Positions 1 through 64,000 of a stretch of DNA of 64,000 bases are shown here, piece by piece (positions within the stretch are counted from its first letter, which is position 1; every line of letters starts with the position of its first letter). Below the pieces are notes generated by a model. That model saw only the letters and a program-made list of their open reading frames with translations, was not told where the DNA came from and ran no database searches. The DNA comes from Candidatus Doudnabacteria bacterium (lineage in GTDB: Bacteria > Patescibacteriota > Doudnabacteria > UBA920), in assembly GCA_023245995.1 (NCBI GenBank), contig JAHFJH010000003.1:1585-65584 (forward strand), given 5' to 3'. Both the position numbers and the translations under genes were made by a program.

Positions 1-287
1 GTAAGCCGCAACGTAAATTCAGAAACTCCAAACAAAGAAAATAAACCAGCAGTAGTATATATATAAAGAGGGTTTTTATACTCCCCAAAAGCTTTAAAGT
101 ATATTGGTAAGAGTACACCATGTTCGTCACGTGCAGTATGCGCAATCAAATAAGCGTTATACCCTATTGAACTTTCATCTACATATAATCCGCGTGGCAA
201 AGTAGACAAACGCCACACGTGAACAAAAACTAAAAGTGTAAGTATAAGTGCAAGAATAAGTCGGAAAAAAAGTGAATTACCATGCAT
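1..287 (-). CDS. GT-C family glycosyltransferase (ArnT/PMT-like), N-terminal part; the 3' end runs off the window
   Basis: Minus-strand translation from the ATG at 287 gives MHGNSLFFRLILALILTLLVFVHVWRLSTLPRGLYVDESSIGYNAYLIAHTARDEHGVLLPIYFKAFGEYKNPLYIYTTAGLF. The DE..GY.AY..A....GDW-like motif and the hydrophobic N-terminus are typical of the ArnT/PMT family. It is not in the ORF track because there is no stop inside the window. Confidence 0.5.
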   Translation of the reverse strand, partial: MHGNSLFFRLILALILTLLVFVHVWRLSTLPRGLYVDESSIGYNAYLIAHTARDEHGVLLPIYFKAFGEYKNPLYIYTTAGLFSLFGVSEFTLRL

Positions 288-418
288 AAAGTTTTGCTAC
301 TTTTTAGTATACTTTTCTCCCAAAAGAGCAAAAGTTGCTTCCCACTATAAATAAGATGCAAAGCGCTATAACTGAAATGACACAGAGATCTTTTTTAAAT
401 AAATATATAGCTTTTGCT

Positions 419-625
419 TTATTTATTTTTGTTCTTAACAAATTTTGGTTTTACAGAGATTATTCGCTGAGGCTTTGGCGCTTCATTCCACAACCTTCTA
501 TCATTTTCACGACTTGCCTTAAGGCAAGGCAAATGCAGATTGTATGTTTCTTTATTTTCGAACCAATCCCCGCAATCAGGACAAACTTCGCCAGCGTGAC
601 GATCTACAAACTCTCCTCTTGGCAT
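419..625 (-). CDS. small hypothetical protein with a CPDCG...C zinc-ribbon-like motif
   Basis: 68-aa ORF MPRGEFVDRHAGEVCPDCGDWFENKETYNLHLPCLKA... with cysteine pairs and a basic tail. No clear SD. It is more plausible than the overlapping plus-strand ORF 335..646. Confidence 0.3.
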   Translation of the reverse strand: MPRGEFVDRHAGEVCPDCGDWFENKETYNLHLPCLKASRENDRRLWNEAPKPQRIISVKPKFVKNKNK

Positions 626-728
626 ACAATATTGTTAGCCAATTAACCTTTATAAGTATACCAAACCTAAAAAAAGACTGTCCCGCTATAGGCGGAGACA
701 GTCTTTTCTATAAGCTAGAACCTAGCAA

Positions 729-1916
729 CTACTTTAGTATTTTTGTAACAACACCAGCACCAACAGTTCTACCACCTTCACGGATAGCGAACTTGCCTTT
801 TTCTTCCAAGGCGACTGGAGTAATAAGTTTAATTGTTACTGTAATGGTATCGCCAGGCATAACCATTTCTGTACCTTCAGGTAAGGTTACTTCACCAGTT
901 ACGTCTGTTGTACGAACGTAAAACTGTGGTTTATAGCCTTTAAAGAATGGAGTGTGGCGTCCACCTTCTTCTTTAGTAAGAATGTAAACTTCAGCAGTAA
1001 ACTCAGTATGAGGAGTAATAGAGCCAGGCTTGGCCAAAACTTGACCGCGCTCAACTTCTTCCTTCTTCACACCGCGAAGTAGTACACCTGCGTTGTCGCC
1101 TGCAAGACCTTTGTCCAGTTGCTTGTTAAACATCTCAATACCAGTAGCAACGGTCTTCGTTGTAGGCTTGAGTCCGACAATTTCAATTTCGTCGTTTATG
1201 TTCAACGTACCGCGTTCAATACGGCCAGTTACCACAGTACCACGTCCTTCAATAGTAAAGATGTCTTCTATTGGCATTAGGAACGGCTGGTCTACTGCGC
1301 GCTCTGGTTGTGGAATGTAAGAGTCCAAAGCTTCTACTAATTTTAGAATAGAAGGTTCGCCAATTTCACTCTGATCGCCTTCCATAGCCTTAAGCGCGCT
1401 ACCACGAATAATTGGAGTGGTGGCACCTGGGAACTCATACTTGGTAAGAAGATCGCGAATCTCTTCTTCTACAAGATCCAACAATTCTGCATCTTGCACC
1501 ATGTCTACTTTGTTCATGTACACAACAATGTATGGCACACCAACTTGGCGAGCAAGCAAAATGTGTTCACGAGTCTGTGGCATAGGACCGTCTGCTGCAC
1601 TAACAACCAAGATTGCACCGTCCATTTGAGCGGCACCGGTAATCATGTTCTTAATGTAGTCGGCGTGTCCTGGACAATCTACGTGCGCATAGTGGCGCTT
1701 GTCAGACTCGTATTCAACGTGAGCTGTGTTAATGGTAATACCACGGGCTTTTTCTTCCGGGGCATTGTCAATTTGGTCATAGGCGCGAGCCTTAGACTTT
1801 CCCGTCTTTGCAAGCACGGTTGTAATGGCCGCAGTTAAAGTGGTTTTACCGTGGTCGACGTGACCAATGGTACCCACGTTTATGTGCGGCTTGGAGCGAT
1901 CAAACGCTTCTGCCAT
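729..1916 (-). CDS. tuf: elongation factor Tu
   Basis: 395 aa: [32 protein letters not shown]...DCPGHADY...NKVD. Full-length EF-Tu with the G1-G4 GTPase motifs. Confidence 0.97.
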
Positions 1917-2179
1917 TGTTCTATTCCTTCATCGCCCGAGAAATCCTCGCCCCTGCATCTGTATAGACAGATTCAGAGCCGAGGGACTCTCTTTTTTACC
2001 GCAGGTCACCCATAGCTTTGCGCGAAGGGTGATAAACCACGATTATCCAGAGCGAAATTAATTAATAATTAACCAATAATAAGCGCGCTTCAGTTTCCTG
2101 TGCGCTATAGAGATTATAGAGAATAACTGGCTTCCATGTCAAACAGTACAACCGCATGGCTAAAAGCTGTAAATACCAA

Positions 2180-2215
2180 AAAAAGATGCGTATAGGAAAA
2201 CCCTCATCTTGTATA
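2180..2215 (-). terminator. intrinsic terminator downstream of the Phd-like gene
   Basis: Minus strand reads AAGAUGAGGGUUUUCCUAUACGCAUCUU followed by UUUUUUUGG, a stem-loop plus U-run. Confidence 0.4.
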
Positions 2216-2247
2216 TAAAAATATAATAAAACTACTATCAAAAAAGA

Positions 2248-2610
2248 TTAAAGGTCGTCGGGAGCATCAAAGTCGAAACTCGGGTCTATAACTTCTTCCC
2301 GCAAATCATGTTTTGGTAGGTTGGTCTTTATTTGTGGTGGGAACGTGGAAGGATACGGATTTCGCGCCGCAGGAGCCGTCCCTACTTTAAGCGCCTGTTC
2401 TGCTAACTGCGCCTTTAATATTTCTTCATTTACCACTGCTGGATCTGGCACGTTTGGAGATTGAAAATTAGAGATTGGAAGTTTCTGCTTCAGTTTACCG
2501 TACTCCTCCACCCCCATAAGCACGAGCTGAACATTTCCCTGCTCATCCATAATAAAAACCTTCCCCGCTTCCTGTTTACAAAGTTTTACAATGTCTTCCA
2601 AAGTTTTCAT
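2248..2610 (-). CDS. Phd/YefM-like antitoxin-domain protein with a Pro/Asp-rich C-terminal tail; no cognate toxin adjacent
   Basis: The N-terminal segment LEDIVKLCKQEAGKVFIMDEQGNVQLVLMGVEEYGKLKQ matches the Phd/YefM pattern (..ilitr.g..v.vlms.eeY..L). The C-terminal 70 aa are low-complexity P/D/E-rich. Confidence 0.45.
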   Translation of the reverse strand: MKTLEDIVKLCKQEAGKVFIMDEQGNVQLVLMGVEEYGKLKQKLPISNFQSPNVPDPAVVNEEILKAQLAEQALKVGTAPAARNPYPSTFPPQIKTNLPKHDLREEVIDPSFDFDAPDDL

Positions 2611-2794
2611 ATAAAAAAATTACTAGCCACCCCATAATACCCTAAATACCGCCCGGAGTCGAGCACGATAATACGCATACGGAACGCTATCCTAGCCATT
2701 TGAAATCTATTTTTCAATACGCTATACTTGCTTATTCTTCTTATGGGCTCAGTACGAAATATGAGAAAATTGACCAGACACATAATCTTCACAT

Positions 2795-3703
2795 ATGCAA
2801 AATAGGTTAGCCATTGGTGTTTGCGCAAAGAATGAAGAAGGGGGCATTGCGACTTGCCTTACGAGTATCCTAAAATCTGCGAACAGATTATCTTGTGACT
2901 GGAACCTATACATATGCGTAAACGGATCTACGGATTCTACTTTGGTACAAATTCACAGATGGATAACAAAAACGGGATTCCAATGCAAAGTGTTAGTGCT
3001 GCCGCATGCAAACCTAGTTGAAGCCCAGAGATGCATTGTGAACCAAGCAGTAGTAGACAAATGTAACTATTACGGATTTATTGACGCTGACACCAAAATT
3101 CACAAATACTGTATCCCCTATCTTATGGATAGAATTGTTAAAAATAAAAACATCAAAGCAGTTTACGGGCTATCCATACCTTCCAAAACGCATAAGCCAA
3201 CCCTCATTGAAAGGATAATGAATAACTATGACCAACCGAAAGCAGAAGTGTACTCTGCGCGCAAACACCTACACGGCAGAGCCTTTATCACCACAGACTG
3301 GAATATTCCCAAAAATATAGAAGAACCGCTGATTTGCGATGATATTTATCTCTCGTGCTATTTACTAAAAAAATATGGAGAACAGAGCATACAAGGCGTT
3401 GAGAATGCACAAGTTCAATTTAAACAAATTAGATCGTTTGAAGACTACTATAAGCTCTACAAAAGACATAAGCTTGAAAAAGACAAGGTATTAAAAAACT
3501 ATAACGAATTTAAGACATTGCCCACAGATCAAGTGTATCGACAATTCTTACCTAAAAACCTTTTACACGACTCATTGAAAAACGGCCTGTTATGGGTGCT
3601 TCTGTTAGGCATAAAACAAGTAGCGAGTTATAGGTTGACCATAGAAAAGCTCTTTTACCCACACGTAAAGCCTCAATGGGAAGAAACACTAACCAGTAAG
3701 TAA
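2795..3703 (+). CDS. family-2 glycosyltransferase (GT-A fold)
   Basis: The N-terminus IGVCAKNEEGGIATCLTSI resembles the GT2 '.v.IPa.NEe..i...l.S' start. A DxD-type GFIDADT motif is also present. Length is 302 aa. Confidence 0.55.
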   Translation: MQNRLAIGVCAKNEEGGIATCLTSILKSANRLSCDWNLYICVNGSTDSTLVQIHRWITKTGFQCKVLVLPHANLVEAQRCIVNQAVVDKCNYYGFIDADTKIHKYCIPYLMDRIVKNKNIKAVYGLSIPSKTHKPTLIERIMNNYDQPKAEVYSARKHLHGRAFITTDWNIPKNIEEPLICDDIYLSCYLLKKYGEQSIQGVENAQVQFKQIRSFEDYYKLYKRHKLEKDKVLKNYNEFKTLPTDQVYRQFLPKNLLHDSLKNGLLWVLLLGIKQVASYRLTIEKLFYPHVKPQWEETLTSK

Positions 3704-3707
3704 GTGT

Positions 3708-4301
3708 ATGAAGATAATCATTTTCGAAGGCATTTGCACAAGCGGAAAATCATCGGTTATACAAAAATTAAAAAGAATTCTCAGCGAACGCAAACTACCA
3801 TGCAATATTGTTACAGAGGATGAAGTTAAAAAAGCGATGTTTGCCAACACGGACATGACAAAGAGTATTCTCCGTATGGAAAAGTTCCTTGCTAAAAACG
3901 TACATAGCAAAAAGAACGTTTTGTTTGATCGTTTATATTTATCTTTGGTAGACAGATGCGAACAACCGGACTCATTGTTTAAAAACCTAGAGGAACGCAT
4001 TATTAAACACAATGCATCAATAGTATTTTTGTATATTCCACCCCGAAGTATAAAAATTCGTTTATCTGGTGCGTCGCTCCATCGCGGAACAAAATGGAAG
4101 AATTATCTAGATGGTTTAGGTGGTATAGAAATGGCTACCACATATTACTCAAACCAACAAAAGAAAATACTGCGATACTTAAAACAATGCTCAGTTCCTC
4201 ATATCATTTACAACACAGAGAGTAGAGACTACGAGCACATATCTGAAAAAATATACAAAACTCTTATTAAACCACCAAAAGACCGTCTCCCTACGCGGTA
4301 A
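3708..4301 (+). CDS. P-loop nucleoside/nucleotide kinase-like protein
   Basis: Walker A motif IFEGICTSGKSS at the extreme N-terminus and a size of 197 aa fit the dNK/thymidylate-kinase/zeta-toxin-like kinase fold class. The 4-nt gap to the upstream GT2 gene suggests an operon. Confidence 0.5.
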   Translation: MKIIIFEGICTSGKSSVIQKLKRILSERKLPCNIVTEDEVKKAMFANTDMTKSILRMEKFLAKNVHSKKNVLFDRLYLSLVDRCEQPDSLFKNLEERIIKHNASIVFLYIPPRSIKIRLSGASLHRGTKWKNYLDGLGGIEMATTYYSNQQKKILRYLKQCSVPHIIYNTESRDYEHISEKIYKTLIKPPKDRLPTR

Positions 4302-4320
4302 GACGGTCTTTTTCTTTCTT
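4279..4320. terminator. bidirectional intrinsic terminator between the kinase gene (+) and fusA (-)
   Basis: Inverted repeat aagaccgtct-(12 nt)-agacggtctt, followed by tttttctttc on the plus strand and UUUUGG on the minus strand. Confidence 0.6.
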
Positions 4321-4362
4321 TAACCTAAAACCTAGTAGCTAGCACCTATAAGCTACTCGGAA

Positions 4363-6486
4363 TTACATACCCTTACGAACATTTATACCGGCACGACTTT
4401 CTATAATCTTTTGAGCAATATTATTTGGTACTTCGCCGTAGTGGTCAAATTCCATACTGTAGCTCGCTTGGCCTTGTGTCATGGAACGCAAACTTGTGGC
4501 ATAGCCAAACATTTCCGACAAGGGAACCATGGCATCTATAATTTTCAAGTGCAAGCGATCTGTCATTTCGTTTATCTGTGCGCGCTTAGAATTTAAGTCG
4601 CCAATGACGTCACCCATGTTTGACTCTGGTGTGGTAACTTCCACTTTCATAATCGGCTCTAAAATTACTGGGTTCGCGCGTTTAACTGCTTCCTGCAAAG
4701 CCTTGCTGGCTGCAATTTTAAACGCCATTTCAGAAGAGTCTACTTCGTGGTAGCTACCGTCGTAAACTGCCGCACTAAAATCTACCAGTGGGTACCCTGC
4801 AATAACACCGTTAGCAGCCGATTCCTGAATACCTTTGTCTATTGGCTTTATGTATTCTTTTGGAATAACACCACCAACAACTTCATCTTTAAATTCATAA
4901 CCCTTACCGCGTTCTAGAGGCTCTACTCGCAAGTAGACATGGCCGTACTGTCCACGACCACCAGTTTGACGAATGTATTTATTTTCCGCAGTGGCAGTAC
5001 CTTTAATAGCCTCTTTGTAAGCAACCTCTGGTTTACCCACATTGGCTTCCACTTTAAACTCGCGCTTCATGCGGTCTACAATAATTTCCAAATGCAACTC
5101 ACCCATACCGGCAATAAGAGTTTGGCCGGTTTCTTCGTTGGAGGTAATTTTAAATGTCGGGTCTTCTTCTGCCAACTTTTGCATAGCAATACCCATTTTT
5201 TCTTGGTCTGCTTTGGTCTTTGGCTCTATGGCCATGGAAATAACAGGGTCAGCAAACTTGATTGACTCTAAAACAACCGGCTTATCTACATCACAAAGTG
5301 TATCTCCTGTAAAAGTGTCTTTGGGGCCAACTAAGGCACAAATATCTCCGGCAAAAACTTCTTTTACTTCGTCGCGTTCGTCTGCTTTCATGCGAACTAT
5401 ACGACCCACGCGCTCTTTGTTGCCGGTACGCGCATTCAACACATACGAGCCTGCTTCAAGCGTTCCGGAATACACACGGAAGAAACACAAGCGTCCTACA
5501 AACGGGTCGGTAGCAATTTTAAACGCTAAAGCAGAAAAAGGTTCAGTGTCACTTGGGTTGCGTAAAACTTCTTCGCCCGTTTTAAGGTCGTGGCCTTTTA
5601 CTGAGCCCTTATCTGTTGGACTTGGTAAAAAGTTCACCACTGCATCTAACATCATTTGTACTATTATGCCTCGGTTGTCTCCACCAATAACTGGGAAAAA
5701 CTGGCCGGACTGAGTAGCCTTACGAATAGTTTGCAAAAGTTCAAGTTCCGTAAGCTCCGCTCCAGATAGATACTTTTCCATGACTACATCGTCGTACTCC
5801 ACAACTTTTTCTATAAGCTTATGGCGCCACTCTTTGGAGAGTTCTACCATATCGGCAGGAATTTCGCCTACTGTAAACTCTTTGTCGTGGAATTCTTTGT
5901 AGGTATAAGCTTTCATTTGCACCAAGTCCACCACACCACAAATATCTTTCTCAAACCCAATTGGAAGCTGCACTGGCATTGCGTTTGGGTTCAAGCGTTT
6001 TTGAATAGACTCTAAGGATTTATAAAAATCGCCACCGGTCTGGTTAATCTTATTTATAGAACAGACACGTGGCACACCATACTTGTCTGCTTGGCGCCAT
6101 ACCGTTTCGCTTTGTGGCTCTACACCCATTTTACCGTCGAACACAGTAACAGCACCATCAAGCACGCGAAGAGACCTTTCTACCTCTACAGTAAAATCTA
6201 CGTGTCCAGGAGTGTCTATGATGTTAATTTTATATTTCTGGTCTGCTGCCAACTTTATGTGCTGAGGGCTCCAATAACAAGTAACAGCCGCGCTTGTGAT
6301 TGTAATACCACGTTCGCGTTCCTGTTCCATCCAGTCAGTTACAGTTTCACCTTCGTGCACCGCACCAATTTTATGAATCATACCGGTGTTAAACAAAACA
6401 CCTTCTGTTGTTGTGGTCTTACCCGCGTCAATGTGGGCAATAATACCAATATTACGGGTCGCTTCTATAGGGTATTCTCTGGGCAT
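4363..6486 (-). CDS. fusA: elongation factor G
   Basis: 707 aa: [28 protein letters not shown]...DTPGHVDF. Canonical EF-G. Confidence 0.97.
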
Positions 6487-6605
6487 AGTAGTAAAATTTC
6501 CAATTTTTAATTTTGCAATTTTTAATAAATGCTTAAATGCATTAGGCTTTAAACATTTATAAATTGAAAATTCATTAAAAATTAAAAATTATAAAAATTA
6601 AAAAT

Positions 6606-7166
6606 TTATTTTCTCTTATTACCGAACCGTGCAAAGTGCGCAAAGGCTTTGTTAGACTCTGCCATACGGTGAGTGTCTTCGCGCTTTTTGTACGCGTTAC
6701 CAAGTTTGTTGTATGCATCTATCATTTCTGCGGCTAGCTTTTCACCCATTGGAGCGCCCTTGCGAGCTCGGGCAGCATTTATAAGCCACTTCATACCAAG
6801 TGTAGTTTTGCGTGGTTCTTGTACTTCCATTGGTACCTGATAGTTGGACCCGCCAATGCGACGACCCTTAACTTCAACCATTGGGCTAACATTTTTTAAA
6901 GCAATTTCAAAAACTTGTTTACCATCTAAAGACTTATCCGCAGTCTCTTTAGAGTCCGTAGAACCGGCACCAGTGGAAGGATTGCTTGCACTTAGCGCGG
7001 CCATTTTCTCGGTTACAGTATCTATGGCAGTGTAGAATATCTTTTGAGCAACAGTTTTCTTGCCCCGTTCCATGAGGTAGTTAATAAACTTTGCGTACTT
7101 TACACTGTTAAATTTTGGATCAGCCGTAGGAATACGGCGTTCGTAACTTCTTGCTCTTCTTGGCAT
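6606..7166 (-). CDS. rpsG: 30S ribosomal protein S7
   Basis: MPRRARSYERRIPTADPKFNSVKYAKFINYLMERGKKTVAQKIFY...; 186 aa with an internal Ser/Thr/Gly-rich insertion. Confidence 0.95.
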   Translation of the reverse strand: MPRRARSYERRIPTADPKFNSVKYAKFINYLMERGKKTVAQKIFYTAIDTVTEKMAALSASNPSTGAGSTDSKETADKSLDGKQVFEIALKNVSPMVEVKGRRIGGSNYQVPMEVQEPRKTTLGMKWLINAARARKGAPMGEKLAAEMIDAYNKLGNAYKKREDTHRMAESNKAFAHFARFGNKRK

Positions 7167-7249
7167 ATATGTAATAGCTTCTAGGTTCTAGCTAATAGGT
7201 GCTAGCTCAAGATTTCTCTAGAAGCTAGTTCCTAGCAGCTAGAAGCTAC

Positions 7250-7666
7250 TTAGGCTTTCTTGTTCTTAGCGCCGTATTTAGAACGACCACGCTTTCTCCC
7301 GTCGACTCCGAGAGTGTCTAACTTACCTCTAACTATGTGGTAACGTACACCAGCCAAATCTTTTACTCTTCCACCACGAAGTAGTACCACGCTATGTTCT
7401 TGCAAATTGTGCCCAACTCCAGGAATGTAGGCCAAAACTTCCATGCCATTGGTAAGTTTTACCTTGGCCACTTTACGTAAAGCAGAGTTAGGTTTACGAG
7501 GAGTAGTAGTGTACACCTTTAAACAAACGCCACGAATAAAAGGAGCTCCTTTTATTTCTATGGGCTTATTTTTTATTAAATTAATGCGACGGCGGAGTGC
7601 CGGAGACGCAGGTTTTACCCGTAAGGGTTTGCGGCCTTTTCTGACCAGCTGATTTATTGTTGGCAT
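7250..7666 (-). CDS. rpsL: 30S ribosomal protein S12
   Basis: [24 protein letters not shown]...[17 protein letters not shown]. Canonical S12. Confidence 0.97.
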
Positions 7667-7760
7667 TCTTAATTAGTGGCTAGTGATTAGTGGCTAGTGA
7701 TTAGTAATTAAATTCATGAAAAGTGCAGTATTGGCCAGACTAATCACTGTCCACTGTCCA
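7667..7760. repeat. short tandem direct repeats upstream of rpsL
   Basis: ttagtggctagtga occurs twice in tandem at 7673-7700. It is followed by three cactgtc units (cactgtccactgtccactgttcactc). Both blocks begin with taatcact. Confidence 0.4.
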
Positions 7761-7781
7761 CTGTTCACTCAAAATAAAAAC

Positions 7782-7812
7782 CCAAGCAAAGGGTTTTTTG
7801 CTTTTCTTCACT
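7782..7812. terminator. A-run/hairpin/T-run element (possible bidirectional terminator)
   Basis: aaaaaccc-aagcaaa-gggttttttg; the stem is extended by A/T pairing on both strands. Confidence 0.3.
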
Positions 7813-7817
7813 ACCAG

Positions 7818-7853
7818 TACCCGCCTCTTCGGCGGGTCGCCGATGAGGCGACT
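7818..7853. ncRNA. conserved double-hairpin motif, copy 1 (unknown function)
   Basis: tacCCGCCtcttcGGCGGG followed by GTCGCCgatgaGGCGAC. The same two-hairpin unit recurs at 23863-23897 with compensatory stem changes, and partially at 24301-24322. Confidence 0.3.
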
Positions 7854-8122
7854 CCCTTGAAACCTGTAAGGGTTAAACTTCCTAGTAAATGAGACCAAAT
7901 AATAGTAATTCCTTAAAGTTTCGACTCTAAGGGGCTTCCTATTCACTTGTTAAAGAAATTATACCTAAATAAGCCCAAAACCGTCAATATTGACTTTATA
8001 GTCAATATATGCTACAATATCGCATATTTGCTTGCTTATATAGAACATAGAACTTCGATCCTCAATTAAGGGGAACGAATACCTGTAAACGCCCATAAAA
8101 AGTAAGCCAGTAAGGAGGAAAC

Positions 8123-8476
8123 GTGACAGACCAAGAAATGCAGACACTACTAGCTCGCATGCGCGATGCTAAAACTGCAGAAGGGCTTTTTATAGCTGAG
8201 ATCGCCAACAGAAGTGGCCAAGCAGCGGAAAGTCACAGAAGTAATGCCACAACGGTTGTAGCCGCCCTAATTATGATGGCCTATACAGCCTACATTCACT
8301 ACGACTGGCCTCACCCTTTCTCGTGGCTAATGGTTGGAGGATTTTTTCTGGCCGGAGTCGCGTGCATTGGTAGCAAGGTAACAGAAAAAGACTATGTGGA
8401 GTTGTGTCATGGGTGCTGGACGATTGCATTCTTTGTATGGCTAATTTTCATAGCCGTACCGAACATCTTCCTGTAA
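8123..8476 (+). CDS. hypothetical small membrane protein (GTG start)
   Basis: Strong SD taAGGAGGaaacGTG. 117 aa with two or three hydrophobic helices. Confidence 0.5.
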   Translation: MTDQEMQTLLARMRDAKTAEGLFIAEIANRSGQAAESHRSNATTVVAALIMMAYTAYIHYDWPHPFSWLMVGGFFLAGVACIGSKVTEKDYVELCHGCWTIAFFVWLIFIAVPNIFL

Positions 8477-8558
8477 GCCATGGCCTGTTACGCATACTAC
8501 AACTTAAGAGCCTGGAGCGGACCGACTAAACGTCGTCCCCGCTACCAGGCTTTTTCCT

Positions 8559-9617
8559 TTATACGTATGGAGGGCGCAAATTAGCGGGCATATGCTCAAA
8601 CATCAGCTCTTGAGCAATTATTTGTGCTTCCAAATGACTAATATTGACTTCCAAGTGATGAACCCGAATTAAATTTTCCAAGTCCGCAACGTAATCATAC
8701 TCTTTCGGTTGATACTGCGGATTGTCCGCATATCTAAAATACTCTCTAGCTTTTGTCGCCACCAGAGCTTCAAGGTTAGGATACACCTGTTTTGTATTAT
8801 CCCACTTTCCATGCATTCTGATGAGCTCACCGACCTCGCGACTAGATAATCCTAAAGCTTTTAACTGCTCTAGCGTTCCCACAGCATAAGCAGTTTGATA
8901 GTGTTTCCCTTTATACATAGGGCTATGTTCAATTGTGTCTGCCACATCTTGGCGAGACTTCAACACTGAACCATCGCCATACCTATAGGCATGCGCCTCC
9001 TGCAACTCAACACTTTGATGCAACGAGCGTGCTATATCCATTGCACTAAACTTTTTATCAACAAGCAAAGCAATCCGTCTGATAACTCCAGGAAATTGGT
9101 ACCCGTGTGTAGCTTCGTGGTTTAAAGTTCTCACACTGTCTGGTAGGTCTCCATAAGCCGCAAGATGAAACAATGACTCGGCGGTAGACGGCACGGGAGC
9201 TGACATTGTGGCTTCTTTAAAAAAAGGCAAGGGGTTAAATTCTCCGGAGGCATGCGTCATACCTTCATTCCAGGACACTTTTACGTTAAATGGTTTATAA
9301 CCTTCATCAAAGTCATGGAGTATATAATCAAATACACCGGCCTCTTCAAACTCTTCAAAGAAATCAGTCTCTCTTTTTATTTTAAGAAAAGTATCCTTAT
9401 ATAAGGCAGTTAGCTCTGCTGAAGGCAAGGCCTGAATGGCCTCGACCATATAAGGCTGACGAAACTGCAAGAAACGCGGCTTAGTTTTTAGCTCTCTTTG
9501 CCTAGAGAGCAGCTCTTCTATTTTCTTTTCAACGCCCCCAGCCACTGTTTCCTTCTGTTCGACCTCTGTGGGTGTGGACTGCTCGTGCGAACGAAAACTC
9601 ATAAAAATATTAAACAA
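8559..9617 (-). CDS. hypothetical protein with an HExxH motif (possible zinc-dependent hydrolase)
   Basis: 352 aa containing NHEATHGYQ (HEATH). No other family recognised from sequence. Confidence 0.45.
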   Translation of the reverse strand: MFNIFMSFRSHEQSTPTEVEQKETVAGGVEKKIEELLSRQRELKTKPRFLQFRQPYMVEAIQALPSAELTALYKDTFLKIKRETDFFEEFEEAGVFDYILHDFDEGYKPFNVKVSWNEGMTHASGEFNPLPFFKEATMSAPVPSTAESLFHLAAYGDLPDSVRTLNHEATHGYQFPGVIRRIALLVDKKFSAMDIARSLHQSVELQEAHAYRYGDGSVLKSRQDVADTIEHSPMYKGKHYQTAYAVGTLEQLKALGLSSREVGELIRMHGKWDNTKQVYPNLEALVATKAREYFRYADNPQYQPKEYDYVADLENLIRVHHLEVNISHLEAQIIAQELMFEHMPANLRPPYV

Positions 9618-9662
9618 TTAAGTTACTACTTAGTGGAAACTCCGCCTATAAATACAGAAGTA

Positions 9663-10271
9663 CTAGAAAAAATTAATGCCAAGCAATCGAGAAAACCAAA
9701 GTATTACGGGAACTAATACACGGTCTAAAATGCCGAGATAGAGGAAAATAAATACAAGTATAAAACCAAAACGTTCATAAGAAAGTATTTTATACATCCA
9801 CTCTTCTGGCGCAAAAGCTGCTAACACTTTACTGCCATCTAGCGGCGGAATGGGAATAAGGTTAAATGTACCCAAAACTAAGTTTATTAGCACCGCTTGA
9901 ATAAGTACAGTGACTGCAAAACCTGAAAAAAATCCGGTTTTTAAAATAATCGCAAAAATAATTGCCAGACCAAAGTTAGAAAGCGGACCAGCCAAAGACA
10001 CTAGCACCATACCCAGTCTTCTTGGTTGCAAGTTGTAAAAATTTACCGGCACAGGTTTTGCAGCACCCAAAATAACAGGACTACCAACTAGCATTAAAAC
10101 TAGCGGTAACATTATAGACCCAAACGGGTCTATATGCGGTATGGGATTTAGGGTAATTCTCCCCTCAAGGCGAGCAGTATCGTCGCCAAACTTCTCCGCC
10201 ACAGCCCCATGCATAACTTCGTGCACTATGGCCGAAAATATTAATATAACTAGTTGGATTATGTAGGACAT
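9663..10271 (-). CDS. site-2 protease family (peptidase M50) membrane metalloprotease
   Basis: HEVMHG (HExxH) in TM1 and the NLIPIPPLDGS motif, which is the M50 'LDG' signature. 202 aa, polytopic. Confidence 0.8.
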   Translation of the reverse strand: MSYIIQLVILIFSAIVHEVMHGAVAEKFGDDTARLEGRITLNPIPHIDPFGSIMLPLVLMLVGSPVILGAAKPVPVNFYNLQPRRLGMVLVSLAGPLSNFGLAIIFAIILKTGFFSGFAVTVLIQAVLINLVLGTFNLIPIPPLDGSKVLAAFAPEEWMYKILSYERFGFILVFIFLYLGILDRVLVPVILWFSRLLGINFF

Positions 10272-10443
10272 AAAATAAATTTCTAGTTTCTCCTAATACT
10301 TGCCAAGTATATCAAAATATGGTAGATTTATCTAGCTACTATTACTAAATTATAACGGCGTGTAAGCATAGAGTTTCTAGAAAAAACCTTGCCAATTCGG
10401 CATTTTCTACACCCTATCCCCTATACGCTATACCCTAACTTCC

Positions 10444-10632
10444 ATGCCAAGAATGTGTACCGTATGCGGCAAAACCTACGCCCGTACCATAAAAAGAAGT
10501 CACTCCATGCGCGCCTCCATTGTACGCCTGCAACCCAATTTGCAATGGACCAGAGACGCAAAAGGCCAGCGCGTAAAAGCCTGCGCCAGATGCATTAAGA
10601 CTAAAACCAAGTCTGCCCGCGTGACTGCTTAA
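10444..10632 (+). CDS. rpmB: 50S ribosomal protein L28
   Basis: MPRMCTVCGKTYARTIKRSHSMRASIVRLQPNLQ... The C-x-x-C-GK...RSHS...PNLQ pattern is characteristic of L28. Confidence 0.85.
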   Translation: MPRMCTVCGKTYARTIKRSHSMRASIVRLQPNLQWTRDAKGQRVKACARCIKTKTKSARVTA

Positions 10633-10644
10633 CTATAAATAAAA

Positions 10645-10677
10645 AATACCGTTGGGTACCCAACGGTATTTTTTTAT
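10645..10677 (+). terminator. intrinsic terminator after rpmB
   Basis: aataccgttgg-gta-cccaacggtatt followed by ttttttt. Confidence 0.6.
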
Positions 10678-10727
10678 TGTATATACCAAACCCTAAAACA
10701 GGAACTCACAGATAAACATAGCAAGAA

Positions 10728-10991
10728 CTAATCTAACTCGTCCTCTTTGGGCTGTTCATGAAGTTGCTCTCTTATAGCTCTTATCTCAGCTTTTTTACTG
10801 TCAATTATTGCAATATCTGCCGCGACAGGATCCCCCATTGCGACCATACCTCTTACTTCCCTACGTAATACATCTATTCTTTTCCGCAATGCCTCATCTT
10901 CCGCGTTAAAGCCTTCTTGCTTCTCTAAGGCTCCGCTCAAAGTCCCATCCTGCGACTTTGTTTCAAGCCCAATCATACTTCTCCAACTCAT
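10728..10991 (-). CDS. hypothetical small charged protein
   Basis: 87-aa ORF with a helical, coiled-coil-like composition. No motif recognised. Confidence 0.35.
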   Translation of the reverse strand: MSWRSMIGLETKSQDGTLSGALEKQEGFNAEDEALRKRIDVLRREVRGMVAMGDPVAADIAIIDSKKAEIRAIREQLHEQPKEDELD

Positions 10992-11049
10992 ATAGGTAAT
11001 TTTAATGCTTAATCTACCACTTAAAGTATATCACTTCTAGCACAGCCCA

Positions 11050-11778
11050 TTACTCCACCATTTTTGAGATCTTTTCTACCATGGCTACAAACTGTTTGCT
11101 GTGCACGTTACGAGGTCGTGGAAACGGATTGTCTATTATTTTCTCTATAGTCCCAGGACGTGCTGTAAACACGGCTATACGGTCTGCCATAAGCAATGCC
11201 TCTTCCACCGAATGTGTAACCATAACCACTGTAACCTTGTGCTCCCGCCAAATTTTTAAAACCTCTTGCCGTAATTTTACTTCTGTAAACGTGTCTAGCG
11301 CAGAAAAAGGTTCATCAAAAAAAATAATTTTCGGACTCATGGCCAAAGCTCGGGCAATTCCCACCCTTTGTTTCATACCCCCTGAAAGTTCTCGCGGATA
11401 AGCTCGCTCAAACCCTTGTAAACCCATTTCCGCTACCAAGTCTGCTACTATTCTATTTTTAAGACCACCGTGCACGTTGTTCATGTCCAAACCAAAACGA
11501 ATATTTTGCTCCACATTTAGCCACGGGAACAAAGCAAAGTCTTGAAATACAAAAGATATATTTGCATTTGTCTTTTTTACGCTCCCACTATCTGGTTCTT
11601 CTAAACCCGTTAATAAGCGCAACAAAGTAGACTTACCACTTCCCGAAGGTCCAAGTAACATTAAAAATTCGTACTCACGAACGTCTAAATTTATATCACG
11701 CAACACTTGTACACGTTTTTCGTCTTCGTCAAAATGCTTCGTGACATTTTTTACCTGAATTAGTATTTTTGGTTTCAT
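11050..11778 (-). CDS. ABC transporter ATP-binding protein (NitT/TauT-like)
   Basis: Walker A GPSGSGKST, signature LSGGMKQRV, Walker B IIFFDEPFSALD. Confidence 0.85.
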   Translation of the reverse strand: MKPKILIQVKNVTKHFDEDEKRVQVLRDINLDVREYEFLMLLGPSGSGKSTLLRLLTGLEEPDSGSVKKTNANISFVFQDFALFPWLNVEQNIRFGLDMNNVHGGLKNRIVADLVAEMGLQGFERAYPRELSGGMKQRVGIARALAMSPKIIFFDEPFSALDTFTEVKLRQEVLKIWREHKVTVVMVTHSVEEALLMADRIAVFTARPGTIEKIIDNPFPRPRNVHSKQFVAMVEKISKMVE

Positions 11779-11790
11779 TTTTATATTACT

Positions 11791-12534
11791 TTATTCGGTC
11801 AACATCTTATGACTCTTTTCTAGAAGTGGCAGCCAAATTATATGATTTAGTGCAAAAATAAATAAAAGCAAAGCCATTACACCAAAAAACACTGCATGCC
11901 CTGCGCTACTGTTACTACTAAAAAAATTGCCCAAACCGTGGTCCTTAAGTCCAACAATAATTTCTGCACCGACTACCGCTTCCCAACCCTCGCCAAGCCC
12001 GACTATGGAACCCGTAACTATTCCAGGAGCCGCAATTGGCAAAGCAAAATAAACTACCCGCTTCCAGCCCACAGCTCCATATACAGTAGCAGCTTCTTCC
12101 CAACCCGCTTTAATAAGTTTTTGAGAGCTAATAATTGCAAAAAGCATGGGCCATATTACTGTAATAATTAAAAAAATAATTACAGTAGTCTCGCTTGGGC
12201 CAAAAGTTGCAACTGCCAAGGGCAACATAGCAAATGTGGGAAAACTTTGTAGAACGTCGAACAGTGGCAACATAAAAGTACCAAGCTTCCCACGCGACAA
12301 AGTAACTCCGAGTACCACAGCTATGACTAGAGAAATAATATACGCGACAATTAGTCTAACCGCAGAGGCCAACAAGTCGCCTATAAAACTAACTTTGGCT
12401 TCGGCTGTAAGTGAGTCGATAAATAAAATAAAAATAAACGGCAATAGGACTATTAAAAATGCCCACAAAATATGTATTCTGCGTTTATATATTTTTAAGT
12501 ACCTATGAATCATACATATATCATAGCACGGCAT
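11791..12534 (-). CDS. ABC transporter permease (binding-protein-dependent type); start uncertain
   Basis: Polytopic protein, 13 nt from the ATPase gene. EAA-like region ...GAVGWKRVVYFALPIAAPGIVTG... Confidence 0.75.
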   Translation of the reverse strand: MPCYDICMIHRYLKIYKRRIHILWAFLIVLLPFIFILFIDSLTAEAKVSFIGDLLASAVRLIVAYIISLVIAVVLGVTLSRGKLGTFMLPLFDVLQSFPTFAMLPLAVATFGPSETTVIIFLIITVIWPMLFAIISSQKLIKAGWEEAATVYGAVGWKRVVYFALPIAAPGIVTGSIVGLGEGWEAVVGAEIIVGLKDHGLGNFFSSNSSAGHAVFFGVMALLLFIFALNHIIWLPLLEKSHKMLTE

Positions 12535-12711
12535 TCATAATAAAGTCGTCATCTCTAAAGATATTTTAGTAAAGCAATAAATTATGTAACTTCAATAAAA
12601 CTTGCACCGCCTTAGATGCACTACATACAAAACTTTATTGATCTAATTTTCTGAAAATATAAATAAAAAAACCTTTAAACAAAGGTTATATGCCATAAAA
12701 ACCCAAATACG

Positions 12712-13884
12712 CTACTTAATCTCTTTAACTATTTGTGAGCCACCAATTTTATAACGCTTACTTTTATAAATCTTTGAAATAATTAAATTAAGGAATGCAG
12801 TCATTAACAAAAGCAATACAAAATAGAGAGTACCAATCATAGTAAACTTTGGCAAAGTGTCTCGTCCCATGTACCCCAAAATTGCGGCAACCACACCTAT
12901 TGTGGTTATAACCTGCAAAGAAGCAATGTTATTTTTAGTTGTCTTAGCTTGTATGTCGGTAAAAGACTCTAAAGCCGATGACAAGTACTGCCTTGTCATA
13001 TCCCATAAATACTTAATATACTCGTGTGTGTCCTGCAGAGTCTCAAATTTAAACTGAAATAACGGGTTAAGATAGTCATCAATATTTTCTACGTCTGTAA
13101 TCTTCTGCCGAGTACGAATATACACACCCATTTGGTTAATGCGCGCACCAATTAAATCTATGGTCTTTTGTATGTCTATCAGCTCCCCGTGATATTTATC
13201 CACTTCGGTGCCGGCTATACTTCCCTTCTCCTTAATGCCTGCAATCTTTTCCCATATTACACGGTGTATAGTCAAGTACCTGTGTAATTGAGTTTTAAAC
13301 TCACGAAAAAATATTTGTGACTCTATAATTTCACGCGCCAAATTCTGATCTTTAAGGTTGTTTATTACTATGAGACCGGTGCCACGATACACCTCAACAC
13401 TTTTTGTTTTCAATGTGGAATATACTTCTTCTTTGAAAGAAGCATACAGTTTTTTTATGTCACCACCACCTGCTTCTTCAACTGTAAGTATGTACGGGAG
13501 TATCGTACGTATATTTGCTAACTCCTTCGGGACTGGCGCGCCCTTGCTAAATATTACTGAAAGCGCCTTAGAAAGCTTGGTGTCGTAATAAGTCTTAATT
13601 AGGTCAATATCACTGGCTAAATCTACAATATTTTTCTCTAAAATAATTAACCCATCTTCATATATTCTGTATTCAATACCTGAAATAGTAAGTACGCGTA
13701 TATACTCCAATTTGCCGTTCTCGCGGCTTATTTCCCTAATACCTACCAACTTCTGAACCCCAATTAGTTGTTGTTTGGAAAAACCAATTTGCGATTTACC
13801 ATACTTAAAAACGTCCCACACCTCCGTCAGATGCAATGTCGTACGCTGAAACCACCCTCCTATATAAACTCTGTTTATTTTCAT
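12712..13884 (-). CDS. hypothetical protein with a large soluble N-terminal domain and two C-terminal TM helices
   Basis: 390 aa. The C-terminal segments LQVITTIGVVAAILGYMG and IGTLYFVLLLLMTAFLNLIISKI are hydrophobic. Confidence 0.45.
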   Translation of the reverse strand: MKINRVYIGGWFQRTTLHLTEVWDVFKYGKSQIGFSKQQLIGVQKLVGIREISRENGKLEYIRVLTISGIEYRIYEDGLIILEKNIVDLASDIDLIKTYYDTKLSKALSVIFSKGAPVPKELANIRTILPYILTVEEAGGGDIKKLYASFKEEVYSTLKTKSVEVYRGTGLIVINNLKDQNLAREIIESQIFFREFKTQLHRYLTIHRVIWEKIAGIKEKGSIAGTEVDKYHGELIDIQKTIDLIGARINQMGVYIRTRQKITDVENIDDYLNPLFQFKFETLQDTHEYIKYLWDMTRQYLSSALESFTDIQAKTTKNNIASLQVITTIGVVAAILGYMGRDTLPKFTMIGTLYFVLLLLMTAFLNLIISKIYKSKRYKIGGSQIVKEIK

Positions 13885-13999
13885 GACAAGTTTATTTTTG
13901 TAACAAATCTTTTAGCAAACTACTAGTATATTACCATAAACAATACATAAACACAGAAACAATGCTTTGCAAGTGATAACTCCCCCAATGCTAAAACGA

Positions 14000-15658
14000 T
14001 TACTGTATACCAGACTCACTCAAGGTGCGTACACCAGCTTCGTAACCGCCAGTTTTAGCGCCTAAACAAAATAGTAATTTATACTTGTCGGTACCAGTCT
14101 GCAAATAGGTATAAGTATTTTTAGCAGGTGTACAAACACCATCCACTGGCAAGGGTGCTATTGGTAATTGTCCTATATATGTCGGAGTTAAATCCGAGAG
14201 TTTGGGCGGATAACTATTGTGATCGTTAAAATACAACTCAAGTGCAGAAGCTAATTGGCGCACATCTGCTAGTCTTTTTGCGTTCCTGGAGGCGCCTTTT
14301 GCACCCTCAATTTCTTTAGCTGTGTCAAAATAGTCTTTCGGTGCAGAAACAGTTTGGGCTTTCCCATAATCAAAAAACTCTAAATCAAAGTTAAAATTAG
14401 CACTAAACTCCAAAGCGCTTAGCAAGCTATTTATTCTATCAGTTATGGTTGCGGAAGTTAGCGGTTTGCAAGGCTTAGAATAGTCACCACACGCTTGTCT
14501 GTAACGCTCCATTTCCTTCTCACTCTCCGCCTCCATTGCTTTTGCAAAACTAGCAACAGAAGGTGCGTTACTCTGAAATACAATTTTATATACTTCTGCA
14601 TCACTCCTACCAACCCATATTTGCATGTCTTGAATTTCAAGCTTGTCTATAAGTCCATTCAAAAATGCGCGAGTGGTATTTTGAGTTTCCTTATCTTCGC
14701 TACCAAGTAACTTATCAATAAGATTATTTAGCGCGGTACGAACTTTTTCTTTTTTTATATTGGTTTTGTAGTGCAAGGTTTCAACGCCATGGACTTTATC
14801 TTTGCCAATATAGGTAGGGGTCTCCAAAAAACTTTCTTTCTTCCATTCCGTTACTAAGTCTTGCCAGTAGCGCTGATCTGACAGTTTGCTTACATCTGCC
14901 GTGCCACCCCCAACCTCCTGTAACTGCGCTAAATCTTTCGGATTTAAACTAACTTTTATCCAATCATATTTATGCGAATCTTGCACTCCCGAGGAGGTGG
15001 ACATGAGTCCAGACAAAAAAGGATTTTCCCCAATATTTACATAAAGAGCCTGCCCTACTATACGGTATTCAAATCCAGTAGAGAAACTGGTGTTTCCACT
15101 GGAAAGACTATATGTAAGCGTGCTCTCAGATTGCAACGCATCTAGACTATTTGCTCCGTTTGCGTACACTTTGCCACCAACAGCAACTTTAATATTTTTC
15201 AATACACCGCCAAAAGGACTTTCAGTTACATCACTACCCTTGTCTGTGTAATTAAAATTAAAATTAGCATGTATGGGTTTAGAAACAGTCTGACCCTGAA
15301 ATTTTGTCCAAACTTTAGAAGAACTTACCGGCAACCAAGATATAGAATACTTACCTGTATATTGAGCATAAGCCAAGCCACCAAAAGCAAAAATAACTAA
15401 TGCAATAACCGCAAACAACAAAACTCGTTTGCGCATACTTTTAACAGGAGCGCCTTCCAATGTTGACACCGGTGCAGGCGTTACAGCTTCTGGACTTGTA
15501 TGTGCTACTGCTTCCGATGTTGCTAAAGCCACAAAAGCCTCTTCTATGGCAGCCTCAGTTACTCCGGGTTGCGTACTTAGGTCGGTACGAATAGCAGAGT
15601 CGGTTTTACCTTGTGCACGAGTCTGCTTTATATAATCAACTATGTGTTGTTCGGCCAT
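14000..15658 (-). CDS. large membrane-anchored hypothetical protein with a C-terminal type IV pilin/pseudopilin-like globular domain
   Basis: Likely start is MAEQHIV at 15658, where the plus strand reads 'cat'. One TM helix (LLFAVIALVIFAFGGLAYA). The C-terminus NAKRLADVRQLASALELYFNDHNSYPPKLSDLTPTYIGQLPIAPLPVDG...YTY...YKLLFCLG resembles the GspG/ComGC-type pilin head but lacks the class-III signal. Confidence 0.5.
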   Translation of the reverse strand: MAEQHIVDYIKQTRAQGKTDSAIRTDLSTQPGVTEAAIEEAFVALATSEAVAHTSPEAVTPAPVSTLEGAPVKSMRKRVLLFAVIALVIFAFGGLAYAQYTGKYSISWLPVSSSKVWTKFQGQTVSKPIHANFNFNYTDKGSDVTESPFGGVLKNIKVAVGGKVYANGANSLDALQSESTLTYSLSSGNTSFSTGFEYRIVGQALYVNIGENPFLSGLMSTSSGVQDSHKYDWIKVSLNPKDLAQLQEVGGGTADVSKLSDQRYWQDLVTEWKKESFLETPTYIGKDKVHGVETLHYKTNIKKEKVRTALNNLIDKLLGSEDKETQNTTRAFLNGLIDKLEIQDMQIWVGRSDAEVYKIVFQSNAPSVASFAKAMEAESEKEMERYRQACGDYSKPCKPLTSATITDRINSLLSALEFSANFNFDLEFFDYGKAQTVSAPKDYFDTAKEIEGAKGASRNAKRLADVRQLASALELYFNDHNSYPPKLSDLTPTYIGQLPIAPLPVDGVCTPAKNTYTYLQTGTDKYKLLFCLGAKTGGYEAGVRTLSESGIQ

Positions 15659-15747
15659 ACGTATAGTATTTATAAATAATACTATAAGTGTAACACGCAA
15701 TATAAAACCCCGACTAATCGGGGTTTTATATTGCTTATAAATTAGCT

Positions 15748-17892
15748 TTAGCTAAAAATTAAGCGGAAAATATTTTTCTTTCTGTGTAAAACGTAACCGG
15801 CAGTCAATAGTCCTGCAAAAGCTATACCACTAAGGGCGTCGGTCATGCCACCAGTTTTTGGTGGAGTGTAAGATGGTGGAGGGTTAATAACTATGGTTAT
15901 AGTATTGCCAAAGGTGTTTACCATTTGGTAACTAATATTTGTAGACAAATAGTACTTTACGCGTACACGAAATGTCTTAGTTACTGTTCCATTTGCTGCA
16001 ATAGTTACTGCTGGGTAAGTAATTGTCTGCCCAGTAAGTGTTCCACCGCCAAGGTCTGTAACATCGGCCAACGGAAGCACGCCTGACAAATTATCGGAGA
16101 TAATATAATTTGGCGCTTCAGCATTACCGGTATTATTTACAGTCAACTTATAGGTAATAAAGTCCTCACGGCTGGCTGGAGTAGTTATGGCGTTTACATT
16201 CTTAGTGTCGTTCCATGCGCTCTTAGAAAGAGTAATGCTTGGGGCTCCGGAAATAGTACCGGTTACACATGAAGTATCGGAGACGCCAGTAGCGTTAGAA
16301 GCAGCAGTAGTTGCAGTGTTACACACATTTGTGTTAACGCTGACAGCGCTTGCAGCAGTGTACAAATACCCAACAACAATTTCTTGATTGGCAGCTAAAG
16401 TACCTGTAAAGTTTACTGCGCCATTATATAACTGGCCAGTGAAAGAACGAGTAGCGGTAAAGCTTCTAAAATCGGTAACTAAGTTTGATGGGTTTATAAG
16501 ATCGTTTAAGGTAACCCCAGTTGCATCTATGTTACCGGTATTACGAATGCGAACTTGGTATTCCAAAACGTCACCAGCTTTCACATTGCTTAAGTTTTCA
16601 GCAAATGGACCATTTTGTGTGACGTTGCGTACTAACTTTATTATAGACAAGCTAGTGTAGTTTTGAGTTACGTTTACGTTACAATTAACGGAATCATTGC
16701 CAGAATTTACTGTTACAGTTTTGTTACCAGCGGTAGCGTAACTTACTTGAGCACTAGCGTTGTTAACAGATGCTGTGGCTGTACCAGGTGTAGACCAAGA
16801 GTAAGTTCCAGTACCACCAGTTGCAGTAATAGTTACCACTTGGGCAATATTTGCAGCTTGGTTTGCAGGTGTACACACTAGCTTAGCTGGTGTTGGGGTT
16901 GGAGTAGGAGTTGGTGTAGGAGTTGGGGTTGGACAGTTTGAAGAAACATTAGTTTTAACTGTATTGCTAAAGACTAAAGTTTTAAAATTATTTAACTCAA
17001 GAGCTGAAATATTTGCAACGTTAACAATGTCTTTATTGGTACAATTAGCCAAGCTCTTTACTTTTACACGAATATTTACTTGTCCAGTTTGTCCTGGTGT
17101 GACTGTATTTGCGTTCCAGTACATGGTTCTTGTTGCAGAATCATACACTGCTTTATCTATATAACCAGCAGTAACATTGGCTGAATGGGTTTCGCTAACG
17201 TAGTCAACAAGTTCATCTAAATGGTCAACCAAACGAACACCACTACCTGTACAGCTGGCAGTTCCAGTATTTTTAAAATTTACAGTGTAGGTTAGTTCAT
17301 CACCTGGTTTTGCATTAGTTTTATCTACAGCCTTGGTTAGTTCCAACTGACACACGCCTACTGGTGTAGGAGTTGGTGTAGGGGTTGGAGTAGGAGTAGG
17401 TGTTACACAAACAACTTTTGTGGACATCATAGCCCAAGTCTGTGCATACGGATTTTGGGAAGAAACCTCAGCCTTAATAGGCATATCTGCTCCGCAGGTA
17501 GGATTACTTACTACTCGGAAAGTAAATTGCGTATTGACTGTTTTACCTGGGTCAATAGTGGCAATAGTACAAACCGAGGTAAGGTTTGACTGATCAAAAG
17601 TACAGGTGCTTCCCGTAGCTTTTACGAAGTTAAGGAAACCTGGGTTGTAGAGGTTGCTAATAGCAACACCGTTTAATACCACTGCACCAGGGTTTGTAAC
17701 AGCAACATTGTACACAACTTCTTGGTTCGGGCTCATTGTAGCCGGACCTGTCATTTGTGCAACAATAATTGAAGCTGTGTCTGCTTTAACAGGTGTATTT
17801 ACTGCAAAGGCAGAACCCAATATAAGACCAAAAGCGGCAACAAGCATTAAGCTTTTTGGACTTATTAAATTCTTCAGAGTTTGTAACATCAT
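15748..17892 (-). CDS. secreted cell-surface protein with DUF11-like repeats, two (TP)n linkers and a C-terminal sortase-type sorting signal
   Basis: N-terminal signal peptide. Repeated ...YxVxVxNxGxxxxxxVxLxDxL motifs (DUF11-like). TPTPTPTPTPTP appears twice. The C-terminus PPKTGGMTDALSGIAFAGLLTAGYVLHRKKN is an LPxTG-like motif followed by a hydrophobic segment and a basic tail. Confidence 0.7.
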   Translation of the reverse strand: MMLQTLKNLISPKSLMLVAAFGLILGSAFAVNTPVKADTASIIVAQMTGPATMSPNQEVVYNVAVTNPGAVVLNGVAISNLYNPGFLNFVKATGSTCTFDQSNLTSVCTIATIDPGKTVNTQFTFRVVSNPTCGADMPIKAEVSSQNPYAQTWAMMSTKVVCVTPTPTPTPTPTPTPVGVCQLELTKAVDKTNAKPGDELTYTVNFKNTGTASCTGSGVRLVDHLDELVDYVSETHSANVTAGYIDKAVYDSATRTMYWNANTVTPGQTGQVNIRVKVKSLANCTNKDIVNVANISALELNNFKTLVFSNTVKTNVSSNCPTPTPTPTPTPTPTPAKLVCTPANQAANIAQVVTITATGGTGTYSWSTPGTATASVNNASAQVSYATAGNKTVTVNSGNDSVNCNVNVTQNYTSLSIIKLVRNVTQNGPFAENLSNVKAGDVLEYQVRIRNTGNIDATGVTLNDLINPSNLVTDFRSFTATRSFTGQLYNGAVNFTGTLAANQEIVVGYLYTAASAVSVNTNVCNTATTAASNATGVSDTSCVTGTISGAPSITLSKSAWNDTKNVNAITTPASREDFITYKLTVNNTGNAEAPNYIISDNLSGVLPLADVTDLGGGTLTGQTITYPAVTIAANGTVTKTFRVRVKYYLSTNISYQMVNTFGNTITIVINPPPSYTPPKTGGMTDALSGIAFAGLLTAGYVLHRKKNIFRLIFS

Positions 17893-18226
17893 ATAATAGT
17901 TCTACTATTAGTAATTAATAACTAATAACTATACACTTTTTAACCAGTTTTGTCAACATCTTTTAATTGGCAAAATAAAGAAATTATGGCTTATATAAGC
18001 TATATATATAAATAATACAAAAATATTCAACATATTTTTGTTAAAAATTCGTTAAACTTTTGTCCACCTTATAACCTAATACGGAGTTAAAAAATTACAA
18101 TTTTTACTATTTAGAAATCACTAATATGAAAAGCGCCCATAGCGCAGACCAAAAACTTTCATAAACACTATTACTTTTGAATATTACGCACAAATATTTT
18201 AAAAATGCGTTACAATATATAAAGTT

Positions 18227-20713
18227 ATGCCAAAAGTTGAAACACATAGCACACATCAACAAAAATCCAATACCCACAAACCCAAGGCCTTACCAAACAA
18301 AAGAAAAAAAGTAAGTCGTAATATAAAAACCGGCAACCTTTTTAGAAGTCTTTTGAAAGGTGTTATATTTGGTTTCGCTTTGGTCGCGTCTTTAATTGGT
18401 TTGGTGTTACTAACTTACCTACTTATTTATAAGCTAGTTTCTCCAGACATTCAAAGCTATTTACAAAGTCCTGGTAAACAGTCTACAAAACTTTACGCAA
18501 GCAATGGCACGCTACTCTACGAAATTTATAAAGACGAAAAACGAACTGACATACCCTTAAAAGATATGTCACCTCACTTTGTACGTGCCATGCTAGCAGC
18601 AGAAGACAGGGACTTCTACACACACCCAGGTTTCTCTGCTACATCTATTATTCGTGCAGCATTCCAAGACTTAGGCTCCCCTGAGCAACTTTCAGGTGGT
18701 AGTACCATAACACAACAGCTGGTAAAAAACTCCATTTTAACTAGACAGAAATCTTTTTACCGCAAAGTAGCAGAGGCAATATGGGCACGAGAGCTTGAGC
18801 GACATTTAAGCAAAGATGAAATTCTAACTCGCTATATTAACAGCACATCCTTTGGACGAAACAGCGCTGGCATTGAAGCAGCCAGTCTTTCGTACTTTGG
18901 CATTCACGCAAAAGACTTGGACGCTAGCCAAAGCGCATACCTTGCCGCCATGCCAAAAGCACCAAGTCTGCTTAGCCCAGGGGGTCCAAACAGAGAAACT
19001 CTAGACGCAAGACAACAATACATACTTTTTACCATGTACCAGCATGGAGACATAAACACTGAAGACTACAATAAAGCAAAAACAGAACAGGTGAATTTTA
19101 TACAACCGAACAATAGCATTATTGCGCCATACTTTACACTCTGGTTAAAAGGGCAAATAATTTCACAGTTCGGAGAAGAAAAAATATACGGTGGAGGCTT
19201 GAAAATATATACTACTCTTGACGCTAACTTGCAAAATTTGGCGGAACAAACTGTAAAAACATATGCCGCAAAAAATAAAAAATCTAATCGTGCTTCCAAT
19301 GCAGCGCTAGTCGCCATAAACCCAAAAACTGGTGGACTTCTGGCCATGGTTGGTGGTAAAGATTACTATGGAAAAAGCGAACCAGCCGGTTGCGTGCCAG
19401 GCAAAAATTGTTTGTTTGAACCTAACACGAACGTCGCCACTGCCCTACGCCAAGTTGGTAGTAGCTTTAAACCATATGTGTACGTAACTGCCTTTGGGCC
19501 AGACTTTAAATACACGCCTGCTACACTCGTCTCAGATATTTCTAAAAATTTTAGCGCACCAGGGGCTCCGGCGTACATACCGCATAACTACACAGGACAA
19601 CAATTTGGTCGTGTACCGGTGCGCAAGGCACTTGCCGGAAGCCTAAACATTGCTGCTGTGAATACGCTTGCACAAATAGGCATAGACCCTGTTATCCAAA
19701 ACTTACGCAACCTTGGCATAACCGCTCCTTTAAAAAATTGCGGTCTCGCGCTTGCTTTGGGTGGCTGTGAAATAAGCCTACTTGAACACACGGCGGGATT
19801 TGCCACCTTCGCAAATTTAGGCAAACGAAACACCGTCACGGGAATAGACCATATAGTAGACTCCAGCGGAAAAATTATTGTCCAAGATAATCCAGAAAAT
19901 AATCAAGTCATAAACGCTCAAGCAGCCTACGAACTGGTTAGCATAATGACAGACAACGACGCTAGAAGCTACATATTTGGTAAAAATAGTCCCCTGACTC
20001 TTGCAGACAGAAAAGTCGCAGCCAAAACTGGAACTACACAAAATTGGAAAGATGGTTTTACTGTAGGCTTTACGCCTTCACTCTCCGTGGGAGTATGGAC
20101 AGGAAATAACGACGGCACGCTTATGCGGGCAGGAGCAGATGGTGTAGTTACAGCCGCACCGCTCTGGCACGAGTTTATGACATCTGCTCTTGCCGGAACA
20201 GAACCAGAAGAATTTCCTGAACCAGATGGCATTACCAGACTTAAAATAAATCCTGCTACAGGTAAAGTTATAAAAACTGGTAATTCTGGTAAGTTGGAAG
20301 TTTTTGCTAGCTATGCCATTCCTTATAACGACTTCCAACTACCCGTAAAAGTTAAAAAGCCCACTGGTGTAGGAACTACTAAACCCAACTACAAAAACTT
20401 ACTAGCCAATGACGAAGAAGAAACTGTTGTTTTAGAACCATGGCAAAATGACATAGTTTTTAAGAGCCCGTTCGACGTGAAAGTATATACTGGCACAAGC
20501 AGTATAGAAACAAGTGTGGACTTGCTTTTAGACGGCAAGGTTATTGCTACAAAAACCGAAGCTCCATTTTTGTTTACTATTACAAACAAACTAACAAACG
20601 GCGCTCATACGCTAACAGCAAAAGCAACCCACTTCGGTTTACTGGAAAGCACAGACAGTGTAAACTTTAAAACATTTTTCAATCCCCCACCCGTGTCTCC
20701 TCGCGGGAAGTAG
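18227..20713 (+). CDS. class A penicillin-binding protein (glycosyltransferase + transpeptidase)
   Basis: N-terminal TM helix; GT51 motifs (AAEDRDFYTHPGFS, STITQQLVKN); transpeptidase S*xxK-like SSFKP and KTGT. 828 aa with a C-terminal extension. Confidence 0.9.
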   Translation: MPKVETHSTHQQKSNTHKPKALPNKRKKVSRNIKTGNLFRSLLKGVIFGFALVASLIGLVLLTYLLIYKLVSPDIQSYLQSPGKQSTKLYASNGTLLYEIYKDEKRTDIPLKDMSPHFVRAMLAAEDRDFYTHPGFSATSIIRAAFQDLGSPEQLSGGSTITQQLVKNSILTRQKSFYRKVAEAIWARELERHLSKDEILTRYINSTSFGRNSAGIEAASLSYFGIHAKDLDASQSAYLAAMPKAPSLLSPGGPNRETLDARQQYILFTMYQHGDINTEDYNKAKTEQVNFIQPNNSIIAPYFTLWLKGQIISQFGEEKIYGGGLKIYTTLDANLQNLAEQTVKTYAAKNKKSNRASNAALVAINPKTGGLLAMVGGKDYYGKSEPAGCVPGKNCLFEPNTNVATALRQVGSSFKPYVYVTAFGPDFKYTPATLVSDISKNFSAPGAPAYIPHNYTGQQFGRVPVRKALAGSLNIAAVNTLAQIGIDPVIQNLRNLGITAPLKNCGLALALGGCEISLLEHTAGFATFANLGKRNTVTGIDHIVDSSGKIIVQDNPENNQVINAQAAYELVSIMTDNDARSYIFGKNSPLTLADRKVAAKTGTTQNWKDGFTVGFTPSLSVGVWTGNNDGTLMRAGADGVVTAAPLWHEFMTSALAGTEPEEFPEPDGITRLKINPATGKVIKTGNSGKLEVFASYAIPYNDFQLPVKVKKPTGVGTTKPNYKNLLANDEEETVVLEPWQNDIVFKSPFDVKVYTGTSSIETSVDLLLDGKVIATKTEAPFLFTITNKLTNGAHTLTAKATHFGLLESTDSVNFKTFFNPPPVSPRGK

Positions 20714-20826
20714 CATAATACTTATAGGTCCTACAAGTCTTATATTCGCCCAGCCAATTTTACCAATGGAAAAGCGCGCAGATCATAAACCTGCGCGCTT
20801 CGTTGGCATCTCATTAATTCAAATCA

Positions 20827-21597
20827 CTACTGATAGTGGGCTTGGAATCCGTATAATTTGGCTACATGATTCCATTCCACGTGGTATTTTCGAAGCACCT
20901 GCTGAACCTGTGGGTCCGGGTGTTCCAACCAGTTGTACCAGATGGCATTGTAACTGCCACTGTCAGCACGATTAGGATTCACAAACACTGCAGTCTCGCC
21001 CAGATGCAAGGTTAAATCCTGATAGTTGCGTTCACGGAGCAGACGCGCCACTTCGGCGTCGAGGCTTACCGCAAGCGCTGCCGTTATTTCTTTGACGGCT
21101 GTGATGGCCTGCGCGTTGTCTGGGTTTACAGTAAGCTCAGTTTGATAACCAGCATTTACCAAAAACCCATTTCGAGACTCATGCACAGTGTCAGCCCGTA
21201 CCATAATGGTGCGGGGCTGCCAATACACACCCACTTTGAGCGGGTTGAGCCATTCACCTCCTTGTTCACTAATTACTCGGCCGCTATCCACAACCCACCA
21301 GCCATTAGCCCAACCAGAAAATCGGCACACACCTGCAAACGCTACGATGTTCAGTAATACCAATGGCAGCAGCCAACGCTGAGGGTCGACAGGATACCCA
21401 AACACCCGAACCGAAGAAACAATGAACAGCACCGCACCCACTACAAGCCCTAAGAGAAACCCGAACGAAGCATTCTCGTTGTTCATGCTACTGCCACGCA
21501 CGAACAGCGCGATCGCGAGTAATGCCAAACAGGTGTTAATAGTCCAGCCAGCAGCCCTAAGGACCGATGGCCAACGAACTGCGATTTGATGAGTCAT
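20827..21597 (-). CDS. hypothetical membrane protein on a GC-rich (~53%) island, possibly horizontally acquired
   Basis: Start reassigned to MTHQIAVRW (ATG at 21597), preceded by cAAGGAGGAGaag. Two N-terminal TM helices. GC is visibly higher than in flanking genes (~40%). Confidence 0.55.
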   Translation of the reverse strand: MTHQIAVRWPSVLRAAGWTINTCLALLAIALFVRGSSMNNENASFGFLLGLVVGAVLFIVSSVRVFGYPVDPQRWLLPLVLLNIVAFAGVCRFSGWANGWWVVDSGRVISEQGGEWLNPLKVGVYWQPRTIMVRADTVHESRNGFLVNAGYQTELTVNPDNAQAITAVKEITAALAVSLDAEVARLLRERNYQDLTLHLGETAVFVNPNRADSGSYNAIWYNWLEHPDPQVQQVLRKYHVEWNHVAKLYGFQAHYQ

Positions 21598-21819
21598 CTT
21601 CTCCTCCTTGATTGAGAGATGAGAACAATTTTTGCCATGCACCCACACGCTTGCGCGGCAGGCACGTTAAACTTATGACTAATTAAACATGTTTTTCACC
21701 CATCTGTCAAGGCATGTTTATCAAAAGCCCTTTATTCTGATCAGGATTTTAATTTCCCATTACTGCACTTAATATGTCTAAACCTCTTCGCATTTGCAAC
21801 TTGATTTACATAAATATTA

Positions 21820-22869
21820 TTAATGCGACAACGGAGAAGTCCAAACAACTGCGTTCGGATTGGTTCTGGAAATAAGCCCTATCCAAATTTGCCCTGGGTT
21901 TAGGACAACAATATTTCCCTGCGCGTCAAAATACTTTGCCAATTCTCCTTGGTTACGTTTCCACGTACCTTGAACAACGCCACCATTTCTAAAAATAAAG
22001 GCCTTTCCGGAACCATTTGTACGTATGCTCATACGACCCTTCTCGTCTCCCGGAATTTCTGCAACATCTGTAAGCTGGACAATTACGGTTGTAGGACTAA
22101 GTTGTTTTTTATTTTCAGCGTCAATATCCATTTCTCCGGCTAAAAACCGCGAATATGTTTTTGCAATAACATCATATTTAAATTCAACTTTATAACTTTC
22201 GGTAGAAAAATTCAGCGTAATTTTATTTGCTACCTGCGAAGATTGTTCAGTCACACTTGAAAATGCAAATGGCGTTGAGTCTAATGTTCTAGGTAAGTCG
22301 TGATCTGATAAATATTTTAGTAGCTTGTCTGTTGAGGTGTATACATTGTGCGGTGCTGCTCGTTGCAATACGCGTTCAAAAGTTGAGTCATTGTAAAACT
22401 GATTTACGTCTACAAGATGTGGAAATGCTTTTGCTTTTAATTTCGCAATAACTTCTGGACTCCCCCCAACATGGGCGTATAACGCACCGTAAGAGTCAGC
22501 AATCTCTGCGTAATACTCGCGAGCAGAACGAACAGGACCTATGTTTGGGCTATCTTTTTGGAACAAAGCTAGATAGCGAGTAATTCCACCCTCAGCTGCC
22601 ATTTCGTAAACTACTTCTGCGTTAGAAAGGCCACTTTGTGGACGCGCATCAGGGTGATTCTCTACCATAACCGCTAAAGGACGTCGGTGGGCAATTTCAG
22701 GCTTTGCCAAAATTCCGTTTAGAGTAGCTAGTTGTGTCTGTGTTGCCTCTTGTTGTGTTGGTTTTCTGACTGGCTCTGCGCTAGGCAAAAAACGCCATAC
22801 TAAAAGTCCAATTGCGATAAATAAAAAAACAACACCTGAAATTACCCATTTTTTAGATGAACTTTGCAT
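21820..22869 (-). CDS. DUF3048 (YerB-like) secreted or lipoprotein-type protein
   Basis: N-terminal TM or signal segment. PLAVMVENHPDARPQSGLSNAEVVYEMAAEGGITRYLALF matches the DUF3048 core. Confidence 0.55.
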   Translation of the reverse strand: MQSSSKKWVISGVVFLFIAIGLLVWRFLPSAEPVRKPTQQEATQTQLATLNGILAKPEIAHRRPLAVMVENHPDARPQSGLSNAEVVYEMAAEGGITRYLALFQKDSPNIGPVRSAREYYAEIADSYGALYAHVGGSPEVIAKLKAKAFPHLVDVNQFYNDSTFERVLQRAAPHNVYTSTDKLLKYLSDHDLPRTLDSTPFAFSSVTEQSSQVANKITLNFSTESYKVEFKYDVIAKTYSRFLAGEMDIDAENKKQLSPTTVIVQLTDVAEIPGDEKGRMSIRTNGSGKAFIFRNGGVVQGTWKRNQGELAKYFDAQGNIVVLNPGQIWIGLISRTNPNAVVWTSPLSH

Positions 22870-22880
22870 AAGCCTAATTG

Positions 22881-23711
22881 CTATTTATTATTCGAGTCGT
22901 CTTTGTGTTGCGCCGGCAAGACTGAGACGCTAAAATTCTCGCTCGCAGTAATTGCAGTGTTTATTTCTTTATACCTAGCTATGGCAGTGCTAGCGGTTAT
23001 GTAGCCGTCTACATAAAAATCTTTTCCTACATAGTTCTGTGCTGTAGTATAAAGCTCGGTTGTCGCGGCAAGTGCGTCGGTTAAGGTTGCATACTGCTCT
23101 GGCCGAAGCATATTCTGTGCGTCGGTTAAAGCCTGTCTTGTAATTTTGTTAGTTTGGTCAAGTAAACTTATCTTTCCGTCTATGCCTTTTACTAAATTTT
23201 GTTGTTGATAGGCGTCTCGGAACTGCTTGTCTATGTCGCTACGAAATTGCTCAAAAGCACTGAGATTGTTTTGCATAAACATAATGTCTAATCCCGATCT
23301 TGTCGTGTCATTGTCTATAAGCGCCTTTAACACTTGCTTGTGTATGCTAGTAATAGAGACGCTATTTGCAGCCAAAGTATCTGCCGACTTATAGTCTCCA
23401 CTGCGTGTGTCGGAAATTATTGTAGCTATAACTCTACCAACGGTTATATCTAGAGCTACTCTAGCAGATTTTTCCTCAGCACTGTTTTTACTAAACCAAG
23501 CACTTTCAATTTCTGCGTACCTCTGGTCTAGTTGGCGCGCCAAAGTTTCTGCTCGTGCGGGACCAGTTATATTTACCCATACCCATACCGGCTCGTTTAT
23601 TTTGGTTTCTAAACCGTACAAAAAACCAGATGGCCTTGCTTGAATAGCAAGCGGGATACTTACCACATAAGCCAAAACAAGCAAAAGAAAAATTATTTTT
23701 ATGTATTTCAT
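22881..23711 (-). CDS. hypothetical secreted protein
   Basis: Signal peptide MKYIKIIFLLLVLAYVVSIPLAIQA. 276 aa, no motif recognised. Confidence 0.45.
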   Translation of the reverse strand: MKYIKIIFLLLVLAYVVSIPLAIQARPSGFLYGLETKINEPVWVWVNITGPARAETLARQLDQRYAEIESAWFSKNSAEEKSARVALDITVGRVIATIISDTRSGDYKSADTLAANSVSITSIHKQVLKALIDNDTTRSGLDIMFMQNNLSAFEQFRSDIDKQFRDAYQQQNLVKGIDGKISLLDQTNKITRQALTDAQNMLRPEQYATLTDALAATTELYTTAQNYVGKDFYVDGYITASTAIARYKEINTAITASENFSVSVLPAQHKDDSNNK

Positions 23712-23781
23712 ACGACGATTTTTATTTTATTGGATGTATTTTATTAAAATAAATTTATATAAAACAGTCAACAAATAAATT

Positions 23782-23862
23782 TGGTCAGGATACTGGGAAT
23801 TGAACCCAGTCTACACCCACCCCACGTGTCCGCCATAGCTTTAGCGAAGGCGGATGGGCGCG
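23782..23862 (-). other. tRNA-like 3' half (T-arm, acceptor 3' strand, ACCA) with no foldable 5' half
   Basis: Minus strand reads ...GACUGGGUUCAAUUCCCAGUAUCCUGACCA, a perfect T-stem/loop plus 7-nt acceptor strand plus discriminator and CCA. The expected CAGGAUA 5' strand is absent upstream. The conserved double-hairpin motif lies where the 5' half should be. Confidence 0.3.
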
Positions 23863-23897
23863 TACCCGCCTCCTCGGCGGGCTGCCGATGAGGCAGC
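23863..23897. ncRNA. conserved double-hairpin motif, copy 2
   Basis: tacCCGCCtcctcGGCGGG followed by GCTGCCgatgaGGCAGC. Relative to copy 1 the second stem changes TC/GA to CT/AG, which is compensatory. Confidence 0.3.
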
Positions 23898-23922
23898 TAC
23901 CACTACTTTAATAAATAAGCTC

Positions 23923-23996
23923 TGGTCGGGGTACCAGGAATCGAACCGGGACTACAAGACCCCCAGCCTTGCGTACTACCACTATACTATACCCCG
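23923..23996 (-). tRNA. tRNA-Pro (anticodon GGG)
   Basis: Hand fold: CGGGGTA/TACCCCG acceptor stem, D-loop AGTGGTAG, anticodon stem CAAGG/TCTTG with loop CTGGGGG (GGG, G37), T-loop TTCGATT, ACCA encoded. There is one C·U mismatch in the T-stem. Confidence 0.75.
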
Positions 23997-24004
23997 TCCC
24001 AAGC

Positions 24005-24279
24005 TCACCTACTAGTTCTATTTTTAAAATAACTTTCTAGTTTCTGCCTTAGCACTTCTCTCCCATATCCTGTTTTGAAAAACTTCTCTGCTTTTAAAGC
24101 ATCACGCTTTTCTATATACGCTTCATAAAATACCAGTTTAAACGGTCCATTCTTGGCTGTATATTTACCACCACGTTACCATTATGTTCTTTAAACCTTC
24201 TCCTTAGATCATCAGTACTGCCATAATATAGTTTATGATTACCAATAGATTCCAAAATGTAGGCATACCACATATACAT
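24005..24279 (-). pseudogene. frameshifted GIY-YIG (YhbQ/UPF0213-like) small nuclease gene
   Basis: Frame A gives MYMWYAYILESIGNHKLYYGSTDDLRRRFKEHNGN, then a stop. The +2 frame continues with GGKYTAKNGPFKLVFYEAYIEKRDALKAEKFFKTGYGREVLRQKLESYFKNRTSR*. The two frames together make a complete GIY-YIG domain broken by about a 1-nt indel near 24175 (AAA/AA run). Confidence 0.6.
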
Positions 24280-24300
24280 TCAACACTGCACCGTCTTTTT

Positions 24301-24322
24301 GGTGAACCGCCGATGAGGTGAC
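24301..24322. ncRNA. partial third copy of the conserved hairpin motif
   Basis: gaaCCGCCgatgaGGTGac shares the CGCCGATGAGG core with copies 1 and 2. Confidence 0.2.
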
Positions 24323-24346
24323 TAATTACTCTTTGCTTGCTAACAA

Positions 24347-25372
24347 CTACACCGTAAAGTAGGGCATGTCGTTTGAGCTGTCCGTTGAAGTATTAAGTGC
24401 TTCTTTGTGCTCAGCCATCTTTTCTATTATATCCTGCAGTTCTTCGTCGCTGAAAAATTCTATTGTTATTTTTCCACCCTTACCCTGACGTTGAACCTTT
24501 ACTTGTGTGCCCAAACGAGTCCTAAGCTCTGACTCTATGGCCATGAGTTTTGGATCTGGAGCTGCAGCGTCCATTTGTCGTTTTAGTGAAAGCTCACGAG
24601 CTTTAGCTTCTACCTGACGCACATTTAAATTTTGGTCAATAATTGCTTTAAATAAAGCTAACTGTTTTTCCGGTTCACTTACCCCAAGTATTGCGCGTGC
24701 ATGCCCTTCGGTAATTCTACCGTCAATAACTGCCCGCTGAACTTCCACTGGCAAATTTAATAAACGAAGGGTATTGGTCACAGCTGGCCGGCTTTTGCCA
24801 ACCTTCTGCGCCACTTGATCTTGAGTTAAATTAAAAGTTTTAATTAAACGGTCGTAAGCCCGCGCTTCTTCTATAGCGTTAAGTTCCCTGCGTTGAATAT
24901 TTTCAATTAATGCTACCTCTAGTTTAGTTTGGTCTTCTAAACTTTGTTTTACAATTGCAGGAACGCGCAAAAGCCCAGCCAAAATAGAAGCACGAAACCT
25001 GCGCTCCCCTACTACTAACTCATAACCCGCAGATGTTTTAGTAACTACAATTGGTTGAATAACTCCATACTCTTTTATGGAGGCAGCAAGCTCTTTTAGA
25101 CCCTCTGGGTCAAAAATTTTTCTTGGTTGAAAAGGATTTGGAACAATCTTTGTAACTTCTATTTCTTCTATTTGCGCATCTTGATAGGAAACTCGTTCAT
25201 TTACAGTATCTGGTATATTTAAAGGTTCGAACACTTCAGTCGGAGCGGCAACAGTAGCAACCTGTGGCACTGGTGCCATGTAACCTAAAATAGATGAAAA
25301 CACATCATCGTCCAATACTGGTTCAGTGTATAAATTGTTGTTTGTAGTTTGTGTTGTTATACCGTCTAACAT
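24347..25372 (-). CDS. parB: ParB/Spo0J-family partition protein (start moved to an internal ATG)
   Basis: GERRFRASILAG box, HTH region LTQDQVAQKVGKSRPAVTNTLRLL, ParB N-terminal domain. The track ORF's N-terminus overlaps tRNA-Leu, so the start is taken at MLDGITT (ATG 25372). Confidence 0.85.
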   Translation of the reverse strand: MLDGITTQTTNNNLYTEPVLDDDVFSSILGYMAPVPQVATVAAPTEVFEPLNIPDTVNERVSYQDAQIEEIEVTKIVPNPFQPRKIFDPEGLKELAASIKEYGVIQPIVVTKTSAGYELVVGERRFRASILAGLLRVPAIVKQSLEDQTKLEVALIENIQRRELNAIEEARAYDRLIKTFNLTQDQVAQKVGKSRPAVTNTLRLLNLPVEVQRAVIDGRITEGHARAILGVSEPEKQLALFKAIIDQNLNVRQVEAKARELSLKRQMDAAAPDPKLMAIESELRTRLGTQVKVQRQGKGGKITIEFFSDEELQDIIEKMAEHKEALNTSTDSSNDMPYFTV

Positions 25373-25417
25373 ATTTGAAAACTGCTGGATACTACTCCAG
25401 CAAATAAAAGATAATTT

Positions 25418-25502
25418 TGGTGCCGGTGGTGGGAGTCGAACCCACACATCTTTCGATACACGATTTTGAGTCGTGCGCGTCTGCCAGTTCCGCCACACCG
25501 GC
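25418..25502 (-). tRNA. tRNA-Leu (anticodon CAA), class II with a long variable arm
   Basis: GCCGGTG/CACCGGC acceptor stem, D-arm TGGCGGAACTGGCAGACGC (close to E. coli tRNA-Leu), anticodon loop CTCAAAA, T-arm GTGGGTTCGACTCCCAC, CCA encoded. Confidence 0.85.
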
Positions 25503-25563
25503 CTTTCTATTTCAAAAAGCCCTCATATTTTAGCAGACTGGCTTCTAGGTGGCAAACAAGAAT

Positions 25564-26103
25564 CTAATGAATAAAACTCGTTATAAAACCAAAAACTCCT
25601 AAAATACTTAGGCCAAATAACACTATGTAGGCTATGGCTATTCCGCCAATCATGTCCGCAACATAGTGGTACCCAAGAGCTACCCTACTTGCACTTGCCA
25701 AAATTAAAATAATAAAACTTATAACCCCAGCCGCTGGCAAATAAGCAAACAACAGCATACTAATAATTGCGAGGGATGTTATGTGGCCAGAAGGAAATGA
25801 GTCGCGCCGCTTTTCTATATCGGAGAAAAGTCCTTCTCCAGCAACTGGAATAAACTTGTATTTTTGATACGGCCTTGGAACGGGAAATAAAAATGAGACC
25901 GTTTGTACTAGTATGCCCCAACCTACAATAAGTGATAGGCCTATGCTTACCATAAGCTGTCGCCCAAGAGGAGTCCATGCAAGCACCAGTGGCAAACAAA
26001 CATAAGCGTAAATTACGCGCATGGCAAAGAAATCCGCGCTCTTGCGCCACCACGTATGTTGGCTAAAAAAAGTTTGTAATTGTATGTATTGGTTTTTATG
26101 CAC
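25564..26103 (-). CDS. PAP2-family membrane phosphatase
   Basis: Motifs KRRDSFPSGH and SRVALGYHYVADMIGG (PAP2 signatures PSGH and SR...H...D). Confidence 0.7.
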   Translation of the reverse strand: MHKNQYIQLQTFFSQHTWWRKSADFFAMRVIYAYVCLPLVLAWTPLGRQLMVSIGLSLIVGWGILVQTVSFLFPVPRPYQKYKFIPVAGEGLFSDIEKRRDSFPSGHITSLAIISMLLFAYLPAAGVISFIILILASASRVALGYHYVADMIGGIAIAYIVLFGLSILGVFGFITSFIH

Positions 26104-26106
26104 AAG

Positions 26107-26910
26107 TTACCTACGCACTAAATATACTACGGCAATTAAAATTGCAAACGCAACTCGGTACCATACAAATAAAGTAAAATCTTTTTTTGCGAGCAAGCGC
26201 AGTAAGAATCTGATAGATAAAAAGCCAAACACCGCAGCGGTAATAAACCCAATCAAAAGCTCCGGCGTAGTTACTCCGTCGTGAAAGTGTTTTATCTTTA
26301 TAAGACCCGCACCAAAAATAATAGGTATGGACATTAGAAAAGAAAACCTTGCTGAGTCTGCCCGCTTAAAACCCAACAAAAGTCCAGTTGTCATAGTGCT
26401 TCCACTTCTAGACATCCCAGGAATAATGGCCAAAGCCTGACTACAACCTATTAAAAATGCGTGTATGGGTTTAATGTGGTCGAGATTATGAAGCTTTTTA
26501 CTAAAATAATCTACCAACCATAAAATAATTCCAAAACTAAACATGGTTATTGCAATAAGTGGTGGACTGCGAAAAGCATCTTCTGCTTTTTGTTCTAAAA
26601 GTTTGCCAATAATTGCCCCAGGGATAGATGCAATAATTAACAACCAAGAAAGCTTTTGATAGATGTTGCTTTGAAAATCACGTGTGGACTTAAATAACGA
26701 ATGCCAAAAACCTTTCGCGAGTAACCATATGTCATTTCTAAAATATGCAAGCACCGCGAGTAATGTGCCCCAGTGAAGCGCCACATCAAACCCAAGACCT
26801 GGATCCGGCCAACCAAACAGCCATGGAGTGATTATTAAATGCGCCGAACTCGATATCGGTAAAAACTCCCCAAGCCCCTGAACTAAACCTAAAACAAACG
26901 CGTGGAACAT
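26107..26910 (-). CDS. uppP: undecaprenyl-diphosphate phosphatase
   Basis: MFHAFVLGLVQGLGEFLPISSSAHLI... matches the BacA/UppP family across its length. Confidence 0.9.
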   Translation of the reverse strand: MFHAFVLGLVQGLGEFLPISSSAHLIITPWLFGWPDPGLGFDVALHWGTLLAVLAYFRNDIWLLAKGFWHSLFKSTRDFQSNIYQKLSWLLIIASIPGAIIGKLLEQKAEDAFRSPPLIAITMFSFGIILWLVDYFSKKLHNLDHIKPIHAFLIGCSQALAIIPGMSRSGSTMTTGLLLGFKRADSARFSFLMSIPIIFGAGLIKIKHFHDGVTTPELLIGFITAAVFGFLSIRFLLRLLAKKDFTLFVWYRVAFAILIAVVYLVRR

Positions 26911-26929
26911 AATAAAATTATATTTAAAA

Positions 26930-27274
26930 TTAACTTAAAAATGCGAGCGCAGGAAACGCTACGATTATTAGTACATTAAGTAAAACCCACAGCCAAGATG
27001 TTAAGTTATTACGAGCTGACCAAAAAGAAAGCAAGAACATAAACAATCCTATTGGCACAGTCAGGTAACTTGCAATAAACCAAGGCAACCCGAAAGCATT
27101 TATAAAAGGCCAATATCCTATCGTAAATATAACCATAATTACAAATACAAAAGAAGTGGCTATACGCACTAACCATTGAACTATTTTATTTTTATCCATT
27201 TTTATTATTCCGTACGCCAGAGACTTCACTGAGCGCCTAGGCGTGTTAATTATAAAATCGGAAACTGCGCGCAC
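26930..27274 (-). CDS. hypothetical small membrane protein
   Basis: 114 aa with three hydrophobic helices. It overlaps the glyA start by 25 nt. Confidence 0.35.
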   Translation of the reverse strand: MRAVSDFIINTPRRSVKSLAYGIIKMDKNKIVQWLVRIATSFVFVIMVIFTIGYWPFINAFGLPWFIASYLTVPIGLFMFLLSFWSARNNLTSWLWVLLNVLIIVAFPALAFLS

Positions 27275-28557
27275 AAATCACGTACTAGGTTACAAATAAC
27301 TTTAATACGTTCATCTGCCTGCATGCGGGCTTTAAAGTCTTGAATATACTTTTGTCGTTCTTCTTTTGCTTCGGGTAATTTATCACTCTTTATAATCTCT
27401 ACTACTTCAGCAATCCACTCCGCGATCTTTACCATTTCATGTTCTTTAATACCACGCGTGGTTATAGCTGGGGTACCAATACGGACGCCGGAAGGATAGA
27501 ATGGACTGGGATCGTTTGGAACAGTATTGCGATTAGTTACAATTCCTGCAAAATTTAATGCAGATGCTACTAAGGTTCCTTTACCAAGTGAGTCGCCAGA
27601 AAAGTCCATTACTAGCAAATGGTTTTCCGTTCCCCCGCCAACTAGCACTATCCCCTTAGCCCTTAGCCCTTCTGCTAACACTTTGGCATTATTCACTACC
27701 CCGTGTCCATATTCTGCAAATTCTAATTGCGATGCTTCAAATAAGGCAACAGCAATACCAGCCGTGGTGTTATTATGTGGGCCGCCTTGCATGCCTGGCA
27801 TAACTGCAGAGTCTATTTTCTTTGGTAAGTCAGGGTCTTTTGCAAGCCCTTCATCTGTAACTAAAATTATTGCCCCCCTTGGGCCCCGTAGCGTTTTGTG
27901 TGTAGTAGACATTACTACATGAGCAAAAGGCACAGGGCTTGGGTGCACACCAGCAATAATTAAACCTACGATGTGCGATATATCTGCAACCAAGTAAGCC
28001 CCCACGCTATCGGCAATACTTCTCGCTTGTTCCCAGTCTAAAATAAACGGGTAGGCCGTAGTACCAAAAAATATCACCTTTGGTTTATGTTCCAAAGCTT
28101 TTGCTCGCATGTCGGCGTAGTCTATTTTTGCTTCTTCTGTAAGTCCAAACTGCACGGAGGTGTAATATTTTCCGGAAAAAGTAACACGTGGGTGCCCATG
28201 AGTTAAATGACCGCCACTAGAAAGTCCTAGACCCATAATCGTGCTACCCGGCTCTGCAAGTGCAAAAAGTATTTCGCTGTTGGCCGGACTACCCGAGTAG
28301 GGTTGAACGTTTGCATGTGGCACACCAAAAAGCTTTTTGGCACGGCCTATAGCCAGTAGCTCAATTTGGTCTACTATTTCATTGCCCTCATAGTACCGCT
28401 TACCCGCATACCCTTCCGAATACTTATTTGCCAAAACCGAGCCTACGGCTTCCCGCACAGCTTTAGACGCGTAGTTCTCGGACGGAATAAGCATAAGAGT
28501 ACTTTGTTGCCTCTCTGCTTCTTGGCCTATTAAATTTTCAATTTCTGTGTCTTGCAT
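27250..28557 (-). CDS. glyA: serine hydroxymethyltransferase
   Basis: SHMT motifs: PLP lysine context THKTLRGPRGA, GGHLTHGH. Confidence 0.92.
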   Translation of the reverse strand: MQDTEIENLIGQEAERQQSTLMLIPSENYASKAVREAVGSVLANKYSEGYAGKRYYEGNEIVDQIELLAIGRAKKLFGVPHANVQPYSGSPANSEILFALAEPGSTIMGLGLSSGGHLTHGHPRVTFSGKYYTSVQFGLTEEAKIDYADMRAKALEHKPKVIFFGTTAYPFILDWEQARSIADSVGAYLVADISHIVGLIIAGVHPSPVPFAHVVMSTTHKTLRGPRGAIILVTDEGLAKDPDLPKKIDSAVMPGMQGGPHNNTTAGIAVALFEASQLEFAEYGHGVVNNAKVLAEGLRAKGIVLVGGGTENHLLVMDFSGDSLGKGTLVASALNFAGIVTNRNTVPNDPSPFYPSGVRIGTPAITTRGIKEHEMVKIAEWIAEVVEIIKSDKLPEAKEERQKYIQDFKARMQADERIKVICNLVRDLCAQFPIL

Positions 28558-28560
28558 ATA

Positions 28561-29709
28561 CTAAAGTAGTAAATAGAGCAAAGCCAACAAGGCCGCCATA
28601 AAAAAGAGTAATACAAAACTGCCAGTCACCGCAAATAGCAAAGCTGCCAAAAGCGCAGTTAAGAGCTTACCTACCGATAGGCTTTGCTCAAAAAAAACTA
28701 TATATGGCATAACTTCTGTGGCTTCGGCGCGTTCGTAAGTTACCGTATTCAGCGGAACATAGTAAATATTTTTACCCACTCTAGCTGCAGTGTCGGAAGT
28801 TAACGCACCCCACGCCCCAGGCAAAAATGGTCGTAAAAGCCAACCAGAGGCTGTAAACAAGGCGCCAAACCGTAAAAGCGCAAGTTTTGCACGACCGTCT
28901 GTACGTTTACCAATATAGAGGGTAATAATTGCGGAAAATATAGAAGCAGTGGTAACTACGAGACCAGTATTTTTATAACCCTGTACGGCCAAAAAAATAA
29001 AAATTGGCCACAGTGTTAAAAAAAGCAGTTCTTCGCCAAAACCCAAATAGCCAAAAAACTTTTTTGTTCGAGTAAAAAATAGCTCCCAAGTACTCCGAAA
29101 ATGGTAGGGCCGTTTATAACCGTTCTCTTTATGCATAGCAAGAGGAACAATGGCCATAGCATACACAATTCCGGCCACCACTAACAACGCTCCACTTCCG
29201 TGTAGTTGGGCAATAAAACCACCAACCAACGGACCTAAAATTTGCACCACCTGTACTATAGCCATAAGCACACTAAACTCCCTACCAACTTGGCCTTGGT
29301 TTGCAAAACGAGCCACTATAGACCCAAACGCCGGCCAGTAAAAGGCTTTGCTAAACGCATACATAATAGGCGCAACAAAAATAAGCAATGGAATATCTCG
29401 AGCAAAAAATAAACACGCCCAGTACAAAAGCTGGAATGGAACACTAACAATAAGCGCGTGCTTAAAACCAAAATGGGTGGCAAATTTTCCGCCAAGAGGA
29501 ATAACTAAAATGTACCAAGCATAAACTGCTGCAAAAAACAGCATAACTTCCGGAATGCTTAAACGCAAACTTTGGTATAAGTAAATAGGCTCAAAAATAA
29601 GCATCGCCGCTGCCGCAGTGTCGGTTATTGCGGTAGCTACGTAAAGCTCTTTTACCTCCCTATGAAGCCGGTGGGTAAAGTAATGTGAGACTCGATTAGC
29701 AAGGGTCAT
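28561..29709 (-). CDS. MFS-type transporter (start uncertain)
   Basis: About 12 hydrophobic segments with typical MFS spacing. 382 aa. Confidence 0.65.
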   Translation of the reverse strand: MTLANRVSHYFTHRLHREVKELYVATAITDTAAAAMLIFEPIYLYQSLRLSIPEVMLFFAAVYAWYILVIPLGGKFATHFGFKHALIVSVPFQLLYWACLFFARDIPLLIFVAPIMYAFSKAFYWPAFGSIVARFANQGQVGREFSVLMAIVQVVQILGPLVGGFIAQLHGSGALLVVAGIVYAMAIVPLAMHKENGYKRPYHFRSTWELFFTRTKKFFGYLGFGEELLFLTLWPIFIFLAVQGYKNTGLVVTTASIFSAIITLYIGKRTDGRAKLALLRFGALFTASGWLLRPFLPGAWGALTSDTAARVGKNIYYVPLNTVTYERAEATEVMPYIVFFEQSLSVGKLLTALLAALLFAVTGSFVLLFFMAALLALLYLLL

Positions 29710-29914
29710 AAAGCGTGGAACAAGTAAACATTAAACATATTTTAGAAATACCAAAGCAAGAAATGGCAGGTGTGCAACTTTTTGGTATGCGTATATATCT
29801 TCAATAATAAGTATATCAGGTTTATATCTTTTGGCTTAAATACAAGTACTTAAAACAGACATTTGACAAAATTGTCAAATTTGTAGATTGTTGAAATAGA
29901 AGGAGGTACTGCTT

Positions 29915-30199
29915 ATGTCTATCATCAACTTGCATGCCTATGACGATGCAGTCTGGCTTGCAGAAAGACTGTTAGTAGATGCGGGAGCCAATGTAGTCGT
30001 ACTGCGCGACTATGGAGGCCCTCCAACCAAAGAGCTGAAACAAAAAATACTGATTGCGCTGTATGATGCGGTTTTACATGACAGGCTCAAAACCATACAA
30101 GCGCTAGCAAGGTTACTGGAGGCTAGGTATGAAACACCGAGGGACACCATTCCACAGTTGCTTGTCGCTCTCCAAGCGGAGGAGCTCGAGGCAGCTTAG
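29915..30199 (+). CDS. hypothetical small protein
   Basis: Strong SD gAAGGAGGtactgcttATG. 94 aa, helical, slightly GC-enriched. Confidence 0.5.
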   Translation: MSIINLHAYDDAVWLAERLLVDAGANVVVLRDYGGPPTKELKQKILIALYDAVLHDRLKTIQALARLLEARYETPRDTIPQLLVALQAEELEAA

Positions 30200-30209
30200 G
30201 CACACACAA

Positions 30210-30252
30210 AGGCACAGGACAATCCTCACAACTGTCCTGTGCCTTTTTTATT
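30210..30252 (+). terminator. intrinsic terminator
   Basis: aggcacaggaca-atcctcacaact-gtcctgtgcct followed by tttttta. Confidence 0.65.
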
Positions 30253-30281
30253 TACTCGCTGTTATATTTTTAGATTTACAG

Positions 30282-32753
30282 TTACACAACTAAATTCAGT
30301 AATTTATCCTGCACAAATATTGCACGCTTTACTTCACTGCCCGCAAGTGCGGTTTTTATTTTTTCATCTTCAAAGGCTGCCGACTTTACAACGTCCTCTG
30401 TCGCTCCTTGGAGCATAGTTAGCTTGCCTCGCATTTTGCCATTTATTTGCACTACCAAAGTTACCGTCTCATCTCGTACAAAACTTTCGTCCCACGCTGG
30501 CCAGTGATCTTTCTGAACAGTGTCGCTATGCCCTAGCTCCTGCCACAGCTCGTCTGCTATGTGTGGTGCAAAAGGTGCGACCAACTGCACTAAACTTTCC
30601 AAAGCGAACTGCCAAGAAGTAGACCCAACAAATCCGTGTTCTGTTTTTTCGGCGCTCAAACTATTTACTAGTTCCATCATACTAGAAATTGCTGTATTGT
30701 ATTTCAAGTTGCCTAAATCGGAAGTCACTTTTTTTATAGTCTTATGCGTTGTGCGCAGAATTATATCATTGCTAAGTGGTGACTCCTCTGCTGCCAAAAA
30801 TTCTTGCACCAGTGTCCATATGCGACCAAGAAAACGAAGTGCAGCGGGCACGCCTTGCGGGTCCCAACGTATCCATATTTCTAATGGTGCTGCGAACATT
30901 AAATAAATACGCAACGCGTCTGCTCCGTGCTGGCTTATAATTTCCAGCGGGTCCACTCCGTTACCCTTGCTCTTACTGAACATTTGTCCGTCAGAGGCCG
31001 TGACTTTACCGTTGAACAAGAATTTTTTAAATGGCTCAGCCGTTTCCAGTAAACCTTTTTTGTGGAAAAATCTAGTCACAAAACGAGCATACAACATATG
31101 GGCAGTTGCGTGGTCTGCACCGTTGTAAAAGTCTATTGGCATCCACTTATTCACTAGGCTGCTATCAAAAATTTTCTCAGAATTAGCCGGGTCAAAATAG
31201 CGCAACATGTACCAGCTACTACAAATATAGGTGTCCAAAGTGTCTGTCTCACGTTCCCCTTCTCCCCCACACTTAGGACACTTTACATGTACCCAGTCTT
31301 GAGCGCGAGCAAGTGCGCTACGTCCGTCCCCACTGGGGCTAAAATCCTTTAGCTCCGGCAACACAACCGGCAAATCTGCGTCTGGCACAAGCTGTGGCCC
31401 ACAAGTTTTACAATAAATAATTGGAATGGGCGCACCCCAATACCTCTGCCTGGAAACACTCCAGTCCCGCATTTTATATTGCACTGAACGAGTGCCCATG
31501 TTGTGCTCTTCAATATATTTTATAATTGGTTCGCGCGCTTCACCCCACTTCATTCCTACTATACCCTCTGGAGCCTGCTCCAATACACCTTCTGGGTCAT
31601 GGTGGTAACAGACTTCTAAATCTCTTACTTTTTTTGCCATGGCTTCATCTGCAGGAAACATGACTGGGCGAAGCGGGATGTTATACATTTTAGCAAAAGC
31701 AAAGTCGCGTTCATCATGAGCGCTACATGTCACAAATCCACCTCCATAGTCTGCTACAACAAAAGAAGCAATCCATATGGGTAAGTCGCCGGTACCAAAC
31801 GGATTTGCCAAATATCGGCCAGTAAAAATGCCTTCAATGTCTTTTTCAACATCAAACTTATCTTTTAGCTTACGCTTACGGATTTTGTCCACCATTTCTA
31901 AAACTGGCTTTTCGTGCTCAGTACCTTCTATAAGCTCTCGGACCATTGGGTGCTCAGGCGCTATAACTGCAAAAGTTTGAGCCATAAAGGTTTGGGGCAC
32001 GGAATCGTATGACTGCAACTCTATGCCTAAATCTTTCACTGTAAACGTAAACAACACACCCTCACTCTTACCAATCCAATTCTTCTGTGCGGTCTTTACT
32101 GTTTCCGTCCAGTCTAGTGCATCTGTTGCTTCTAAAAGTTCGTCTGCGTAGTCTGTAATTTTGAAAAACCATTGCTTCACTTCGCGCTGCACGACCTCGG
32201 GATCAGTTATGGCGTCATGTCGCCAGCATTTACCATCTATAACCTGCTCGTTGGCAAGTACGGTCTGACATTTATCGCACCACCATTGTAAGCGTGTGTC
32301 TTGATATGCTAAACCAGCTCTAAACATTTCCGAGAAAATCCACTGCGTCCATTTATAATATTCGGGCGTATGAGTTGCTATTTCCTTGCTCCAATCATTG
32401 CTCCAACCCATGGCTTGGTACTGCTTGTGGTAGTTTGGAATTATTTTGGCCATGGACTCTTGAGGCGACACTCCGGCTTTTATAGCATAATTTTCCGCGG
32501 GCAAACCAAAACTATCCCAGCCAACTGGGTGGTAACTCTCGTAGCCTGCCTGACGCTTAAAGCGTGCAAGCACATCGCTAATAGTGTAGTTCATGGCATG
32601 CCCTATGTGTATTCCTGCTCCACTTGGGTAGTTAAACATGCTCATGGAAATAAATTTTGGCTTGGAACTGCCTAAGTCAGCCTTATAAACACCTGTTTCC
32701 TGCCATATTTTCCGCCATTTTGACTCAATGTTTTTTGGATTATACTTTTTCAT
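30282..32753 (-). CDS. leuS: leucyl-tRNA synthetase
   Basis: HIGH-type motif (HIGHAMNYTISD), KMSKS (FSKSKGN context), CP1 editing domain. 823 aa. Confidence 0.95.
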   Translation of the reverse strand: MKKYNPKNIESKWRKIWQETGVYKADLGSSKPKFISMSMFNYPSGAGIHIGHAMNYTISDVLARFKRQAGYESYHPVGWDSFGLPAENYAIKAGVSPQESMAKIIPNYHKQYQAMGWSNDWSKEIATHTPEYYKWTQWIFSEMFRAGLAYQDTRLQWWCDKCQTVLANEQVIDGKCWRHDAITDPEVVQREVKQWFFKITDYADELLEATDALDWTETVKTAQKNWIGKSEGVLFTFTVKDLGIELQSYDSVPQTFMAQTFAVIAPEHPMVRELIEGTEHEKPVLEMVDKIRKRKLKDKFDVEKDIEGIFTGRYLANPFGTGDLPIWIASFVVADYGGGFVTCSAHDERDFAFAKMYNIPLRPVMFPADEAMAKKVRDLEVCYHHDPEGVLEQAPEGIVGMKWGEAREPIIKYIEEHNMGTRSVQYKMRDWSVSRQRYWGAPIPIIYCKTCGPQLVPDADLPVVLPELKDFSPSGDGRSALARAQDWVHVKCPKCGGEGERETDTLDTYICSSWYMLRYFDPANSEKIFDSSLVNKWMPIDFYNGADHATAHMLYARFVTRFFHKKGLLETAEPFKKFLFNGKVTASDGQMFSKSKGNGVDPLEIISQHGADALRIYLMFAAPLEIWIRWDPQGVPAALRFLGRIWTLVQEFLAAEESPLSNDIILRTTHKTIKKVTSDLGNLKYNTAISSMMELVNSLSAEKTEHGFVGSTSWQFALESLVQLVAPFAPHIADELWQELGHSDTVQKDHWPAWDESFVRDETVTLVVQINGKMRGKLTMLQGATEDVVKSAAFEDEKIKTALAGSEVKRAIFVQDKLLNLVV

Positions 32754-32764
32754 AACGGTACAAA

Positions 32765-33643
32765 TTATAAAGCAATATTAAACAATTGTACTGCATTTGC
32801 GGTAGTTTGGCGAGCCACCTGTTCAAAAGATATATTTTTAATTTCTGCAATCTTATGGGCCACCGCCTGAACATTTATGGGCTCGTTACGCTTACCGCGC
32901 ATAGGTGCTGGCGCTAAGTATGGAGAATCTGTTTCAAGAACTAAGCGGTCCAGCGGCACGCCCCTTACCACTTCTTCCATATTGCCAGTTTTGTCGAAAG
33001 TAAGAATACCATTAAGACCAATATACCCACCAAGCTCAATAAACTTTTTTGCGACTTCCAAACTTCCCGTAAAGCTATGTATCTCAAATCTCAATACTGA
33101 CAACTGACTACCAGCTACCGAATTCAGTATTTCCAATACATCATTGTAAGCATCACTACTTCCTTTACTTGGCCTGCAATGTATAACCAACGCCTTGTCC
33201 ATATTCTGCGCGAGTTGCAACTGCTTCAAAAAAGCTTCCTTTTGCAACTTCTTAATTACTGCATGATTCATACTTCCTAATTCTTGATCCGGTAATCTGT
33301 AATAATCCAACCCGCACTCACCTATCCCCACCACTTTTGGGTTCTCCGCAAGTTGCTTATAAGCTTCAAAGTTAAACTCTTCTTGGCCTGTAACAAAAGC
33401 ACTTTCGTTTTCATCTAAATACGGATTTTCATACGTATGGCTTGGGTGTAGCCCTACTACCGCAAAAACATTTTGTGTATACCGAGAAAGCATTTCTACT
33501 GCCTGTTTACTAGTATTAAACTCGGTCCCCACGTTTATTACGGCCACACCCGCGTCTAAGCTACGCCTTATAACTTCGTCTGCATCATCGCGAAAAGCGT
33601 GTAGGTTTATATGTGCATGTGTGTCTACGAGCATATATTGCAA
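32765..33643 (-). CDS. tatD: TatD-family metal-dependent hydrolase/DNase
   Basis: MLVDTHAHINLHAF...; the internal HxH and conserved His/Glu pattern are typical of TatD. Confidence 0.85.
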   Translation of the reverse strand: MQYMLVDTHAHINLHAFRDDADEVIRRSLDAGVAVINVGTEFNTSKQAVEMLSRYTQNVFAVVGLHPSHTYENPYLDENESAFVTGQEEFNFEAYKQLAENPKVVGIGECGLDYYRLPDQELGSMNHAVIKKLQKEAFLKQLQLAQNMDKALVIHCRPSKGSSDAYNDVLEILNSVAGSQLSVLRFEIHSFTGSLEVAKKFIELGGYIGLNGILTFDKTGNMEEVVRGVPLDRLVLETDSPYLAPAPMRGKRNEPINVQAVAHKIAEIKNISFEQVARQTTANAVQLFNIAL

Positions 33644-33737
33644 AATAATAAGACTATGAATATAATATGAAAACTAGTAACTGAACGCAACCTTATTTCA
33701 CCGTGCCAATTACGTAACACAAATCGGAGGACTAACA

Positions 33738-33986
33738 ATGAAGCGAGTAAAGCAGACGACTGAATCAACAACGACGATGCTGCCAGAGCGTTTCTATGTT
33801 GAACATGTGAACGAAGCAGATCGTGTCAGAAAGGCCACACCACATCTTAACACCGCCACCCTGATAGAATGCCCGAGTAGGTGTGGTCAACAACACTTCG
33901 CAAACGCAATTCCAGTACAATGTTACCGGACCCATACAAAATCTAAGCGTCCACCACGAAACCCCAATCAATACAACGGCGGTTAA
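33738..33986 (+). CDS. hypothetical small basic protein
   Basis: SD cGGAGGactaacaATG. 82 aa, contains CPSRCG. It competes with two overlapping ORFs in the same gap. Confidence 0.3.
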   Translation: MKRVKQTTESTTTMLPERFYVEHVNEADRVRKATPHLNTATLIECPSRCGQQHFANAIPVQCYRTHTKSKRPPRNPNQYNGG

Positions 33987-34061
33987 GTTGAATAAGTCAC
34001 CGAGCTCCCTTATACCCCACACTTCCAATATGCGCAGTGTGGGGCTTTGTTCTATACAGAA

Positions 34062-35507
34062 TTATTCAACCCTGGGAAAAAGTCGTGGAATCGTACCTGT
34101 AGACATGTCTTGCAATGCAATTAGTATCTTTTTAGCAGTATCGGGTAACAAAGGCTGTAAATGATAAGCAATAAGCTCTAGGTGTGCGAGTAAGTATTCT
34201 ATATCTTTTTTACCTGCTTCTGCGTCTACCTTAATCTTTTTAAATGGCTCTTCCCTAGCTATATACTCATCTACTTCTTTTACTTTGCCCCAGACCCAAT
34301 CTGCCGCCTTCTGAATTTCATAGTGTTCTAAATACGTTTTGTATTCCGCATTAAAATCTGCAATCTGCAATCTAAAATCTGCAATTCCCGCATTCGTTGC
34401 CATCTTTAGCACACGACTAACCAAATTTCCAAGTCCGTTTGCAAGATTTGCGTTATAACTTTCCTTAAACTTCTCTTCAGTAAAATCTCCATCTTCGAAC
34501 ATATTCATTTCACGAGCAAGCCAATACCTAAGTGCGTCTGTGCTATACGTGTCTACCACCTTGAATGGATCCACCACATTACCAAGAGACTTAGACATCT
34601 TCTGTCCGCCAGAATTTATAAATCCATGTATAACTACCTGCTTAGAATTTGGTAGACCTGCAGAAAAAAGCATGGCTTGCCACATTGCCGACTGCTGACG
34701 TAAATTATCTTTACCTGCAATTTGAACCCCGTTTGAATTTTCTGCTGTACCCCAAAACTGCTCAAAATTAGAAACATCTTCGGGCCAACCAAGAGTAGAA
34801 ATATAATTTACCAACGCGTCGAACCATACATACATAACTTGTGTTTCATCTCCTGGTACTGGCACGCCCCATGACATTTTTTCTTTTAGACGCGATATAC
34901 TGAAGTCTTGCAGTCCGGCCTCTACAAACTTCTTTATTTCATTGAATCTAAAATCTGGAACCACAAAAGTTTTATTGTCTGCGTAAAATTCCAACAAGTG
35001 TTGCCCATACTTAGAAAACCTAAAGAAATAATTTTCTTCTTTTCTTATTTCTATTTCTAAATTTGTATGTAGTGGGCATTTGCCGTCTACAAGCTCAGAG
35101 TCGGTTTTTTCCAACTCACAACCAACGCAATATTTTATTTCGTATTCTTTTTTGTAAATATCACCGCTTGCGTTACAGCGCGTCCAAAATTCTTGTGCAG
35201 CCTGCTTGTGATGAGCGTCTGTGGTACGAATAAAATGCACCTCTGGCAATATGCCGAGCTTTGGTAATAGAGCCTTAAAACGCGCAGCATAAGAATCTAC
35301 ATATACTTGCGTGTCCTTGCCTGCTTCAAGAGCTTTGCCATGAATTTTTGCGCCGTGCTCGTCTGTCCCTGTATTAAAAAATACCTCTTCGCCCATAAGT
35401 TTATGGTACCGTGCTAAAATGTCCGCCTCAACCACTTCCAAAGCAAACCCAATATGCGGGTCAGAATTTACATATGGAATAGTTGTTGTTATGTAAAACT
35501 TATTCAT
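34062..35507 (-). CDS. metG: methionyl-tRNA synthetase
   Basis: [24 protein letters not shown]... and [12 protein letters not shown]. Start set to the ATG at 35507; the track begins 4 codons earlier on TTG. Confidence 0.93.
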
Positions 35508-35565
35508 AAAAATAAACAAAAAGAGCTCGTTTAAGCCCTTTTAGTATAGCGGTTTTGAACATTTA

Positions 35566-36597
35566 CTACAATTGAGCCACTTTATAGTCATTTTGCTCAC
35601 CAGTAAACTCCTCTATAAGCACCAAAACTGCTCCCGCAACGGGGACTGCCAGAAGCAGACCAACTATGCCGGCGAGCTTAAAACCTATAAGCAACGAGAG
35701 GAGTACCACTAGCGGAGAAGTGCCAACTGTTTTATGCATAATTTTTGGCACTAAAACATAACCTTCGGTTTTTTGGATAATTATATATAAAATTATTATT
35801 CCAAAAGCCAAAGCTGGGTTTTGAATAAGGGCAAAGAAAAACGCAGGTACGGCAGAAAGTATGGGGCCAATGTATGGTACAACTTCAAACAAGCCTGCAA
35901 GCAAAGCCAGTACCAATGCATACCGAATGCCTAAAATACTTAAGCCCACATATGTGAGAACAAAAATACTGATGCTTAAAAGCAACTGTCCAAGAACCCA
36001 CAAACCCATTTTACGCTGAATTTTGTTAATTACATGCATTACCAAGTCGCGTCTTGCCACTGGTACAAGCGGGCGTATGAGTTCTTTCATACCGTTTTGG
36101 TCCGCAACCACAAGGTAAAAAGAAACAACCATAACAGTTATAAACCCAACGGCTCCGCTAAAAACGCTCACGGTACGACTTACCACGGTACCCCCGCCGT
36201 CCCCTCCTACAATGCTATGGAATATTTGGCTGCCGCTCACATCTCCAACAACGCTGTTGAAGAAAGGGTACTTGGCCTGAAAGTCTGCTAAGTACTCGGG
36301 AAAATGTGCCGCCAAAAGTCTAAATTGCTCTATAACAGGAGGAATAATAGTAGAAACTACCAATGCAATAATACCTAAAACAAGAATATACAAAGCAAGC
36401 ACGCTTACTCCGCGAGGAATTTTACGCTTATGCAAGTAGTCAGCCAACGGATCCATGGCCGAGGCAAAAACCACTGCTAGTAAAAATAATGTAAGTATGT
36501 CTCGTACTGCCCACAAAAAAGCCAGAGACAAAACCACTAAAACTATTTTTAGTATTACCTGCGTGGAATATTCTAGCTCTCTAAATTTCATGTACAC
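35566..36597 (-). CDS. AI-2E family transporter (PerM/YhhT-like, UPF0118)
   Basis: Polytopic 343-aa protein with the characteristic helix arrangement and the ...VPYIGPILSAVPA... segment. Confidence 0.75.
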   Translation of the reverse strand: MYMKFRELEYSTQVILKIVLVVLSLAFLWAVRDILTLFLLAVVFASAMDPLADYLHKRKIPRGVSVLALYILVLGIIALVVSTIIPPVIEQFRLLAAHFPEYLADFQAKYPFFNSVVGDVSGSQIFHSIVGGDGGGTVVSRTVSVFSGAVGFITVMVVSFYLVVADQNGMKELIRPLVPVARRDLVMHVINKIQRKMGLWVLGQLLLSISIFVLTYVGLSILGIRYALVLALLAGLFEVVPYIGPILSAVPAFFFALIQNPALAFGIIILYIIIQKTEGYVLVPKIMHKTVGTSPLVVLLSLLIGFKLAGIVGLLLAVPVAGAVLVLIEEFTGEQNDYKVAQL

Positions 36598-36635
36598 AGT
36601 ATAACCCTAAATAAAAAAACCGGCTACTGCCGGTT

Positions 36636-36854
36636 TTACACTGTTGGAATAGGATTATTTTCTAAAATTTTCTTGGCTTCCTCTGTTTCTACATCCATTT
36701 TTCTCAGTCCTTCTAAACAGTAAACCTTAATTTGCTCACGCAAGAACTCTGTAAGACCATCCGCAAGCAAGTCGCGAATGAGTATGTCCTTAATCGTTTG
36801 ATCGAGCTCAGACATTTGTACTAAATAAACAATCTTTTGTACTTTTTCATCCAT
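36636..36854 (-). CDS. hypothetical small protein
   Basis: 72-aa acidic helical ORF. Confidence 0.35.
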   Translation of the reverse strand: MDEKVQKIVYLVQMSELDQTIKDILIRDLLADGLTEFLREQIKVYCLEGLRKMDVETEEAKKILENNPIPTV

Positions 36855-37156
36855 ATAAACATTATACCATGCACATCAATAACCGTTCTGACTATTATTC
36901 TCCCTCAACAGCCTCAAACAAAGATACATAACCGCGTTCAGCTTTACTTACTTTACTTTCAAACTTGCTAAATCTCTCCTCTACCTGCTGTACAACGTCG
37001 CTAGAAAACTCAATTTGCTGCACATTTTCCGACGCATTTTTTTCACTAAACATATATATTTGTTTCTTACTGCTAGCAAAATTCTTATTATATGGAATGT
37101 AACACTACTAAAAAATTTATGCAAGCACTTATGACAATATTTTAAATTAATTACCT

Positions 37157-37354
37157 TTATTCCTGCTCTTGCAGCTTATTGGATGCCTTATCATGACCAG
37201 CTTTATCAGGACTAGTCTTGGACCTATCGCTCGCTTTCGAATCTGGTGTTTGATCAAAATCTGGACCTACGCCAGTGTAAGTCAGTTTTTTCTTACCTGA
37301 CCTGAACTCTTCGTCAATCATGCGATCTATAGCACTTTCGTCTTCTTTTGACAT
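37157..37354 (-). CDS. hypothetical small disordered protein
   Basis: 65 aa, K/D/S-rich. Confidence 0.3.
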   Translation of the reverse strand: MSKEDESAIDRMIDEEFRSGKKKLTYTGVGPDFDQTPDSKASDRSKTSPDKAGHDKASNKLQEQE

Positions 37355-37359
37355 ATATT

Positions 37360-38238
37360 TTATCGTAAAGACTTTAATAACTTTATATCTTCTTTAACCT
37401 TATCGTGTTCTGTTTCTAAAATCAAGGGAAAATACTCAGAATCTCTAATACCTAATTTCAAATTTCTAATTTCAGATATAAAAGCCTTAAACCCAGCAAG
37501 GCCGATGTGGCCGTCGCCAATGTGCTCATGCCGGTCTTTATGGCTTGCAAACTCAGGTTTGCTGTCGTTTACATGGCTCATTCTTAACCACTCTAGGCCA
37601 ATAATGCTTTCAAACTTTTTAAACGTGTCGCCCGCAGCTTTTTGAGTGCGAATGTCATAACCAGATGCAAACGCATGCTGGGTGTCATAACAAATTCCTC
37701 CAAAGCCTTTGTATTTCTTTAAAACTTTAACTAGTTCTGCTAGCTCCTCAAATGTATCGCCCACTACTTGACCTGCCCCAGCAGATATTTCTATAAGCAA
37801 TTTTGTTGTGCCCTTGTAGCCCTCTAAAACCTCTTTAAGGCCGCTCTTTACCTGCTTCATGCCATCAACTTCACCCAAGTCCTTAAAGCTTCCAGGGTGA
37901 AACATTACGTAGCTTGCTCCCAAAAGACTTCCCCTTTCTAGCTCTGTGCGGATAATATTTATAGAACCATGGAAAGTGCTGGCCTTGGCTGAACCGAAAT
38001 TTATAATGTACGGCGCGTGGATAACAAAGTCCGTAAACCTGTACTGCTCCATTTCAGCTTTAAACTGATGCACAATTTCCTTGGTCAAAGGTGGAACGCT
38101 ACCGCCTTGTGGGCTCCTAGTAAATATTTGAAAAGTCTCACAACCCAAGTCTGCAGCATTCTTTGGCGCTTTAAATATTCCCCCCGCAATGCTGACATGA
38201 CATCCTATTTTTATATTCATAGCAGTTGAGTTACCCAA
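37360..38238 (-). CDS. nfo: endonuclease IV (AP endonuclease family 2)
   Basis: IGCHVSIAGG...; the TIM-barrel xylose-isomerase-like AP endonuclease pattern runs throughout. Confidence 0.85.
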   Translation of the reverse strand: MGNSTAMNIKIGCHVSIAGGIFKAPKNAADLGCETFQIFTRSPQGGSVPPLTKEIVHQFKAEMEQYRFTDFVIHAPYIINFGSAKASTFHGSINIIRTELERGSLLGASYVMFHPGSFKDLGEVDGMKQVKSGLKEVLEGYKGTTKLLIEISAGAGQVVGDTFEELAELVKVLKKYKGFGGICYDTQHAFASGYDIRTQKAAGDTFKKFESIIGLEWLRMSHVNDSKPEFASHKDRHEHIGDGHIGLAGFKAFISEIRNLKLGIRDSEYFPLILETEHDKVKEDIKLLKSLR

Positions 38239-39152
38239 TTTTTATATTTATCTATTTTACCATACTGTAACTGTTCGTATGTATCTAGAAGTTGTTTCGT
38301 AACTTTACCAATGCTATGGCCAATGGCGCGTTTATCTACAGATAAAATTGGTGCAACACGAGCACTAGACCCACAGAAAAACAGCTCATCGGCAATATAC
38401 AACTCACTTCTATCTACTGCGCGAACATCCACAGGTATATTTAAATATTCCGCTATGCGCAAAATCGTATCCCTTGTAATACCTTCTAAGATGTCGGTAG
38501 AAACATCTGGGGTAACCAGCATACCATTTCTTACCATAAAAATATTGGCCACAGTTCCCTCGGTTACGTGCCCCTCACGGTCTAAACATATGGCTTCGTC
38601 GAAACCATTTAACAAAGCTTCATTTTTCATGAGGCTATTACTTACATACAAACCATTTACTTTAGCTCTGGCTGGTATGGCATCGTCCTCCACATGTCGC
38701 CATGTACTTACACATACATTTACTCCTTCTGGTTTATAAAACTGCCCCATTGGGTACACGTAAGCAGAGAAACTGTTCTGCAGACCCGCAATCCTAGTAC
38801 CGGCTATGAGCTCATCTATAAATATACTTGCACGCACCAATACATTTTCTTGAATTTGGTTCTTCTGCAAAAGCTCAATCATTAATTGTTCAAACTGCTT
38901 ATAGGGGTGGCTTTCCGCAAAGTCCGCAAAACCCATTATGCGCGCCGAATTACACAACCGTTTCCAGTGATCTGCTAACCTAAAAATGAGTAAGCTTTTA
39001 TTTTGGTCGTCCCAGACCACATTAAAAACCGTGTACACCGCCAGTCCATACAAAACCGGTGAAGAAGCAATACTCACACTAGCCTCGATAAATGGTACAA
39101 ATTCGTCACGAAATATAGCGGTACTTGTTTTATAGTTGAAATTCATATGCAT
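38217..39152 (-). CDS. class IV (branched-chain / D-amino-acid) aminotransferase
   Basis: Fold-type IV PLP motifs, e.g. ...EGTVANIFMVRNGMLVTPD..., and the catalytic Lys region. 311 aa. Confidence 0.8.
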   Translation of the reverse strand: MHMNFNYKTSTAIFRDEFVPFIEASVSIASSPVLYGLAVYTVFNVVWDDQNKSLLIFRLADHWKRLCNSARIMGFADFAESHPYKQFEQLMIELLQKNQIQENVLVRASIFIDELIAGTRIAGLQNSFSAYVYPMGQFYKPEGVNVCVSTWRHVEDDAIPARAKVNGLYVSNSLMKNEALLNGFDEAICLDREGHVTEGTVANIFMVRNGMLVTPDVSTDILEGITRDTILRIAEYLNIPVDVRAVDRSELYIADELFFCGSSARVAPILSVDKRAIGHSIGKVTKQLLDTYEQLQYGKIDKYKNWVTQLL

Positions 39153-39261
39153 TCCAAATCTACAAATACGACAAATTTACGAATACCCACAAATAAATGC
39201 ACGTGCCGTATTGATTATCCGTAGTCATTAGTAGATTTGCCCATTAGCAAATTTGAATAGG

Positions 39262-40539
39262 TTAAAATTTAATAATTTTCTCCAAACGTTTCTGTAGTCC
39301 CCCGTCTTTATACGGACCAACAACCGCTAAAGATGCAAATTTAGAAACAAAAATTTCCTGAGCAACTTTTTGCACTTCTATGGCAGTTACTTTGTCTATA
39401 CGTTCGAACGCTTCTTTTGGAGTACGCACCTGCTTCTTAAACGCCACTTGCTCTAAGTACCAGTCTAAGCGTACTTGGTTGTCTTCTAGGGCAAGTGTCG
39501 TCTTGCCTTTCATATACTCTTTAGCCTTCTGCAACTCTTTTTCAAGAACCGGAGTTTCAACTGCACGTTTAAGCTCTGCAAAAATTACTTGTACCGCCTC
39601 TTCTACTTTGCCAAGTTGCACGCCAGCAGAAACATAAAACTGACCAGTATCCAGAAAAGCTCCTGGACTGCACCGTACGTAGTAAGCCAGTCCGCGTTTT
39701 TCACGAATTTCTTCCCAAAGTCTTGAACTCATGCCACCGCCAAGTACAATTGAAAGCACAGAAAGAGCAGCGTTTCTCGGGTCGTTGTTATGAAAAGCCT
39801 TAAAACCAAGTACCAAATGAGCCTGTTCTGTTTCTTTTTTTATTACAGAAACTCTGGATTGTTTTTGTTTATCTGTAACTTTTTCAAAACCTCCACCGCG
39901 TCGCTTTGGAACCTTGCTCCATGTTTTTCTAATAATGCGACTTAAATCTTTTTCGTTAAATTTTCCAGACACACCAATAAGCATATTCCCCGGCAAATAA
40001 TGCCGTTGCATATATTGCCTAAAAACTGCGGGAGTAAAGCTGGTAACTGTTTTTTTAGTACCAATTATATCACGACCAAGTGCGTCTTTAGGCCACATAA
40101 GCGCGTCTAAAGCGTTGTCCGCTACCGACTGCGGGCTGTCCTTATACATGTTCATTTCTTCCACAATCACGCCCTTTTCTTTTTCAAGCTCAAGCTGGTC
40201 AAATAGTGGTGCTTGCACCATGTCACTTAAAATATCAAAAATAAGGGGTAAATATTTACTCTGCGCTTTAATATAGTACTGCGTAGACTCTTTGCTAGTA
40301 CACGCGTTCATGTCTCCACCTATTCCGTCTACTATTTCATTTATAGACAGCGCCGTTGGATATTTTTTTGTACCTTTAAACAAAAAATGTTCTAAGAAGT
40401 GCGATATACCTGCTTCTTTAGAAGTTTCAGACCGAGAACCGGTCTTAACAAAAATATCTACTACCACACTCTCAGCGTCACTACTTGGCACCGTGACAAC
40501 GGTTAGTCCATTTGCTAAAACCCTTTTCGTGTATTTCAT
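39262..40539 (-). CDS. M16-family (pitrilysin-like) zinc peptidase
   Basis: Inverted zinc motif HFLEH...E (GISHFLEHFLFKGT). 425 aa. Confidence 0.85.
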   Translation of the reverse strand: MKYTKRVLANGLTVVTVPSSDAESVVVDIFVKTGSRSETSKEAGISHFLEHFLFKGTKKYPTALSINEIVDGIGGDMNACTSKESTQYYIKAQSKYLPLIFDILSDMVQAPLFDQLELEKEKGVIVEEMNMYKDSPQSVADNALDALMWPKDALGRDIIGTKKTVTSFTPAVFRQYMQRHYLPGNMLIGVSGKFNEKDLSRIIRKTWSKVPKRRGGGFEKVTDKQKQSRVSVIKKETEQAHLVLGFKAFHNNDPRNAALSVLSIVLGGGMSSRLWEEIREKRGLAYYVRCSPGAFLDTGQFYVSAGVQLGKVEEAVQVIFAELKRAVETPVLEKELQKAKEYMKGKTTLALEDNQVRLDWYLEQVAFKKQVRTPKEAFERIDKVTAIEVQKVAQEIFVSKFASLAVVGPYKDGGLQKRLEKIIKF

Positions 40540-40547
40540 AAAAATAT

Positions 40548-41195
40548 TTAACCGTTAGTTGCTAAAAACTGGTTTATATAACTCGAAGCCTCATTTAAAG
40601 TATTTATACCTAAATTACTTGCAAGCCAACTCGCACACAGTTCCTTGGCTACATGTCCGTGTTCCCTGTCTGACATTATTTCGGCTTCCACAAAGTGCTT
40701 TTGCTTGCCTCCTATAAGTATACTATCAAGCGAAACTGTTGCAGTAAACTCACCTATTTTTCCAATAAAATCTTGTCTGTGCTTTATTATGACTGGATGG
40801 TTTTTTGGCGCTTGCTCAACCATTTGTTCAAATTCTGCCTTAGTTAAATCTTTCGGCTCTTCTAGGCGAATTTTATTGCCCTGTGAATCCTGCGAGTGAG
40901 TTTTTCGGTTCCACCAATACAAAGTAGGTGTGCCTTCCACACTTACAATGCGTGCACGATCAAAATTAAATCCACCTAAAGTTGATTTTTCATGAGTAAC
41001 GTAGTGGTCCTCATGGGTTACAGGACTTTGCATATCAAACCCAAGCTTTAAAAGCAGCTCTGGCAGCTGCTTGTACTCACTAACCAATATTTCGTATTTT
41101 ACTTCTGCTTCTACAGGCGTGTCCATTGCATTGCTTATTTTGATGGGAATTATAATCCCCTTATATAAATTTATAAGTTTAGAATTAACAACCAA
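40548..41195 (-). CDS. CYTH-like (CyaB/thiamine-triphosphatase-like) domain protein; tentative
   Basis: EAEVKYEIL start-of-domain pattern, acidic residues spaced as in CYTH barrels (E.E.K, ...R..E.E). Weak call; the start is likely MDTPVEAEVK. Confidence 0.35.
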   Translation of the reverse strand: MVVNSKLINLYKGIIIPIKISNAMDTPVEAEVKYEILVSEYKQLPELLLKLGFDMQSPVTHEDHYVTHEKSTLGGFNFDRARIVSVEGTPTLYWWNRKTHSQDSQGNKIRLEEPKDLTKAEFEQMVEQAPKNHPVIIKHRQDFIGKIGEFTATVSLDSILIGGKQKHFVEAEIMSDREHGHVAKELCASWLASNLGINTLNEASSYINQFLATNG

Positions 41196-41485
41196 AAACT
41201 AGTCAAGACTGCCAGAGTTACAACAATTAAAATATACCCTAAAAGAGGTATAGTTTTACGAGTAATTAAAAGCATGCTAGCTATTAAAGCAATAACAGCT
41301 GATGGAAGCCCAAACAGTATGAAAATACCTACACCTCCACCTGGTACCATGGAATTTGTCCCTTGCGCAGCCATAGACATAAATAGAACAAAAAGTTCTA
41401 TTAAAGAAAATATCACCGCCATAACTGCAACTGGTGAAATATTTCTTGCCCAATTATCGTTAGGACTCTGAACTAAATTATCCAT
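41171..41485 (-). CDS. hypothetical small membrane protein
   Basis: 104 aa with three TM helices. It overlaps its neighbours by a few codons. Confidence 0.4.
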   Translation of the reverse strand: MDNLVQSPNDNWARNISPVAVMAVIFSLIELFVLFMSMAAQGTNSMVPGGGVGIFILFGLPSAVIALIASMLLITRKTIPLLGYILIVVTLAVLTSFWLLILNL

Positions 41486-42902
41486 TTATTTTCTCGTTTA
41501 AATAATTGACAAGTTCGTCTAAGTTTACTCGCACTTGCTCTGCGGTATCGCGGTCGCGCACAGTTACAGTATCGTTTTCAAGAGTGTCAAAATCTACAGT
41601 TATGCAGAAAGGTGTACCAATTTCGTCTTGGCTGTAGTAGCGTTTACCCACGTTTCCACGATCGTCCCATGCAACGGGAAGTAGTGAGTCGTGTGAAGCA
41701 AGCTGTGAATATATTTCCTTGGCTTTTGCAACAAGCTCGGGTTTATTTTTTAGAAGCGGAAATACCGCACACTTGTACGGCGCAAGTTTAGGTGGAAGCG
41801 ATAAATATACTCGTTTATTTTCACCATCAATTTGCTCTTTGTAATGTTCGCACAAAACAGCTAAAAATGTCCTGTCTACGCCCCAAGTAGGCTCTATTAC
41901 ATGCGGTACAGTTTTCTCCCCTGTTTCTGGGTCTGTATATTTTAGTTCTTGGCCACTAGCGCGCTCGTGATTCTTCAAATCAAAATCTGTCCTGTATGCA
42001 AGACCATAAAGCTCTTTGACACCAAACGGGAAATGGTACTCAAAGTCCATAGTGCGCTTACTGTAATGTGCTAAGTCCTCACGTGGTACTTCCAACTCGT
42101 GAATGTGCTCCATACTTAACCCTAGGTCACGGGTAATCCAACTTAAAATATCCTGTCTCCACAATTCAAAATACTCATTCCAATCTGCGTCTACAGTTGG
42201 TACTGGAATAAAGTACTCAATTTCCATTTGTTCAAATTCGCGCGTACGGAAAATAAAATTCCCAGGGGTTATTTCGTTTCTAAAAGCCTTGCCTTGTTGT
42301 GCTATGCCAAAGGGAAGTTTTCTACGCGTAGTGTCAAGGACATTCTTAAACTGCACAAACATTGCCTGTGCTGTCTCTGGCCTAAAATAGGCCACACTTG
42401 TTTGGTCTTCCGACGGACCAATAAATGTTTTAAACATTAAGTTAAATTGCTTTGCCGGTCCAAGATCGTGTTGTCTTAAATGGACTGGATCAGAGACTGA
42501 ACAAATCAATAAACCCTTTATATCTTCAGGCAAGTCTTTCTCTTTTGGAAACTCATTTGGTGATATCACCCATTTGTGAATCGCCTCTAGATGGTGGTCA
42601 GCCCTAAATCGTTGATGACATTTTTTGCATTCAACAAGCGGGTCAGAAAAAGTCGCGACGTGGCCACTAGCTTCCCAAACTTTTGGGTTCATTATTAGTG
42701 CCGCGTCTAACCCCACCACATCTTCCCGGCTTTGCACAAACCGCTTCCACCAGAGCTGTTTAATGTTATTCTTTAGCTCCACACCCAAAGGCCCGTAGTC
42801 CCACGAGTTACTCAGCCCGCCATAAATATCACTCCCAGGAAAAACGAATCCTCGGCGTTTACAAAGACTTACAATCTTCTCCATCAATTCTTGTTCTGCC
42901 AT
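41478..42902 (-). CDS. glyS: glycyl-tRNA synthetase, alpha2 (class II, eukaryote/archaeal-like) type
   Basis: MAEQELMEKIVSLCKRRGFVFPGSDIYGGLSNSWDYGPLGVELKNNIK...; class II motifs and anticodon-binding domain. 474 aa. Confidence 0.93.
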   Translation of the reverse strand: MAEQELMEKIVSLCKRRGFVFPGSDIYGGLSNSWDYGPLGVELKNNIKQLWWKRFVQSREDVVGLDAALIMNPKVWEASGHVATFSDPLVECKKCHQRFRADHHLEAIHKWVISPNEFPKEKDLPEDIKGLLICSVSDPVHLRQHDLGPAKQFNLMFKTFIGPSEDQTSVAYFRPETAQAMFVQFKNVLDTTRRKLPFGIAQQGKAFRNEITPGNFIFRTREFEQMEIEYFIPVPTVDADWNEYFELWRQDILSWITRDLGLSMEHIHELEVPREDLAHYSKRTMDFEYHFPFGVKELYGLAYRTDFDLKNHERASGQELKYTDPETGEKTVPHVIEPTWGVDRTFLAVLCEHYKEQIDGENKRVYLSLPPKLAPYKCAVFPLLKNKPELVAKAKEIYSQLASHDSLLPVAWDDRGNVGKRYYSQDEIGTPFCITVDFDTLENDTVTVRDRDTAEQVRVNLDELVNYLNEKING

Positions 42903-42904
42903 AT

Positions 42905-43110
42905 GTATTTATTATACCAATAAAAAAACTCATCTCTAAATATAATCACTTACATTTAGGGACGAGTCTTTAAGCCCGCGGTTCCACCCTGTTTACCCCA
43001 CTTAGCGGGATCATCTTTATTCAGTTTCAGCTCCAGCGTGCCACCGCCTTCATAGCTACTGTTAGTATAGCCTCCGAACTAAAGCGTGTCAAAAATTATT
43101 AAACACCCAA
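42905..43110 (-). promoter_or_regulatory. T-box riboswitch leader (glycine-specific) controlling glyS
   Basis: The minus-strand RNA contains the T-box sequence AAACAGGGUGGAACCGCGGG (consensus AAnnnGGGUGGnACCGCG). The UGGA bulge is complementary to the tRNA-Gly 3' UCCA. An overlapping terminator (ACUCGUCCCUAAAU...AUUUAGAGAUGAGU + UUUUUUU) lies directly before the glyS ATG. GGC triplets are present in the stem I region. Confidence 0.75.
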
Positions 43111-43123
43111 TCGGGTAATGATG

Positions 43124-43651
43124 CTACGCAGTATAAGCTTTGATTTGCTCATATAATAAATCAATATTATCGCTACTCCACAGCCATCGCTTTAATTCAG
43201 CGACTTTAATTCCATCTACTTCCAACACTGTGGGATAATGGGAACCACCTTTTGGTGTAATCAAAGGGCGAGGTGTATCGTACATCCTCACCGACCTCTT
43301 GTTCATCTGGACCGTAATAAAATTTCTATTTTTTCTGGCAAATAAATTACTAATAGACAATACTTTGGGCAAAGCATTTGGCTCACCATCTTCCACAAAA
43401 GCATAGGTGCCACCTAAACGTTCCGCAAGCACTAGCATAAGCTGCGCGCGTTCTCGTACACTTACCATGGCAAAAGTTAGATACATTACCAACGCTATGG
43501 GTATCCAGAAAATGTAGATCTTGTCGAACTCCAAACCATGCGAAAGTTGGTATAGGGTAATGCCAAGAAGAAGCACAACAAACGCTATGTTCACAATAAG
43601 GCTCTTCATAAATACACTGGCCGGCACCCGCTCCGAGTTTGGAATTAGCAA
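43124..43651 (-). CDS. hypothetical membrane protein
   Basis: 175 aa with two N-terminal TM helices. No motif recognised. Confidence 0.45.
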   Translation of the reverse strand: MLIPNSERVPASVFMKSLIVNIAFVVLLLGITLYQLSHGLEFDKIYIFWIPIALVMYLTFAMVSVRERAQLMLVLAERLGGTYAFVEDGEPNALPKVLSISNLFARKNRNFITVQMNKRSVRMYDTPRPLITPKGGSHYPTVLEVDGIKVAELKRWLWSSDNIDLLYEQIKAYTA

Positions 43652-43805
43652 CTAGGGCAACAAGATTAGCGTCCCAGAAGGAACCGTGAAGATTCCTTGG
43701 GAACATTGAAAAATTTTGAACCTTTTACAATAAATAAAACGAAATGCAGTTCTCAGAGGATCCTTGAGGGCTGTTCTAAAAATTTAAAATATAAACACCT
43801 TTGGG

Positions 43806-44777
43806 CTATTTATCTTTCTCAATGAGCATTGGGTCACTGTCAAAAGAACCAATGAAATAGAAGCGATAATTTAGATACCCTGCAATTCTTTCCACGCGAG
43901 AAAGTATTCCATAAATTTCGTTTCCTAATTTATACTCCTCTGTATTTGTCTTTACTGTACCTTCACCAAAAATACTTTTAGCTTCAGTTTTATCTATAAC
44001 AAAACCGTGGTCTTTGTATTCATTAACTAACTTTTTTGCAATATCCGCAGGATTTCCGCTAAGTGTATCCTTATGACTATTTAATAACCGTTCGGCGTAT
44101 TGTGCCACGGATTCTGCCGCCCTCTCATAATATCCAATTTGAATAGGCTCTACTGAGTATTCTAAATACCTCGCAAACATCTGTGCAGATTTGGGCATTT
44201 TACTCACTAGACTAGCTATGTGCTCAATCGAATATTTCAAAGCTAAAGCTGGCATTCCATTAATCTGCAAATCTATTGGACCTAATTCACTTAAGCTACC
44301 CATATGTATCTCATTTGCGGCACTAGCCAACAAAGTTGCTGCTGATTTTGCATACCTAGGGACGACAACTACAAACCTTCCATTACTGGACTCTCGGCAC
44401 AACTGACCAATTAAATAAGCTGCTCCAGGCTCTCCTCCATTGGAAAGCAATATTAGAAGCAAGGACTTCTCTTTGTCTTTTAAAGCAGTTATGGCTTGAT
44501 AAATTCTGTCTGAGTCGCTTTTAACCATGACAATATTATCGTACATTACGAGAATATTATAATTCTTTTCACAGGTATATTTTGCAGCAGACTGTTTTAA
44601 GTGATTGGATAATAATTGGTTGAATTTCTTTTTATCTTCTTCACTTGCTTTTTTGCCATAGCCTCCGACTAATGCTGTCAATACATCGTCGTAAGTAACT
44701 TCTAATGAAGCAGACCCTTCTATGTCTGCTGGTGCACTAGGACTTATTTCTGGTTGTACAGGAATTTGAGCGTCCAT
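43806..44777 (-). CDS. ClpP/crotonase-fold serine protease (S49/SDH-family-like)
   Basis: LLILLSNGGEPGAAYLIGQL...VVVPRYAKSAATLLASAANEIHMG resembles the SppA/NfeD/SDH-proteinase active-site region. Confidence 0.55.
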   Translation of the reverse strand: MDAQIPVQPEISPSAPADIEGSASLEVTYDDVLTALVGGYGKKASEEDKKKFNQLLSNHLKQSAAKYTCEKNYNILVMYDNIVMVKSDSDRIYQAITALKDKEKSLLLILLSNGGEPGAAYLIGQLCRESSNGRFVVVVPRYAKSAATLLASAANEIHMGSLSELGPIDLQINGMPALALKYSIEHIASLVSKMPKSAQMFARYLEYSVEPIQIGYYERAAESVAQYAERLLNSHKDTLSGNPADIAKKLVNEYKDHGFVIDKTEAKSIFGEGTVKTNTEEYKLGNEIYGILSRVERIAGYLNYRFYFIGSFDSDPMLIEKDK

Positions 44778-44785
44778 AATAAAAC

Positions 44786-45106
44786 TTACTTTTTAAAACT
44801 TTTTAAATAATTTTCATACCAACCATCTTCGTTTGATAGAAATTCTTGAAAACTTTTTTTTAACCATTCGACGTATTCGGATTGGTCAAACCAGCCTTCT
44901 TTTTTTTCTTGCTCACTAGGATTTTCACCAGTCCAATCCAACTTTTCCTGTACCAACCCATAGAAAGTGCTTTGTGGTAAGGTTAAGGCATCTTCTGGAA
45001 TCTCTTCAAGGTAGTAATTGTAATATTCCTTTTCAAATTCTGGGACAGTCCATTTATTTGAAATTAAGTTATTTATCTTTTCTGCAAGGATATCTTTATG
45101 ATTCAT
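44786..45106 (-). CDS. small acidic W/Y/E-rich protein; candidate immunity protein for the upstream RHS C-terminal toxin
   Basis: 106 aa, 6 nt downstream of the toxin cassette's stop. Composition is typical of polymorphic-toxin immunity proteins. Confidence 0.45.
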   Translation of the reverse strand: MNHKDILAEKINNLISNKWTVPEFEKEYYNYYLEEIPEDALTLPQSTFYGLVQEKLDWTGENPSEQEKKEGWFDQSEYVEWLKKSFQEFLSNEDGWYENYLKSFKK

Positions 45107-45112
45107 AATTTA

Positions 45113-45931
45113 TTATTTTAATGGTGTAAACCTTCCATTTGCAATACCATTTTTCACATTTTCGACTGTATTAAGTCCAGCTGAAATTACTCTAGTCATT
45201 TCAGGATTGGTTGTAATTCTAATAAATCCTTCACCGCCATCAGGCCTTGCAATCCATGTATTAATATTTCCGCTGTTCCCATTATCTACAAATTTTTGAG
45301 TACTATTAGAAGCTTGATTGAGTATGTCGTTAGTACTTAAACCAAATTTTTGAGATAATGAATCTAATTTTTGTTGTGCAGATGATACAACTTGCAAGTC
45401 TCCAAAATTTGTAAGACGAGGCGCGACCTGAGAAACCTCATTGGTAACTTGAGTTGCCTGGTTACAGAAGGCTACGCAAGTTCCGCCTAAGGTGCTGATA
45501 CCAGCGGCACCTAAACCATACAATACTCCGGCAGCTCCTCCTGCTGCAATTCCCACTCCTCCAACTGCATAAGCTACTCCAACATGGTTAGTTGCGTAAT
45601 TAAATACCGGATCATATTGAGCGTAAGTATTAGCTGCATTTCCTACACTGACAAACCAAGGTGCATTTATGGAATTAAACGGATTCCATAATTGGCCTGT
45701 AGGATCATTATACAATATTGGGTTATTTCTTGCATAACTATAACTATTTAGGTTCTGCGGGTCGGAGAGGAAGACAACTAACTTCTGTTGGGTAATAGCT
45801 TTTAATTGTTGGTTGTCTCCAATAGCGAGGAAGGCCTGGTCCTGAGAAATAAACCTTCCAGTAGTCGGATTTTGATAGCGAGCATTATAATAATTTAAGC
45901 CAGTGCCTGCGTCATACTCCTGCCCCGTGAA
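45113..45931 (-). CDS. orphan RHS/YD-repeat C-terminal fragment carrying a polymorphic toxin domain; no N-terminal RHS body and no ATG
   Basis: The open frame runs from the tgt stop codon and reads FTGQEYDAGTGLNYYNARYQNPTTGRFISQDQ...SYSYARNNPILYNDPTGQ. That is the terminal YD repeat followed by the RHS core-end motif Yx[YF]xxNNPxxxxDPxG. After it comes a roughly 195-aa variable C-terminus containing a glycine-zipper-like segment (VGVAYAVGGVGIAAGGAAGVLYGLGAAGISTLGG). The track ORF 45113..45715 only starts at an in-frame TTG. Confidence 0.75.
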   Translation of the reverse strand, partial: FTGQEYDAGTGLNYYNARYQNPTTGRFISQDQAFLAIGDNQQLKAITQQKLVVFLSDPQNLNSYSYARNNPILYNDPTGQLWNPFNSINAPWFVSVGNAANTYAQYDPVFNYATNHVGVAYAVGGVGIAAGGAAGVLYGLGAAGISTLGGTCVAFCNQATQVTNEVSQVAPRLTNFGDLQVVSSAQQKLDSLSQKFGLSTNDILNQASNSTQKFVDNGNSGNINTWIARPDGGEGFIRITTNPEMTRVISAGLNTVENVKNGIANGRFTPLK

Positions 45932-47176
45932 TTATTTTTGTTCCGTATAATCTTTAAACTCAACAAGCATCTTTTCAAAGTAGTCGTATTGTATAGCGTT
46001 GCGAATCTTTTCCATAAAGTTTAAGTAGAAACGCAAGTTGTGCATGGTTGCAAGACGCTCGCCTAAGGGCTCTCCTGTTTGGAACAGGTGACGCACATAG
46101 GCGCGGGTATGATGCAGACACGCGTAGCAGTTGCAGGTGGCGTCTATAGGCGTAAAGTCTTCTTTGTGCTTTTCAAGCCTGATATCAATTGTTTCGTACC
46201 CTTCTATAAATCTACTGGACAGTTCGTCATTGTCTAACGATACCTGTCCGTTATCAGGCGCAGCCCGACGTAGCCTTGGCGAAGTTGGGTCAATTTCCAC
46301 TTGCTTTGCCACATATAGCCTTCCATGCCTTGCTTCCCTTGTCGGAATAACACAATCAAACGTATCACACCCGCGGGCTACGGCCTGAATAATATCGTAA
46401 GGAGTACCTACCCCAAGTAAATGTTTAGGTGCATTTTCCGGCAAATGAGGAACAGCGGACTCAACTGCAAGCATCATTTCCTCATGTGGCTCCCCTACTG
46501 CAACACCACCAATAGCAAAACCTTCGAAGCCCAAAGCTACCATGTCCTGCGCCGATTGTTTTCGTAAATCCGGAAAGCTTGCACCTTGCACTATACCCCA
46601 AAGTTTTTGTCCGGGGTTTACTGGGTCGCCGTCTACAATAATTTTTTGATGCTCTTTTACTGCGCGCTCCGCCCAGCGTTTGGTTAGGGCTATGGACTCG
46701 AGGCTTCTTTCGTGCTCGAAAGGGAACCCAGGAAAGTCGTCTAAAATTAAGGCCACATCGCTTCCTAAGTTTGCCTGTATGTCTACCGACTTCTCAGGTG
46801 ACAAAATTTCATGTTTACCGTCCATGTCAAACTGGAACATGACACCAACTTCCATGGTCTTTCGCATTTTTGCCAAAGAGTAAACTTGAAACCCGCCAGA
46901 GTCGGTAAAAATTGGTCCATGCCAATTCATAAACTTATGCAAGCCACCGGCTTTGTAAATAAGTCCGTCACCAGGCCTCTGCCACAAGTGGTAGGTATTT
47001 GCTAACACCATAGAAGCACCCCAAAATTTTAGCTCTTCACTAGTAACTGCTTTTACAGTACCGCGAGTACCAATAGGCAAAAACTGTGGCGTATGTACGT
47101 CACCATGCGCTGTATGTATAACGCCCTTCCGTGCGCGTGACGACGGATCCTTTTTTTCAATTTCAAAATAATCCAT
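45932..47176 (-). CDS. tgt: queuine tRNA-ribosyltransferase
   Basis: TGT motifs including the zinc site CxCxxC...H (CNCYACLHHTRAYVRHL), a catalytic Asp region and LANTYHL. Confidence 0.92.
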   Translation of the reverse strand: MDYFEIEKKDPSSRARKGVIHTAHGDVHTPQFLPIGTRGTVKAVTSEELKFWGASMVLANTYHLWQRPGDGLIYKAGGLHKFMNWHGPIFTDSGGFQVYSLAKMRKTMEVGVMFQFDMDGKHEILSPEKSVDIQANLGSDVALILDDFPGFPFEHERSLESIALTKRWAERAVKEHQKIIVDGDPVNPGQKLWGIVQGASFPDLRKQSAQDMVALGFEGFAIGGVAVGEPHEEMMLAVESAVPHLPENAPKHLLGVGTPYDIIQAVARGCDTFDCVIPTREARHGRLYVAKQVEIDPTSPRLRRAAPDNGQVSLDNDELSSRFIEGYETIDIRLEKHKEDFTPIDATCNCYACLHHTRAYVRHLFQTGEPLGERLATMHNLRFYLNFMEKIRNAIQYDYFEKMLVEFKDYTEQK

Positions 47177-47238
47177 AAAGATAAAAAATGGACGCCCGCT
47201 TAGGACGGATGTCCATCTTATAAATAAATTTCTGTTAG

Positions 47239-49503
47239 CTACCTATGTCCATGAGAACTGCCACGTCCACCTCGGTCGTGACTTCCACTGTGACCTCCAC
47301 CACTAAATGGCCTGCGCGGCGGGCGGGAGTCAAAGTTATTGCTCTGCGATGCAGCTAACTGCTCAGGCGTGGCTTCTAGCGCAAATGGTTTATGAGTTAG
47401 GTTTACCCGGCCTTGGTCATCTATTTCACTAACCTGCACTTTAAGCTTGTCGCCAACATTTACTACATCTTCCACGCGGTTAACTCGGTAGTTTGCAAGC
47501 TGAGAAATATGCACCAAACCTTCTTTGCCGGGTAGCACTTCCACAAACGCCCCAAAGTCCATAAGTCTGGTTACAGTACCTTCATAAACTTCACCGGCTT
47601 CTACTTCTTTAACTATATTTTGAATCCACTCAACTGCCTTCTTTGAAGCTTCAGCGTCAGCAGATACAACCATCACCTGACCACTGTCCTCTATGTCTAT
47701 TTTTACACCCGTGGCGGCAATAATTGCATTTATAACTTTTCCACCAGTACCAATAACTTCGCGAATCTTGTCTGGCTTTATAAAGAAGCTGGTAATGCGC
47801 GGCGCGTACTTGGACATTTCCGTACGTGGCGCAGAGAGTGCTTCTTTCATTTTGGAAATTATGTGCATGCGTCCAGGCTTGGCCTGCAAAATAGCCTTAG
47901 CCAAAATTTCCGGTGTTAAACCCTTAACTTTTATGTCCATTTGCATGGCGCTTACGCCTTTTTCGTTTCCGGTAACTTTAAAGTCCATGTGTCCGTTAAA
48001 GTCTTCAATACCGGCAATATCTGTAAGCACTTTAAAGTTACTTGGGTTGCTTTCGTCCATTACAAGACCCATGGCAACCCCACCAATAATTTCGGTTATA
48101 GGTACACCTGCGTCCATAAGTGCAAGACTTGAACCGCAAGTGCTTGCCATGGAAGTAGAGCCGTTGCTTGCAATAGCCTCACTCACCAAACGCATAGTGT
48201 AAGGGAAATCTTCTGAGGCAGGAAGTGCGCCGGAAGCCTCTATAGCTTTTTCTGCAAGTGCACCATGGCCAATTTCACGGCGACCAGGACCCCTAAGTGG
48301 CGAAACTTCACCCACCGAGTACCCAGGCATGTTGTAATGGTGAATATAGCGCTTGGCAGTTCCGTCGACCGGGTCTTCTATGCCGTCTAACATTTGTTCG
48401 TCACTTTTACTTCCGAGTGTAACCACAGTAAGTACCTGCGTTTCACCACGAGTAAAAAGTGCGGAACCATGCGTACGTGGAAGTATGCCCACTTCGCAAA
48501 TTACTTCGCGTGTCTCGTCTAAGCGCCTGCCATCTACCCGACGTTCATTTTCCAAAATTTGCTTTTGCTGATACTTCTTTAAAACCTTATCTATACACTC
48601 GTTTACTTCCCGCTCAATGTTTACTTTTTCCAAACCTTCTGGGAAGCTGGCTGTAACTTTTTCAAAAATAGATTTTATGAGCGCGTTAATGTGTTCTTCA
48701 CGCTCGTCTTTGCTTTTTACATAAACTGCCTGCTCAATTTGCTCTGAAGTTAACAACTCTTTTACTTTTGCCATAACTTGTTCGTTTGGCAAAATATACG
48801 TACCCTCGCGGGACGGTTTTCCTGCTTGCGCTTTAAAGTCATGCTGTACTTGTGCCAAAGTCTTCAAAAATCCTTGCGCAAATTCCACACCGCCAATTAT
48901 TTCTTCTTCGCTTACAAGTTTAGCGCCGGCTTCTATCATCATTATATGTTCGCCCGTTCCAGACACAACTAAATCCAACGTACTCACACTACGTTGTTCG
49001 TGGGTTGGATTTACAACATACTGCCCATCTATTTTTCCAACACGCACCGCAGACACTGGTCCGTCGTAAGGTATGCCCGACAGCATAAGCGCCATGCTTC
49101 CTGCCGTTACAGCTAGCATGTCTGGGTCGTTTTCACCGTCTACAGAAAGCACGGTTACAACAATCTGAACATCGTTGCGCATACCGTCGCGAAATAGAGG
49201 CCGAAGTGTTCGGTCTATAACCCTACCTGTTAAAATAGCGTCGTCTGTTGCTCTGCCTTCGCGCTTTATCCAACGGCTACCTTTAATTTTACCCGCTGCA
49301 TAAAGCCGTTCTTCATAGTCCACCAAAAGTGGAAAATAATTCATACCTTCACGAGCCTTAGCACTCATAACCGCGGTTGCCAGTACTACTGTATCGCCAA
49401 GACGCGCTAAAACCGCCGCATCTGCCTGACGAGCCATGCGCCCAGTTTCAAAACTCATAGTAGCCTCACCCACCACGCACGATATAACCTTTTTTTCTAA
49501 CAT
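47239..49503 (-). CDS. pnp: polynucleotide phosphorylase
   Basis: Two RNase PH domains, KH and S1 domains, plus an RG-rich C-terminal tail (RPPRRPFSGGGHSGSHDRGGRGSSHGHR). 754 aa. Confidence 0.95.
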   Translation of the reverse strand: MLEKKVISCVVGEATMSFETGRMARQADAAVLARLGDTVVLATAVMSAKAREGMNYFPLLVDYEERLYAAGKIKGSRWIKREGRATDDAILTGRVIDRTLRPLFRDGMRNDVQIVVTVLSVDGENDPDMLAVTAGSMALMLSGIPYDGPVSAVRVGKIDGQYVVNPTHEQRSVSTLDLVVSGTGEHIMMIEAGAKLVSEEEIIGGVEFAQGFLKTLAQVQHDFKAQAGKPSREGTYILPNEQVMAKVKELLTSEQIEQAVYVKSKDEREEHINALIKSIFEKVTASFPEGLEKVNIEREVNECIDKVLKKYQQKQILENERRVDGRRLDETREVICEVGILPRTHGSALFTRGETQVLTVVTLGSKSDEQMLDGIEDPVDGTAKRYIHHYNMPGYSVGEVSPLRGPGRREIGHGALAEKAIEASGALPASEDFPYTMRLVSEAIASNGSTSMASTCGSSLALMDAGVPITEIIGGVAMGLVMDESNPSNFKVLTDIAGIEDFNGHMDFKVTGNEKGVSAMQMDIKVKGLTPEILAKAILQAKPGRMHIISKMKEALSAPRTEMSKYAPRITSFFIKPDKIREVIGTGGKVINAIIAATGVKIDIEDSGQVMVVSADAEASKKAVEWIQNIVKEVEAGEVYEGTVTRLMDFGAFVEVLPGKEGLVHISQLANYRVNRVEDVVNVGDKLKVQVSEIDDQGRVNLTHKPFALEATPEQLAASQSNNFDSRPPRRPFSGGGHSGSHDRGGRGSSHGHR

Positions 49504-49678
49504 TGTTTTACCTTTCTTGCCTCGCCAAAGCTTTCTTAAGCGAAGGCGGGCTTACCACGCCCCAGTCCAGACTAGCTGAACAAAGGCGGGTTTTCGTCGG
49601 TGCTACACAAGTAAACGATGACTAAAGAGTAGTCTTCGCGTTATCTGCATACCACCAACGATTAATTATAAATTGTTA

Positions 49679-49718
49679 GTAGTCCGTTGTGGATACCTAG
49701 TACCTACAACGGACTACT
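49679..49718 (-). promoter_or_regulatory. perfect 11-bp-stem hairpin in the rpsO-pnp intergenic region (candidate RNase III site or attenuator)
   Basis: gtagtccgttg-tggatacctagtaccta-caacggactac. It sits between the end of ORF 49729..50103 and the pnp leader. Confidence 0.5.
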
Positions 49719-49728
49719 ACAAACTGAC

Positions 49729-50103
49729 TTATGTTACATTCTTAAAAAACTCTTCAGCGTCAGGAGTACTACTATACACAATATGTTCTGCATTTGTAAG
49801 CTTCCGACCAGCCTGCGCAGTAGATGCTACTCCCTTGTGGTTATACCAATGGCGCCAACGGTCACGAAACTGTATGAAACTGCTAGAACCGTCCTCACCG
49901 TAAGTCTCATGTATAACTTCGTACTTTATTCTATTTGCAATAGCAATAAAGTCGCTACGCTGTTCAAGCGTTAAACTGCCATTAGTTTTGAAAACACGGT
50001 TCAACTCTTGAATTAAGCCATCCTCCGAAATACGCTTCACGATTTGCTCTGCCAAGTCAAACCACTCGCGTTCAAATATTTTTGGATCCGCGTCGTGACT
50101 CAT
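49729..50103 (-). CDS. hypothetical protein between rpsO and pnp
   Basis: 124-aa ORF starting 1 nt after rpsO. No motif recognised. Confidence 0.4.
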   Translation of the reverse strand: MSHDADPKIFEREWFDLAEQIVKRISEDGLIQELNRVFKTNGSLTLEQRSDFIAIANRIKYEVIHETYGEDGSSSFIQFRDRWRHWYNHKGVASTAQAGRKLTNAEHIVYSSTPDAEEFFKNVT

Positions 50104-50104
50104 A

Positions 50105-50431
50105 TTATTCTACTTCTTCTGGTGCGGGTTTCACCGGAGCCATTTTTGCAGGAGCAGCTGTCATGGCTACTTTAATTTTTAAGCGTTCTACCAATTTTTC
50201 AAAGCGCTTGGCGTCTTCTTGGCGTAAATATCGCAGGAGTCGACGGCGGTTGCCTACCATCTTCAAAAGTCCGCGCCTTGAGTGGTTGTCTTTTCTATGT
50301 ACCTTCAAGTGCTCACTTACGTCTTCTATTTCTTTGGTTAAAATAGCGATCTGCACTTCTGGACTGCCAGTGTCGTCTTTATGCGTACGAAATTTCTTTA
50401 TTATGGCGTCCTTATCTTGTTTACTTAGCAT
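50105..50431 (-). CDS. rpsO: 30S ribosomal protein S15 (with a short C-terminal extension)
   Basis: ...[48 protein letters not shown]... Canonical S15 core plus an A/P-rich tail. Confidence 0.9.
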
Positions 50432-50757
50432 GTATATTCCTTCGAGCCCACAATTGCCTCATCTCGGGAGGGCACTGCCCGCCGTAGTCTTGGCGAAGGA
50501 GGGTCTGCACGAAACCAGCTGCTTAAAGTCCGGTCCGTGGATTAATTAAACGTATTATACCAGTTTTACAGCTTTTTTAGCAAATGCAAACATTATGTAA
50601 TGTATACTATATATATGCTCAGTAAAGCTTTTTTGCACAACTTGAAAATTGTCCATAAATTGTAGAAGCCAAACCTGAGTAGTTAAATTATTATATTTAA
50701 ATTGCAGTTATAAAAATAACCGTTTACTAGGACAATTGCAAAGAAGTCTTACTGGGT

Positions 50758-51753
50758 ATGCAAGATAATGTAGAAAAAAATAGGCTACAAAAATACATTC
50801 GCGAGTTTCTGGAGTACTGTGAGATAGAAAAAAATAAGAGCAACCGAACTATTAGCAACTACGAACACTACCTTGGCAGATTTAGTAAATTTGCTAGCTC
50901 AGAAAGCGTAACTAAACCTGAGCAAATCAAATTGGAACTCGTCCGCAAGTACAGGCTCTACTTAAACAGATATGTAGACGATAAGGGCAACAAGTTAAAG
51001 CTCATCACCCAGAACTACCATGTAATAGCCCTCCGGGCTTTCCTTAAATACTTAAGTAAGAACGATATAGAAACTCTTGCACCAGAAAAAATAGAACTTG
51101 CAAAAAACCCTAGCCGCCAAATAGAAGCCCTAGAGCAAGACGAACTTGCAGGAGTAATGCAAGCAGTCGGCCAGGAACAAGAAGAAATTTTACGCCTGCG
51201 CGACCGCGCCATTTTGCTTACTCTATTTTCTACCGGTGTTCGTATAAGCGAACTAACTGCGCTAAAACGAGAAATGGTCAACGTAGACCGCGGCGAATTT
51301 ACCGTGCGGGGAAAAGGTGACAAACTACGTCTAGTATTTCTTTCACCCGATGCAGCAAACGCAATAAAGGCATATTTAAAAAAACGGATAGATAACCATC
51401 CGGGACTATTTATTGCCCACTCCAACATAGGAAAAGGTAAAGCAATGGAAGCAGAAATAACAGCGCAAGGTTTTAAGCGCTCGGAAAAAAACGACGGCAA
51501 GGCAGCTGGTCTATCGGCTAGAAGTATACAAAGACTTATACATAAGTACGCAATGCTTGCTGGCATTACCCACCACGTATCCCCTCACACTTTTCGCCAT
51601 AGCTTCGCAACAGATCTTTTGAGAAACGGCGCGGACATTCGAAGTGTACAAACCATGCTTGGCCACGCTAGCATTACCACAACACAAATTTACACCCATG
51701 TCACAAACGAAGGCCTACGCGAAATTCACAAAAAATTCCACGATAAAAAATAG
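50758..51753 (+). CDS. tyrosine site-specific recombinase (XerC/XerD / phage-integrase family)
   Basis: Catalytic residues in context: ...RDRAILLTLFSTGVRISEL..., HTFRHSFATDLLRNGADIRSVQTMLGHASITTTQIYTHV (R..H-R-H...Y). Confidence 0.85.
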   Translation: MQDNVEKNRLQKYIREFLEYCEIEKNKSNRTISNYEHYLGRFSKFASSESVTKPEQIKLELVRKYRLYLNRYVDDKGNKLKLITQNYHVIALRAFLKYLSKNDIETLAPEKIELAKNPSRQIEALEQDELAGVMQAVGQEQEEILRLRDRAILLTLFSTGVRISELTALKREMVNVDRGEFTVRGKGDKLRLVFLSPDAANAIKAYLKKRIDNHPGLFIAHSNIGKGKAMEAEITAQGFKRSEKNDGKAAGLSARSIQRLIHKYAMLAGITHHVSPHTFRHSFATDLLRNGADIRSVQTMLGHASITTTQIYTHVTNEGLREIHKKFHDKK

Positions 51754-51760
51754 CTTGATA

Positions 51761-52726
51761 TTAAGAATTAACCAGATTGGTAATCAAAGATGAAACCAAG
51801 TAACTCAGGCGTTTAGTATCGTGTCGTGCTATTGAATTATCAGTCCACAAATCAGCAGAAACCACACGCTCGTCGGTGCTATCTTTGGACCCACAAATTA
51901 TAGGATACTTACGCTCTGCCGCGTATTGCTGTAAAACTTCGTCTGAGGGAACTTGTGTATTCACTACGGCTTTGGCTATAGACCTACCGACATAAGATTC
52001 TAGTATATGTATGAGAGACTCTACAGTGCATCCTTGCATACCAGCACCCTCGGTTAACAAATTTGTAATGTATATTATTGGAGCATGTGAACTGACTATC
52101 GCCTCACGGACACCGTCTGGCAGCAAGTTAGGCAAAACGCTTGTGTAGAAACTACCAGGGCCCAAACATATAACTTGTGCGTTACGGATAGCAGCTAGGG
52201 CAGTATCTGATGCAGATACGGATTGTTCTAAATACAACTTTTCAACTACTTTGCCTTCGTATATCCCTACATCTACACTGGTTTCAGTCTTAAATACTTC
52301 GCCATCTGTATACCGAGCACATAAAACACTATGCTCATAGGTAATAGGAATAACCGTGCCTTTTACGGATAATAGTTGAGATAGTGCTACAACAGCCTCA
52401 GAAAAACTTCCGTAAACTTTCTCCAGTCCCAACAATAAAATGTTGCCTCCGGTATGCCCATTGTATTGAGGGTTGCGAATACGCCGCAATAAGATATCTC
52501 TGGCTTCCTGAGTATTTTCCGATAAAGCCAAAACACATTTAAGCACATCTCCCTGAGGGAGTGTACCAAACTTGTCTTTTAATTCGCCAGAACTACCACC
52601 CGTATCAAACATATTAACAAGCGCAGAAAGCTGAAGCCATGGATTATCTTTTAAACTGGTAAGTAGTGATGGCAAACCAGTTCCGCCGCCAATGCAAACC
52701 ACCTGTATGGGAGATATTTGTCGCAT
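51761..52726 (-). CDS. YvcK/CofD-family (UPF0052, gluconeogenesis factor-like) protein
   Basis: VVCIGGGTGLPSLL...NMFDTGGSSGEL are characteristic motifs of the CofD/YvcK family. Confidence 0.8.
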   Translation of the reverse strand: MRQISPIQVVCIGGGTGLPSLLTSLKDNPWLQLSALVNMFDTGGSSGELKDKFGTLPQGDVLKCVLALSENTQEARDILLRRIRNPQYNGHTGGNILLLGLEKVYGSFSEAVVALSQLLSVKGTVIPITYEHSVLCARYTDGEVFKTETSVDVGIYEGKVVEKLYLEQSVSASDTALAAIRNAQVICLGPGSFYTSVLPNLLPDGVREAIVSSHAPIIYITNLLTEGAGMQGCTVESLIHILESYVGRSIAKAVVNTQVPSDEVLQQYAAERKYPIICGSKDSTDERVVSADLWTDNSIARHDTKRLSYLVSSLITNLVNS

Positions 52727-52910
52727 ATATGTATTTAAAGAAATTAAATTGATATATTCTAATACCAGTATATTAAGTTAACTAATTTAAGCGGTCAAAA
52801 TCTAATTTGTAAAATTCATTATTCAGATAGTTGTAGCTTGTAATAGGTAACTTTTCATGCAACTAATAGATTATCCTTTTTAGTGGCGCAAAAACATAAA
52901 ACCGCGCAAA

Positions 52911-52976
52911 TTTACACCAACATACCAACGAAGGCCTACGCGAAATTCACAAAAAATTCCACGATAAAAAATAATA
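52911..52976 (+). repeat. degenerate duplicate of the recombinase gene's last ~65 nt
   Basis: tttacacc..acgaaggcctacgcgaaattcacaaaaaattccacgataaaaaata is almost identical to 51690-51753 (the 3' end of the Xer gene). It has a 1-nt length difference, so it is out of frame. Confidence 0.7.
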
Positions 52977-53103
52977 GAACAACTTTAATATACAAAAGAT
53001 AATCTAAACCATGCGCTTGGTCAGTATTATAGAACTTTACAAAGAAGATTAAATTCTGCAAAATACATGCACCTGATACCTAAGTACGGTCAGGCTATTT
53101 TTT

Positions 53104-53349
53104 ATGGGGGACAAGCGAATAGCGACAGTTAGAGTTATTGTTATCACAGCAGTGCGGTATGCAAAAGGAGTAGAAGCGAACCTCAACGGCGGGGTAAATT
53201 TTTCTTGGGCAGAGGCAGAAAAATTCAACGCTTCATTGGCGCAACAATCCAACGCATCTTTCACTATTGACGGAGATTCCGAATACACAATTGATGAGCT
53301 ATCGGATATGCTAGCCACGCTTTATGCGTCCGCCAGTCGCGGAATGTGA
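53104..53349 (+). CDS. hypothetical small protein
   Basis: 81-aa ORF ending just before a strong convergent terminator hairpin. Confidence 0.3.
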   Translation: MGDKRIATVRVIVITAVRYAKGVEANLNGGVNFSWAEAEKFNASLAQQSNASFTIDGDSEYTIDELSDMLATLYASASRGM

Positions 53350-53360
53350 AACAACCAAAT

Positions 53361-53404
53361 AGAGTCTGACTGGAATACCTCTGTACAAATTCCAGTCAGA
53401 CTCT
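53361..53404. terminator. 16-bp perfect inverted repeat (bidirectional terminator between convergent genes)
   Basis: agagtctgactggaat-acctctgtacaa-attccagtcagactct. Confidence 0.55.
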
Positions 53405-53412
53405 CAAACAAA

Positions 53413-54039
53413 TTATCTTTTAATCTTAAACAATTTGAACAAAGCAATTCTGCTTTGTTTATTTTTTAGGACGTGATAAATTCCAGGAGAAATAGAAAGG
53501 AAAATAATTATAACTATTCCTGGAACAATATATTTTTCTACATTGGGCACTGTTGTGCCTAGCCAAAAACCAAGCAGGGTTAGACCTATAGCCCAAAGTA
53601 GCGTGCCGACTACGCTATAAACCAAAAACAAACCATATCGCATGCGTGAAAGACCCGCTACCACCGGACTAAAAGTTCTAACAACAGGCACGAAGCGAGC
53701 TATAACCACCGCCTTGCCACCGTGTCGCTCAAAAAACTCGTGACTACGACGCAAATGATCTGGATTAAAAAATATAGACTTGGGTCGAGTAAACAATTTA
53801 GGTCCAGCCAGTTTACCAATATGGTAACCTAAGTTGTCTCCAATAAATGCCGCGACAAACAAACCTAAACACAACCACCAAATATTAAGGTAACCCTGCG
53901 AAGCTAAAATACCTGCAGTAAAAAGCAAACTATCCCCTGGCAAGAAAAAACCAACAAGGAGTCCTGTCTCGGCAAAAATTATTCCAAAAACGCCTATGTA
54001 ACCTGCAGTTTTAACTAACGAGGGAACGTCTATAAACAT
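53413..54039 (-). CDS. DedA-family (VTT domain) membrane protein
   Basis: ...GVFGIIFAETGLLVGFFLPGDSLLFTAG... is the DedA signature. 208 aa. Confidence 0.8.
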   Translation of the reverse strand: MFIDVPSLVKTAGYIGVFGIIFAETGLLVGFFLPGDSLLFTAGILASQGYLNIWWLCLGLFVAAFIGDNLGYHIGKLAGPKLFTRPKSIFFNPDHLRRSHEFFERHGGKAVVIARFVPVVRTFSPVVAGLSRMRYGLFLVYSVVGTLLWAIGLTLLGFWLGTTVPNVEKYIVPGIVIIIFLSISPGIYHVLKNKQSRIALFKLFKIKR

Positions 54040-54157
54040 AAGAGCAGTCTAATGATAAAAGATTATAATGAATGCCTCTAAAGTATAACAGAGAAATTAA
54101 AGAAAATTTAAGCCTTGATAAACTCAAAGAAATTCATTATAATAGCGTAGCAGTAAG

Positions 54158-54234
54158 GGCCTCGTAGCTCAGCTGGATAGAGCGTCAGCTTGCGGAGCTG
54201 AAGGTCGCAGGTTCAAATCCCGCCGAGGTCACCA
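54158..54234 (+). tRNA. tRNA-Arg (anticodon GCG as read)
   Basis: GGCCTCG/CGAGGTC acceptor stem, D-arm GTAGCTCAGCTGGATAGAGC (Arg-like), anticodon loop TTGCGGA, T-loop TTCAAAT, CCA encoded. Confidence 0.7.
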
Positions 54235-54237
54235 TAA

Positions 54238-54269
54238 TAAATCCCGCATTGACGGGATTTATTTTTAAA
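54238..54269 (+). terminator. intrinsic terminator after tRNA-Arg
   Basis: aaatcccg-cattga-cgggattt followed by atttttaaa. Confidence 0.5.
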
Positions 54270-54310
54270 CTATTTGCTAGTACCGTTACACTATATATAA
54301 TATAAATATA

Positions 54311-54385
54311 CGCCCTTGTAGCTCAATGGATAGAGCAGTGCTCTTCTAAGGCATTGATGTTGGTTCGATTCCAACCGAGGGCACC
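54311..54385 (+). tRNA. tRNA-Arg (anticodon UCU)
   Basis: GCCCTTG/CGAGGGC acceptor stem, D-arm GCTCAATGGATAGAGC, anticodon stem GTGCT/GGCAT with loop CTTCTAA, T-arm GTTGG-TTCGATT-CCAAC, CCA encoded. Confidence 0.85.
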
Positions 54386-54422
54386 ATTCGACTCGCGTTT
54401 CGTAAAACCTCAACACTCGCTC

Positions 54423-54737
54423 ATGGTCTACGACGAGCAGCAAAGTACTAAGTTTATACATAATAAAGTCGAATGCCCTGTCGTTCGAGACCCTGAGGGG
54501 TCCTCAGACCCTCGAAGGGAGCCTGTCGAAGGACAATACTATTTTTACATTCTGGAATGCAAAGATTCATCATTATATTGTGGCTCTTCAAATAATTTAA
54601 GCACTAGATTGCATACACACAACATAGGCAAGGCCGCTGAATGGACAGCTATCCGCAGACCTCTTCAACTTGTATACTACGAAAGCTACTATACATTAGT
54701 AGGTGCTCGCAAACGAGAACAGCAGGTAAAGGGTTGA
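54423..54737 (+). CDS. GIY-YIG (YhbQ/UPF0213-like) small nuclease
   Basis: YYFYILECKDSSLYCGSSNNLSTRLHTHNIGKAAEWTAIRRPLQLVYYESYYTLVGARKREQQVKG. The GIY-YIG motifs (Y..Y, G.T.[DN]L..R...H) are intact. Start set to MVYDEQQ, because the track ORF's N-terminus overlaps tRNA-Arg. Confidence 0.7.
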   Translation: MVYDEQQSTKFIHNKVECPVVRDPEGSSDPRREPVEGQYYFYILECKDSSLYCGSSNNLSTRLHTHNIGKAAEWTAIRRPLQLVYYESYYTLVGARKREQQVKG

Positions 54738-54787
54738 AGTAAAAAGAAAAAAGAATATTTAATAAACCATAAGTGGGGTAAACTATA

Positions 54788-55405
54788 ATGCTTAAAATAT
54801 ACCTTGCAAGACATGGACAGGACCAAGACAACGCAGCAGGCATTTTAAACGGTCATAGAAACATGCCGCTTACAGAAATTGGATTTGAACAAGCGCGAAC
54901 TGTAGCAACTAAAATAAAAGACGCGAATTTACATTTCGATGCAGTTTACACCTCGCCTCTTCTACGCGCCAAACAAACTGCAAATACAATAGTACAAAGC
55001 ATTGGTGGACCTACCCCAATTCCTTTAGAAAACCTTATAGAAAGAAATTTTGGGTGTATGAGTGGTAAACCTCAAAACATCATAACTGAAGTTTGTTCGC
55101 CCGATATTATTACAACCAATACTATAGTTTATTTTCTTAATCCTGAAGGCGCAGAAACTTTTCCAGATTTACTCGCGCGTGCAGAAAAATTACTCTTAAG
55201 AATAACCTCGCAGCACACAGAAGGTTCTATACTACTAGTTACCCATGGAGACTTTGGTAAAATGATTTACGCGCAATACTATAACCTACCCTGGCAAGAC
55301 ATACTAACACAGTTTCATTTTGGCAACTCTGAATTACTCCTGTTGAGTCCTGACTCTCCGGCTAACCAAGCGCATGTATTTGAAATAGAGCAGCATAACA
55401 CCTAA
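54788..55405 (+). CDS. histidine phosphatase family protein (phosphoglycerate mutase-like)
   Basis: The N-terminal LARHGQ (RHG catalytic motif) and the C-terminal VTHGDF are characteristic. Confidence 0.75.
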   Translation: MLKIYLARHGQDQDNAAGILNGHRNMPLTEIGFEQARTVATKIKDANLHFDAVYTSPLLRAKQTANTIVQSIGGPTPIPLENLIERNFGCMSGKPQNIITEVCSPDIITTNTIVYFLNPEGAETFPDLLARAEKLLLRITSQHTEGSILLVTHGDFGKMIYAQYYNLPWQDILTQFHFGNSELLLLSPDSPANQAHVFEIEQHNT

Positions 55406-55489
55406 ATTTTTACGAAATCAATCCATACGCTAAAATACTTAGGCCGAGACTAGCTTATGCAAATGATAAAAAAATAGTTGTTAATGCTT

Positions 55490-55855
55490 TTACTTCTCAC
55501 TTTCCGTATCTTCTTTTATTGCTTTTTCAATTACTTCTTCAATAGGCCTGCGGGCAGAAGGGTCGGTGTCACTTACAGGAAAATTGGCGAACTTCATAAA
55601 ATGCCTCACCTTACCACTTGGGTACTCTACTGCAACTGTCATGTCGTGGTCATAAAGCCTGAAGTTATATCCTTCTTGCAACATTCGTTCAGCCATGTCC
55701 TTAATAGGCCGGTAAAATTTCCTTTCACTTTCGGGTTCTTTGGGCACATCAACTCCGGACTCAAACTTTCCAGTAGCCGTTTCAGTTAACTCATGGCCAG
55801 TCGCGTCTAATTTTTCACCCCCACTGCCTAAGGAACTTTGTTCAATATTTACCAT
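55490..55855 (-). CDS. hypothetical protein
   Basis: 121-aa ORF. No motif recognised. Confidence 0.35.
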   Translation of the reverse strand: MVNIEQSSLGSGGEKLDATGHELTETATGKFESGVDVPKEPESERKFYRPIKDMAERMLQEGYNFRLYDHDMTVAVEYPSGKVRHFMKFANFPVSDTDPSARRPIEEVIEKAIKEDTESEK

Positions 55856-55953
55856 ATTTGTATACTTAATTCTATATAACTATTATATACCCGAAATTAC
55901 CTGCACTATAACAGACTTTTGGGTTCGTAAACCACTAAAAATACTTCGAACAA

Positions 55954-56640
55954 ATGGAACCAATTCGCGTGCAAAAATTTTTAAGTGAACGAGGTGTCGC
56001 CTCTAGGCGCAAAGCCGAGGAGTTTATTCGTAGCGGACAGGTAAGCATAAACGGGCGCAGAGCAAAACTTGGGGACAAAATAAATCCCGAAACAGACAAA
56101 ATAACCGTATACGGAAAAGTAGTTGAACATCTGGATGAAAAAATTTATATAGCGCTCAACAAACCAAAAGAATACGTCGTAAGCAAAAGCGACCCGCAAC
56201 ACAGACGGACTATTTTTAAACTCCTGCCCAAAGAACTGCAAAACAAAGTTTGGAATGTAGGTCGTTTAGACTACCATACCGAAGGCCTGCTTATTCTAAC
56301 TAACGACGGAGAACTGACTCAACAACTAGCACACCCATCGAACGAACACGAAAAAGAATATGAAGTGTTGGTAAATATGGCCCCAAATGACGCCCAGCTG
56401 CAACGTCTGCGCGAGGGAGTAGAAATTGCCACGGGTACAACGTATCCGGCAAAAGTAAAAAATAAAGGCACCACCATAAATATTACTATTCATGAAGGCA
56501 AAAAACGCCAAGTTAGACGCATGATAGAAACAGTCGGCCTAAAAGTAAAAAACTTAAAACGCACCCGCATAAATAAACTAAAACTGCCAGATATCCCTCC
56601 CGGACAATATAAGGAAGTACAAAAATCGGATATACTATAA
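55954..56640 (+). CDS. pseudouridine synthase, RsuA/RluB family (S4 domain + catalytic domain)
   Basis: S4-like N-terminus (RVQKFLSERGVASRRKAEEFIRSGQVSING) and the catalytic-Asp motif VGRLDYHTEGLLILTNDGEL. Confidence 0.85.
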   Translation: MEPIRVQKFLSERGVASRRKAEEFIRSGQVSINGRRAKLGDKINPETDKITVYGKVVEHLDEKIYIALNKPKEYVVSKSDPQHRRTIFKLLPKELQNKVWNVGRLDYHTEGLLILTNDGELTQQLAHPSNEHEKEYEVLVNMAPNDAQLQRLREGVEIATGTTYPAKVKNKGTTINITIHEGKKRQVRRMIETVGLKVKNLKRTRINKLKLPDIPPGQYKEVQKSDIL

Positions 56641-56744
56641 TTTTCAAATCTACGAATGAAGACAAAACTACAAATGTCTACGAATAATCCAATACACTAA
56701 TTGTAAGATTTGTAGATATCCGTAAATTTGTTACATTTGTAAAT

Positions 56745-57149
56745 TTGGACCATAAATCTATGAATTTAAACAAAGAAATAAAAACTATACCCTTGCTTAT
56801 AGGACTAACAGCTTGCATGGTGTTAGGCATTATACTTGCGTACTTTTTAGTACCGCACCTGCTACCAAAACAAGTTATAGAGGACACTATAACCATAGGC
56901 GGAAATAAAGTACACAACGAAAACCCAAATAACGTTAATAGCCCTCCACCCAATTTGATTTTACCTTCTAGAGGCACAAGCATAAAACCAACTACGGTAA
57001 CACCAACCGGCACAGACAAACCAAACCAAATATTTTGTGCACAAATAATTACCAAAGGTAAAAATCCTGCCACAGGCGAAATACGTGAGTTTCCCACCCC
57101 CTGCGACGTACCCGAAGGCTGGGAAACATTACCAAGCGGGCTACAATAA
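56745..57149 (+). CDS. hypothetical membrane-anchored protein
   Basis: 134 aa with one TM helix (IPLLIGLTACMVLGIILAYFLV). Preferred over the overlapping antisense ORF 56678..57163. Confidence 0.35.
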   Translation: MDHKSMNLNKEIKTIPLLIGLTACMVLGIILAYFLVPHLLPKQVIEDTITIGGNKVHNENPNNVNSPPPNLILPSRGTSIKPTTVTPTGTDKPNQIFCAQIITKGKNPATGEIREFPTPCDVPEGWETLPSGLQ

Positions 57150-57198
57150 AATATTTTACTCACAATACATAATTCTTAATTCATAAATCTGCAACTCT

Positions 57199-58944
57199 AT
57201 GCACTTACTGCTCGAATACTTAAAAAATTATAAAAAAATACTTTTCGGCGCACTGTTACTGGCTGTTGTTAACCAAAGCTTTAGCTTAATAGACCCGCAA
57301 ATTTTTAGACTTATAGTAGACAAGTATGCGTCCAGAGTTAACCAAATCCCACACTCAGAATTTTTGCGTGGCGTGCTCTTGCTACTACTAACATCCATGG
57401 CTACAACTTTTGTTTCTCGTGTAGCTAAAAACTTTCAAGACTACTACGTAAACGTAATTACGCAACGCCTCGGCGCCCGCATGTACAACCACTCGGTAGA
57501 CCATTCTTTCTCGCTCCCCTACGCAATTTTTGAAGACCAACGCAGTGGCGAATTCCTAAACAAACTTCAAAAAGCCAGAGACGACGCTCAGAAGCTAGTA
57601 CAAATAAGCATTAACTCTCTCTTTTTTGCTCTTGTAGGCATAGTGCTGGTGTTAAGCTACGCCTTTTATGTACACTGGCTTGTTGGACTTGTCTATTTCC
57701 TAATTATTCCAAGCCTAGGTACTGCCACCTACTTTATTTCTAAAAAAATTAAAACTTCCCAACAGCGAATAATTTTAGAAACTTCCTCCCTTGCCGGTAG
57801 CACCACGGAAACCTTGCGCAATGTGGAACTAGTGAAGTCTTTAGGTCTTGAGCAACAAGAAATACAAAGACTAAACCATGTCAACCAGCAAATACTAGAC
57901 CTAGAACTTAAAAAAGTACGACTTGTAAGAAAACTTTCTTTCTTGCAAGGTACCATGATAAACGCCCTAAGACTTGCACTCCTGTTCCTTATGCTCTGGC
58001 TCATCTCTACCCGAGCCATTACTCTTGGTGAGTTTTTCTCGCTCTACGTTTACTCTTTCTTCATATTTACCCCACTGGGTGAACTTGGCAACGTAGCTGC
58101 TACTTACCAAGAAACCAAGGCTAGCATGGACCGACTAGACATAATATTAAAAACTCCAAAAGAAGTTAAACCCGAGGGTGCAGTAGAAGTGAGCCATGTA
58201 GAAAACATTAAGTTTGAAAATGTTTCGTTTAAATACAGCTCTAGCACAGACAGTGCTTTAGAAAATGTTTCGTTTAACATAGCCCAAGGCAAAACCGTGG
58301 CTTTTGTTGGACCTTCTGGTTCTGGCAAAACCACAATTATAAAACTTATAGTTGGTTTATATCCGGTTACAAGCGGAAAAATATTTGTAAACGACACAGA
58401 AATGCAGAAACTGGACGCACCATACTACCGCACCCGCTTAGGATTTGTTTCCCAAGATACACAACTTTTTGCTGGTACCATTCGTGAAAACTTGTTATTT
58501 GTAAAACCGGACGCTACAGACAAAGAAGCAACAGATGCTTTAAAGTCTGCCTCGGCGCTACCTATAATAGAGCGCGGAGGGAAAGGACTGGATACCGTAA
58601 TTGGCGAAGGCGGACTAAAACTCTCCGGAGGTGAAAAACAGCGCCTAAGTATTGCTCGTGCCATACTCCGTAACCCAGACCTAATTATTTTTGATGAAGC
58701 TACAAGCGCACTTGACTCACTCACCGAACAAGAAATTACCGACACTATAAAAATTATTAAGGTAGAAAGACCAAACCTTATAACCGTTCTAGTCGCCCAC
58801 CGTCTTTCTACCATAGTACATAGTGACACAGTCTACGTGCTAGAAAAAGGTAAAATTGCCGAATCTGGCTCACATCAAGAGCTTCTAGAAAAACAAGGAT
58901 TGTATGGGGCCTTGTGGCGCCAACAGATTGCAGCAAGAGAGTAA
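57199..58944 (+). CDS. ABC transporter, fused permease/ATPase (exporter, MsbA-like)
   Basis: Six-TM domain followed by an NBD: Walker A GPSGSGKTT, signature LSGGEKQRLSIARA, Walker B IIFDEATSALD. Confidence 0.9.
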   Translation: MHLLLEYLKNYKKILFGALLLAVVNQSFSLIDPQIFRLIVDKYASRVNQIPHSEFLRGVLLLLLTSMATTFVSRVAKNFQDYYVNVITQRLGARMYNHSVDHSFSLPYAIFEDQRSGEFLNKLQKARDDAQKLVQISINSLFFALVGIVLVLSYAFYVHWLVGLVYFLIIPSLGTATYFISKKIKTSQQRIILETSSLAGSTTETLRNVELVKSLGLEQQEIQRLNHVNQQILDLELKKVRLVRKLSFLQGTMINALRLALLFLMLWLISTRAITLGEFFSLYVYSFFIFTPLGELGNVAATYQETKASMDRLDIILKTPKEVKPEGAVEVSHVENIKFENVSFKYSSSTDSALENVSFNIAQGKTVAFVGPSGSGKTTIIKLIVGLYPVTSGKIFVNDTEMQKLDAPYYRTRLGFVSQDTQLFAGTIRENLLFVKPDATDKEATDALKSASALPIIERGGKGLDTVIGEGGLKLSGGEKQRLSIARAILRNPDLIIFDEATSALDSLTEQEITDTIKIIKVERPNLITVLVAHRLSTIVHSDTVYVLEKGKIAESGSHQELLEKQGLYGALWRQQIAARE

Positions 58945-58996
58945 ATAATAAAATAATAAATTCAAGCGACAATGAGACTCCATTGTCGCTTTGGCT

Positions 58997-59191
58997 TTAC
59001 AAGAGCTCTTTTTTGCACCATGGACAGTGTGTAATCTTCTCTATCTTTATCGTAAAGGCAAAAATGGCAGCCCTAAACTGTTCTAACCACCAACTATCTT
59101 TATCCTTTAAAATAAGCATGTCCCACTGATCTTCGGGTCTTTGTCTACAGTCATGCTGCTGCCGAATGTTTAGTTCAAACTTTCTATTCAT
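58997..59191 (-). CDS. small hypothetical protein with a C-terminal HCPWC motif
   Basis: Internal ATG with a strong SD (cAAGGAGGtatctATG) gives a 64-aa MNRKFELNIRQQHDC...ITHCPWCKKELL. The track's longer ORF is rejected. Confidence 0.45.
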   Translation of the reverse strand: MNRKFELNIRQQHDCRQRPEDQWDMLILKDKDSWWLEQFRAAIFAFTIKIEKITHCPWCKKELL

Positions 59192-59322
59192 AGATACCTC
59201 CTTGAAATAACAATATCCTATCACAAAATATAATAACGTATATATAATATGACGCTGATTTATATAATATATGTGTATAAATACTGGTATACTTGACATA
59301 TATAAAGTAGACGTCATAATAT

Positions 59323-60063
59323 ATGACTACTATGAATACAAATGAGCTTTTAGAAAAGGTAGGACTAACAAAAAACCAGGCCATGGTATATACAGCTCTT
59401 TTGAAAATGAAGTCTGCCACCGGCTACGCTTTAGCAAAAAGAACGGGCATGAAACGAGCCACTACATATCTTACGTTAGAAGGTTTGGAGCACGAACGAC
59501 TGGTGCACAAAACCATTCGTAGACAAAAACTTTATTTCACTCCAGAGCCTCCAGATAGTCTTCTCAGAAGTCTGAATAAAAAAACAGAGCTAGTAAAACG
59601 AGCTCTGCCAGAACTTGTACACATATTTAACACAGGTGGACACAAGCCATCACTGGAACTATTTGAGGGAAAAGAAGGAATTAAAGAAGCCCTCGATAGA
59701 ATAATTGACTCTACTACCATAAAATTATTCGGTAGTAGCAAAATAGCCAGTGCTATATACCCAGAGGCATTAGGTGTGTTTATTAAAAGAGTTCAAGAAC
59801 AAAAAATAACAGTTCAAGATATTTTACCTAAAAACTCGGCTGAGAACGAATATATAAAGACTCTTGGTCAATATCAAAACTACCAAATAAGACTATCCGA
59901 GGAAAAGTTACATCCACAAAGTGACTTTGCATTATCTTCAGACAGTTTGTATATTTTTACGTATCAACCAGAAATTTATTGCATCTGTATTAAAAACATT
60001 GATATAGTAAGCATGTTTGAAAAGTTTTTCAATTTAGCCTGGAAATCAGCTACCCAAATCTGA
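59323..60063 (+). CDS. TrmB-family transcriptional regulator
   Basis: N-terminal wHTH: LLEKVGLTKNQAMVYTALLKMKSATGYALAKRTGMKRATTYLTLEGLEHERLVHK matches the TrmB N-terminal domain. Confidence 0.7.
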   Translation: MTTMNTNELLEKVGLTKNQAMVYTALLKMKSATGYALAKRTGMKRATTYLTLEGLEHERLVHKTIRRQKLYFTPEPPDSLLRSLNKKTELVKRALPELVHIFNTGGHKPSLELFEGKEGIKEALDRIIDSTTIKLFGSSKIASAIYPEALGVFIKRVQEQKITVQDILPKNSAENEYIKTLGQYQNYQIRLSEEKLHPQSDFALSSDSLYIFTYQPEIYCICIKNIDIVSMFEKFFNLAWKSATQI

Positions 60064-60117
60064 TACAAAAAATTGCAGATATTAATCCTGTTTCTACGAA
60101 ATATAAATTGCCATTTA

Positions 60118-60636
60118 CTACTTTTGAGTTTTAATCTTTTCTATTTCGTCTATTAACTTCCCAAGGGTAATCTCAATTTTATCAAGTGATTCTCTGGTCT
60201 GACGGTCTTTAAGTTCTTCTGCGGTTTCGCCTTCAGTAATGTCTTCTACGTCTTCTTGAATTTCGTCAACGTCTTTTTGGACTTCGTCTATGTCTTTCTG
60301 CACTTCATCAATATCTGCCTGAATTTCGTCAACGTCTTTTTGGACTTCTTCCACGTCTTCGGCAATTTCCGCAACGTCTTCCTCTACTTCTTCCAAGCTT
60401 TGCGTATTCCTATTCACCGTCATTTGAATAAATATGGCTAGGTAAATAGCTTCCAATGAAACCACTGTTGTTAATACCAGCAACATTTTTTCAAACGGTA
60501 CACCAAACAATACCAAAACAAAACACAAAATAAATAGTATGCTATGAACAACTAAAGACGAAATAGACCCAACCCACGCAGTAAAACTAACTGCTAACTT
60601 TTCCAGCTTAGATTCATATACTTTTTGCTTTGTCAT
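60118..60636 (-). CDS. DUF1003-family membrane protein with a C-terminal acidic heptad-repeat tail
   Basis: Two-TM DUF1003 core (...FTAWVGSISSLVVHSILFILCFVLVLFG...LVLTTVVSLEAIYLAIFIQMTVNRNTQ). This is followed by roughly seven 21-nt (7-aa) tandem repeats E[VI]Q[KAE]D[VI]D. Start taken at MTKQK. Confidence 0.6.
   Translation of the reverse strand: MTKQKVYESKLEKLAVSFTAWVGSISSLVVHSILFILCFVLVLFGVPFEKMLLVLTTVVSLEAIYLAIFIQMTVNRNTQSLEEVEEDVAEIAEDVEEVQKDVDEIQADIDEVQKDIDEVQKDVDEIQEDVEDITEGETAEELKDRQTRESLDKIEITLGKLIDEIEKIKTQK
60228..60400. repeat. 21-nt tandem repeats (about 7-8 copies) encoding the acidic heptads of the DUF1003 protein
   Basis: ttcgtcaacgtctttttggac / ttcgtctatgtctttctgcac / ttcatcaatatctgcctgaat ... 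repeated head-to-tail. Confidence 0.6.
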
Positions 60637-60868
60637 ACGCACCCTTTCACAGGACAAACAAAAATCAGTACACGCCTTTGGAAAAGACGTACTGCTTTAC
60701 TTATCCTGCATCCTAATCGTGTGCAAAAAATCTCCCTACCGCATGAAATATTTTGCTCCGGTCAGCATGTATTAATCTATTTTAATTATATCACAATACA
60801 TTATACTTGTAAAGAACAATTTTTAAATTTACTGGCAATTTAGGGCTATTTTAGATATACTAAGCCCT

Positions 60869-61840
60869 ATGAACCGAGGTTTTTGGGATACTCTACCAAA
60901 ACCATTTTTTATACTGGCACCAATGTACGACGTCACTGACGCCCCTTTTCGGCGTATTGTAAGTATGTGTGGTGCTCCAAATGTCTGGTTTACAGAGTTT
61001 GTATCTGCAGACGGCCTCACGTCTACAGAAGGACGAGCACGGCTTATGCATCACCTTACAATTAACAAAGGTGAAAAACCTATAGTTGCGCAACTTTTTG
61101 GAGCAAAACCGGAAAAATTTATTGAAGCGGCTGAGCTCCTGACAGAACTTGGGTTCAGTGGCATAGACATAAATATGGGCTGCCCAGACAAGAATATAAT
61201 TAAAAGTGGCTCTTGCGCAGCACTTTTCAAAAATCCAAAATTAGCGCAAGAAATTATTTCAGCTACTAAACAAGGAGCAGGTGGTCTACCAGTCTCTGTA
61301 AAAATTCGAATTGGCGACACAAAAGTAGACTGGGAAGACTGGATTTCAGAACTGTTAGTAGCAAAGCCCGCAGCAATTTCCATACACCTACGCACCAGAA
61401 AAGAAATGTCAAAAGTCCCAGCCCACTGGGAAATAATGAACGACATAGTCCAGTTTATAGGAAAAAATACTAGCGAGGACAATAGGCCACTTGTAATTGG
61501 CAACGGTGATGTACTAACACTTGCACATGCAAAACAAAAAGTGCTAGACACCGGCTGCGACGGGGCTATGATAGGCCGAGGTGTGTTCCAAAATCCTTGG
61601 GTCTTTGCAGAAGACCTTCCAAGCGCGCACTCATTAAAAGAAAAGGTTAAATTGCTAGCACTACATGCTGAACTTTTTGAGCAACACTTTACCGGCATAA
61701 AACCATTTGAACTTCTAAAACGGTTTTATAAAATTTATATTAACGGCTTCGAAGGGGCTGCGGAACTTCGCGAACAACTGTATACTGCAAATAACAGCCA
61801 AGAACTTAAGACTATATTAAATAACCATAAACTACTATAA
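60869..61840 (+). CDS. dus: tRNA-dihydrouridine synthase
   Basis: ILAPMYDVTDAPFRRI..., INMGCPDKNIIKSGSCAALFKNP, and the catalytic Cys and FMN-binding motifs of Dus. Confidence 0.9.
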   Translation: MNRGFWDTLPKPFFILAPMYDVTDAPFRRIVSMCGAPNVWFTEFVSADGLTSTEGRARLMHHLTINKGEKPIVAQLFGAKPEKFIEAAELLTELGFSGIDINMGCPDKNIIKSGSCAALFKNPKLAQEIISATKQGAGGLPVSVKIRIGDTKVDWEDWISELLVAKPAAISIHLRTRKEMSKVPAHWEIMNDIVQFIGKNTSEDNRPLVIGNGDVLTLAHAKQKVLDTGCDGAMIGRGVFQNPWVFAEDLPSAHSLKEKVKLLALHAELFEQHFTGIKPFELLKRFYKIYINGFEGAAELREQLYTANNSQELKTILNNHKLL

Positions 61841-61843
61841 GTT

Positions 61844-62584
61844 ATGCGCCAAAAATTTTTATTTACTGTTATATTAATACTAGGCATACTTCTCAGCACT
61901 GCATTGTGGATGAACTACGAGCTTAAAACCGAATCTAGCCTGCCCACGCCAACTCCAGTTACCACACACAATACTATAACCACCAACTACCCAGTACACA
62001 CAAATATAACTGCAACAGTATTTTGGGTCGGCGAACCTGTGGGTAACGGCTCCTCAGAAAACAATGCGGTTAGCGCGTGGGATGACGCTTGGCAAAAACA
62101 CTTCGGCTGTTTTGACAACTTCGCAAAAAGAGATGGTTACCTACCGGCTGGTTGCACGCCCAAAGAAAATCCATTTTATTTAGACTTGCCGTACAACGAC
62201 TTTACAGACGCAGGCACTCGAAAACAGGACGTGGCAACAGTTGTGCCTTGGGGTAAAGAAATGCGCGCAGAAGAGTCCCTCATGAAAAACCGCTGGGTTA
62301 AAATTACAAAAAACAACTCAACATGCTATGGCCAAATAGAAGACGCCGGCCCATACGAATACAACGACACTTCCTATGTGTTCGGAAAACAAGACCAACG
62401 ACCGAAGAGCCAAGAAGCAAATAATGCAGGCCTAGATGTGTCCCCCGCCCTGCGTGACTGTCTAAAATTTAACGGACTAAACAACGACGAAAATAAAGTA
62501 AACTGGCAGTTTGTAAACGAGACAGAAGTGCCAGACGGCCCTTGGAAAACTACAGTTACAACAAGCCAAATATTTTGGAAATAA
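61844..62584 (+). CDS. hypothetical secreted protein
   Basis: Signal or TM anchor plus a TPTP linker, then a 200-aa domain with two Cys pairs. No family recognised. Confidence 0.45.
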   Translation: MRQKFLFTVILILGILLSTALWMNYELKTESSLPTPTPVTTHNTITTNYPVHTNITATVFWVGEPVGNGSSENNAVSAWDDAWQKHFGCFDNFAKRDGYLPAGCTPKENPFYLDLPYNDFTDAGTRKQDVATVVPWGKEMRAEESLMKNRWVKITKNNSTCYGQIEDAGPYEYNDTSYVFGKQDQRPKSQEANNAGLDVSPALRDCLKFNGLNNDENKVNWQFVNETEVPDGPWKTTVTTSQIFWK

Positions 62585-62608
62585 TTTTTAACTTATTACG
62601 CAGAACAC

Positions 62609-63055
62609 ATGCAACATACTCCCCCATCTATAGCAGAACTCAAACTACTGCGCAGACCTGTTCGCAACGTTAACCAAGAACATATAGAGCATCTTACTCG
62701 CCTAGAACACCTTGCACTTTGGATTACACAACATGTCGGCACTATGGGATTTTTTATAATTATTTTTTGCTGGACAGTTTTTTGGCTTACGTTTAATACA
62801 CTAGCACCAGCTTCTTTGCGTTTCGATCCGTTCCCAGGGTTTGTGTTGTGGCTATTTATTTCTAACATGATACAAATTTTTCTTATGCCACTCATAATGA
62901 TAGGCCAAAATTTGCAAAACCGACACGCGGAAACGCGAGCCGAGGCAGACTTCGAGGTTAACATTCGTGCTGAACGAGAAACCGAAGCAATCCTCCAACA
63001 CCTAGAAATGCAAAACACACTAATTTCCAAAATACTAGAAAAACTGGATAAATAA
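62609..63055 (+). CDS. DUF1003-family membrane protein (paralog of 60118..60636)
   Basis: ...FDPFPGFVLWLFISNMIQIFLMPLIMIGQNLQNRHAETRAEADFEVNIRAERE... is the DUF1003 consensus region. Confidence 0.6.
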   Translation: MQHTPPSIAELKLLRRPVRNVNQEHIEHLTRLEHLALWITQHVGTMGFFIIIFCWTVFWLTFNTLAPASLRFDPFPGFVLWLFISNMIQIFLMPLIMIGQNLQNRHAETRAEADFEVNIRAERETEAILQHLEMQNTLISKILEKLDK

Positions 63056-63073
63056 TTTTACACCCACTATTCC

Positions 63074-64000
63074 ATGCCCAAATTCGCAAACCCAGACGAA
63101 AAACCAATCGATTACTCAACTTGGCAACTGTTACAAGACACGTGGCGGCGTTTAAAACCATATCGCGGGCAGTTTTTTGTGGCAAGTTTTTTCCGACTAG
63201 CCTCGGACGCAGTATGGCTTTATCCAAGCTACGGCCTTGCGAGTCTTATAAATATTCTTGCTCATGCGCAAACTAACCTTCCCCTAGCTACACATCAGGC
63301 TTGGAAAGTAGTTTGGTTGTGGAGCATAGCCGTAGTCATACGTTTTGGCTGCATGTTCCTTGCAAGAAAAATTGGTTTGTCAATTGCTTCGCGAGTCAAT
63401 GTAGATACTGAAGTTGCAGCACTTAAACACCTTTTTAAAATAGATATAGACTGGCACGAGCGTGAAAACTCAGGGAACAAGATAAAACGCATACAAAGCG
63501 GTGCGGGTAATTTTGATAGAGTTATACAAATTTGGTTTATGAACGTTATAGAAATTTGTGTCAACTTTATTGGTATGACATTTATTATAGCCAAATTTAA
63601 TTTACTTACTGGAGCTATAATGATATTTTTTGCTATAACATACTTTTTACTTTCACGCCGACTAACTCCTTGGGCTGCCCGCAGTGCATACGCTGTAAAT
63701 GCACAGGAAGAAACCATGACGGGCTTAGAATTTCAAGTGGTAAACAATATACGCACTGTAAAAGTTCTTGCTATGGGTGACTCTCTCATGGAAACCCTGC
63801 GCGAACAAGGAGAAGCCTTGTATAAAAAAATTAAAGAACGTATTTTTCGTTTTCAAACTAGGACAAACATATTGCCCATATGGGCGCACATAGTGCGTAC
63901 AGCAGCGGTGATATATGTAATAAAAGGTATTTTACACGGTCAGTTTGAAGTTGGCTTTCTTTTTCTGTTCAGTAGTTATTTCAGCATTATATGGCAATCC
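63074..64000 (+). CDS. ABC transporter permease/ATPase (exporter-type TMD), 3' end beyond the window
   Basis: ATG at 63074, then an open frame to the window end. MPKFANPDEKPIDYSTWQLLQDTWRRLKPYRGQFF... has ABC-exporter TMD features. It is absent from the ORF track because there is no stop. Confidence 0.7.
   Translation, partial: MPKFANPDEKPIDYSTWQLLQDTWRRLKPYRGQFFVASFFRLASDAVWLYPSYGLASLINILAHAQTNLPLATHQAWKVVWLWSIAVVIRFGCMFLARKIGLSIASRVNVDTEVAALKHLFKIDIDWHERENSGNKIKRIQSGAGNFDRVIQIWFMNVIEICVNFIGMTFIIAKFNLLTGAIMIFFAITYFLLSRRLTPWAARSAYAVNAQEETMTGLEFQVVNNIRTVKVLAMGDSLMETLREQGEALYKKIKERIFRFQTRTNILPIWAHIVRTAAVIYVIKGILHGQFEVGFLFLFSSYFSIIWQS

Follow-up and report, generated by a model that had tools for sequence, protein, structure and literature searches.

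The junction between fusA and tuf has been rebuilt across a whole CPR lineage, with a terminator behind fusA, a resident small gene, and a promoter and a leader in front of tuf. This junction is a recurrent insertion hotspot in the lineage. In the species analysed here, a tiny-genome CPR/Patescibacteria bacterium, the stretch between fusA and tuf is not one unit, and a family-2 glycosyltransferase (GT2) gene and a P-loop kinase gene are a true insertion, present at the junction in this species only among the loci compared. We hold, with moderate confidence, that this cassette was inserted into the rebuilt, clade-wide hotspot and that GT2 and kinase act as a two-polypeptide bifunctional enzyme.

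Layout of the junction

The adjacency of fusA and tuf is a textbook example of operon conservation. The str operon, to which both belong, is part of a highly conserved operon cluster (PMC8046335, PMC6735719). The window, meaning the whole 64-kb stretch of contig JAHFJH010000003.1 that was analysed, has the minus-strand order rpsL-rpsG-fusA, then kinase and GT2 on the opposite strand, a gene for a 120-aa protein, and tuf. All ORFs of the original prediction were recovered where it had placed them, and the broken-up fusA-tuf junction that it described is borne out by this gene order. The features are as follows (window coordinates, strand, description).

1..287, minus: PMT_2 (GT-C) glycosyltransferase gene, 5' part only; the whole product has 502 aa (from the parent-contig gene table; coordinate derived from the contig locus-window offset)
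729..1916, minus: tuf (EF-Tu, 395 aa; ORF, with Pfam GTP_EFTU domains on the identical product)
1932..2055, minus: structured 5' leader RNA of tuf, 124 nt, ending 15 nt before the tuf ATG (conserved blocks, covariation)
2056..2065, no strand: AT-rich palindrome TTAATTAATT, adjoining the tuf leader at its 5' end
2113..2142, minus: tuf promoter-like site TTGACA-18-TATAAT (12/12, perfect sigma-70 consensus; consensus match only)
2176..2210, minus: putative weak terminator-like hairpin (AAGATG...CATCTT) with a T7 run, downstream of the small gene (read from the sequence)
2248-2610, minus: small gene, 120 aa (ORF; conserved at the junction across the clade)
2634..2666, minus: what remains of the ancestral fusA terminator (alignable with the spacer that holds terminator and promoter in relatives)
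2634-2662, minus: small-gene promoter-like site TCGACT-17-TATTAT (9/12; consensus only), overlapping the terminator remnant
2700..2728, plus: GT2-kinase promoter-like site TTGAAA-17-TATACT (10/12; consensus only), divergent from the small-gene site
2795-3703, plus: GT2, 302 aa (PF00535, E 2.3e-11, above cutoff)
3708-4301, plus: P-loop kinase, 197 aa, NMP/deoxynucleoside-kinase fold, uncurated family, 4 nt after the GT2 stop
4277..4312, both strands: bidirectional intrinsic terminator of fusA (minus) and of the GT2-kinase pair (plus) (inverted repeat and fold)
4363..6486, minus: fusA (EF-G, 707 aa; ORF, Pfam domains)
6606-7166, minus: rpsG (ORF)
7250-7666, minus: rpsL (ORF)

The locus is not a chimera, since an identical gene arrangement is present on 5 contigs from 5 samples that were assembled independently. 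A literature search returned nothing on this gene order or on the tuf leader in CPR.

Related loci and the insertion hotspot

We compared the window with 22 related loci, which represent 21 distinct species-level MAGs (one MAG is present twice). These are labelled Doudnabacteria, Patescibacteria or Saccharibacteria, with Doudnabacteria making up most of the named records. The window shares 85-96% identity with them in tuf and 80-93% in fusA. In all 22 loci the small gene lies beside whichever of the fusA and tuf flanks the locus includes, and on the same strand. Neither GT2 nor kinase is found in any of them, the nearest relatives (EF-G ~92% identical) included. In total, 20 other species-level MAGs span this spacer without the pair, four of them with EF-G ~92% identical.

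The original prediction had proposed a 2.4-kb insert that took in the small, Phd-like gene. The inserted unit is really ~1.6 kb (about 2667-4276), and the small gene is an ancestral resident of the junction, found at 22/22 related loci with no kinase alongside. Related genomes thus show the same order as the ancestral state for the small gene only; for GT2 and kinase, none of them does.

The picture of an inviolate, most conserved operon does not apply to this lineage, as the spacers vary and carry cargo in relatives. The gap between fusA and the small gene ranges from 90 to 2122 nt, and the one between the small gene and tuf from 233 to 2211 nt. Cargo in these spacers includes ParE (in locus L022), GIY-YIG, an rve transposase, MNT/HepT, DUF559 and PDDEXK_3 (PD-(D/E)XK), with toxin genes being only sporadic. 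It is the presence of ParE, MNT/HepT, nuclease and transposase genes in the same spacers that defines the junction as a hotspot. The ancestral order was presumably fusA, a terminator overlapping a promoter, a small gene of ~110-145 aa, a promoter with a structured leader, and tuf. Both spacers would be soft spots, where accessory and selfish genes land repeatedly.

The glycosyltransferase and the kinase

The description of the first cassette gene as a 302-aa family-2 glycosyltransferase with a DxD motif stands. The protein matches PF00535 (GT-A fold) over residues 7-119 with 44.4 bits, against a gathering threshold of 23.3, and its motif (D97-A98-D99) is invariant in 5 homologs. There is a short hydrophobic helix near the C-terminus. 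NCBIfam matches are far under their cutoffs (best PgaC, 20.8 vs 422), a PDB sequence search gave no significant match to any solved structure, and PADLOC profiles gave no match.

Homologs of this GT2 are rare, with only 4 clusters in 5.8 billion proteins, and 3 of the 4 are a GT2 fused to a P-loop kinase domain. These fusions (P0003, P0004, P0005), themselves uncharacterised, are 39-44% identical to the window GT2 over its full length, and the kinase domain begins at the same boundary in each. The window protein ends “...TSK*” exactly where the fused homologs go on “TSKRTKYRPILVLVEGLDCSGKKT”. The fused kinase domains are weakly TMPK-like. The fusions sit in HAD - GT1 - NUDIX/NDK-like - NUDIX clusters, conserved in three unrelated loci; the window, at 64 kb, contains none of these partners.

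As for the second gene, its prediction as a 197-aa Walker-A kinase was also correct. Walker A is invariant (G8, G13, K14), with 147 homolog representatives obtained from a full HMMER scan, while a word-index search gave only the query. The family conserves the P-loop, a DR(Y/H/F)-type motif and LID arginines, in line with the NMP-kinase fold, and the AF2 model has a pLDDT of 92. A clean profile as an ordinary thymidylate kinase, which would have spoken against an unusual module, was not obtained. The kinase scores 17.1 bits against PF02223 (threshold 27) and 22.2 bits against TIGR00041 (threshold 83.25), below all curated thresholds; 25/42 family members match PF02223 at a reporting cut of E<=0.01 (best E 1.3e-6). 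A scan of viral contigs for the kinase family gave none.

The two genes lie on the same strand with a 4-nt gap, which agrees with the tight coupling described originally. Since the only full-length relatives of the GT2 are fused to a TMPK-like domain at the same boundary, we read GT2 and kinase as a functional pair. Unlike in the fusions, the window kinase is encoded separately and belongs to another P-loop family. Orthology with the fused domains was considered and rejected, as hhalign aligns only the P-loop (31 columns). Because the kinase families align over the P-loop only, the argument is one of analogy (domain displacement), not of orthology.

Given the fusions with a TMPK-like domain in HAD/GT1/NUDIX clusters, the most likely reading is a bifunctional enzyme split over two polypeptides, in which the kinase would be translationally coupled and the two genes probably co-transcribed. 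A nucleotide-sugar would be the sugar donor of the GT2. The kinase could work on the nucleotide side, by re-phosphorylating (d)NMP/NDP that is released or salvaged, or else on the acceptor. A sugar-nucleotide or cell-envelope module, as originally suggested, remains the best description. Together with the NMP-kinase-like protein, the GT2 may represent a new type of bifunctional enzyme, a glycosyltransferase with built-in nucleotide handling. Bacteria of this kind (CPR) cannot make nucleotides, and a rare GT2 that is always with a TMPK-like kinase, fused or adjacent, hints at a coupling of glycosylation to nucleotide salvage.

It is also possible, if doubtful, that the kinase only happens to lie beside an unrelated GT2. 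In that case it would be a housekeeping (d)NMP/deoxynucleoside kinase, a divergent TMPK analogue of a kind common in small-genome bacteria and archaea. It may indeed be a stand-alone nucleotide kinase, because GT2 is found next to the family in 0/80 loci and their neighbourhoods are unrelated. Its relatives are stand-alone proteins of ~190 aa in varied settings, some of them archaeal and flanked by DNA ligase, TBP and MCM. Motifs and fold are TMPK-like, with a match to phrog_761 at E 1e-8. No canonical tmk is present in the window by an E. coli Tmk query, but 64 kb is not a genome and is too little to call tmk missing. Three points speak against an incidental pairing: the genes are 4 nt apart and on one strand, within a cassette of foreign orientation; every full-length relative of the GT2 carries a TMPK-like domain at the same boundary; and no kinase is found at this site in the nearest relatives.

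The two-polypeptide enzyme could in addition feed the PMT_2 glycosyltransferase beyond tuf for envelope glycosylation. This gene, downstream of tuf, is species-specific, with no counterpart in the tuf-rpsJ spacer of any relative; it may work together with GT2. A related but unlikely alternative is that GT2 makes a polyprenyl-phosphate sugar (DPM1/GtrB/ArnC-like) for PMT_2, so that the insertions flanking tuf would be one envelope or protein glycosylation pathway. Both genes flank tuf, and neither is found at any of the 22 related loci. A GT2 with a GT-C enzyme is the established logic of Ppm1/Pmt, ArnC/ArnT and GtrB/GtrX, and the weak GtrB-like PHROG match of one GT2 homolog and the C-terminal hydrophobic helix point the same way. 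However, the HAD/GT1/NUDIX clusters around the GT2 relatives look cytoplasmic and lack a GT-C enzyme, no gene for a flippase was observed, and the GT2 has no significant sequence match to solved structures.

Boundaries of the cassette

The strong bidirectional terminator that had been proposed as common to the pair and fusA was confirmed. It consists of a perfect 12-bp stem (4277-4288/4301-4312) with a 12-nt loop, and the last ~7 codons of the kinase extend into the stem. Folding free energies are -31.7 kcal/mol for the fusA strand (z -3.3) and -17.9 kcal/mol for the plus strand (z -4.1). On each strand it has the GC-rich hairpin and U-run of an intrinsic (rho-independent) terminator, with the T-run being strong on the plus strand (TTTTTCTTTCTTT) and weaker on the minus strand (TCTTTTGG). 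In relatives, the fusA terminators can be aligned with its outer stem (AAAAAGACC/GGTCTTTT) and its upstream spacer.

On the other side of the cassette, the terminator remnant holds a decayed hairpin (2649-2666) whose fold is no longer stable (z 0.36). Both cassette flanks, namely the fusA-proximal terminator spacer and the remnant with the small-gene promoter, align with the single spacer of relatives. This points to insertion rather than loss. A two-gene cassette of ~1.6 kb would have entered at the fusA terminator, pointing away from the small gene and with its own promoter-like site. The event would have left a decayed second copy of the terminator and the small-gene promoter on the far side.

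As to the type of element, a transposon, IS or integrative element was rejected. No inverted or direct repeats or target-site duplication beyond chance flank the cassette, the window ORF list has no recombinase, transposase or integrase, and there is no tRNA target nearby. The two genes do not stand out in GC content (GT2 z -0.75, kinase z -1.47), and with such a weak anomaly composition is not usable as evidence of recent transfer. The insertion itself is an ordinary gain of accessory genes.

A history in which GT2 and kinase were already at the junction in the ancestor, and every sampled relative has since lost them, is very improbable. GC and GC3 of both genes are within the genomic range, as that history would predict. 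Against it, both genes are missing from all 20 other species-level MAGs with the spacer, even the four with EF-G ~92% identical, the one compact terminator/promoter spacer of relatives is split and duplicated around the cassette in the window, and GT2 homologs reside elsewhere in other genomes.

The small protein and the tuf leader

The N-terminal part of the small protein is a Phd/YefM-like alpha-beta-beta-alpha domain, followed by a conserved helix, a disordered linker rich in Pro, and a C-terminal motif. The Pro-rich stretch, first described as its tail, is thus an internal linker, and the tail is the invariant acidic/aromatic motif DLREEVIDPSF(D/N)F of the alignment. The family comprises at least 450 homolog clusters, all annotated as “hypothetical”, and no Pfam domain is assigned to it. 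For PF02604, 12/23 members match below threshold (best E 9e-4), with no match in the window's own protein. The protein is also weakly RelB-like. A comparison with YefM by hhalign gave a probability of only 37%. An AF2 monomer model of the protein, built with database homologs, shows H-E-E-H-H with a pLDDT of only 66, and Foldseek with this model is uninformative (best E 0.35). Nothing relevant was found by a PDB sequence search with the family profile, and PADLOC profiles gave no match.

The proposal of a zeta-toxin-like UDP-GlcNAc kinase relic, with the Phd-like gene as its antitoxin, is refuted for practical purposes: despite the weak Phd/YefM and RelB likeness and the toxin-antitoxin genes at relatives' junctions, the small gene is on the strand opposite the kinase and kinase-free in 22/22 related loci, no co-oriented, co-occurring antitoxin lies next to the kinase, and the kinase resembles zeta toxin neither in profile nor in fold, with no Zeta_toxin (PF06414) match in Pfam or NCBIfam and only a weak PADLOC match to VakA (E 3.7e-4).

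A hairpin downstream of the small gene (2176..2210) was missed by the terminator scan because its loop exceeds 8 nt. The TTGACA and TAAAAT/TATAAT box before tuf is conserved in relatives. The palindrome TTAATTAATT keeps its core, (A/C)AATTAAT, in all aligned relatives. It was rejected as a recurring operator, as there is none upstream of the small gene and its single copy in the window equals the chance expectation.

The tuf leader is a newly recognised folded RNA with strong covariation. It folds into a three-way junction made up of P1, the variable hairpin P2, and P3/P4 with the loop AUCGAUA. In the RNAalifold consensus, compensatory changes are seen in 8 of the 20 pairs. In the alignment 96.5% of cells are paired, compared to 86.5% in shuffles (0/500), and the covariation score is 0.376, compared to at most 0.084 for slid controls. 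The single-sequence fold has a z of -3.8. A covariance model (R1) has exactly one sense-strand match, always at this position, in each locus that covers the region upstream of tuf, and a single match in the whole 64-kb window. An Rfam scan of positions 1-9000 gave 0 matches at E<=1.

In a distantly related CPR genome (L108), the gene immediately upstream of tuf encodes a remote homolog of the small protein, which suggests that the association of small gene and tuf is older than this clade. Speculatively, the small protein and the covarying leader could be a lineage-specific control module for EF-Tu, with the protein regulating tuf expression or binding EF-Tu/EF-G. The EEVIDPSFDF peptide resembles tails that recruit translational GTPases or other partners. 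If so, the small protein would be a new translation-associated component of CPR bacteria. Both are leads: an uncharacterised family of this size tied to translation-factor genes, and a new covarying RNA motif before tuf.

Comparison with known systems

In terms of Phd/YefM antitoxins (PF02604), the N-terminal ~45 residues of the small protein share the beta-hairpin and helix pattern (..GKVFIMDEQGNVQLVLMGVEEYxKL). It differs from them in lacking the first strand and in having a long disordered linker and the invariant acidic/aromatic C-terminal peptide. The gene also has a fixed place in the str operon and no adjoining toxin gene: its conserved neighbours are fusA and tuf, with no cognate toxin (Doc, YoeB or RelE-type) beside it.

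The kinase is 12-22% identical to thymidylate and deoxynucleoside kinases (PF02223, PF01712; B. subtilis SPbeta YorR, PDB 2axp/3kb2). Unlike these, it belongs to a ~190-aa family of its own with an HRxxxW / YYxxQQ signature.

The tuf leader is comparable to the ribosomal protein leaders of Rfam, being also a structured 5' UTR before a translation gene, conserved with covariation. It matches no Rfam family, however, and is so far restricted to this CPR clade and to tuf.

The spacers resemble integration hotspots and defence-island-like spacers, which likewise have variable content between core genes and are rich in TA modules and small nucleases. In contrast to those, this hotspot is inside what is elsewhere a single operon, and the GT2-kinase cassette has no associated tRNA, integrase or att-like repeats.

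Lastly, the window has the same four genes as the bacterial str operon (rpsL-rpsG-fusA-tufA), in the same order and on one strand. Unlike there, in this clade fusA is followed by a terminator of its own and separated from tuf by an additional conserved small gene, tuf is served by a separate promoter and a structured leader, and both spacers, on either side of the small gene, take cargo.

Gene order and a resident small gene

Between fusA and tuf we found three ORFs, which agrees with the original prediction of an interrupted junction. A chimera is excluded, as five independent samples each yielded a contig with this identical arrangement.

Genes of the fusA-tuf region in the window, from the ORF map
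729-1916, minus strand: tuf
2248-2610, minus strand: small gene, a 120-aa ORF
2795-3703, plus strand: GT2, a 302-aa ORF between fusA and the small ORF
3708-4301, plus strand: kinase, a 197-aa ORF starting 4 nt past the GT2 stop
4363-6486, minus strand: fusA
6606-7166, minus strand: rpsG
7250-7666, minus strand: rpsL

Across the clade, the small Phd-like gene resides at this junction. It had been counted as part of the insertion, a view that does not hold, as homologs occupy fusA-tuf in relatives without GT2 or kinase. In two relatives (L008 and L009), reached through proteins at least 90% identical to the window's EF-G, a homolog of 123 or 135 aa separates fusA from tuf and shares their strand, and both GT2 and kinase are absent from the junction. 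We scanned one genome per species and obtained 23 loci, which belong to 22 MAGs with the labels Doudnabacteria, Patescibacteria group or uncultured Saccharibacteria; the L008 contig is among them again. A full-length homolog is present in 20 of the 23, and two further loci start within the small gene. With L009 the related loci number 22 and represent 21 distinct MAGs, and rpsL-rpsG-fusA-small-tuf is the order at every related locus with both flanks present.

Grouped at 90% identity, the small-protein family forms at least 450 clusters, every one annotated as hypothetical and none with a Pfam domain.

Parts of the small protein, from the alignment
N-terminal domain: about 45 residues, conserved
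Helix DxExINxEIxxAQL: conserved
Linker: Pro/Gln-rich, very variable in length
C-terminal motif DLREEVIDPSF(D/N)F: invariant

The AF2 model (71 sequences, pLDDT 66) has a helix-strand-strand-helix-helix order followed by disorder. PF02604 (Phd/YefM) is matched below threshold by 12 of 23 members (best E 9e-4), and hhalign against E. coli YefM aligns 29 columns with a probability of 37%. Because these Phd/YefM matches are consistent, though subthreshold, “Phd-like” is a fair description of the N-domain, short of established membership in Phd/YefM.

A remote homolog of 182 aa lies directly upstream of tuf (10234-10782, plus strand; tuf at 10945) on L108, a much more distant CPR contig with a tuf 69% identical. 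It aligns across the N-domain and helix (hhalign 92%); its acidic tail, ending in EEKFYLEPIE, differs. The same contig also encodes a kinase-family member, 4 kb upstream.

Layout of the probable insertion

In the nearest relatives, a conserved spacer follows fusA and reads TAGCTTnTAG..., then the terminator AAAAAGACC-CCTCGACTTCGAGG-GGTCTTTT, TAnTAT and the small-gene ATG. In the window this single spacer is split in two around the cassette formed by GT2 and kinase.

Elements of the split spacer
2649-2666: second hairpin copy GTGCTCGACTCCGGGCGG, decayed, stable fold lost (z 0.36); it adjoins a promoter-like site, TCGACT-17-TATTAT, directly upstream of the small gene
About 2667-4276: cassette, between the decayed copy and the complete terminator
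2700-2728: cassette promoter-like site TTGAAA-17-TATACT, a consensus match
4277-4362: fusA-proximal spacer part and complete terminator, with the outer stem as in relatives

A shared bidirectional terminator had been predicted and is real, since a 12-bp perfect inverted repeat (4277-4288/4301-4312) gives a hairpin on either strand (z -3.3 and -4.1) and is flanked by T-runs at either end. The last 7 or so codons of the kinase ORF lie within the terminator stem; family members usually stop earlier. Neither inverted repeats nor a target duplication border the cassette, a recombinase and a tRNA are also absent from its flanks, and its GC (0.384 and 0.359) is inside the window's gene distribution (0.411 +/- 0.035). 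The parsimonious reading is that the cassette was gained in the lineage of the window's species.

An insertion hotspot at the fusA-tuf junction and a loosened str/S10 boundary

The fusA-tuf junction is remodelled in this CPR clade and is an insertion hotspot there. The interruption that had seemed surprising is real, and its oddity is largely explained. Among the relatives, 90 to 2122 nt separate fusA from the small gene, and 233 to 2211 nt separate the small gene from tuf. The GT2-kinase pair is one cargo of the hotspot, specific to the window's species.

Spacer cargo in relatives, from Pfam
L015: PD-(D/E)XK protein
L020: DUF559 endonuclease
L022: ParE toxin with a small upstream partner
L023: GIY-YIG nuclease
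L029: rve-type transposase and MNT/HepT pair

Several lipoprotein-like ORFs outside Pfam are further cargo. The tuf-rpsJ spacer is likewise variable among relatives (L008-L032), at about 0.2 to 2.7 kb, and therefore the str/S10 boundary as a whole is loosened in this clade.

Genes between tuf and rpsJ
1-287 and beyond the window, minus strand: PMT_2 (GT-C) glycosyltransferase, 502 aa (2680-4188 on L001 and 4577-6085 on L002)
419-625, minus strand: 68-aa ORF between tuf and PMT_2, with a CxxC...HxxxC zinc-finger-like pattern (MPRGEFVDRHAGEVCPDCGDWFENKETYNLHLPC)

The PMT_2 gene was found at tuf-rpsJ in no relative. It is species-specific like the GT2-kinase pair, so two glycosyltransferase insertions flank tuf. 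Two sister contigs have the 68-aa ORF among their called genes, and a homolog is absent from the related loci. In the close relative L009, an rve-family integrase/transposase (1934-2926) stands immediately upstream of rpsL and is another mobile element bordering the str genes.

A structured tuf leader

A perfect promoter-like site precedes tuf, and the region after it is conserved across divergent relatives.

Elements upstream of tuf
2142-2113: promoter-like site TTGACA-18-TATAAT
2056-2065: AT-rich palindrome beside the leader
1932-2055, minus strand: leader core in the tuf 5' UTR, a three-way junction
P1: GCYCUGG / UC.CGRGC
P2: hairpin differing in sequence and length in every genome, frequently with a GNRA cap
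Strand after P2: invariant, A-rich AAAAAAGAGA
P3/P4: CCCUYGGC... / ...RAGGG, with an AUCGAUA loop

RNAalifold gives 20 pairs, 8 with compensatory changes. Pairing holds in 96.5% of cells against 86.5% in shuffles (0/500), and covariation scores 0.376, compared with 0.084 at most when partners are slid. With a covariance model, each locus that has a tuf upstream region gives exactly one sense-strand copy, and so does the window; the model also recovers leaders outside its seed, at L010 and, in degenerate form, at L023 and L024. The leader occurs once per genome in this clade, always upstream of tuf, and has no match in Rfam. The L024 leader (5550-5605) is missing the P3/P4 interior, and that of L023 (7138-7415) has an insertion of about 180 nt in P4; these natural variants could reveal dispensable parts. 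This new leader and the small gene are the most novel items of the locus.

The glycosyltransferase and its kinase fusions

As for the 302-aa protein, the predicted family-2 glycosyltransferase with a DxD is borne out by PF00535 (E 2.3e-11, above the gathering score) and by D97-A-D99, invariant among homologs. Among 5.8 billion proteins, its relatives amount to just four other clusters. Three of them (P0003, P0004 and P0005) are 39-44% identical over the full GT2 length and extend beyond its end (...TSK) into a P-loop domain of about 200 residues (ILVLVEGLDCSGKKT...), weakly TMPK-like. The fourth and most distant, P0006, labelled Saccharibacteria, is cut by the contig end inside GT2, which leaves any downstream kinase out of view; on its contig (L113 1809-5611) it is divergent from the adjoining ribonucleotide reductase nrdAB.

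The fusion loci share a conserved cluster of HAD phosphatase, GT1, a NUDIX-NDK-like or NDK-like protein and GT2::kinase, with a TPR protein in two of three loci and a second NUDIX in two of three. In L006 the fusion gene is split by a frameshift (425 + 96 aa).

Frameshifted fusion gene and the NUDIX-NDK-like fusion proteins beside it
L006 9362-10926
L004 7754-8287
L006 8389-9357

A serine recombinase lies 5 kb upstream of the split gene. No HAD, GT1, NUDIX or NDK-like partner is present within the 64-kb window. Between the window's kinase family and the fused domain the P-loop alone aligns (hhalign, 31 columns), and the window therefore follows the domain logic of the fusions with a kinase that is not orthologous to theirs.

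The main argument that GT2 and kinase work together is this Rosetta-stone-type fusion evidence and the 4-nt spacing. Most likely, the GT2 would use a nucleotide-sugar and the kinase would act on the nucleotide that results or on a (d)NMP from salvage. CPR depend on nucleotide salvage, and a kinase on the nucleotide side would fit both this dependence and the NDK-like and NUDIX partners in relatives. Phosphorylation of the acceptor by the kinase is the less likely option. The species-specific GT-C gene across tuf suggests that GT2 might serve a polyprenyl-phosphate-sugar route to the envelope, a role we regard as rather improbable. The recurrent GT2/TMPK-like association makes the pair moderately interesting.

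A divergent kinase

By its profile scores, the kinase is claimed by no curated family. It scores below the cutoffs of PF02223 (17 bits against 27) and TIGR00041 (22 against 83), with only weak matches to KTI12, AAA_33, APS kinase and thymidylate kinase. PF02223 is matched by 25 of 42 family members (best E 1.3e-6, reporting cut E<=0.01), and PHROG 761 (“thymidylate kinase”) matches the full length (E 1e-8). When 1.84 billion representatives were scanned in full with HMMER, 147 relatives emerged, 25-38% identical and nearly all stand-alone proteins of about 190 aa.

The AF2 model is confident (pLDDT 92.4). We rejected the toxin-antitoxin reading of the kinase and the Phd-like gene, proposed as a possible zeta-toxin relic with an antitoxin-like neighbour: Zeta toxin is missing from the top 60 fold matches of the model, Foldseek concurs, and the small gene resides in the clade without the kinase and has no conserved toxin partner beside it among the related loci.

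Across 80 metagenome loci encoding family members there is no conserved neighbourhood and no GT2 of the window's type. From the scores, the model and these loci, the kinase is therefore a divergent, probably active enzyme of the NMP/deoxynucleoside-kinase fold, in a family not normally GT2-linked. An archaeal subset (L059, L072-L078 and similar metagenome loci) has an ATP-dependent DNA ligase upstream, TATA-binding protein (TBP) downstream and MCM nearby, which suggests a housekeeping nucleotide-kinase role in that subset.

The Walker A is FEGICTSGKSS. Invariant in the family are G8, G13, K14, R118 and Q151, and nearly invariant are E7, S12, E37, D74-R75, R126, W130 and Y147. These residues form a P-loop, a DR motif and LID arginines, all in common with thymidylate kinases.

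What the first reader, a model, noticed from the sequence alone, without database searches (positions are those of the whole stretch)
7818..7853. Conserved double-hairpin RNA motif in three copies, with compensatory base changes
The copies are at 7818-7853, 23863-23897 and, partially, 24301-24322. Each is TACCCGCC-loop-GGCGGG immediately followed by G(YY)GCC-GAUGA-GGC(RR)C. Between copies 1 and 2 the second stem differs by TC-to-CT with matching GA-to-AG on the partner strand. This keeps pairing and argues for selection on RNA structure. The element sits in noncoding DNA: upstream of rpsL, between two tRNA loci, and downstream of parB. It has no obvious U-tract, so it is not a simple terminator. 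It could be a small structured RNA, a protein-binding site, or a REP-like intergenic repeat.
Basis: seen in the sequence. Interest (0 to 1): 0.55.

Follow-up and report, generated by a model that had tools for sequence, protein, structure and literature searches.

The report
Mobile double-hairpin repeat of Patescibacteria
The motif is real. It is one copy family of a 33-base GC-rich double-hairpin repeat found across ultra-small Patescibacteria (CPR), where it borders small nuclease-plus-tRNA cassettes that split tRNA genes and also sits in frame inside housekeeping genes.

Summary
There are two exact copies (7820-7852, 23865-23897) and one degenerate copy (24289-24322) of a double hairpin, where none is expected by chance.

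It is not a private small RNA. The same 33-nt element (E) occurs in dozens of Patescibacteria MAGs. Both stems covary (7 of 11 pairs compensatory). An alternative single long hairpin has no covariation support.

E behaves as mobile DNA:
- Copy 1 is a clean 32-nt insertion into a conserved rpsL leader. The site is empty in related genomes.
- Copies 3 and 2 flank a frameshifted 86-aa GIY-YIG gene plus tRNA-Pro(GGG). This unit sits beside the 3' remnant of an older tRNA-Pro. Related genomes have only ParB followed by tRNA-Pro.
- Of 38 GIY-YIG homologues collected without reference to E, 29 have E just upstream and 35 have a tRNA just downstream.
- Removing an E-to-E cassette restores a split tRNA-Gln in two loci.
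- Other copies lie in frame inside TrmD, MurD, Dus, RNase R and other genes.
- In TrmD the synonymous sites within E are frozen (58 of 60 codon pairs identical, against 541 of 1015 in the rest of the gene).

Best reading: a REP/RPE-like palindromic mobile element, probably mobilised by its SLX1-like GIY-YIG partner. The enzymatic step is inferred, not shown. No description was found in the literature searched.

The parts
7820..7852 (-). E copy 1. This is a solo 33-nt double-hairpin element in the leader upstream of rpsL. On the gene-sense (minus) strand it reads G-TCGCC-TCATC-GGCGA-C-CCGCC-GAAGA-GGCGG-G.
   Evidence: Exact pattern match and covariance model score of 64.3 bits. It is a clean 32-nt insertion relative to the orthologous leader in L207 and L210, whose empty site reads GGAGA|GTACTAG.
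23865..23897 (-). E copy 2, the downstream border of the GIY-YIG/tRNA-Pro cassette. It sits at D-loop position 21/22 of a tRNA-Pro remnant (AGTGGTA|E|GTACG). Its terminal G is shared with G22 of the remnant.
   Evidence: 58.7 bits. Flanks are shown. The same junction type is seen in L099, L122, L126, L142 and L149.
24289..24322 (-). E copy 3, degenerate. It is the upstream border of the cassette, lying 25 nt after the ParB stop codon and 9 nt before the GIY-YIG start codon.
   Evidence: Sequence. The model matches only the second hairpin. Its position matches the rule that E lies 3-45 nt upstream of the GIY-YIG start, seen in 29 of 38 independent loci.
24005..24279 (-). Small stand-alone GIY-YIG nuclease gene (UPF0213/SLX1-like). 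It carries one frameshift near codon 35 and is probably a pseudogene.
   Evidence: Three-frame translation and tblastn to E-linked GIY-YIG proteins. The family matches Pfam PF01541. The closest solved structures are UPF0213 proteins and SLX1. The same frameshift is present in L001 and L002.
23923..23996 (-). Intact tRNA-Pro(GGG), the cassette-borne replacement tRNA. It starts 8 nt after the GIY-YIG stop codon.
   Evidence: ARAGORN and Rfam. Across 38 GIY-YIG loci, 35 have a tRNA starting within about 70 nt of the stop codon.
23898..23904 (-). Short D-loop piece (AGTGGTA) immediately 5' of E copy 2.
   Evidence: Equivalent (A)ATGGTA pieces precede the second E in L122, L126, L137, L142 and L149.
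23782..23864 (-). 3' remnant (positions 23-76 plus encoded CCA) of an older tRNA-Pro(GGG). It has a T arm, the acceptor strand UAUCCUG followed by A73, and an extra 30-nt hairpin (23826-23855) between positions 31 and 32.
   Evidence: Sequence. It is not called by ARAGORN. With a grafted complementary 5' part and without the 30-nt insert, it folds as tRNA-Pro(ggg). It is homologous to the outer tRNA-Pro of L212.
7771..7987 (-). Context rather than part of E: the conserved rpsL leader. It consists of a promoter (TTGACG at 7987-7982, an 18-nt spacer, TATAAT at 7963-7958), about 150 nt of RNA, and an intrinsic terminator (7799-7771). Copy 1 is inserted into this leader.
   Evidence: and the alignment with L207, L210 and L211. 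No Rfam match.

Best explanation
The motif is one member of a family, here called E, of 33-nt GC-rich palindromic double-hairpin repeats that are mobile at the DNA level in Patescibacteria.

Anatomy (shown). E has the form X, 5-bp stem with a UCNUC loop, X', 5-bp stem with a GRNGA loop, X. X' is complementary to both X positions. The reverse strand has the same architecture.

Insertion (shown). E inserts after an A with no target duplication. The preferred site is GGTA|G, which is the DNA encoding tRNA D-loop positions 18-22.

Cassette (shown). E flanks cassettes made of an 83-88-aa stand-alone GIY-YIG nuclease gene followed by a tRNA gene. These cassettes split a resident tRNA of the same isoacceptor at position 21/22 and carry a replacement for it.

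Solo copies (shown). E also exists as solo copies in leaders, in intergenic DNA and in frame in protein genes.

In this window, copies 3 and 2 are the borders of a decaying GIY-YIG/tRNA-Pro cassette. Copy 1 is a solo insertion in the rpsL leader.

Mechanism (inferred, not shown). The GIY-YIG protein is closest to UPF0213 and to SLX1 structure-specific nucleases. I propose that it recognises E as a hairpin or cruciform, or nicks the A|G target, and so supplies the cleavage that moves or copies E in trans. On this view solo copies are non-autonomous derivatives, as REPs are of RAYT.

Sub-claim confidences: mobile repeat about 0.9; cassette border about 0.85; GIY-YIG as the mobilising enzyme about 0.35.
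For: Family and structure:
- 119 or more pattern hits in GTDB genomes. About 85 are in low-GC Patescibacteria MAGs, with up to 5 loci in one MAG.
- The double hairpin shows 7 of 11 compensatory pairs, with 0 of 500 shuffles reaching this. The single long hairpin shows none.
- The X/X'/X triple covaries in 76 of 87 copies.

Mobility:
- The rpsL leader site is empty in L207 and L210.
- L213 and L214 have a plain ParB-tRNA-Pro locus.
- 9 of 120 close TrmD orthologues carry E.
- E occurs nested within E (L144, L137, L128).

Target site:
- The base at -1 is A in 73 of 87 copies.
- 27 to 32 of 87 copies sit in D-loop context. The insertion is exactly 32 nt net when compared with the neighbouring intact tRNA.

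Cassette:
- GIY-YIG is the only protein family recurrent within 2 kb of E.
- In 11 of 91 copies it starts 4-43 nt after E on the same strand.
- In the reverse test, loci were chosen by GIY-YIG homology alone. Of 38 loci, 29 have E upstream, 35 have a tRNA downstream, and about 14 have a second E.
- Removing the E1-to-E2 segment restores tRNA-Gln(ctg) in L122 and L142, with the junction after nucleotide 20-21.

Protein-coding insertions:
- E lies inside single Pfam domain hits in 8 of 8 proteins tested.
- It is in the stop-free orientation in 18 of 18 long ORFs.

Nuclease:
- Pfam PF01541 with E = 3e-21. The residues corresponding to the catalytic Y, Y, R, H and E are invariant.
- The nearest solved structures are UPF0213 proteins and then SLX1.
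Against: - No nuclease or transposition activity has been shown.
- The GIY-YIG protein is a bare catalytic domain with no DNA-binding domain.
- About 70 of 91 E copies have no GIY-YIG gene within 4 kb. Whole genomes could not be surveyed, so co-occurrence is untested.
- The E-GIY-YIG link could be indirect. The cassettes create dispensable D-loop targets that E then colonises.
- E is frozen at synonymous sites in orthologous TrmD copies. It also stays intact next to GIY-YIG genes that have diverged to 56% identity. A purely selfish, decaying insert would not be expected to behave this way.
- In TrmD the net size difference from the empty allele is +4 aa, not +11 aa.
This biases the sample.
Confidence: 0.5

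Rival explanations
1. E is mobile, but its movement has nothing to do with the GIY-YIG protein. Some other factor inserts it at A|G sites, for example a RAYT or IS200/IS605-type HUH transposase encoded elsewhere, or a host replication or repair activity acting on snap-back hairpins. GIY-YIG/tRNA cassettes move by their own homing mechanism. They simply create non-essential copies of the D-loop target, and these are the only tRNA-like targets where E insertions can survive.
For: - Most E copies are solo.
- E sits inside the duplicated tRNA pieces, 5-15 nt from their ends, not exactly at the duplication boundary.
- Other, unrelated GC hairpins hit the same sites: L211 in the rpsL leader, the 30-nt and 21-nt hairpins in tRNA-Pro remnants, and the TrmD loop.
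- Insertion without target duplication, together with the orientation bias, resembles single-strand HUH transposition as I recall it from the literature.
Against: - No transposase-like family recurs within 2 kb of 87 copies.
- 29 of 38 cassettes carry E at the same place. This would require near-saturating colonisation.
- The association is specific to one GIY-YIG subfamily. More distant GIY-YIG genes (L160-L201) mostly lack E.
Confidence: 0.25
2. E is mainly a host-used structured signal, read as RNA or as a DNA-binding site by a conserved Patescibacteria protein. It might act in transcript processing, stabilisation or translation control. Its spread is secondary.
For: - Nucleotide-level constraint inside an ORF: identical codons in 58 of 60 pairs within E against 541 of 1015 in the rest of TrmD.
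- The loops are conserved while the stems covary.
- E is oriented the same way as the host or neighbouring genes: 18 of 18 in ORFs, and 21 against 7 for flanking genes.
- E occupies 5' leader positions: rpsL, just upstream of a 16S start (L040), and 3-45 nt before GIY-YIG start codons.
Against: - The host genes and positions have no common theme (TrmD, MurD, Dus, RNase R, DHODH, GT4, TatD).
- Presence or absence varies among close orthologues, with no sign that the copy is needed.
- Wobble pairs are almost absent and show no strand preference.
- The architecture is identical on both strands.
- There is no Rfam family.
Confidence: 0.15
3. E is an intrinsic transcription terminator or a 3' mRNA-stabilising hairpin.
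For: - It forms GC-rich hairpins.
- One subfamily (ATCGCC...GGCGAT) is flanked by T-runs on one strand.
- Copy 3 lies 25 nt after the ParB stop codon.
Against: - In the gene-sense orientation E is followed by A-runs, not U-runs.
- The T-runs are the complement of Lys-rich or A-rich coding sequence, for example in TrmD.
- Copy 1 is followed 20 nt later by a separate canonical terminator.
- Many copies lie inside ORFs.
Confidence: 0.03
4. The motif is a chance similarity or an assembly artefact.
For: About 30 pattern hits in genomes with GC above 0.6 do look like chance matches, because they have no second stem.
Against: - 0.00 matches are expected in the window.
- The element is identical in independent assemblies from other samples (L001 and L002).
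- Dozens of independent MAGs carry it, with covarying stems.
Confidence: 0.01

Closest known systems
REP / REPIN elements with their RAYT (IS200/IS605-like) transposases in Proteobacteria
   Same: - Short (about 35 nt) GC-rich imperfect palindromes present in many copies.
- Stems are maintained by compensatory change.
- A dedicated nuclease gene is flanked by copies of the repeat, and most copies are solo and non-autonomous.
- The tetranucleotide at the junction (GTA|G here) recalls the REP 5' GTAG. This comparison is from memory.
   Different: - The partner gene is a GIY-YIG mini-nuclease, not an HUH/Y1 RAYT. None was found near E.
- E is not 'extragenic': it sits in frame in ORFs.
- Nearly the same sequence is found across a whole phylum-level radiation, rather than one REP family per species.
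- The partner gene travels with a tRNA gene.
Rickettsia palindromic elements (RPE)
   Same: Palindromic selfish repeats that are tolerated in frame inside conserved protein genes, and are also found in RNA genes and intergenic DNA. They occur in small, AT-rich, host-dependent genomes. This description is background knowledge.
   Different: - RPEs are 100-150 bp, whereas E is 33 nt.
- No associated enzyme is known for RPEs.
- RPE copies diverge along with their host genes, whereas E is frozen at synonymous sites.
Mitochondrial GC clusters (yeast GC42) and double-hairpin elements (Allomyces)
   Same: - GC-rich hairpin or double-hairpin elements of 30-80 nt in AT-rich genomes.
- Changes are concentrated in the loops.
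- Mobility is inferred from presence/absence polymorphism (PMC4478555, which also cites Paquin et al. 2000).
- From memory: in Allomyces a free-standing endonuclease ORF insertion with a partial gene duplication lies next to such elements.
   Different: - Those elements are organellar.
- GC42 has an AG target-site duplication (PMC4478555). E shows a clean 32-nt insertion with no duplication.
- There is no sequence relationship.
Free-standing GIY-YIG homing endonuclease genes (e.g. T4 Seg proteins; SegB in the T4 tRNA gene cluster)
   Same: A GIY-YIG gene is lodged next to or within tRNA genes. The interrupted gene is partly duplicated or replaced. Presence or absence varies between relatives. 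This description is background knowledge.
   Different: - Seg and I-TevI enzymes are 200-250 aa and have a DNA-binding domain. The proteins here are 83-88 aa, catalytic domain only, and score below the cut-off for TIGR01453.
- No palindromic border repeat is known for Seg cassettes.
Integrative elements that target tRNA genes and carry a replacement tRNA segment
   Same: Insertion disrupts a tRNA gene, and the incoming DNA restores function.
   Different: - Here a whole replacement tRNA gene is carried.
- The breakpoint is in the D-loop (21/22), not at the 3' end.
- No integrase is present.
- The unit is only about 430-490 bp.

Membership tests
REP/REPIN-RAYT | Short imperfect palindrome with compensatory stem variation, present in many copies | tested here: met
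   Copy number per complete genome was not measurable. One MAG has at least 5 loci, and the window has 3 copies in 64 kb.
REP/REPIN-RAYT | Associated RAYT (Y1 HUH transposase) gene flanked by the repeat | tested here: not met
   All-against-all clustering of ORFs within 2 kb of 87 copies finds only GIY-YIG as a recurrent neighbour. Whole genomes could not be examined.
REP/REPIN-RAYT | Extragenic location | tested here: not met
   E lies inside single Pfam domain hits of TrmD (two cases), DHODH, GT4, RNase R, Dus, TatD and MurD.
REP/REPIN-RAYT | Conserved 5' GTAG next to the palindrome | tested here: inconclusive
   The junction is GTA|G in D-loop contexts. Overall, position -1 is A in 84% of copies, -2 is T in 49%, and -3 is G in 55%. 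The first G belongs to the element.
Rickettsia palindromic elements | In-frame insertion in conserved protein genes | tested here: met
   The inserted peptides are IASSAIRRRGG, KSPHRRSAGEAE and NRLIGDPPxRR.
Rickettsia palindromic elements | Length of 100-150 bp, with sequence families specific to Rickettsia | tested here: not met
   E is 33 nt. Hits are in Patescibacteria MAGs.
Mitochondrial GC clusters / double-hairpin elements | GC-rich (double) hairpin in an AT-rich genome, with variation concentrated in the loops | tested here: met
   E is 70-75% GC, against 41% for the window. Loop 2 varies while the stems are conserved or covary.
Mitochondrial GC clusters / double-hairpin elements | Short target-site duplication (AG for GC42) | tested here: not met
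   Filled and empty sites differ by exactly the 32-nt element, with no duplicated bases.
IS200/IS605-derived palindrome-associated elements | Strand-specific insertion 3' of a short target, with no duplication | tested here: inconclusive
   There is no duplication, an A at -1 and an orientation bias. The replication strand could not be determined on contig fragments.
IS200/IS605-derived palindrome-associated elements | TnpA (Y1) and/or TnpB gene in the autonomous copies | tested here: not met
   None was found near E.
Intrinsic terminator | GC hairpin followed by a U-tract in the direction of transcription | tested here: not met
   The gene-sense strand has A-rich or unrelated sequence after E.
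Rfam structured RNA families | Match to any of 4227 covariance models | tested here: not met
   Only tRNAs pass at gathering score. Nothing credible appears at E values up to 10 around the copies.
Homing endonuclease (GIY-YIG, I-TevI/Seg type) | Catalytic domain plus a DNA-binding domain, with a match to the group I intron endonuclease model | tested here: not met
   The proteins are 83-88 aa with the PF01541 domain only. TIGR01453 scores 28 bits against a cut-off of 56.
Functional tRNA intron | Removing the insert restores a complete tRNA | tested here: not met
   In 0 of 91 cases does excising E alone give a tRNA with the junction in the D-loop. Only excising the whole E-to-E cassette does so.

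The most novel reading that the evidence does not exclude
E and the 83-88-aa UPF0213/SLX1-like GIY-YIG protein together form a previously unrecognised kind of bacterial mobile system. In it, a structure-specific mini-nuclease with no DNA-binding domain recognises a 33-nt double hairpin and moves or copies it. It also carries a spare tRNA gene, so the unit can invade essential tRNA genes at the universally conserved D-loop sequence. The frozen sequence of resident copies would then reflect ongoing nuclease-driven homogenisation, or an addiction-like dependence of the host on intact hairpins.
Probability: 0.3. Interest if true: 0.85.

Novelty: new variant of a known kind. Interest (0 to 1): 0.68.

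Why it matters
- **A new mobile element in minimal genomes.** Patescibacteria have roughly 1-Mb genomes that are thought to be stripped of dispensable DNA. Yet here a 33-nt selfish-looking element is nearly identical across very divergent lineages. It sits inside essential genes and is linked to a nuclease family (UPF0213) whose function is unknown.
- **A testable role for the nuclease.** If the link is causal, it would assign a function to stand-alone GIY-YIG proteins. It would also define a mobilisation mechanism distinct from HUH, DDE or serine/tyrosine recombinase systems.
- **Annotation problems.** The element explains some features of CPR MAGs: tRNA fragments, nested or split tRNA genes, and unexplained 11-aa inserts in conserved proteins.
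- **A practical marker.** E provides a compact sequence marker for CPR contigs.
- **Candidate substrate for biochemistry.** E could be tried as a substrate in nuclease assays with the GIY-YIG protein.

Tried and rejected
- **Known RNA family.** Rfam at gathering score and at E values up to 10 around the copies gives nothing.
- **Odd tRNA, tRNA-Sec or permuted tmRNA at copy 2.** ARAGORN makes no call. I resolved the region as a tRNA-Pro remnant.
- **E as a D-loop intron of functional tRNAs.** I excised E with 24 boundary variants for each of 91 copies. No tRNA is restored across a D-loop junction.
- **Single long hairpin.** This is the RNAfold minimum-free-energy structure for three of the four strands tested. 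Covariation rejects it: 0 compensatory pairs, no better than shuffles.
- **Hammerhead core (CUGAUGA) or kink-turn.** Read by eye: the consensus is CCGAUGAGG inside a 5-nt loop, so the required core is absent.
- **Strand assignment from wobble pairs.** Counts are 9 against 4, which is not informative.
- **Terminator role.** Rejected because of orientation and flanking sequence.
- **Transposase neighbours.** None found.
- **Other collections.** No hits in viral contigs, and only chance-level hits or none in the phage and plasmid collections.
- **Literature.** I searched for the sequence itself, for CPR palindromic repeats and for GIY-YIG in CPR. No description was found.
- **Relatives of the 276-aa gene downstream of copy 2.** It has no homologues outside its own species.
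- **Clean empty site in TrmD.** The empty allele has a different 8-aa segment in place of E, so no exact target could be read.

Full report
**1. Observation.**
- The 30-nt core CCCGCCTCNTCGGCGGGNNGCCGATGAGGC occurs at 7820-7849 and 23865-23894. Shuffles give 0.00 expected matches (sequence).
- The third copy is a complete but decayed element at 24289-24322. Its first stem is CACC/GGTG, a compensated G-C to A-T change. The covariance model sees only its second hairpin.
- No Rfam family matches.
- Genes in these regions run on the minus strand, so I describe the element on that strand.

**2. Structure.**
- RNAfold prefers, or nearly ties, a single 13-15-bp hairpin over the two hairpins. The two folds differ by only 1-3 kcal/mol with either RNA or DNA parameters. 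This is because hairpin 2 is almost the reverse complement of hairpin 1.
- Covariation decides between them. I used 33 distinct variants gathered from many genomes (hand-collected; alignment A5).
  - Double hairpin: 99.4% of cells paired, 7 of 11 pairs changed on both sides, 34 compensated cells, 0 of 500 shuffles as good.
  - Long hairpin: no compensatory change, no better than shuffles.
- The unit is 33 nt: X, a 5-bp stem with loop UCNUC, X', a 5-bp stem with loop GRNGA, X. X' is complementary to both X positions (G/C/G in 55 copies, A/T/A in 17, C/G/C in 3, T/A/T in 1, out of 87).
- The reverse strand has the same architecture. The model scores it at 37-38 bits.
- Stems are 98% Watson-Crick, and the few wobbles show no strand preference. 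Nothing therefore singles out RNA over DNA hairpins.

**3. Distribution.**
- About 85 are in low-GC Patescibacteria MAGs: Paceibacterota, Nomura-, Sacchari-, Gottesman-, Morani-, Doudna- and Zambryskibacteria, and Microgenomates. A few low-GC MAGs carry other taxonomic labels, which I did not verify.
- About 30 hits in high-GC genomes lack the second stem and look like chance.
- One MAG contributes five loci.
- The model found only about six additional diverged copies in 570 kb of these loci, so copies are strikingly uniform.
- Nothing turned up in IMG/VR viral contigs or in the phage collection; the plasmid collection gave only chance-level hits.
- By ParB similarity, the window organism's nearest named relatives are Candidatus Doudnabacteria.

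**4. Context class A: tRNA pieces.**
- 27 to 32 of 87 copies sit in the sequence ...GGTA|E|G(A/G/T)(A/G)C, which is tRNA D-loop position 21/22.
- Excising E never restores a tRNA (0 of 91).
- The flanks are 5' fragments (nucleotides 1 to about 30-36) or 3' remnants (22-76), lying 10-90 nt from an intact tRNA of the same type.
- Compared with the intact neighbour, the insertion is exactly 32 nt with no duplicated target bases.

**5. Context class B: GIY-YIG cassettes.**
- The only protein family recurrent within 2 kb of E is an 83-88-aa stand-alone GIY-YIG domain.
- It starts 4-43 nt after E on the same strand in 11 of 91 copies.
- As an independent test, I collected loci by GIY-YIG homology alone from metagenomes. 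Among the 38 closest homologues:
  - 29 have E just upstream (3-45 nt in all but one, which is 114 nt).
  - 35 have a tRNA starting within about 70 nt of the stop codon (28 Gln, 4 Gly, one each of Tyr, Pro and Ser).
  - About 14 have a second E after that tRNA.
- More distant GIY-YIG genes mostly lack E.
- In L122 the outer halves share one acceptor stem (GCGGGA/UCCCGC), and the enclosed tRNA-Gln has another.
- Deleting everything from E1 to E2 (about 430 nt) restores a 72-73-nt tRNA-Gln(ctg) in L122 and L142, with the junction after nucleotide 20-21.
- The unit E-GIY-YIG-tRNA-E therefore splits a resident tRNA at the D-loop and supplies a replacement.
- The protein's nearest solved relatives are UPF0213 proteins and then SLX1 structure-specific endonucleases. 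It falls below the cut-off for the group I intron endonuclease model.

**6. Context class C: protein genes.**
- A crude ORF scan put 29 of 88 copies inside open frames.
- In 18 long ORFs E is always in the orientation that is stop-free in all three frames. It is translated as [VI]ASSA[TI]RR[RK]GG, KSPHRR[PS]AxEA[GE] or [SN]RLIGDPPxRR.
- Eight of eight tested proteins have a single Pfam domain hit spanning the insert: TrmD twice, DHODH, GT4, RNase R, Dus, TatD and MurD.
- Among 120 close TrmD orthologues, 9 carry the insert. The rest have SKIKIKDK at that position, and the loop also hosts other GC-rich inserts.
- At the DNA level, E in TrmD from four or five genomes (71-90% protein identity) is identical except in loop 2.
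  - Same-amino-acid codon pairs are identical in 58 of 60 cases inside E, against 541 of 1015 elsewhere.
  - With L010 included the figures are 95 of 100 against 794 of 1591.
  - Rough Fisher p values are 2e-13 and 8e-22. The pairs are not phylogenetically independent.

**7. Context class D: leaders and spacers, and empty sites.**
- Copy 1 lies in a conserved promoter-leader-terminator unit upstream of rpsL.
- Relatives L207 and L210 have ...GGAGA|GTACTAG... with no insert. The window has the 32-nt element exactly there. L211 has a different 19-nt hairpin at the same point.
- Relatives L213 and L214 have a plain ParB-tRNA-Pro(GGG) locus with no E and no GIY-YIG.

**8. The window.** On the minus strand the order is:
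- ParB stop codon;
- copy 3 (24322 to 24289);
- a GIY-YIG gene with one frameshift (24279 to 24005);
- tRNA-Pro(GGG) (23996 to 23923);
- the D-loop piece AGTGGTA;
- copy 2 (23897 to 23865);
- GTAC-G followed by the rest of an older tRNA-Pro(GGG), carrying a 30-nt hairpin at position 31/32 and ending in ACCA at 23782.

This remnant is homologous to an 'outer' tRNA-Pro in L212. That gene becomes a callable tRNA-Pro(ggg) once three insertions are removed, one of which is a whole tRNA.

**9. Mechanism.**
- Shown: E is an inherited DNA insertion whose presence varies between relatives. It has a defined target (A|G, best GGTA|G), makes no duplication, shows an orientation bias, and is tightly and reciprocally linked to one GIY-YIG subfamily and a tRNA gene.
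- Inferred: the nuclease acts on the hairpin or cruciform, or on the target, to mobilise E.
- Unexplained by simple selfishness: the frozen sequence of resident copies.
- Rivals:
  - An unlinked mobilising enzyme, with E colonising the spare D-loop targets that cassettes create (0.25).
  - A host-used RNA or DNA signal (0.15).
  - A terminator (0.03).

**10. Comparison and novelty.**
- E works like REP/RAYT repeats, Rickettsia palindromic elements and mitochondrial GC clusters or double-hairpin elements (PMC4478555). It fails defining features of each: no RAYT, not extragenic, 33 nt, no target duplication.
- Sequence and keyword searches found no description.
- I rate it a new variant of a known kind.

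Noticed in passing
window 7771-7987 (minus strand); L207 1690-1885, L210 1720-1915, L211 1670-1885: A conserved unit lies upstream of rpsL: a near-consensus promoter (TTGACG, 18-nt spacer, TATAAT), about 150 nt of RNA and an intrinsic terminator. It is shared with related Doudnabacteria-like genomes and matches no Rfam family. It is a candidate new ribosomal-protein leader or small RNA. E copy 1 is inserted into it.
   Followed up: partly
window 7672-7760 (minus strand); equivalent positions in L206, L207, L210 and L211: Between the leader terminator and the rpsL start codon, each lineage has its own short tandem repeats. The window has CAGTGGA three times and CACTAGCCACTAAT twice. L207 has AGCTAATCAGCTAAGA twice. 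L210 and L206 have ATAGGAC-type repeats. Their purpose is unknown.
   Followed up: no
L212 about 3830-4090: An intact tRNA-Pro(GGG) is nested inside another tRNA-Pro(GGG). The outer gene carries three insertions: a 16-bp inverted repeat enclosing the inner tRNA after nucleotide 26, a 30-nt hairpin at position 31/32, and a 21-nt hairpin in the variable region. Removing all three gives a tRNA that ARAGORN calls.
   Followed up: partly
window 23782-23864 compared with L212: The tRNA-Pro 3' remnant beside copy 2 keeps an almost identical T arm and acceptor strand, and the same 30-nt hairpin position, as its L212 homologue. ParB in the two genomes is only 75% identical. The remnant may therefore be under constraint rather than decaying.
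   Followed up: no
L211 about 1810-1830: A different 19-nt GC hairpin (CCCCGCTGAGCGGGGCTAG) occupies exactly the rpsL-leader site where the window has E. This suggests a shared insertion hot spot for several hairpin families.
   Followed up: no
TrmD orthologues P0001-P0120, loop after LRPE(L/F)FLKAF: The TrmD loop that hosts E also carries other short inserts in other orthologues (ASKDGARHDFA, PKSGSRQ, SGPRISGSPTPARPFR). These may be encoded by other GC-rich elements.
   Followed up: no
L100 about 6660-6830; L212: Some intact tRNA genes next to E-bearing fragments are bracketed by long inverted repeats of 16 to about 40 nt. These would form a processing-stem-like helix around the tRNA.
   Followed up: no
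L144, L137 and L128, upstream of their GIY-YIG genes: An E, or a single E-like hairpin, is nested inside the loop of another E. L137 also has tandem arrays of E plus the tRNA 22-76 segment. This indicates repeated insertion and unequal recombination at these loci.
   Followed up: partly
window 24005-24279 (minus strand); L001, L002: The GIY-YIG gene in the window has a single frameshift near codon 35. The same frameshift is present in two assemblies from other samples, so the cassette here is probably inactive.
   Followed up: partly
L040 2139-2200: One E copy lies about 12 nt upstream of the 5' end of a 16S rRNA gene (AGAGTTTGATCCTAGCTCAGG).
   Followed up: no

What the first reader, a model, noticed from the sequence alone, without database searches (positions are those of the whole stretch)
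20827..21648. Single-gene GC-rich island encoding a membrane protein with a perfect SD
The ~0.8-kb segment is about 53% GC against ~40% in flanking genes. It encodes a 2-TM protein with a soluble C-terminal domain (MTHQIAVRWP...), preceded by cAAGGAGGAG. It sits between convergent genes (PBP1A and a DUF3048 protein). Composition suggests recent horizontal acquisition from a higher-GC donor.
Basis: seen in the sequence. Interest (0 to 1): 0.5.

Follow-up and report, generated by a model that had tools for sequence, protein, structure and literature searches.

The report
Foreign-looking orphan membrane gene island
A single 256-codon gene for a membrane protein with no detectable relative in the public protein collections searched sits in a small-genome Saccharibacteria chromosome; it has the base composition and ribosome-binding site of a different, GC-richer organism, so it is probably an ordinary horizontally acquired orphan gene, in a spot where related genomes carry other orphan genes.

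Summary
Window 20827-21597 (minus strand) is a 256-codon ORF at 51.5% GC in a 41.0% GC window. It is the GC maximum of the 64 kb (z=+4.05 against 49 other ORFs; GC3 0.53 vs 0.36). Its tetranucleotide profile is uncorrelated with the rest of the window (r=0.05 vs 0.75±0.10). Corrections: GC is 51-52.5%, not 53%. There are three hydrophobic segments, not two. The 21648 end is an upstream GTG, not the start.

The ORF looks like a real gene. It is longer than any open frame in 5000 shuffles, its GC1/GC2/GC3 is 60/41/53, and its AAGGAGG lies 5 nt before the ATG. A promoter-like site and a stable terminator hairpin flank it. The AAGGAGG is unusual here: almost no other gene in the window has a Shine-Dalgarno site.

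The protein has no homolog in a word-indexed search of 5.8 billion sequences or an exhaustive HMMER search of 1.84 billion representatives. It has no family, PDB, phage or plasmid match. AlphaFold2 models are unusable.

Five assemblies of the same species carry the gene. The nearest other lineages (PBP1A 75% identical) keep the flanks but fill the slot with different genes. Those genes are also Shine-Dalgarno-led, GC3-enriched orphans encoding secreted proteins.

Best reading: a horizontally acquired, self-contained orphan cassette in a plastic envelope-gene slot. Donor and function are unknown. Interest is modest.

The parts
20827..21597 (-). Coding sequence of orphan protein X (256 aa plus stop), ATG at 21597-21595, TAG at 20829-20827
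   Evidence: ORF listing and translation. The slot's stop-free run is 279 codons; 5000 dinucleotide shuffles give a mean of 110 and a maximum of 270. GC1/GC2/GC3 is 0.60/0.41/0.53. The protein is 100% identical in same-species contigs L001 and L002, and the only SNP, at 21433, leaves the protein unchanged.
21319..21555 (-). N-terminal membrane region: three hydrophobic segments (aa 15-33, 44-66, 75-93)
   Evidence: Kyte-Doolittle 19-residue windows of at least 1.6. AlphaFold2 helices at 9-37, 40-62 and 72-93. The N-in/C-out topology is inferred from the positive-inside rule (R8, R14, R63, R74) and was not tested.
20830..21318 (-). C-terminal domain of about 160 aa, fold unknown, predicted to face outside the cytoplasm
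   Evidence: No hydrophobic segments. Mixed strand and helix prediction, but pLDDT is 45-49, so the fold is not interpretable. No Pfam, NCBIfam, PHROG, PADLOC or PDB match.
21601..21609 (-). Shine-Dalgarno sequence AAGGAGGAG, with GGAGG 5 nt upstream of the ATG
   Evidence: Read directly from the sequence. It is atypical here: of 50 ORFs of at least 120 aa, only X (7 nt) and EF-Tu (5 nt) match the anti-SD complement by 5 nt or more. A scan of all GGAGG sites finds only a few other Shine-Dalgarno-led ORFs, all small orphans.
21682..21710 (-). Promoter-like site: TTGACA (21710-21705), 17-nt spacer, TTTAAT (21687-21682)
   Evidence: Read from the sequence. This is a consensus match only. The scan tool did not list it because it requires A at position 2 of the -10 hexamer. 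Function was not tested.
20772..20800 (.). GC-rich hairpin (AAGCGCGCAG / CTGCGCGCTT) between the convergent stop codons of X and PBP1A; likely a terminator, followed by UUUUCC on the X strand
   Evidence: Perfect 10-nt inverted repeat (I20). On the X strand the fold energy is -27 kcal/mol with z=-4.4 and 0 of 200 shuffles as stable. On the PBP1A strand z=-3.2.
20895..21664 (.). Best-fit limits of the GC-rich island (52.5% inside, 41.7% outside)
   Evidence: Two-change-point likelihood scan of 19500-23000, 2*dLL = 27.9. The limits are good to a few tens of bases. The island includes the Shine-Dalgarno site and about 65 nt of leader. It appears to stop about 68 nt before the stop codon, but that offset is not significant.
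18227..20713 (+). Conserved left flank: class A penicillin-binding protein (PBP1A)
   Evidence: Pfam Transgly 2.4e-55 and Transpeptidase 6.4e-18. 75% identical to the syntenic gene in L003 and L004.
21820..22869 (-). Conserved right flank: DUF3048 protein, same strand as X and upstream of it
   Evidence: Pfam DUF3048 3.1e-47 and DUF3048_C 9.6e-26. 51-55% identical to the syntenic genes of the sister lineages.

Best explanation
X is a real protein-coding gene of foreign origin. It was inserted as a self-contained cassette (leader with its own Shine-Dalgarno site, ORF, terminator hairpin) into a variable slot between the convergent genes for PBP1A and a DUF3048 protein. The host is a Saccharibacteria (Patescibacteria) chromosome. 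The donor genome was probably about 50-54% GC and used Shine-Dalgarno sites. It cannot be identified, because the protein has no detectable relative.

The most plausible route is uptake of free DNA by natural transformation followed by illegitimate or homology-facilitated recombination. No integrase, att repeats or tRNA junction accompany the gene.

The product is predicted to sit in the membrane through three N-terminal helices, with a domain of about 160 aa outside the cytoplasm. The neighbourhood is dominated by cell-envelope genes. In related lineages the same slot carries other lineage-specific secreted proteins. I therefore infer an accessory cell-surface role, such as interaction with a host cell or with phage, rather than a housekeeping one.

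Shown: the compositional anomaly, the coding signal, the orphan status, presence in every assembly of this species that was found, and absence with a different slot content in the nearest lineages.

Inferred: the foreign origin, the transfer route, the topology and the surface role.
For: Composition:
- GC is 51.5% against 41.0%, z=+4.05. GC3 is 0.529 against 0.361±0.044, z=+3.8, and the highest value among the others is 0.445.
- The tetranucleotide correlation is 0.05 against 0.75±0.10.
- K/(K+R) is 0.21 against 0.59±0.10, and Trp is 4.3% against 1.0%.
- GC1/GC2/GC3 map to a genome of 54/54/50% GC under regressions that return 39/37/40% for the host's own genes.
- EF-Tu, which is highly expressed in bacteria generally (textbook knowledge, not measured here), has a GC3 of only 0.39. 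Expression level therefore does not explain the GC3 of X.

Shine-Dalgarno site: AAGGAGG is essentially absent from the other ORFs of at least 120 aa.

Real gene:
- The ORF is longer than any in 5000 shuffles.
- There is no RNA-family match and no excess folding energy.
- The terminator hairpin has z=-4.4.

Not an assembly chimera: the same junctions occur in five contigs from four ENA or Logan samples shown, at 99.95% DNA identity where DNA was returned.

Absent from relatives: L003, L004, L089, L091 and L092 keep DUF3048. Those that reach far enough (L003, L004, L089) keep PBP1A as well. All carry unrelated genes in the slot.

Orphan: itself only in the word-indexed search of 5.8 billion clusters. 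In the exhaustive phmmer search of 1.84 billion representatives the five other hits are repeat-protein artefacts.

Route: Saccharibacteria are naturally competent through ComEC. A cassette inserted between convergent ORFs was used there as a neutral site (PMC10633639). Individually transferred genes are reported in Patescibacteria (PMC12455944).
Against: - No donor homolog exists, so transfer is inferred from composition and phyletic pattern alone.
- The nearest genome without X is distant (PBP1A 75%, DUF3048 about 52% identical). Loss in relatives or old acquisition cannot be excluded.
- The sister-slot genes show the same Shine-Dalgarno plus high-GC3 signature. Several small Shine-Dalgarno-led orphans elsewhere in the window are also GC-enriched. 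This could mean a native class of accessory genes with its own compositional regime rather than repeated import.
- The dinucleotide signature is only at the 94th percentile, and the codon-bias distance has z=1.3.
- There is no expression, topology or structural evidence. AlphaFold2 pLDDT is 45-49.
- The surface-role inference rests on context only.
Confidence: 0.6

Rival explanations
1. X belongs to a clade-wide class of fast-turning-over accessory genes that live in this slot and a few other places. These genes are Shine-Dalgarno-led and GC3-enriched, and they encode secreted or membrane proteins. They are exchanged or replaced within Saccharibacteria and their mobile elements, not imported once from an unrelated GC-richer organism.
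For: - In L003, L004, L089, L091 and L092 the slot genes are also preceded by AGGAGG, GGAGG or AGGAG, while their PBP1A and most other core neighbours are not. DUF3048 in L003 and L092 has an AGGAG about 13 nt upstream.
- Their GC3 is 0.45-0.63 against 0.35-0.46 in most neighbours. One L091 neighbour reaches 0.56.
- They are clade-restricted orphans. A profile of two of them finds only 3 proteins in 5.8 billion.
- Some are shared between lineages at 37-55% identity.
- In the window, other Shine-Dalgarno-led small orphans have 48-50% GC.
Against: - X itself has no relative in any Saccharibacteria genome or viral contig.
- Its GC excess (+10 points) is well above that of the sister-slot genes (+1 to +6).
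- It is on the opposite strand from them.
- No mechanism is known that would hold a native gene class at a different synonymous-site composition.
Confidence: 0.22
2. X is not a functional gene. It is a chance or decaying open frame in a piece of foreign or non-coding GC-rich DNA, or a truncated remnant of a larger foreign gene whose frame runs on into native sequence.
For: - There is no homolog, no confident fold (pLDDT 45-49) and no selection signal.
- Only one SNP is available. It leaves the protein unchanged, and about 0.4 SNPs were expected.
- The last ~68 nt of the ORF are at host-like GC, about 41%. This is compatible with read-through into native DNA.
Against: - The ORF exceeds every one of 5000 dinucleotide shuffles.
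- The GC1>GC3>GC2 pattern matches real genes of that GC content.
- A strong Shine-Dalgarno site lies at the right spacing from the ATG.
- Three well-formed hydrophobic helices are followed by a polar domain.
- The protein sequence is unchanged in all the same-species contigs recovered.
- The GC drop at the 3' end is within sampling noise for about 70 nt.
Confidence: 0.1
3. The GC-rich island is a structured non-coding RNA or a mobile-element remnant (for example an intron or integrative element), and the ORF is incidental.
For: GC-rich patches in AT-rich genomes are often structural RNA genes (general knowledge).
Against: - No Rfam family reaches its gathering score, and the best sub-threshold hit has E about 1.
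- Folding z-scores are -1.1 and -0.7 on the two strands.
- There are no flanking direct or inverted repeats beyond chance, and no adjacent integrase or tRNA. The nearest tRNA is 2.3 kb away behind two conserved genes. The only recombinase gene found among the ORFs scanned lies 29 kb away.
- There is no phage, plasmid or viral match.
Confidence: 0.03
4. The island is an assembly or binning chimera that joins DNA of two organisms.
For: The window comes from metagenome-assembled material, and an abrupt GC change can be a sign of a chimera.
Against: Five contigs carry the protein, and the four places shown come from four different samples (three ENA, one Logan). All four show the same gene order around X. 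Both junctions are confirmed at 99.95% DNA identity in L001 and L002, the two for which DNA was returned.
Confidence: 0.02

Closest known systems
Horizontally acquired ORFan genes / genomic islets (single-gene compositional islands)
   Same: Atypical GC, GC3 and oligonucleotide signature. No homologs. Conserved flanks, with the gene absent from related genomes. Encodes an envelope protein.
   Different: No donor can be named, and the acquisition cannot be dated. The slot is variable across the whole clade, so this is gene replacement at a hotspot rather than a simple insertion into an empty site.
Phage 'morons' (autonomous promoter-gene-terminator cassettes of deviant composition inserted between two genes; recalled from the phage-genomics literature, not tested against a database)
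   Same: A single gene with its own promoter-like site, strong ribosome-binding site and terminator hairpin. Its composition differs from both neighbours, and it lies between two genes that are adjacent-type neighbours elsewhere.
   Different: It lies in a core chromosomal region between housekeeping genes, not in a prophage. No phage genes were found among the ORFs scanned, and there is no match to phage collections.
Classical integrative genomic islands (tRNA-linked, integrase-bearing, flanked by direct repeats)
   Same: Deviant base composition; accessory content.
   Different: It is 0.8 kb rather than more than 10 kb. There is no integrase, no att repeats and no tRNA at the junction.
Engineered neutral-site insertion in Saccharibacteria (NS1 between convergent ORFs, introduced by natural transformation; PMC10633639)
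   Same: A foreign expression cassette sits between two convergently transcribed genes of a Saccharibacteria chromosome, a position shown there to tolerate insertion.
   Different: That insertion was made with 1-kb homology arms in the laboratory. No flanking homology to a donor can be assessed here.

Membership tests
Horizontally acquired orphan gene (genomic islet) | Base composition and oligonucleotide signature deviate significantly from the host genome | tested here: met
   GC z=+4.05 and GC3 z=+3.8. It contains the highest-GC 771-nt window in the 64 kb. Tetranucleotide r=0.05 against 0.75±0.10.
Horizontally acquired orphan gene (genomic islet) | Absent from related genomes that keep the flanking genes | tested here: met
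   L003, L004 and L089 keep DUF3048 and PBP1A with other genes in between. L091 and L092 keep DUF3048 with other genes downstream. The nearest relatives are distant (PBP1A 75% identical).
Horizontally acquired orphan gene (genomic islet) | A homolog in a plausible donor lineage | tested here: not met
   No true homolog in 5.8 billion clustered proteins or 1.84 billion representatives, nor in phage, plasmid or viral collections.
Classical integrative genomic island | Integrase or recombinase gene within or next to the island | tested here: not met
   The neighbours are PBP1A, DUF3048, a 276-aa hypothetical protein and ParB. The only tyrosine recombinase found among the ORFs scanned is at 50758-51753, 29 kb away.
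Classical integrative genomic island | Flanking direct (att) repeats, often at a tRNA gene | tested here: not met
   Only short chance-level repeats were found. The nearest tRNA (Pro, 23923-23996) is separated from X by two conserved genes.
Phage moron-like autonomous cassette | Own promoter and own terminator bracketing a single gene | tested here: inconclusive
   TTGACA-17-TTTAAT lies upstream, and a stable hairpin with a U-rich tail lies downstream. Both are sequence predictions only.
Phage moron-like autonomous cassette | Located within a phage or prophage genome | tested here: not met
   Core chromosomal context (EF-Tu, EF-G, aminoacyl-tRNA synthetases, PBP1A). No phage matches.
SPFH/band-7 membrane proteins (a resemblance I suspected by eye) | Detectable sequence match to the Band_7 domain or to solved SPFH structures | tested here: not met
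   No Band_7 hit in Pfam at E<=0.1. No SPFH chain in the PDB sequence search at E<=10. No fold match, though the model is of low confidence.
Structured non-coding RNA | Match to a curated RNA family, or folding energy beyond shuffled controls | tested here: not met
   Rfam returns only the tRNAs elsewhere in the window, and the best local hit has E about 1. Folding z-scores are -1.1 and -0.7.

The most novel reading that the evidence does not exclude
The slot downstream of PBP1A is a clade-wide exchange hotspot in these Saccharibacteria. It, and a few other intergenic sites, receive self-contained, Shine-Dalgarno-led, GC-enriched orphan cassettes from a still unsampled gene pool, for example unknown Saccharibacteria phages or host bacteria. 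The cassettes would enter by natural transformation. Their secreted or membrane products would set host-cell attachment specificity or phage resistance. On this reading X is the first member of a new envelope-protein family, and a Shine-Dalgarno site in a genome poor in such sites is a practical marker of recently imported genes.
Probability: 0.12. Interest if true: 0.6.

Novelty: new member of a known kind. Interest (0 to 1): 0.3.

Why it matters
On its own this is one more orphan gene in a microbial 'dark matter' genome. It is useful as an annotation (a real gene, probably foreign, membrane-anchored) but not surprising.

Two side results are more reusable. First, in this genome a strong Shine-Dalgarno site marks compositionally foreign orphan genes. 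That gives a cheap, independent flag for imported genes in Patescibacteria, if it holds genome-wide. Second, the DUF3048/PBP1A junction is a variable slot across a Saccharibacteria clade. It always holds lineage-specific secreted or membrane proteins, which makes it a candidate locus for host-interaction or phage-resistance determinants. Saccharibacteria can now be transformed, so such genes have become testable.

Tried and rejected
1. Protein family assignment. Pfam, NCBIfam, PHROGs, PADLOC and a PDB sequence search gave only sub-threshold hits driven by transmembrane segments.

2. Remote homology. The exhaustive phmmer search returned five hits with E between 5e-9 and 8e-5. All are long internally repetitive proteins of unrelated kinds (TPR-like, Calx-beta, unnamed repeats), each matched in 5-8 stretches to the same ~50 residues of X. 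I rejected them as summed-score artefacts.

3. Structure. AlphaFold2 on the full protein (pLDDT 49, pTM 0.26) and on the C-terminal 162 aa (pLDDT 45, pTM 0.42) was too poor to use. Foldseek against the PDB gave nothing below E=0.37 and TM<=0.23.

4. SPFH/band-7 resemblance, suspected by eye from the C-terminal sequence. No database support, so I dropped it.

5. Non-coding RNA. Rfam and folding z-scores were negative.

6. att-like repeats. None was convincing. The best pair flanking the gene (14 nt, 86%, inverted, I4) is at chance level.

7. Closer relatives. The JGI metagenome scan with a PBP1A profile found nothing above 54% identity. The DUF3048 protein search found nothing between 55% and 100%. 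The insertion therefore could not be dated.

8. Phage, plasmid and viral origin. tblastn and blastn gave no significant match.

9. Intergenic alignments to map the insertion borders were too divergent to be informative.

10. A literature look-up of one source run accession found nothing.
Full report
**1. What is there**

The longest ORF overlapping the finding runs 20827-21648 on the minus strand (273 aa from a GTG). Seventeen codons into it, an ATG at 21597 is preceded by AAGGAGGAG (21609-21601), with GGAGG 5 nt upstream of the ATG. I take this ATG as the start, which gives 256 aa beginning MTHQIAVRWP.

The left neighbour is a class A penicillin-binding protein (18227-20713, +; Transgly 2.4e-55, Transpeptidase 6.4e-18). 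The right neighbour is a DUF3048 protein (21820-22869, -; 3.1e-47 and 9.6e-26). X lies on the DUF3048 strand, 222 nt downstream of that gene. It converges on PBP1A across a 113-nt spacer.

**2. Is the compositional anomaly real?**

Yes.
- The ORF is 51.5% GC.
- A 771-nt window overlapping X (20891-21661, 52.4% GC) is the maximum of the whole 64 kb. The next best is 49.2%.
- Against 49 other ORFs of at least 120 aa, X has z=+4.05 for GC. Its GC3 is 0.529 against 0.361±0.044 (z=+3.8), and no other ORF exceeds 0.445.
- A two-change-point likelihood scan places the island at 20895-21664, with 52.5% inside and 41.7% outside.
- The tetranucleotide frequency vector of X correlates at r=0.05 with the rest of the window. 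The 161 other windows of the same size give 0.75±0.10, with a minimum of 0.31.
- The GC-normalised dinucleotide signature is less extreme, at the 94th percentile. The codon-bias distance has z=1.3.
- At the protein level, K/(K+R) is 0.21 against 0.59±0.10, and tryptophan is 4.3% against 1.0%.

**3. Is it a gene?**

The evidence favours a real gene.
- The stop-free run in the slot is 279 codons. In 5000 dinucleotide-preserving shuffles the mean was 110 and the maximum 270.
- GC1/GC2/GC3 is 0.60/0.41/0.53. I applied the codon-position regressions of Lawrence and Ochman, recalled from memory. As an internal check, they return 39/37/40% genomic GC for the host's own genes. For X, the three positions map to 54, 54 and 50%. 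X therefore looks like an ordinary gene from a roughly 50-54% GC genome, with third positions perhaps slightly eroded toward the host. Random GC-rich DNA would not show this pattern.
- Hydropathy gives three hydrophobic segments (aa 15-33, 44-66, 75-93). This agrees with the helices in the AlphaFold2 model.
- By the positive-inside rule (R8, R14 and R63, R74 on one side), the N-terminus would be cytoplasmic and the C-terminal domain of about 160 aa would lie outside. This is an inference.
- A TTGACA-17 nt-TTTAAT promoter-like site lies at 21710-21682.
- A perfect 10-bp GC-rich inverted repeat at 20772-20800 lies about 27 nt after the stop codon. It extends to a 14-bp stem with a U-rich tail on the X strand, and folds at -27 kcal/mol with z=-4.4.
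- No RNA family matches, and neither strand folds better than shuffles.

**4. The Shine-Dalgarno site is itself an anomaly**

Of the 50 ORFs of at least 120 aa, only X (7 nt) and EF-Tu (AAGGA, 5 nt) have a match of 5 nt or more to the anti-SD complement in the 20 nt before the start codon. Most have AT-rich leaders with no match.

I scanned every GGAGG or AGGAGG in the window to guard against wrong start assignments. This found only a handful of other Shine-Dalgarno-led ORFs, all small and without family matches. They are 8123-8476 (117 aa, two hydrophobic stretches by eye), 29915-30199 (94 aa), 33738-33986 (82 aa) and 58997-59191 (64 aa). The first three are also GC-enriched, at 48-50%.

EF-Tu, which is highly expressed in bacteria generally, has a GC3 of 0.39. 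High expression therefore does not explain either feature of X.

**5. Relatives of the protein**

There are none.
- The word-indexed search of 5.8 billion clustered proteins returned only the protein itself.
- The exhaustive HMMER search of 1.84 billion representatives returned the protein itself plus five weak hits. All five are long repetitive proteins of unrelated families, matched through 5-8 summed stretches. I regard them as artefacts.
- Pfam, NCBIfam, PHROGs, PADLOC, the PDB sequences, phage records, plasmid records and IMG/VR contigs gave nothing significant.
- AlphaFold2 without an alignment gave pLDDT 49 for the full length and 45 for the C-terminal domain. Foldseek against the PDB found nothing.

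The fold and biochemical activity therefore remain unknown.

**6. Organism and sister genomes**

Relatives of the flanking genes identify the organism as a Saccharibacteria/Patescibacteria bacterium.

Five contigs carry exactly this protein. The four places shown come from four samples (three ENA, one Logan) and have the same gene order. The two for which DNA was returned are 99.95% identical to the window. The single SNP inside X leaves the protein unchanged. This excludes an assembly chimera, but all these contigs belong to one species.

The nearest other lineages are L003 and L004, which share the gene order MFS-SHMT-BacA-PAP2-ParB-hyp-DUF3048 ... PBP1A-DUF11-hyp. Their PBP1A is 75% identical and their DUF3048 about 52% identical. 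The same holds for L089, L091 and L092, reached through the DUF3048 protein search.

None of these lineages has X, even by tblastn at E=10. Their slot holds other genes on the PBP1A strand. These are signal-peptide-bearing proteins of 206-244 aa, plus 51-72-aa proteins in L004, L089 and L092. The genes are partly shared between lineages and partly different:
- L003_230 and L091_215 are 55% identical.
- L089_236 and L092_244 are 37% identical.
- The 72-aa protein is 76-97% identical between lineages.
- L004_243 is unique.

A profile of two of these proteins finds only three proteins in 5.8 billion, so they are clade-restricted orphans too.

Five of the seven larger slot genes are preceded by AGGAGG, GGAGG or AGGAG. 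Their GC3 is 0.45-0.63, against 0.35-0.46 for most of their neighbours; one L091 neighbour reaches 0.56. PBP1A and most other neighbours lack Shine-Dalgarno sites. DUF3048 in L003 and L092 has an AGGAG about 13 nt upstream.

The slot is thus a plastic locus across the clade. X is its most extreme occupant, with +10 GC points against +1 to +6 for the others, and the only one on the opposite strand. No closer relatives exist in the collections searched.

**7. Mechanism of arrival**

There are no att-like repeats. The nearest tRNA (Pro) is 2.3 kb away behind two conserved genes. The only recombinase gene found among the ORFs scanned is 29 kb away. X is therefore not a classical integrative island.

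Saccharibacteria have been shown experimentally to be naturally competent through ComEC. A cassette placed between two convergent ORFs was used there as a neutral site (PMC10633639). Individually transferred genes and islands are reported across Patescibacteria (PMC12455944). Uptake of free DNA followed by recombination into a tolerant intergenic slot is thus the most economical route. It remains an inference.

**8. Function**

The evidence here is indirect.
- The protein has a three-helix membrane anchor with a probably external domain.
- The neighbourhood is made of envelope genes: PBP1A, DUF3048, a DUF11 repeat protein (with a hydrophobic C-terminal segment by eye), BacA and PAP2.
- In relatives the slot always carries lineage-specific secreted proteins.

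I therefore commit to an accessory cell-surface role, such as host-cell or phage interaction, with low confidence in that part.

**9. Comparison and verdict**

The closest known kind is a horizontally acquired ORFan or genomic islet. Its anatomy recalls phage 'morons': an autonomous cassette of deviant composition. It fails the tests for a classical genomic island, a prophage element, an SPFH protein and a structured RNA.

Foreign, GC-richer origin is the best explanation, and neither refuting condition was met. The donor is unidentifiable, recency is undatable, and a clade-wide accessory gene class with the same signature is a real alternative.

Novelty: a new member of a known kind. Interest: modest (0.3).

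Noticed in passing
window 8123-8476 (+), 29915-30199 (+), 33738-33986 (+), 58997-59191 (-): Four small ORFs (117, 94, 82 and 64 aa) are the only other ORFs of at least 60 aa in the window led by a GGAGG-type Shine-Dalgarno site, apart from two matches that lie inside longer ORFs. None has a Pfam match or a relative in the fetched loci. Three of them have 48-50% GC against the window's 41%. They may be further imported single-gene cassettes. Most lie on the strand opposite to their neighbours.
   Followed up: partly
window-wide (50 ORFs of at least 120 aa): Shine-Dalgarno sites are nearly absent from the core genes of this genome. Apart from X, only EF-Tu (729-1916, -) has a 5-nt match. Leaders are AT-rich.
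   Followed up: partly
L003 11356-12782; L004 1247-2713; L089 7221-9060; L091 3827-5161; L092 4140-5724: In the sister lineages, the DUF3048/PBP1A slot holds lineage-specific proteins of 206-244 aa with signal-peptide-like N-termini, plus proteins of about 51-72 aa in three of the five lineages. They lie on the PBP1A strand. Most of the larger ones are Shine-Dalgarno-led, and most are GC3-enriched. They are restricted to this clade (3 proteins in 5.8 billion for one family).
   Followed up: partly
window 22869-22881 versus L003 8787-10001, L089 4806-5876, L091 1047-2099, L092 1613-2743: The sister lineages carry a queA-like gene (PF02547, Queuosine_synth) between the 273-aa hypothetical gene and DUF3048. 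In the window these two genes abut with an 11-nt gap, so the gene is missing at this position. A tgt gene is still present at 45932-47176.
   Followed up: no
window 24112-24279 (-): A 55-aa ORF begins like a small GIY-YIG nuclease (YAYILES...LYYGSTDDLRRRFKEHN) but then diverges. It is probably a frameshifted or truncated remnant, lying between tRNA-Pro and ParB. L091 has an intact 98-aa GIY-YIG gene next to DUF3048.
   Followed up: no
window 25373-25502 (-): The longest ParB ORF (GTG at 25498) runs through tRNA-Leu(CAA) at 25418-25502. The true ParB start is the ATG at 25372 (341 aa), as called in the public contigs.
   Followed up: yes
window 15748-17892 (-): A 714-aa protein with four DUF11 stretches (labelled CLIPPER in the precomputed annotation), two PTPTPTPT linkers and a hydrophobic C-terminal segment (linkers and anchor judged by eye). 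Only its C-terminal half is well conserved in L003 and L004 (64% against about 36% for the N-terminal part). It looks like a fast-evolving adhesin-like protein next to PBP1A.
   Followed up: no
L003 ~11180-11215, L089, L092 (alignment A3, columns ~205-255): The sister lineages share a conserved hairpin (GCGACAAC...GTTGTCGC) just downstream of DUF3048. It is probably that gene's terminator. The window lacks it at the equivalent place, where the leader and promoter-like site of X now lie.
   Followed up: no
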